Positions 1 through 20,000 of a stretch of 20,000 nucleotides of DNA are shown here, one piece after another. A program made the position numbers and the translations under genes. This stretch comes from Craspedostauros australis (taxonomy: Eukaryota): positions 49,058-69,057 of the forward strand of contig JALAGF010006669.1 of NCBI GenBank assembly GCA_030167865.1, written 5' to 3'. The notes below the pieces were generated by a model. The model saw nothing but the letters and a program-made list of their open reading frames with translations. It had not been told where the DNA came from and ran no database searches. Position 1 is the stretch's first letter. The number at the start of each line of letters is the position of its first letter.

Positions 1-1234
1 GCCATGTGCAGTGCTGTGTTGTCATCAACACGAACACTCGGCCAGTGCTATTGAAGCAGCCTCAGCACGAATTCCCCGCGTGGAAGCTTGAACAACTGAT
101 GGAGCGTTGTGTCACCATCGTTGCTTTTGCGTCGATATCGATGATACCATGGATCATGACTCGGTGTCTTGCCATTGTTGTCTTGGACAGTGGTATCGAT
201 GGCATCCGGATCCAGGGAATGCAGGTACAGCACCACGGAGTGATCTTGATTCAAGCTCATGTGGTGAAGCAGTGTCTAACCCTACTTGTTCCTTCTCGCG
301 AAGTCCATGGCGGCTTTGCCTGATATCTCCATTTGTGCAACTAGCTGTGCCGGATTGGTATGGCATGCCATCTCAAAAACCGTGCAGTCCTCCTTGGCAC
401 ATATGTCAAGATCGAGATGATTCGCTCTCAACAAGACCATCATGATGCTCGTATCCTAGCGGCTGCTGACAATATGGAACCGCGTTTATCTTCCTTCATC
501 TTTACAGTTGATGCCAATTGCCAAACCATGCGTCGCTGACATAGTGAAGTACCGTTTTGCCTTGGTTGTCTGTTGAATCGACAAACGACTTCGACTTGCC
601 CCAGGTGAATCAAGTACTCCACGATCGACACATTTCCAATCTGCCACGCGAGATGCAGCACTGTGCAGCCCTTACCATCCCGCTTGAAGAGCATCCGGTT
701 GTCAGGCTTTGCTTCCATGAAGCACTTGGCAACAGGAAGCTGCTGATTGTTGCACGTGATGTGGATCGGAAGATTGCCATCTTCACATGCCTGGAGCGTT
801 TCGACTAGATGCTTCACCAGCGCTTTTGCTGCTGGTGTGGCAAGCGCAATGAAACAGAGTGCATCCATCTTTGTCCGCGGCTTCTGTGTCAACCCATCCT
901 GGGTTGGATTCCATCAGGTATTTTCCACGGCCGTCCTTCCCGAGACACATGCTACCATGAGTGGCGTTCTCTTGCGTGCGTTGTGAGAATTGAGGTCCGC
1001 CTTCGTGGGATGTGATCCGATGAGGTACTTGACGACGGAAATGGACCTACCATCACAAGCCCAGTGAAGCGGGGTGTCGCCTTCCACGTCCCGAATGTTG
1101 GCAAGGAGCTTCAACTGATCTGACTCTACCATGGATGGGAGTGTTTGCAGATCGTCGCTTTCGCACGCACGGTGCACGGCAAGGGCAGAATCATCTACTC
1201 TGACGTCATCGTTGAATAGTCGATCACCTCACAT
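1..1234 (-). pseudogene. Ankyrin-repeat protein pseudogene (runs off the window's left edge)
   Basis: Ankyrin motifs are spread over broken minus-strand frames: GDTPLHWAC and KRTPLMVAC (914-1177), GNLPIHITC and GCTVLHLAW (440-892), G*TLLHHM, NGKTP and GDTTLHQL (~48-285), DNTALHMA (1-47). They are separated by stops and frameshifts. The in-frame candidate ATG at 1234 is followed directly by TGA. Confidence 0.85.
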
Positions 1235-1773
1235 TGAGTCGCCGTTGGATGTGATGTATTGTAACGTATTGTGAACCTGAGAAAAAAGCAAGAGTGTGCA
1301 ACTGGAGTGGAGTGGATTGTTGAGCAGAGTGGTCATGATCGGTTGCGATCGCGTTGTTGTGCGATACTTGTCTGTGAGGGCAAATCGCGTCCTCTGTTGC
1401 TGATTCGTTGGTTTCGCGCCATGAAAAACACATTTTAACGGTCCCTAACCGTTGGCTTCAGAATTCCACCCAACAATCGGAGAACGGTATCTTTCGGCCG
1501 CGTGTTGCCGCCAAGAACACAAGAGACGAGAGACACGCAAATGCGCACCCACAGAACGACACCATGGCGGCGCCAACCAGTCCAGATGGCATGAGAGCGC
1601 ATTTACTCGGACTCGTACTCTACCTCACTGTCATCCTATCTTCCGATCTGCCCCACCTTGTCACCACTCGTGTTGAAGGCCGATAGTAGCAGTCGGCACC
1701 ATCATCACTGCGGCAACCACAGAGTGCGTGTCAGGTCGGCTGCACCAGCAAGCGCGAAATCGACGGAACCACC

Positions 1774-4700
1774 ATGGCGCGCCCCATCCCACAGGTGAGA
1801 ACGCGCCGAAAGAAGCGCAAGGCTTTGAATCACATCGACCAAAACGTGGGGCAAGCCAATGCTGACTTGCTGCAGAAGAAGACGAAGCCAAGAGGCATCA
1901 GCTACAGCGCTATCTCGCTTTCGGATAGCCCTTTTGCTTTTGCCACATGGGAGAAGAACCTCCTGGCATCGGCCAAGACCCCGAAGATGAGCAACGTGCA
2001 GGGGCGGGAAACGGAGAAGCGGAAGGCAATAGCCGTCAACGCTGCAACCCAAGTCCTTGACGAAAAAGAGGGAGCAGCCAAACGCGCACCCTTGCTTTCG
2101 GCGTCGAGAACAGACACGATGTCTGCGGAGGGAGCGAAGAAGACCAAGAACGAGACCAAGACCAAGCACATGGCCGATAGACAGGAACAAACATTGCGAC
2201 CGCAAGCGGCGGCGATCGTGCAGGTGAAATCGCATCTACGCAGAGGTCAATCAGCGGGAGACACGGAAGACGATGGCTTGGATTTCTGTACAGTGTCACC
2301 TCGCCCCCCTCCAAGTGGTCGTAACGTCACTCACCGACGAAAACGGAATCGGAATCGGAAGCCTTCAGGCAAGGAAGAACGAGATGAGGGCACAGCGCAG
2401 AGTCTGCCTGCGCAGCGCAAGTCTCCGTCACACTCTCAGCAAGCCTCAGATACTGGTGCTGCATCTCGTCCACAAACCGATGTTGAGTTGAAGAAGGGTG
2501 CCGCTGTTGGAGACTGTCGCGCAGCGTCTCATCCCAGCGACAAGGGTCCACAACAGCAAGGTGCGAACAACGCCGACGGGGATACTGGAGATACCGATAC
2601 CAAGCATCAAGCTGTGGATGGATCTGGTCCCCTCCCTCCTGATTCCAACTTGGATTCGCACAGCCAACAGAAACAACAGAATGATACAGAGGTGCAAGCA
2701 GAGCAGCATAGTACGACCGCAGCAGAACCTGCTCCATCGGGTGATGGCGCAGGCCACAGAGTGACGGCGGCACAGCTTTCAATAGAGAAGGTGGACATTG
2801 AGAGTGGACAAGGTGTCAAGCACCCCGATGGCCAAACTGATCATGACGCAGCCGGCACACACAGCAACGATGGAGACAGTGAGTGTTCGTCGGATATGGT
2901 CATCGCATCAAGTGGCAGTTCTTCATGCATGGAGCATGTGGCTGAAGACCTACAACGTGAGGCAGGCGACGGCGACTGCACTGAGTCCGACGCAGATACC
3001 ACGGAATCCATGCAGATTCTCGACAAGACTTCAGGAGAGGATCATCGCAACCACCACTTGCAGCAGATATTTGAACGAAACTGTGCTCATATTCACGTAC
3101 AACGGACGAAATCAGCTCAAAGTCACACCACTCATGAGAGAGCTCAGAGCAATTCCGCCTTTCAATCACTGATCGATCGTTTGAAAACATCAAGCAGCAA
3201 CGCTGCTGTCGGCGTCGCATCACAAGCGTGTGATTCGCACAAGAAGAGTGGCATCACCAGCAGTCGATGTCGCGAAGCGATATCATCGGTGCCACTTGGC
3301 GAAGGATGCGTAGGTGCCCGTGGGTCGGAGGCACATGGCAAACGTGGCACTGTTGATGAGAAGGACAACGACGACCACAACTGCAGCAATGAAGAAGAAG
3401 AAGACGATGATGATGCTTCAATCGCCGTTTGGTCTCTCGATGATGACACCAGTATTCCCACCGAGATTCATGTCCAAGGGCGTCGCTTCGTCCACCCGGC
3501 ATTGCCGCCAGGATGGACAGTCCACACATCCAAAACGCGCGATCGTCCATACTACAAACACCCCGACTTCGGAAGCACGTGGCATTGCCCCGTCATTCTC
3601 CCCTTGAAGATGCCAGGTCACCGTAGATCACTGATATCGGTGCGTGACGAAAAGGCTGACATGGAAGACGACAATACCAACGGCGATCGTATGGATGGGG
3701 CTATCGATGGCATCCGATTGCGGCCAGCCTCGATGACTCAGGGAGGAAAAGTGGGACAGCTGAAACCGATGCATCTCGTGGAACGGCAGAAAGGTGCCTC
3801 CCGACGCACCGCGGCTAGAACGAATGTGTTGGGACAACGAGAGCACTCTCGCGGCGGCCGGCATTCTCCTGCCCAGAGCGACCAATTCGAAAGCTCCATG
3901 TCCGACCTCATCGACACCGTCATCGAAATGAAAGAGCAGCACAATGCGCGCTCCTCTCGAGTGAATCTGCGAGTCGATTCTGCATGTACACCAATAGTGG
4001 GCGCGGCTGCGAATGGGCGATCCAGCATCTTCAGACGTTTGCACCACGCAGATGATGGCACGACGCCACCGTCGGCGTTCGGTGCCACCCAAGCCTCGCG
4101 TCCTCTCCGCTCTTCACTGTCTCCGCTTCAAGGCCAAACTCAAGCACATTCACGGCTGCAGTCTATTGCTGACCCGAATCCTCGACGGGGCCGACATGAG
4201 GCAATCCGAGAACTTGAGCACAACCCTGCGGCATCCACAGCTGTCCACCGCGACGATCGTAACAGCAGGCCTCCGAGTCGCAAGGCCACTATCAACAGCC
4301 CGTTGCGCCAAGCTGCTTCACGTCCCTCAACTTCGATCGCACCTTTGCCCAATGTCCCGAGACCCCGGCGGAGTCTTGGGCCGAGAAGCAGCACGCCGGT
4401 TCACAACACGAATCCCTCTCGGTCATACATCGGAGCATCGATGAGTAGATCGAAGACTGGCACATCAGGCGCAGAAGCAGGGCGCTTGGGGCTTCAAAGT
4501 CATCCAGACGAGCAATGCGGCGAGGGCGGCATGTACGATGGCAAGGGCAGTGGGAATGTACAGCAGCAGCGCCTCTGCAACCCGAGAACTACGTCAGTTG
4601 AGCAAAGCGCTAGCCCATGGACTCCCGTCGTGCCAAGATTGATCTTCGGTCAACAGAGTGACAAATCTGCAGCTCCACCGAGATTTCAGACCAAGCTGCG

Positions 4701-6060
4701 CGGCAATGTCCAAGGTCCCGGTGTGTCTGCAACTGCCCCGCGCCACACGCACGACGAAGGACGCGCTGCACGCCAGACAACTGGATCGAGGTCCAACAGC
4801 GAGAAGTTTTCGTTCCAGGCCGTTGGGACGGTTGCCGAACGCTTGAGCAAAAGAATGCTGCGGCCTTCGTCGACGGTAGCTGGGATAGAGCAACCGCACC
4901 CCGTGCCAGCTGTGCGCGGGTTGAATTGGAAGCCATCAGTCATCGCCCACGTCGCCGCAGCGAATCAACGTTTTCTCGTAGCCGATGGCGGTGCATACCA
5001 AGCTCGCCCCAGGGTTCGGAATGAGGCAAACACTGCAACGGTCGACGATCTCTCCGCAGCGCTTGCTAAGGTCGCAATTTCGCCGGCTCTCGATGTCAGT
5101 GCTGGTGGTGTGTTACATCCGGGCGATGTTGACAGCTCACCGCATGTTTCTGAATATCAAAATAAAGACGACAAGAAGCAGCATCAGAGTGAGGACGGCC
5201 ACCCCCTCCGTGATCATGATGTTCATGGTCATGCAACGCCTGATCTTGATGGTGGTGCCACTGATGACGATGACGCAGTTGGGATTATTGGTCAAGATGA
5301 GCAACTTTCGTCGAGAGCTGAGGAGGAGCTGATGAAAGCAGGTAGCGACGGGTCGCCCGAGGATGACTTGGACCTGGATGCAATTTCTTCGCCAATGCAA
5401 CACACAACGGATGGGCCTCGTGTCGGCCGTGGCCGGTTGAGCGCAAACGACGACCCGGGCACTGTTCCACCTGTGAGCGACGCTGGCCACAAGGGCGGCG
5501 GCCCGACATCTCCGCCAAAACGTACAGTAGAGATGCAAGACGGCCCAAAGCGACAAGATGGTAGGGAGAAAGCCGCTGCAGCACCCCAGTCACCCTCGCA
5601 GTCTCCTTCGGCATTGGCGCGGCGAGCATCACTGCTGCCGTTGCCTGCGTCTGTCGACTCGAAGGAGAACGATGTTTTCTTCGACTCCATGGGTGGAGAC
5701 AGTCCACTCAGTATCGATTGCGGCAACCGCCACGATCATCAAGGCAATGACACAGATTTTGACTATGATGCGGTGTCAAACAGTTGTGGCGGCCACTCTG
5801 GCACGCATCGCCTTGCCAAACGCAGATCTAACGCAACCAAATCGTCGATGAAGACCAAATCCAAACAAGTCAGCGAATACGTGCTGCGGCAAAAGGACCC
5901 GCTCTGTCCGCTGCAACGCTTGGATACGATCGTCGACGAACGAGGACGAAGGCGCAAGCGAGACCGTTCGGCCCGGACGCTGGCTGATTACTTCACTCAT
6001 GTCTTCTACCGGCCACCCCCGCGTTCCAAACGCCCAGGTAAACGCTCTTCAAACAAGTAG
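1774..6060 (+). CDS. Large, mostly low-complexity/disordered protein with a single WW domain (1428 aa), probably nuclear
   Basis: Uninterrupted 1428-codon ORF. WW motif LPPGWTVHTSKTRDRPYYKHPDFGSTWHCP at 3502-3591. Basic NLS-like clusters (RRKKRK, RRKRNRNRK, RRRKR). Confidence 0.85.
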   Translation: MARPIPQVRTRRKKRKALNHIDQNVGQANADLLQKKTKPRGISYSAISLSDSPFAFATWEKNLLASAKTPKMSNVQGRETEKRKAIAVNAATQVLDEKEGAAKRAPLLSASRTDTMSAEGAKKTKNETKTKHMADRQEQTLRPQAAAIVQVKSHLRRGQSAGDTEDDGLDFCTVSPRPPPSGRNVTHRRKRNRNRKPSGKEERDEGTAQSLPAQRKSPSHSQQASDTGAASRPQTDVELKKGAAVGDCRAASHPSDKGPQQQGANNADGDTGDTDTKHQAVDGSGPLPPDSNLDSHSQQKQQNDTEVQAEQHSTTAAEPAPSGDGAGHRVTAAQLSIEKVDIESGQGVKHPDGQTDHDAAGTHSNDGDSECSSDMVIASSGSSSCMEHVAEDLQREAGDGDCTESDADTTESMQILDKTSGEDHRNHHLQQIFERNCAHIHVQRTKSAQSHTTHERAQSNSAFQSLIDRLKTSSSNAAVGVASQACDSHKKSGITSSRCREAISSVPLGEGCVGARGSEAHGKRGTVDEKDNDDHNCSNEEEEDDDDASIAVWSLDDDTSIPTEIHVQGRRFVHPALPPGWTVHTSKTRDRPYYKHPDFGSTWHCPVILPLKMPGHRRSLISVRDEKADMEDDNTNGDRMDGAIDGIRLRPASMTQGGKVGQLKPMHLVERQKGASRRTAARTNVLGQREHSRGGRHSPAQSDQFESSMSDLIDTVIEMKEQHNARSSRVNLRVDSACTPIVGAAANGRSSIFRRLHHADDGTTPPSAFGATQASRPLRSSLSPLQGQTQAHSRLQSIADPNPRRGRHEAIRELEHNPAASTAVHRDDRNSRPPSRKATINSPLRQAASRPSTSIAPLPNVPRPRRSLGPRSSTPVHNTNPSRSYIGASMSRSKTGTSGAEAGRLGLQSHPDEQCGEGGMYDGKGSGNVQQQRLCNPRTTSVEQSASPWTPVVPRLIFGQQSDKSAAPPRFQTKLRGNVQGPGVSATAPRHTHDEGRAARQTTGSRSNSEKFSFQAVGTVAERLSKRMLRPSSTVAGIEQPHPVPAVRGLNWKPSVIAHVAAANQRFLVADGGAYQARPRVRNEANTATVDDLSAALAKVAISPALDVSAGGVLHPGDVDSSPHVSEYQNKDDKKQHQSEDGHPLRDHDVHGHATPDLDGGATDDDDAVGIIGQDEQLSSRAEEELMKAGSDGSPEDDLDLDAISSPMQHTTDGPRVGRGRLSANDDPGTVPPVSDAGHKGGGPTSPPKRTVEMQDGPKRQDGREKAAAAPQSPSQSPSALARRASLLPLPASVDSKENDVFFDSMGGDSPLSIDCGNRHDHQGNDTDFDYDAVSNSCGGHSGTHRLAKRRSNATKSSMKTKSKQVSEYVLRQKDPLCPLQRLDTIVDERGRRRKRDRSARTLADYFTHVFYRPPPRSKRPGKRSSNK

Positions 6061-6292
6061 GAGGATTACCCATATCCGTACATTTGGTATAGGTGTCTGA
6101 ATGCTCGCAATGCACTTTTCTGTTGTTGTTGTTTTCGCATATGCTCACTGTGGTCGAGAACGCTTGCAGTCATGCGAGGCTGCAGCCATCGTCAAGCAAC
6201 GGTCATTGCGAAGCAGATGGTTCGTTGTCCAAAGGAGAGATAGAAGGTTCTACTATTCACTCGTACAGCATGGTGGCGTCACCAAGCTTCTT

Positions 6293-7161
6293 CTAGTAGC
6301 CAATGATTTGTGTCACCTGATCTGCCGTCAGATCCAGCCGGAGAGGAACCGCCACCACCGGAATAGATCCCGCCCTTGGTGTCTTGTCTGTCTCCTGTAT
6401 TTGTGCCAGGACATAATCCAACTTCATGATTCCGCAGTTGTGATGGACACAAGAGGAGTGAGAGTGAGAGTAGGGGGCAGACGAAGAGCCACAAGCATTG
6501 TCAGCAAGTACAATAGGTCGAGTACTTGTACATATGGCACATGCATGGCGGTGGAGGATAGAATAGAATAGAAAAGTAGAGCAGAGCATACAGATACTCG
6601 TACACTCACCTGATCATACTTTTGCAAGATTTCCACCACGGCCTGTAGATGGCAGAGGTAGTCCAATTCTGTTTCATGTCTGAATCTGCGTCCCTCCAGA
6701 TGATACGGCATCACATTGAGGTACATCTTGCGAAAGCCGAAGCTGTCCACCCGGTTGAAATCGACATCGTAGCATTTCCCCCACTTGCCGAGGATGGCGT
6801 CGCGAAGTCCGTACCCATCGAAGTCGCCATCATCATTTGCAGACGCAGACGCAGTCGCCGTCGCTACCTCTGCTTCCGACGCACGTTGCGATGAGCCTAG
6901 CGATGAACTTTGCAGTTGCTCCGCTTTCCTCTTCTGGAAAGCCGACATGTCCAGCTCTCCCTCTTCAGCAGACACATCTCTGCTGCTGGCATCTTCATCG
7001 CTCGTGTCTTTGTTCGTATTCCAGAAACCCAGCGCGGATCTTGTCCTGCGACCTGCGCTTTTCGATGTCACGGGCAGCCGATCGTGCTGGATGACGAAAG
7101 CCGCGAGGACCTGGCATGACACAATCGCCGTCAAGCAAGCGAGCGCGGTAGCTGGCTTCAT
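6293..7161 (-). CDS. DUF3067 family protein with predicted bipartite plastid-targeting presequence; 2 exons (7161-6610, 6421-6293), ~226 aa
   Basis: MKPATALACLTAIVSCQVLAA|FV resembles a signal peptide + ASAFAP-type cleavage. The core LRDAILGKWGKCYDV..MYLNVMPYHLEG..ETELDYLCHLQAV matches the DUF3067 pattern. Donor CAG|GTGAGT at 6609 and acceptor AAG|TTG at 6422 join KYDQ to LDYVLAQIQETDKTPRAG..AVPLRL in frame (188-nt intron). Confidence 0.85.
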
Positions 7162-7180
7162 GTTGTGGCAGAAAGAGTAT

Positions 7181-7209
7181 GAACGATGAACGATGGACGA
7201 TGAACGATG
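7181..7209. repeat. Short 7-bp tandem repeat (GAACGAT)x4 just upstream of the DUF3067 start
   Basis: gaacgat gaacgat ggacgat gaacgat g. Confidence 0.7.
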
Positions 7210-7408
7210 CACAATGGGCGATGGACAGGGAGGAGGTGCTTGCTGGGTGTTGTGGTGTTGTCCATTGTTGCGGTGAGATACCGACAACATGCCCGTTTGA
7301 AACGACCGTTCATATTTCTGACGACGGTCCAACGGCCATTCTCAGTCTTGTATTCGATGTGCACGAGCTGTGTGACCGTTGCGAAAGATACCGCCTTGTT
7401 GGATCATT

Positions 7409-7430
7409 AGAGAGTTATCGCATGTAACTT
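7409..7430 (+). repeat. Left terminal inverted repeat AGAGAGTTATCGCATGTAACTT (preceded by TSD ATT 7406-7408)
   Basis: Matches the reverse complement of 14176-14197 at 13 + 7 positions around a 2-nt mismatch. Confidence 0.92.
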
Positions 7431-7506
7431 CAATGAGTCCCGGGGTACAAAATAACCTGATAGAGATATTTTTCGGGGGGTACGGGCGAGCCAGCCACTC
7501 CTTAGA

Positions 7507-7549
7507 TTTACATGCCATGCGTTTTGAAGCTTTTATTTTACATGCCATG
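7507..7549 (+). repeat. Subterminal 13-bp direct repeat TTTACATGCCATG x2 (30-bp spacing)
   Basis: Exact copies at 7507-7519 and 7537-7549, ~100 bp inside the left TIR. Confidence 0.7.
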
Positions 7550-8056
7550 TAACTCCAACAGTCCCGCCAAATGAGAACTCCACGCGGAAGTAAAGTGAAT
7601 TGACAATTTGTTACCCAATCATAGTCGCACACTTCTGGTCTATTCGCATCTTCATTGTTCTCGAGTTTGCCTTGTTTCTTTTTTAGATTAGCGTCAATGT
7701 GAACGGTTCGACCCAATTTTCGTGGTCGAAGGGATCGTGTTTCTCCGCACGTCCTTCGTTGCGTCTGTTGGTGCAGCTGCCGCAAAAGCGCGGGCAGATG
7801 GCGCGAAACTGACGAATGCCACTTACGTCATTCGAAGATGCAGCACAACAGCAGGCAGCCACCATCAGCACCATGCCAGAAAAAAAACAAACAAAACAAC
7901 AACAAGCCGGTCACCGATTTGTGTTGAGAGAAAAACTGATGTGTTCGAACAGAGCGAGATCCCTCTTCATCCACACCCAAACAACAATCATCTTCCCCAC
8001 ACATCCATCTTGTTCACACACCCTTCATCGCTCATCCATTGAGATACTATGCCATC

Positions 8057-9541
8057 ATGTCCTCCCCTCTCCAGTCGGACCACCCACATTGGCTTCCTTC
8101 CGATGGAAGTGAAATCGATGACGAGAACAGCACTCACAGCAGCGCCATGAGCATTCGCTCCATCACCGCCAAATCTATTCCTGCAAATGCAACCCCAGCC
8201 TCCATTCGTGACGACGCCGCTGACGTTGATCCACCTGCTGCAGGTCCCTCTGACGAGGTCGTCGTCCTCCCAGATGGCCTTGTTGATGAAGGTATGGCCA
8301 CCTCCGACGAGGAGATTGACACTGCAACGATGAAGATCCTCTCCATCCCAACCACAAAGCGCGTCAACCGGTCGACGGCGAGGGCTCTGCGTGCTGTTCA
8401 GGCCGCCAAGTCAGCCACCAAGTACCTCAAGGTCAAGAAGGAGAAGACCGACAACACCATCCCCTCATCGTTGCAGGTGAAGATCAAGAAGGAGAAGACT
8501 GATGACAGCATCCCCTCGTCATCCTCAAAGGCTGCAAAAGCATCACGTACTTCCAAGCAGAAGGGCACGGCCCGAGGACACACTCACATGATGTACTCGA
8601 TGGAGTACCCCCCAGTGTACCCCTGGATCGAGATGCCGCGCCCCATTGATGTATCCATGATGATGTACGTGTGGGCCAACGACCCCAAGCCTTGGGAGTC
8701 CGTTTCTCTGCATTATTGGAAGGCATGCAGTCAGCATCTCTTCAAGTCAAAGGCATTGGGGTTGAACAAGGTGCCTCGCGCAAGAGGTCTTGCCGAGCGG
8801 TTCGAATACCTGATGGTGTTTGTGGACTACTACATTCAAGACCAAGATCACAGGACAGGTGGCAACGAGTCCTATCCGGACTACTTGAAGAAGCTCACCG
8901 AGATCCGAGAGCTCCGACATTTGTTCTCCTCGAAGAAGAACAACACAGTGGAGCAACAACAGGAGGAGAAGCGGGTTATTGAGAATATGTTGGATCGGAT
9001 GCTGGGGAAGCGTCCTCCCATTCTCATCTGCAGCTCCTCAAAAGGGAAAGCGAAGAAGGGTGGCAACAGCGGCAACAGTGCCCAGTCCTCGGATGACTCA
9101 TCAAAAAAGAAGGCATCAAAGAAAACAAGAACTTCTGTACATGATGTGAAGGAAGAGCACAAACAAACTCTCCTGCTCGCAACTGCATTGGAGAAGGCTC
9201 AGGAAAAAATCTGTGAGCGGATTGACAAAAAGAAGAAAAGATCCAATCCACCTCCAATCAAGGTGGTGGACATCAACTGCATTGCTGCCACTACCTCTCC
9301 AGGCACTGCAGCCACAGATTGCAATTCTCTCACCAGCTCCGCAACATTGCCACTTTTGCATGCTCTGCACCAGCAGCAAGAGCTGCTTCAAGACATGAAG
9401 CACAAGCAACAGCAACAGCACGAGCGCGCTGAGCAACATCATCATGAGGTGTTCGCTCAGCAGGCAAGCATTGCCACCAGCTTGAAGGAGCTTGTTGGCA
9501 TCCTTGGCAAGCAACAATCGAATGGCACTCAATCACCATGA
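8057..9541 (+). CDS. Transposon second protein: Myb/SANT(trihelix)-like DNA-binding partner of the Harbinger transposase (~494 aa)
   Basis: Intact ORF inside the TIRs; first ATG at 8057 (the track's 8039 start is TTG). The central PWESV..YW..RGLAERFEYLM..DHRTGGNESY..LKKLTEIREL resembles the W...RF..L...(S/T)G..E.Y..L.EI pattern of Harbinger partner proteins. Lys-rich segments and a Q/E-rich coiled-coil C-terminus. Confidence 0.75.
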   Translation: MSSPLQSDHPHWLPSDGSEIDDENSTHSSAMSIRSITAKSIPANATPASIRDDAADVDPPAAGPSDEVVVLPDGLVDEGMATSDEEIDTATMKILSIPTTKRVNRSTARALRAVQAAKSATKYLKVKKEKTDNTIPSSLQVKIKKEKTDDSIPSSSSKAAKASRTSKQKGTARGHTHMMYSMEYPPVYPWIEMPRPIDVSMMMYVWANDPKPWESVSLHYWKACSQHLFKSKALGLNKVPRARGLAERFEYLMVFVDYYIQDQDHRTGGNESYPDYLKKLTEIRELRHLFSSKKNNTVEQQQEEKRVIENMLDRMLGKRPPILICSSSKGKAKKGGNSGNSAQSSDDSSKKKASKKTRTSVHDVKEEHKQTLLLATALEKAQEKICERIDKKKKRSNPPPIKVVDINCIAATTSPGTAATDCNSLTSSATLPLLHALHQQQELLQDMKHKQQQQHERAEQHHHEVFAQQASIATSLKELVGILGKQQSNGTQSP

Positions 9542-9854
9542 GCAATCCTTCAAAAAATTGCTGCTGTGTTTTCTCACACCTTCTCCTTCCCTTCCATGAC
9601 AGCTGCATTCCGTTTCTCCTCCATTTCATTCTTATGTCCCATTCATGATACACACTTGCACTGCCCCCATCACACCCAACCACCAAATGGATAGCAATAT
9701 CACACTACAGCAAAAAGGACTGATGCATCACCCCATTCCCTATGCTGCCACATCCACGATCCACACCTTGATGCATTCCAGAGTCCATCGGCCTATCCAT
9801 GGATTTGTGCATTTTGCCTCCACCTGCCACACCATCGTTTCCTCTTCTACCGTC

Positions 9855-9892
9855 AACATTGGACATCTGCAAAGTGACAGATGTCCAATGTT
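9855..9892. other. Perfect hairpin: 15-bp stem, 8-nt loop
   Basis: AACATTGGACATCTG (9855-9869) - CAAAGTGA - CAGATGTCCAATGTT (9878-9892). Confidence 0.85.
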
Positions 9893-10514
9893 TGCTTCAA
9901 TCCATCAATCTTTGGATGCAGCCACAACAACAACCCTCAAGCAAAGCGGAGTAAGTCTCAATAGTGAACCCGTTTCCTATACAGAGTACTCAATTTGCAG
10001 TCTTCATGCAACGTCCTGTCTTCTCATGTTCAACCTGCACGCCCAATCGCATCCTTCGTGCACACATACGATGGTATCCGCGGCGCAAACTGCTCGTGTG
10101 CAATTCTAATCCATCGTCGTCATCCTCGTCATCCTCATCATCCTCGCCGCCATGCCTGTGAACGTCCGGTTCATGCTTTCCAAGATGCACGGAGGAGGGC
10201 ACGAGCATTCCTCCAACCAGTCCATGGTACTCCCCATCGTCACTAGCAGCAGCATCCGCGCGCAACACGCCAACTTATTCTCTTGATGGCCATGGTCACG
10301 GCAACCACCATCGCCACCACTGCCATCAACATCGTCACAACATCGGCTGCTTGTGCAATCGATGGCTGGTGGAATGGAAAAATTATGCGCGGATTTGACG
10401 CTAGAATCCTCTGTCCTTTGCTGTCCATGAAATGATCATCATCCCCGTTGCAACACACAATGACAGCCTGCGCCGATCAAGGGTGGATTGAAACACACGC
10501 GCCCCTCTTCGCAT

Positions 10515-12500
10515 ACCATCATCAGCAACGCCATCATCAGCAACGCCATCATTTGCGACGCCATCATCAGCGATGCCATCATCAGTGACGCCATAACTTG
10601 CGACGCCGTCATCAGCAATGCCATCATCAGTGACGCCATCATCAGTGACGCCATCATTTGCGACGCCATCATTTGCGACGCCATCATCAGTGACGCCATC
10701 ATCAGGGACGCCATAACTTGCGATGCCATCATCAGCGATGCCATCATCAGTGACGCCATCATTTGCGACGCCATCATCAGCAATGCCATCATCAGCAATG
10801 CCATCATCAGCAATGCCATCATCAGCAATGCCATCATCAGCAATGCCATCATCAGCAACGCCATCATCAGCGACGCCATAATTTGCGACGCCATCATCAG
10901 CGACTCCATCATCCGCACCGCCATCATCCGCAACACCATCATCCGCAACACCATCATCCGCGACGCCATAATTTGCGACGCCATCATCAGCGATGCCAGC
11001 ATCAGCGACGCCATAATTTGCGGCGCCATCATCACCGATGCCATCATCAGTGACGCCATCATCAGCGTTGCCATCATCACCAACGCCATCATTTGCGACA
11101 TTATTATCAGCGATGCCATCATCAGCAACGCCATCATCAGTGACGCCATAACTTGCGACGCCATCATCAGCGATGCCATCATTTGCGACGCCATCATTTG
11201 CAACGCCATCATCAGCAATGCCATCATCAGTGACGCCATCATTTGCGACGCCATCATTTGCGACGCCATCATCAGCAATGCCATCATCAGCAACGCCATT
11301 ATCAGCGACGCCATCATCAGCGACGCCATCATCAGCGATGCCATCATCCGCAACGCCATCATCAGCAACGCCATCATCAGTGACGCCATCAACAGTGACG
11401 CCATCATTAGCAACGCCATCATCCGCGATGCCATAATTTGCGACGCCATCATCAGCAACGCCATCATTTGCGACGCTATCATCAGTGACGCCATCATCCG
11501 CAACNNNNNNNNNNNNNNNNNNNNNNNNNNNNNNNNNNNNNNNNNNNNNNNNNNNNNNNNNNNNNNNNNNNNNNNNNNNNNNNNNNNNNNNNNNNNNNNG
11601 CGACGCCATCATCAGCGACGCCATCATCAGCAACGCCATCATCAGCGATGCCATCATCAGCAACGCCATCATCAGCAACGCCATCATCAGTGACGCCATC
11701 AACAGTGACGCCATCATTTGCGACGCCATCATCAGTGACGATATCATCAGCGACGCCACAGCAACTCCATCATTTGCGACGTTATTGTCAGCGACGCCAT
11801 CATCAGCAACGCCATCATCCGCAACGCCATCATCCGCAACGCCATCATCCGCGACGCCATCATCCGCAACGCCATCATCAGCAACGCCATAATTTGCGAC
11901 GCCATCATCAGCGACGCCATAATTTGCGATGCCATCATCAGCAACGCCATCATCAGCAACGCCATCAACAGTGACGCCATAATTTGCGACGCCATAATTT
12001 GCGACGCCATCATCAGCAACGCCATCATCAGCGACGTCATAATTTGCGACGCCATCAATTGCAACGCCATCATTTGCAACGCCATCATCAGCGACTCCAT
12101 CATTTGCGACGTTATTGTCAGCGACGCCATCATCCGCAACGCCATCATCAGCGATGCCATCATCCGTGAAGCCATCATCCGTGAAGCCATAATTTGCAAC
12201 GCCATCATCAGCGATGCCATCATCAGCAACGCCATAATTTGCGACGCCATCATCATCAACGCCATCATCAGTGACGCCATCATCAGCGACGCCATAACTT
12301 GCGACGCCATCATCAGCGATGCCATCATCCGTGAAGCCATCATCCGTGAAGCCATCATTTGCAACGCCATCATCAGCGATGCCATCATCAGCGATGCCAT
12401 CATCAGCAACGCCATCATCAGCGATGCCATCATTTGCGACGGTATCATTTGTGACAATATCATCAGCGACGCCATCATTTGCAACGCCATCACATGCGCC
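10515..12500. repeat. Tandem minisatellite of 15-bp units (consensus GCCATCATCAGCGAC), about 126 visible copies, inside the transposon
   Basis: 66 in-phase units at 10515-11504, assembly gap, 10 units at 11605-11754, one 11-nt unit at 11755-11765, 48 units at 11766-12485 and a degenerate last unit. Confidence 0.97.
11505..11599. other. Assembly gap (95 N) within the tandem array
   Basis: Run of N. Its length does not preserve the 15-bp phase, so the true array length is unknown. Confidence 0.99.
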
Positions 12501-12592
12501 ACGAACGCGATGTAACTAGGACATAGTAACAGTTGATTATGTATGGCACTATCGAAAGTGCACAGTATTGAAATGAACGACAGCCAATTGGA

Positions 12593-13807
12593 TCATGGAA
12601 TCAAGCTGATATACTCCTCCATGGACAGCTTTTCAGATGTGTATCGTGATGATTGCTCATTGCCATAGAGTGTGCAACGAAGGTTGGTGAAAAATGCCGC
12701 AATGTACTGCATGTGGGTGAGCGGATTCCAATACATCTTGAGCTGATTCTTCACCCCCAGCAATGGGAAGTTCCTGCCGATCTCCATGAACTCCCACTCA
12801 ACACAGATTCGTGCACTAGACATGTCCTTGTTGCACAGAGCTTCAGAAGAACCCCGAGTGGTGTTGCGAAATGCACCAAGGATGTATGCTGTTGTTTGGT
12901 ACGCCGGATCGCCATACAAACAATACAGCGGATCGTGACCAGGCAACGGCATCAATTGGCGCAAGTGATCCTCAACTTCACTCTCACGCAGCATGTGCAT
13001 GTCATGACAGGCACCCAGGATGGGCCCATAGTAATGAAGAATCAATCCATCTGCACCAACAATCCCTTGAAACTTCACTCCATGCAGATGCTTGTGTCCA
13101 GAATACGCCAATTCTTGGTTGTAGGTTGGTCGGCACGTCGCAGAGAACGTCCCGTCAACGAAGCCGATGACATTGTTGACCAATTGTTTTGTGAGCTTGC
13201 AGACATTGCCAGCGTACTGCTGAAAGCGAGGGTAGAACAGCCCAATGTCACTCAGGTATGGAGCCGCGATTTCATAGAAGTAAAGAAAGAAGGTGGAACA
13301 GATACAAGAAAGCCTGTTGACATCCATATCGAAGCGATCCTCCATGTCAATCAATCGATCTCGATGAGCCAATCGATACAGCATGATCAGAACACCGACC
13401 TCGAAGGACACAGCCAAGCGATTCTTCACCTGTATAGATCTGGGATCGGCCTCGCCAGACACAGCGTTGAATTTTGGCCAAAGCGCGACGAGGATTCGAC
13501 GCAGGTGGTCCTTCCGAAACCGGAAGTGTTTCAGAGCATCCCTCTCTGACAGCTGACGAATTGTGACACCACGATTGCTATGAATCCGTGGAGGATCCAG
13601 TGGAAGAAGGTATTGATGCTGTAGTTGCAGGGTGTGCACGCCAAGGGCAAGCACATTGCGGAAGTGCAGAAGGAGATCCTCCATGTCGTCATCGTCAAGA
13701 TCATCTATTGGAAGCTGAGCTAGCCATGTAGCGGCACGCACGAATCTGGCCCTTGCCTCTGCGCAGGCCTCGCGCTCGGGCAAGCAATTCCACACGCGTT
13801 GAGACAT
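12593..13807 (-). CDS. PIF/Harbinger DDE transposase (HARBI1/DDE_Tnp_4-like), ~404 aa; alternative upstream ATG at 13909
   Basis: N-terminal FRFRK and HTH-like FEVGVLIMLYRLAH..MEDRF; catalytic motifs GFVDGT, YSGHKHLHGVKFQ, GPILGACHD, LYGDPAY, MSSARICVEWEF. No stops or frameshifts. The start at MSQRVW is a best guess. Confidence 0.95.
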   Translation of the reverse strand: MSQRVWNCLPEREACAEARARFVRAATWLAQLPIDDLDDDDMEDLLLHFRNVLALGVHTLQLQHQYLLPLDPPRIHSNRGVTIRQLSERDALKHFRFRKDHLRRILVALWPKFNAVSGEADPRSIQVKNRLAVSFEVGVLIMLYRLAHRDRLIDMEDRFDMDVNRLSCICSTFFLYFYEIAAPYLSDIGLFYPRFQQYAGNVCKLTKQLVNNVIGFVDGTFSATCRPTYNQELAYSGHKHLHGVKFQGIVGADGLILHYYGPILGACHDMHMLRESEVEDHLRQLMPLPGHDPLYCLYGDPAYQTTAYILGAFRNTTRGSSEALCNKDMSSARICVEWEFMEIGRNFPLLGVKNQLKMYWNPLTHMQYIAAFFTNLRCTLYGNEQSSRYTSEKLSMEEYISLIP

Positions 13808-14175
13808 CTTTGGGAGAAGTCCATTGTGGGAACATATGCGAGGCAAGTGGTGCATATGACCAACATGGCAGAGACACTGAAACGGAAGAGGAGGCAAAGA
13901 TACGAACAAGCACGAACATGCAGGTGGAAGAGCTGAACATTATTTTTTGTTCGTTGTGAACGGAAACGACAAGTGGAGAGGAACGAACTTCCTCTTGTGA
14001 GAATCTCGCGCCAAAGCAGGCTACTCGAAAACATGGATAAGGCTAGACAACCTTGATGACGTCATCGTATGATTACTTTGATTTACGTCAGTCCTTCCAA
14101 GATTCAATGTCACAGCGAACCTTGGGGGGAGGCGTCCCAAATCGCGTCACATCGACAGTTTCAGGGGATGGCTTA

Positions 14176-14197
14176 AAGTTACCAGCGATAACTCTCT
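14176..14197 (-). repeat. Right terminal inverted repeat (followed by TSD ATT 14198-14200)
   Basis: AAGTTACCAGCGATAACTCTCT; its reverse complement is AGAGAGTTATCGCTGGTAACTT. Confidence 0.92.
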
Positions 14198-14494
14198 ATT
14201 GGGAATGGTTCGCGTTTGCAAGTTCTCCAAGACGGTAGCTGACGCAGTACAAATGCTCAGAAGATCGAGTTTCAACCACCCACAGGAACAAGTGCACGAA
14301 GTTCGGTCAGATTTTTTCCCAGGTTCGTCATCCCTCCACTGCGCAGCGATCTGCTGCGAGTCCAGGCAGCTTCCCGAAGCAATCCTCCGATTGGTACATC
14401 ATCTCAGCTCCGTTCGGTCCTCGATTTTAACCAAGTCGCATCACATCACATCAAATCACATCACATCGCGATCGAAGAGACGACGACAAGCATC

Positions 14495-15022
14495 ATGGAC
14501 GGCCCTACAGTTCCCTGGACGATGGCGGATGTCAGCAAGTTGGGTGGCAACAAGGCCTTCTTGCTGTACCACGTGATGGGCTCCGGGTGCAGCTACATGA
14601 CGCCGCTGGGCTGCGCGCTGGGTGCTGCCATACTCCCGACGTTCGGAACCACCCTCGGTGGTGGCAAGCCTCTCACCACGTTGCAGGCAGCCGGTGTGGG
14701 TGGCATGGCTGGCGGCGCCCTCGGTGGCACCTTGGGCATGATGGCCATGATCAAGGCGAGCCACAGCAACAATCCCAACATGCCCTGGACCGATGACGGC
14801 ATCCAAATGCGCGTGGATGGCCTGTCACACAACTACATGGTGCGGGCGTTGGACTTGGGCATGTGGTTGGGTGCCGCAGCTGCCGGCGGCGCTCTGCTGG
14901 CGTACGGCGGTCCCCAGAAGCTGGGACTTTCGAGCGGTACCCTGGGTGGTCTGCAAGCCATCGCGTTGGGATCAGCCGTGGGATCCGTCTCCGCGATGGG
15001 TGTCATCTCCGTAACGAAATGA
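14495..15022 (+). CDS. Small Gly/Ala-rich multi-pass membrane protein, DUF1757-like (175 aa)
   Basis: Clean ORF with GC-rich third positions and about four hydrophobic GxxxG-rich segments. DDGIQMRVDGLSHNYMVRALD..G resembles the DUF1757 EG..DR..RL..N..Q.R.D motif (from memory; family call tentative). Confidence 0.75.
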   Translation: MDGPTVPWTMADVSKLGGNKAFLLYHVMGSGCSYMTPLGCALGAAILPTFGTTLGGGKPLTTLQAAGVGGMAGGALGGTLGMMAMIKASHSNNPNMPWTDDGIQMRVDGLSHNYMVRALDLGMWLGAAAAGGALLAYGGPQKLGLSSGTLGGLQAIALGSAVGSVSAMGVISVTK

Positions 15023-15742
15023 GAGGCGGCTCGTACGGTGCCACATACTACCATGCACAGGCAGATGGGATGATTGGATACCAACACGCGAGAGGGACAA
15101 GGTGTGGCACAGTCGTGATGCAGTCGCGATCGCACTTGCAGCGATGCTTGTGACCAGACCTCCGTTCTATTCCGTTCCCTTCCCGTCTGTTAGATTCCTT
15201 TTTGCATTATTTAGATACACATTGAGAATGTGGAGTATTATGAAGGTATCCGCACAGCGGCGGGCGGTGCGATAACTTAGCGACGAGCACTTGTAGCGAG
15301 CAGCTCTGGCTCTTGGCATTGTACGCGACCCATTCGCTTTGAAATCGATGCAACCCCGCACCCATGCATCGGCAACACCAAACCCTGCTTCTGCCCCTGG
15401 TGTGCGCGTAGGTGTTTTGCGACGATCGAGCCGAAATACATGTTCTGCTCTCTTTTCTTGTCAAGAACACAGAGTTCCTCAGGCGCTGCCAAAAGTTGTG
15501 ATGCCGCTACATGTCTGCCCGGAGAGGAGAGTATCATCGTGCATAAATACACGCATGGTATGGTACTCATTGGAATGACGTACGCGATCATCCTCTGTTC
15601 TCTCATTCTTCGTGCGCCAAGCAGTTCAGACAACCAGAGTTCAAACGCGACGAATTCTGGTGGACCATGCCGATGCTCGACTCGGCGCCGCCGACTGTAC
15701 CCCATCGATGTAACGCAATGCACTTAAAAGTGTATGTCCCAA

Positions 15743-18028
15743 TTAGACTTCGGCCATATCCAGCATATGCAGCAGCTCTTGTCCATCCAGCAGATCAAAT
15801 GAATCCTTCCTCGACAATTCCGGCATGAATGACATCGTCTGTATGGGCTCCATGTCGTCGAAGGCGCCGATGTCATCGGTCCTGCATGCGCTGTTGCTTC
15901 CGACGATGCCAACTCCGCCGTATTCCTGGACTGTATCCGGAGGAGACAACGGTGGCGTGACCGTCGGTTCGAGCGGCCTAGAAAGATTGGCCGAAGATGA
16001 TACCGGGGAGACTGTCGTCGGTGGTGTGAATGAGGTGGGAACAACGGCCGGCTTGGCCAATGGCGGATCCAATTCCTTTCGAAGCACCGTGTTGTTGCGG
16101 AAGGCGTGGCTGACCTTCTCGCGAGCCTTCTCAGGCATGACCTCGATCCAGAACTCGGGCTCGTCATCTTCCTGCTGCTTCGTCTTGCTCTTCGTCCCGC
16201 CAGCGTCCTTCTTACCCTTCTTCTGCTGCTTCGATTGGTCCTTCTTCAGGAAGCGAAATCCTTCGCTGTTGATCTGCTTAACGATCTCAATCGTCAACAT
16301 CTGCTTCTCCTTCATCCTGCTCTGCTGGTACTGCTCCCAGTGCTGATCGACGATCTCGGCAAGCCGCAGATTGCCTGGATACTCCTGGTACGGACGCCCC
16401 CGCCCGAGCAGGACGTCTCCGATCTTCGGGATTTCGATGTTGGAGACGCCGATGTCATGACATCTTTGCTGTCGCTGCTGCGCCTCTATCTGCTGTCGCT
16501 CCTTGAGCCACTGCTGGAATGGTTCTGCCAGGACGCGGCCTGTCTCCTTGTCGACTGGGAAATTCTTGACCTTGATGCCGAATGTCATCAACGTGTACAA
16601 ACTTTCGAGAAGTGAGCCTATGCATTGAGCATGAAATGAAATGACGTGGCATGATGTGTGGCATGGTATGGCAGATACGGATAGTTTTGGTGCGAGGTGG
16701 GCATAGGTAGATCGATAAGGGGGCGCGAGGGATCGAGAAGAGAGGTTAGAGTGAAGGCATGGATGTCAAAATTGTCGAATTATGGTGCAATTGCGCGACT
16801 TCACGCGCTGGCACGAGTACTTGCCGCCACCACAACTGCCGCGCTTGTTGCAGCCAAGCACCTGGCGTGTCTCGGTTCGAGATGCGGCGCAATCTCAGAA
16901 CAGCCCTCTGGATACACGAAGGTAGGCGGGCAGGCAGGGGATGTCCACAGACAGACAGTCAGGAGGAGCAGTAGAACAGAGCATTGCATGGAATTGCAAC
17001 TTACCGTTGTGAGCGCGATACCGAACCCGACCGCGGCGACCGATGATGTGCTGGACGGCCGCCATGGGCGCTGCGAGCTTTGGATTGTCGAAGCAGAAAT
17101 GAACGGCCGTGGTTGCCAGGGGATGGCAGGCCAGGAATCTGGAACCGTAGCGGACGAAGCCCATGTCCTTGTATTGGCGGAAGAGCTCCGACTCCTGCTG
17201 GCAGTCGGTGGCGATGCCGGCGTCGTACATGAGCAGCACCACGCCATGCTTCGAGGCGTCCGGGTGGCCCAGGCCGACATCGAAGAGGTACCAGTAGACC
17301 CGCGCGACTGTCTGGATGGTCTTGTACACGGCTCGCTTGCGTGAGAATGCCACGATGACGGGGCGTCCGATGTGATCCCGTCCCAGCCACTGCACGCGGC
17401 CGGTATCAAGGTACTTCTTGTCGTCGTCGAGCAGATCATCGTAGGTGATGGTGCTGCAGAGCTTCTCCAGACCGAAGAGCTCCAGCTTGAGTTCGAAGTA
17501 ATCGACGATGCGTCGCGCTGTCCGCTTGGGGTGGAAGTCCTCGGCGCGCAGGAAGTGGATGCAGAAGTCGAGGGAGGTGAACTTCTTTGGTCTGAGGAAG
17601 GTGGCCTTGTAGTAGGCAGGGCGCTGCTTGATCTTGCGGATTTCGGCGTGGAGCTGCTGCATGCTGGTGCGGAGGACCTCTGGCGTTTCCTTGATCTTGT
17701 CCGAAATGCCGTGGATGTCCTCGTACACCCGCTGCCTCTCGTGGATGGTGAGGGAGTTGAGCTCCTGCACCAGCATGGCCTCCGCCTTGGCCTCGTTCTT
17801 GCGGATCTCATCCGATGGCTGCATCCATTGCAGGGCACTGTTGCCGTTGCTGCCACCGTTGCTGTTGCCATTGCTGTTGCCATTGCTGTTCGCGCCTCCT
17901 CCGCCTCCGCCACTGCCGAACAGAGTGAAGCATCCTGGGGTGCTGCTGTTGCTGGATGGATCAGATACGCAGGAGCTGCCTCCGCTGCTGACGTAGCCTT
18001 CGTCGATGAGGTGCTTGCGCTTGCCCAT
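15743..18028 (-). CDS. Diatom-type CRAL-TRIO-like + DUF6824 domain protein; 2 exons (18028-17005, 16617-15743), ~632 aa
   Basis: Exon 1 contains ELNSLTIHERQRVYEDIHG and FLRAEDFHPKRTARRIVDYFELKLELFG. Donor AACG|GTAAGT (17004) and acceptor CATAG|GC (16618) give RYRAHNG-SLLESLYTLMTFGI (387-nt intron). Exon 2 has DUF6824: DVLLGRGRPYQEYPGNLRL..K..IV..FRFLK..WIEV..AREKVSHAFRN. Confidence 0.9.
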
Positions 18029-18875
18029 GGTTCTTTGTGCTGTTGCTGTTGCTGTTGATGCTACTGTTGCTGTTGTCTGTAGTCGTTGTTCGTTTGCGAT
18101 ACTGGGTGTACTCGTATTGCTGATCAGAGTGGAGTGGAGTGGAGCAGGGAACGTGTGATTCTTGGTTGTTCTTTGTTCACGTGGATTTGAACTTGCGATG
18201 TGGAGATGCTTGTGTTGCTTTTCGTTGGCTTTCGTTTTGTTTGATAGGAATGTGTTTTTATGGACGCTTCCGCAGGTACGGTGGTCGACGATTGTGTTCG
18301 AGAACGCTGTTGGTTTTGATGAGGTTGGTGCTGACGACAGCAGCGGCGATGGGCAGCGCCAAGGAGACAAAACTCGTCGTGACTGGCCTTGACAGATCGA
18401 TCCTGCATGCTCCTTGCACTTGTTCCATGTGTGTCTCAGCGACGACAGCCTTCGGTTTTGTGCCTCCTCCTCGGTTGTGGTCCCATTTTAGGGGCGGAAG
18501 CAGTCCGATTGGCCCCTCCGCACACAGCGCAGACGAACAGAGTTCGCACCCAGGGAGGGGAAGGGAAAACGGCGTTTTTTTGTAAAAGCGACTCAGAAAG
18601 AATAGAAAGTGGGTCCATTGTTGCTATTTTCCAAATTTTCCTGCTGTTCGTTGGAATCAGTCATTTCACAGGTTTCGCTGTTGCTTTCCTCGTGTATTTG
18701 TGACTTGCTTTGGGTTTGGGACAACAAGTCCATTGGTCATCGCGACTTCGTCCGCAACTCGAAGGCACACATTGCCACGACCCTCCCTGTACCGACTAAT
18801 GGCACACCAACCTACCATGGTGACATTGCAACCTGCTTCTCTCCTCCTCCCCATGCATGCTATGCACAGTTCTTG

Positions 18876-20000
18876 TTATGTTGTTGTTGTTGTACCATAT
18901 AGACTATAGTCTATAACTGTGAGCTGGAGGCGCTGTTGTACCGCCTCGTTTATTCCACAGGAGACCTGCATTGGGCACAGATACTGTAAGCAGGTCTTGT
19001 CTTGCCGTGTGATTGCATGCAATTGTGTATGCCAGCATATGCATAGTGCACGCACAGGCGGAACACGTGGTGGCACTGGCCGCTCCCACAGTGGATCAGG
19101 TGAAGCGTGCTGGACGTGTGGTTGAGTGTCAGGATGTTGGATGCAGATGGTGCACAGCGCATCCATGCCAGCTACTCTGGAGGAACCATGGTCTCAACAT
19201 TCGGCATGCCATGTGTCATGGCTAGAAGCCGTATTGCTCTGCTTGGATCGGTTTCCAGTAGGTTCTGGGCAAGCTGATGGAGGTGGGGAGGTATGGGCAT
19301 TTGCGGTAGCTCTAATATGGCTTCACAACGATTCCTTGCACTTGGACAACATGCCATGCTTGGCTTCTTCCCAGAGCTTGTGATTTCGGCCGGACCCTTG
19401 TTGTAGTGCCATGTGTTGGAGCTCGTAAGTTGCTTTGGTTTGCCAGTTCATGTCCTTGTGGTGGTGCAATCTTCACGGAGATATGGGACTGTGCTTTCTG
19501 TACTCTATTGACCGTGCACCCCATATCATCCCGTCCAGGCCGTCTCCGTGCTGGGCGTCCATGATGGTGGTGGTTGTCATGTGCCTGATTCCTTTTGGCG
19601 GAGTGCTGCTTTTACGTTTCAGGATGTGGAGAGCTTGGACGAGCAGGCCAGCTCTCCAAGCATGAACCTTGGGGAGCACGATGATGTCCCAGACTAGTTC
19701 AATGCAGGAGTCCCAAAATTATCTGCCTGCATGCACTGTTGTTGTTCTTATGCTACACAAGCAACTCCTTGTTGCTCTGTCATGTGTTCACAAACAACAC
19801 AATCATGATTGTGTTCAAAGTGTTTTATGCTCCTATTGCTCCTCTTGCTTCTCTTTGTTTTCTTTGTTCTTTCCTCTACCTTCAGAGACCTGGATTGCTC
19901 CTCCAGTCCAATTTGGTTCAGCCTGGGTTACTTCCTTGGTTGGCACAGCCAACTGAAGTTTTTTCAGCAGTCTTTGCGACGAATAGATTGAAAAGTGGTT
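18876..20000 (-). pseudogene. Decayed ORF relic of unknown type (possibly TE-derived), entering from the right edge
   Basis: Track ORFs 19473-19679 and 18876-19166 share one frame, which extends to 20000 with 8 internal stops (6 TGA, 1 TAA, 1 TAG), all one C>T change from CGA/CAA/CAG. The region is TG/CA-rich. No recognisable domain. Confidence 0.45.

Follow-up and report, generated by a model that had tools for sequence, protein, structure and literature searches.

We find that the window analysed here, a 20,000-nucleotide stretch of DNA from the diatom Craspedostauros australis, very probably carries, at positions 7409–14197, a single, structurally complete copy of a cut-and-paste DNA transposon with two genes, of the Pangu/Harbinger2 type. 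The element is an ordinary, already known kind of DNA transposon, and lies in the ~0.4 kb separating two host genes of divergent orientation. Since a run of 95 Ns (11505–11599) lies inside its internal minisatellite, the 6789 bp that it measures as assembled, gap included, is not its certain true length, and the real length may differ. Its features, in order along the window, are as follows.

Minus strand: host neighbour, DUF3067 gene
7406–7408, no strand: left target-site duplication, ATT, the same letters as 14198–14200
7409–7430, plus strand: left terminal inverted repeat (TIR), 22 bp, starting AGAGAG, 20/22 matches to the reverse complement of 14176–14197
7507–7558, plus strand: short subterminal repeats that the right end lacks: two copies of a 13-nt direct repeat, and the TIR core CATGTAAC once more
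8057–9541, plus strand: ORF1, 494 aa, a non-transposase protein, uninterrupted and convergent with the transposase
9542–10515, no strand: unique spacer without a recognisable gene
10516–12492, no strand: 15-bp minisatellite, 131.4 copies with 79% matches by TRF
12493–12592, no strand: short unique stretch of 100 bp, from the minisatellite to the transposase stop codon, GC fraction 0.43
12593–13855, minus strand: DDE transposase ORF, 420 aa, with a DDE_Tnp_4 match and a 19-homologue alignment
14176–14197, minus strand: right TIR, 22 bp, pairing with the left TIR
14198–14200, no strand: right target-site duplication, ATT, as on the left
Start 14495, plus strand: host neighbour, unnamed ORF

The two TIRs mismatch at positions 14–15 only and form the top-ranked inverted repeat of 7000–14600. 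Allowing up to three mismatches, the TIR pattern occurs at two sites in the 20-kb window, both of them the element's own TIRs, and none of 200 dinucleotide shuffles gave two hits. Similarly, 6001–15600 holds two 22-nt inverted pairs with at most two mismatches, whereas none of 20 mononucleotide shuffles held any. An initial annotation of this DNA had described these ends, with 20/22 TIRs between ATT flanks, over 7406–14200, a range that corresponds to the element plus both ATT flanks; its coordinates and matches held when measured again. The TIR core CATGTAAC occurs twice in the window, and two or more occurrences also arose in 16 of 200 shuffles. By their sequence, the left subterminal repeats are possible, if weak, candidates for binding sites.

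The minus-strand gene encodes the intact DDE transposase that had been proposed, as an uninterrupted ORF with matches to DDE families only in Pfam. The match to DDE_Tnp_4 (E 9.7e-18) covers profile positions 1–156 of 158, and the catalytic residues D234, D316 and E353 are kept in an end-to-end alignment with 19 homologues. All 34 invariant columns of this 20-row alignment are retained. Because the 19 homologues begin at the equivalent of M17, the start codon is likely M17, at 13807. A database search gave 50 relatives of the transposase at 26–44% identity, the best of them at 40–44%.

The second gene, ORF1, is stop-free and runs tail-to-tail with the transposase, in line with the intact convergent ORF reported earlier. 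Its protein matched no Pfam family at E 0.01 or better (the sole hit, DUF6548 at E 0.03, is below the cut-off), no Myb/SANT Pfam family even at E up to 10, and no homologue in large database searches. Atlas leads point to MADF/Myb families with scores of 0.83–0.88, all below 0.9, and residues ~196–275 may, as a tentative lead, be a Myb/SANT-like region. The AlphaFold model has a pLDDT of 47. A convergent second ORF also lies downstream of the transposase in relatives L001, L002, L011 and L024, and comparison of ORF1 with the relatives' second ORFs by hhalign is weak (P 0.06).

We then placed the element within the PHIS superfamily, for which the criterion is a transposase alignable over the catalytic region, as this one is across nearly the full DDE_Tnp_4 profile. 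Han et al. (2015; PMC4482050) define the PHIS groups by duplication composition and describe Pangu, which PMC12730594 equates with Harbinger2 of Repbase, as having ANT duplications, TIRs of 11–40 bp starting AG or GG, and two ORFs, the second motif-less. The window's element has an A-N-T 3-bp duplication, AG-starting TIRs in that size range, a DDE-only transposase and a motif-less second ORF; likewise, Table S3 of PMC4482050 lists 34 Pangu families, of which 32 have a second ORF without a known domain. As a proxy, and not as the group's definition, we compared the transposase by eye with the printed Fig. S3 of that paper. Three features recur in its Pangu rows: 'GF.DG' at the first aspartate, at least one extra residue before the Q of the second block, and 'GP..G/W' before H-D. 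All three occur together in 11 of 14 Pangu rows and in none of 20 Nuwa rows, and the other 3 Pangu rows are Nuwa-like, so the signature does not define the group. The window's transposase has all three (IGFVDGT; one residue, N; GPILGACHD), and also 'MS..R..VEW.F' at the glutamate.

Related elements support the same assignment. Among 80 metagenome loci encoding transposase relatives, we found four independent complete elements: L054 and L071, each flanked AAT/AAT; L060, flanked ATT/ATT and counted once with L065, the two being one locus (99.35% identical including flanks); and L024, whose left flank is ATT but whose right flank is AAT, a pair that is not a direct repeat and fits a TA duplication equally. 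Their TIRs start AGAGAG, AGAGCG, AGAGC and A[A/G]GGG (AG or AA). Perfect AWT 3-bp direct repeats thus stand beside the TIRs in 4 of 5 independent complete elements, the window's included. All four relatives fall outside the 37-row clade (SH-aLRT 99) containing the window's transposase, indicating that AWT duplication is spread across the whole transposase group. With these repeats and the Pangu-type transposase features, the earlier assignment to PHIS, Pangu/Harbinger2 type, with a 3-bp ATT duplication, is upheld.

By analogy with the DDE transposons of the superfamily, the transposase, acting through D234, D316 and E353, would recognise the AG-starting 22-bp TIRs, probably aided by the ORF1 protein. 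It would excise the element, cut an A-N-T trinucleotide with a 3-nt stagger and reinsert the element there; repair of the cuts would leave the ATT duplication on both flanks. The part given here to ORF1, and any present-day mobility, are to be read as equally conditional.

It is quite possible, though short of probable, that this copy has kept its structure but can no longer move, being an old or isolated relic whose transposase drifts under relaxed constraint, and does not belong to the fairly young, potentially autonomous family inferred in the initial annotation. The transposase departs at 17 of the 74 columns that are at least 90% conserved in the other rows, whereas most of the 19 other rows show 0–4 departures at strongly conserved columns, and its terminal branch, at 1.24, is long beside the median of 0.41 in a tree of relatives without named reference families; together these make its activity doubtful. 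The distance to its best database relative points the same way, as do the degeneracy of the minisatellite and the ~88–91% identity of the only other ends and pieces from the same organism (RNA contig records 2 and 4; one copy from C. australis was examined). Against immobility, neither ORF has acquired a stop (494 and 420 codons), the catalytic triad and every invariant column are kept, the duplication has no mismatch, and the TIRs have just 2 in 22 positions.

Between the tails of the two genes lies a stretch of 3051 bp (9542–12592), which makes up 45% of the element, as had been estimated, and is the reason for its large size. The initial annotation took this ~3 kb for unusual internal cargo. 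Instead, about two thirds of it is a non-coding-looking minisatellite, and the supposed cargo is a repeat expansion with no captured genes. The minisatellite is degenerate and spans at least 1977 bp in ~131 units; in a census, the 94 regular units comprised 26 distinct sequences, and one 41-nt spacing was irregular. The assembler could not close this array and left the N gap; the initial annotation had mentioned neither the array nor the gap. The remaining ~1.07 kb of the spacer is unique and non-repetitive; in its larger part, 9542–10515, we detected no Rfam family, and a 154-aa ORF at 9645–10109 has no Pfam hit. Among the 34 Pangu families listed in Table S3 of PMC4482050, 5 exceed 5 kb, the longest, Pangu_ESil, at 7867 bp. 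The element does differ from Pangu in its ~2-kb minisatellite and in being at least 6789 bp long, against a mean of ~3487 bp for autonomous candidates in the same paper.

That the internal region carries a real third gene, read through the array on the minus strand into a long protein of pentapeptide repeats, (V/I)A(D/N)DG, seems to us very improbable. A minus-strand frame at 10401–12515 is stop-free over 704 codons, and its translation scores 28.5 bits against Pfam Pentapeptide_2 (cut-off 26.4, E 1.4e-6). An apparent RNA run also contains a contig (record 4) from a 91%-identical paralogue that covers 10350–10500, the contigs of that run having been compared with window positions 1–10500 only, where none of them crosses the site of insertion. 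However, the array's frame is open because the repeat unit itself is stop-free, in two of its three minus frames and all three plus frames. No single stretch passes the Pentapeptide_2 cut-off alone, the first ~255 codons of the frame lack an ATG, and the reading shifts to another unit frame at the irregular spacing near 11750. In the unit list, read by eye, variable positions 11, 12 and 14 are transitions expected at CpG sites of the unit, so that much of the unit variation is explicable without codon constraint; variable positions 5, 8 and 9 do not fit CpG transitions.

A different reading of the ends, which we consider very improbable, starts the TIRs one base inward, at GAGAG, with a 2-bp TA duplication as in PHISTA and the extra matches due to an AT-rich target preference. 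PHISTA elements with TA duplications do exist (PMC12730594) and share the PHIS superfamily with the window's element, whose flanks can also be read as TA. T-A reads across the boundary at every end: both here, those of the four relatives, and that of a diverged TIR from the same organism (run X1, RNA contig record 2), before which stands TAT and not ANT. In L024, the flanks ATTA...TAAT fit TA and do not fit a 3-bp direct repeat. Yet an ANT duplication next to an A-starting TIR always gives T-A at both boundaries, so the ANT reading already predicts this pattern. Under TA alone, a perfect 3-bp repeat needs three coincidences, about 1 in 64 with equal base use, whereas it was seen in 4 of 5 elements, and a palindromic target preference would yield complementary middle bases, whereas identical ones are observed. 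Moreover, PMC12730594 places PHISTA near Nuwa and has it carrying a TET/JBP gene, whereas the window's transposase has Pangu-type features, and no TET/JBP Pfam match was found in ORF1, the transposase, 7816–8112, 9645–10109 or the array translations. The predicted empty site reads ...GGATCATTGGG... under the ATT model and ...GGATCATTATTGGG... under the TA model.

Membership in canonical PIF/Harbinger or in Nuwa, which would call for a TWA, CWG or C|TNA|G duplication, is hardly credible: the DDE_Tnp_4 transposase, second protein, two-gene layout and superfamily chemistry are common to all, and the MADF/Myb-like leads for ORF1 lean this way, but reading the TIRs from GAGAG gives flanks TTA and TAT and not a TWA repeat, the ends carry ATT and no CWG or CTNAG, and the transposase lacks the Nuwa-row pattern 'NRK..HS.N.Q' and 'PG[S].HD' (PMC4482050 Fig. 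S3). Harbinger and Nuwa (PMC4482050 and PMC12730594) also have a recognisable Myb/SANT domain in the second protein, which was not detected in ORF1 in the Pfam search above. ISL2EU differs in its AT duplication and THAP and YqaJ domains, for which the window's element gave no hit, and Spy in inserting at AAATTT without a duplication, whereas here ATT/ATT stands in the context GGATCATT...ATTGGGAA. Bacterial IS5 has the ANT target in common with Pangu and is adjacent to it in the tree of Han et al. (PMC4482050); the similarity of the window's transposase to NCBIfam IS5_4 is negligible (E 0.029; 13.7 bits, where the cut-off is 140). Searching 72,556 plasmids with it by tblastn gave no match, and the prokaryote genome contigs contained no relative.

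The Pangu/Harbinger2 element has parallels in another stramenopile, the brown alga Ectocarpus. Pangu_ESil (Harbinger2-1_ES), which is also large, and the Ectocarpus ANT Harbingers share such a host (PMC4482050 Table S3 and PMC12477816). For this alga, PMC12477816 already reports Harbingers that target ANT and have their genes tail-to-tail, and by description they match the window's element in gene pair and ANT/AWT duplication. Diatom families are absent from the 34 of Table S3, though three diatom genomes are in the genome list of PMC4482050. Public diatom records label the transposase group only 'DDE superfamily endonuclease' or 'nuclease HARBI1', and P0017, which belongs to the 37-row clade, has three Fragilaria crotonensis (diatom) proteins in its 90% cluster.

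We see a slim likelihood that the element represents an uncatalogued, diatom-borne Pangu/Harbinger2 branch, with an unrecognisably diverged partner protein and a heritable 15-bp minisatellite between its tails. The hint of heritability comes from the transcribed paralogue of the array border, together with another copy's diverged TIR in RNA. If the array is inherited across the family and no accident of this copy, it could influence how the element is regulated or how stable it is. Beyond annotation the importance is slight, and no new question on transposition is raised. For the transposase group, the analysis supplies a complete and clean reference copy whose ends are exact; it also adds independent examples of AWT duplication from four unrelated metagenome elements, and marks an assembly gap inside the minisatellite. 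Given its position between divergent host genes, the element could also affect their promoters.

At the left boundary of the element the sequence runs ...GGATC ATT and then enters the element as AGAGAGTTATCGCATGTAACTT...; on the right the element ends ...AAGTTACCAGCGATAACTCTCT and is followed by ATT GGGAATGG... The 22-nt terminal inverted repeat (TIR) arms at 7409–7430 and 14176–14197 are identical at 20/22 positions and form the top-ranking inverted repeat within 7000–14600. With up to three mismatches allowed, the two arms are the sole matches to the TIR pattern in the window, and two or more matches arose in 0 of 200 shuffles. The element thus spans 6789 bp, with the following parts; the initial annotation's 7406–14200 adds both ATT triplets.

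7409–14197: the element
8057–9541, plus strand: ORF1, 494 aa, convergent with the transposase
10516–12492: 15-bp tandem array, 131.4 copies, 79% matches
12593–13855, minus strand: transposase ORF, 420 aa, Pfam DDE_Tnp_4 (E 9.7e-18)

The description first made from the sequence held up: TIRs matching at 20/22, ATT on both flanks, a DDE transposase and a convergent second ORF. Judged by proxy features, the element is a single, well-preserved copy of Pangu/Harbinger2 type, enlarged by a minisatellite, only putatively active and most likely hosted by a diatom. Its kind is known; what is new is the element as an added member. The GC fraction is 0.508 in the element versus 0.545 and 0.546 in its flanks, and Rfam found no family across the window.

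The catalytic triad of the transposase is intact. D234 (in 'GF.DGT'), D316 (in 'GDPAY') and E353 (in 'VEW') are in place, the protein is colinear with 19 aligned relatives from M17 through its final residue, and it keeps all 34 invariant columns of this 20-row alignment. A search of 5.8 billion proteins yielded 50 relatives at E ≤0.001 out of 3377 candidates, the closest at 40–44% identity. Among them the window's protein is an outlier: it differs at 17 of the 74 columns that are at least 90% conserved in the other rows, 16 of 19 of which depart at only 0–4, and its end branch measures 1.24 against a median of 0.41 (tree with 71 relatives). Plasmids gave no tblastn match, neither prokaryote genome contigs nor viral contigs held a transposase relative, and a search of NCBIfam for prokaryotic relatives gave IS5_4 at E 0.029. 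Thirteen viral-contig loci matching a 16-nt TIR-core pattern were dismissed as chance, since their flanks match the window terminus at chance level (17–25 of 41, with the 16 fixed positions counted in).

The flanks are compatible with two readings of the target-site duplication: ATT with a TIR starting at A, or a 2-bp TA with a TIR starting at G. The empty site would read ...GTTGGATC-ATT-GGGAATGG... under the first and, three bases longer, ...GGATCATTATTGGG... under the second. Wherever an A-N-T duplication abuts an A-starting TIR, T-A must appear at each boundary; the ATT reading thus includes the TA one. A scan of metagenome contigs based on the transposase alignment found 80 loci, in which four independent complete elements were delimited.

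Complete elements delimited at metagenome loci encoding transposase relatives (locus; positions; length; TIR; left / right flank)
L054; 155–2687; 2533 bp; AGAGCG...; AAT / AAT
L071; 200–2987; 2788 bp; A[A/G]GGGTC...; AAT / AAT
L060; 6246–11558; 5313 bp; AGAGC...; ATT / ATT
L024; 609–3170; 2562 bp; AGAGAGG...; ATT / AAT

Counting the window copy, four of five elements carry perfect 3-bp A-W-T direct repeats, each of which would need three coincidences were the duplication TA. Two cases tell against ATT: the flanks of L024 form no direct repeat, and a diverged TIR of another copy in the same organism, on record 2 of run X1, is preceded by unrelated sequence ending in TAT. X1, the sole run found (0.21 of sampled words), is guessed to be RNA, with no RNA run listed on record; its contigs were aligned over window positions 1–10500, and none fell on 7701–9800, an uninformative gap in coverage that includes ORF1. 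Record 2 is a 573-nt contig aligned at 7433–7471 that carries a diverged left terminus; by eye, ~19/23 TIR positions agree, then 36/39 bases, and it diverges again past 7471. It is another relative in the same organism, older or non-autonomous, that reaches RNA.

A sensitive scan of 50 loci for inverted 13-nt pairs with at most two mismatches (n=2426) found identical 3-bp flanks in 46 pairs versus ~38 expected at 1 in 64, and is therefore mostly noise. Of its six rows with at most one mismatch we kept L054, L071 and L060/L065; L060 and L065 are one locus (99.35% identical, flanks included). L012 was dropped for TAT flanks and a left arm occupying the expected place of the transposase N-terminus. 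L043 was dropped for GGG flanks in GC-rich sequence. The transposase of L054 has one in-frame stop (756–758) between two same-frame ORF pieces.

Placement of the element within the PIF/Harbinger-ISL2EU-Spy superfamily rests on proxies, namely the duplication, TIRs, ORFs and DDE-block features, and the tree was built with unnamed relatives. As defined by Han et al. 2015 (PMC4482050), Pangu elements have ANT duplications, TIRs of 11–40 bp starting AG or GG, and two ORFs, the second without a motif. Their Table S3 lists 34 Pangu families of 199–7867 bp, five above 5 kb, with a Myb domain in ORF2 of two families and Ectocarpus and Phytophthora as stramenopile hosts. In the DDE blocks of their supplementary Fig. 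S3, three features together mark 11 of 14 Pangu rows but none of the 20 Nuwa rows: the F of 'GF.DG', at least one extra residue preceding the second block, and 'GP..G/W' ahead of H-D. The window's transposase has all three of these majority Pangu features, and over its first 56 aligned positions matches Pangu_HVul at ~27 versus NuwaI_NVec at ~16, counted by eye. Harbinger2 of Repbase corresponds to Pangu, according to Kojima 2025 (PMC12730594). In the tree of 71 relatives, the transposase falls within a 37-row clade (SH-aLRT 99) that includes P0017, a relative whose 90% cluster contains three Fragilaria crotonensis proteins. The four elements with known duplications (L054, L071, L060, L024) lie outside this clade; hence, the AWT habit is not limited to one twig.

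ORF1 matches no Pfam family, with nothing relevant even at E up to 10. Of the 7999 candidates scored in a word-based search of 5.8 billion proteins, none reached E ≤0.001, and full HMMER with the central 181 residues (165–345) against 1.84 billion representatives found no relative, its lone match (E 2e-4) being confined to a 28-residue low-complexity stretch. Against the 80 metagenome loci, the best tblastn E was 5.7. A convergent second ORF nevertheless follows the transposase in L001, L002, L011 and L024, and these ORFs are mutually related in parts (E 1.8e-28 to 5.8e-4). When ORF1 is aligned with them, all have in common a W...RF pattern and a helical tail rich in charge; hhalign against their family was not significant (P 0.06, probability 0.9%). 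Protein Atlas leads were MADF and Myb/SANT-like clusters, which scored 0.83–0.88, under the trustworthy level. A single-sequence AlphaFold model of ORF1 (pLDDT 47.3) was too poor for structure search. The second ORF of the relative P0059, modeled from a six-row alignment, reached pLDDT 60.2; with this model, Foldseek found no match in the PDB at E ≤0.001, and a wide VIA structure search filled with coiled-coil matches at residues 238–320 (Z 6.7–7.1), masking the N-terminal domain. We infer that ORF1 would bind DNA as the transposase's fast-evolving partner, the arrangement of other Harbinger-type elements.

Another small ORF family adjoins close transposase relatives at L003 (2061–2555), L004 (2013–2480), L005 (1660–2145) and L007 (1032–1520). 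Its members, of ~150 aa and 35–97% identity among loci, are unrelated to the other second ORFs and give weak RPA_C winged-helix matches (best E 4.7e-4, just under cut-off). Within that sub-branch they may represent another kind of partner protein.

The initial annotation had also proposed ~3 kb of internal cargo at 9542–12592, a claim that did not survive: this stop-to-stop spacer is mostly 15-bp tandem repeat, with 974 bp of unique sequence before the array and 100 bp after it. Because a run of 95 N (11505–11599) lies inside the array, its length is the assembler's estimate. The regularly spaced units, 94 in number, comprise 26 variants. Of 108 intervals between units, 94 measure 15, ten measure 30 and two 45 (again multiples of 15), with one gap-spanning 115 and one irregular 41 near 11750. 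In L002, L001, L011 and L024 the tails of the convergent ORFs lie 27, 51 or 470 bp apart or overlap, by stop-to-stop ORF limits, which argues that the 3051-bp spacer is an expansion, mostly by repeat.

A stop-free minus-strand frame of 704 codons runs through the array; translated, it formally clears the cut-off of Pfam Pentapeptide_2 (28.5 bits against 26.4). We rejected it as a pentapeptide-repeat gene since the unit is stop-free in five of six frames, no individual stretch of the match passes alone, ATG is absent from the first ~255 codons and the unit frame switches at the irregular spacing. Record 4 of X1, a 171-nt contig on 10350–10500, is 91% identical (13 differences/151) to the border before the minisatellite, so this internal region has a paralogue at another place, which the run contains.

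The element lies upstream of a gene on either side: 116 bp separate it from the ATG (7290) of a DUF3067 gene on the minus strand, and 294 bp from the start (14495) of an ORF on the plus strand. The annotated neighbors are:

6246–7290, minus strand: DUF3067 gene (Pfam E 2.2e-16)
15743–16765, minus strand: DUF6824-domain gene (E 6.8e-21)

Joining the flanks in silico gives a 210-codon open stretch, which we read as chance rather than a host ORF, since two divergent genes start on either side of the site; its frame is identical under both duplication models and hence does not discriminate ATT from TA. An X1 RNA contig joins 6421 to 6610 with no mismatches, skipping a 188-bp DUF3067 intron (6422–6609, with minus-strand GT..AG ends); the plain ORF's stop at 6424 thus falls within this intron. 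A 7-bp microsatellite (~7 copies of ATGAACG/ATGGACG) overlaps 5' DUF3067 coding sequence at 7179–7226, a short way upstream of the insertion. Farther left, a low-complexity plus-strand ORF (1774–6060, 1428 aa) has only a sub-threshold WW-domain match (E 0.075, residues 577–598). The DUF6824 domain is typical of diatoms, in agreement with the Fragilaria relatives of the transposase.
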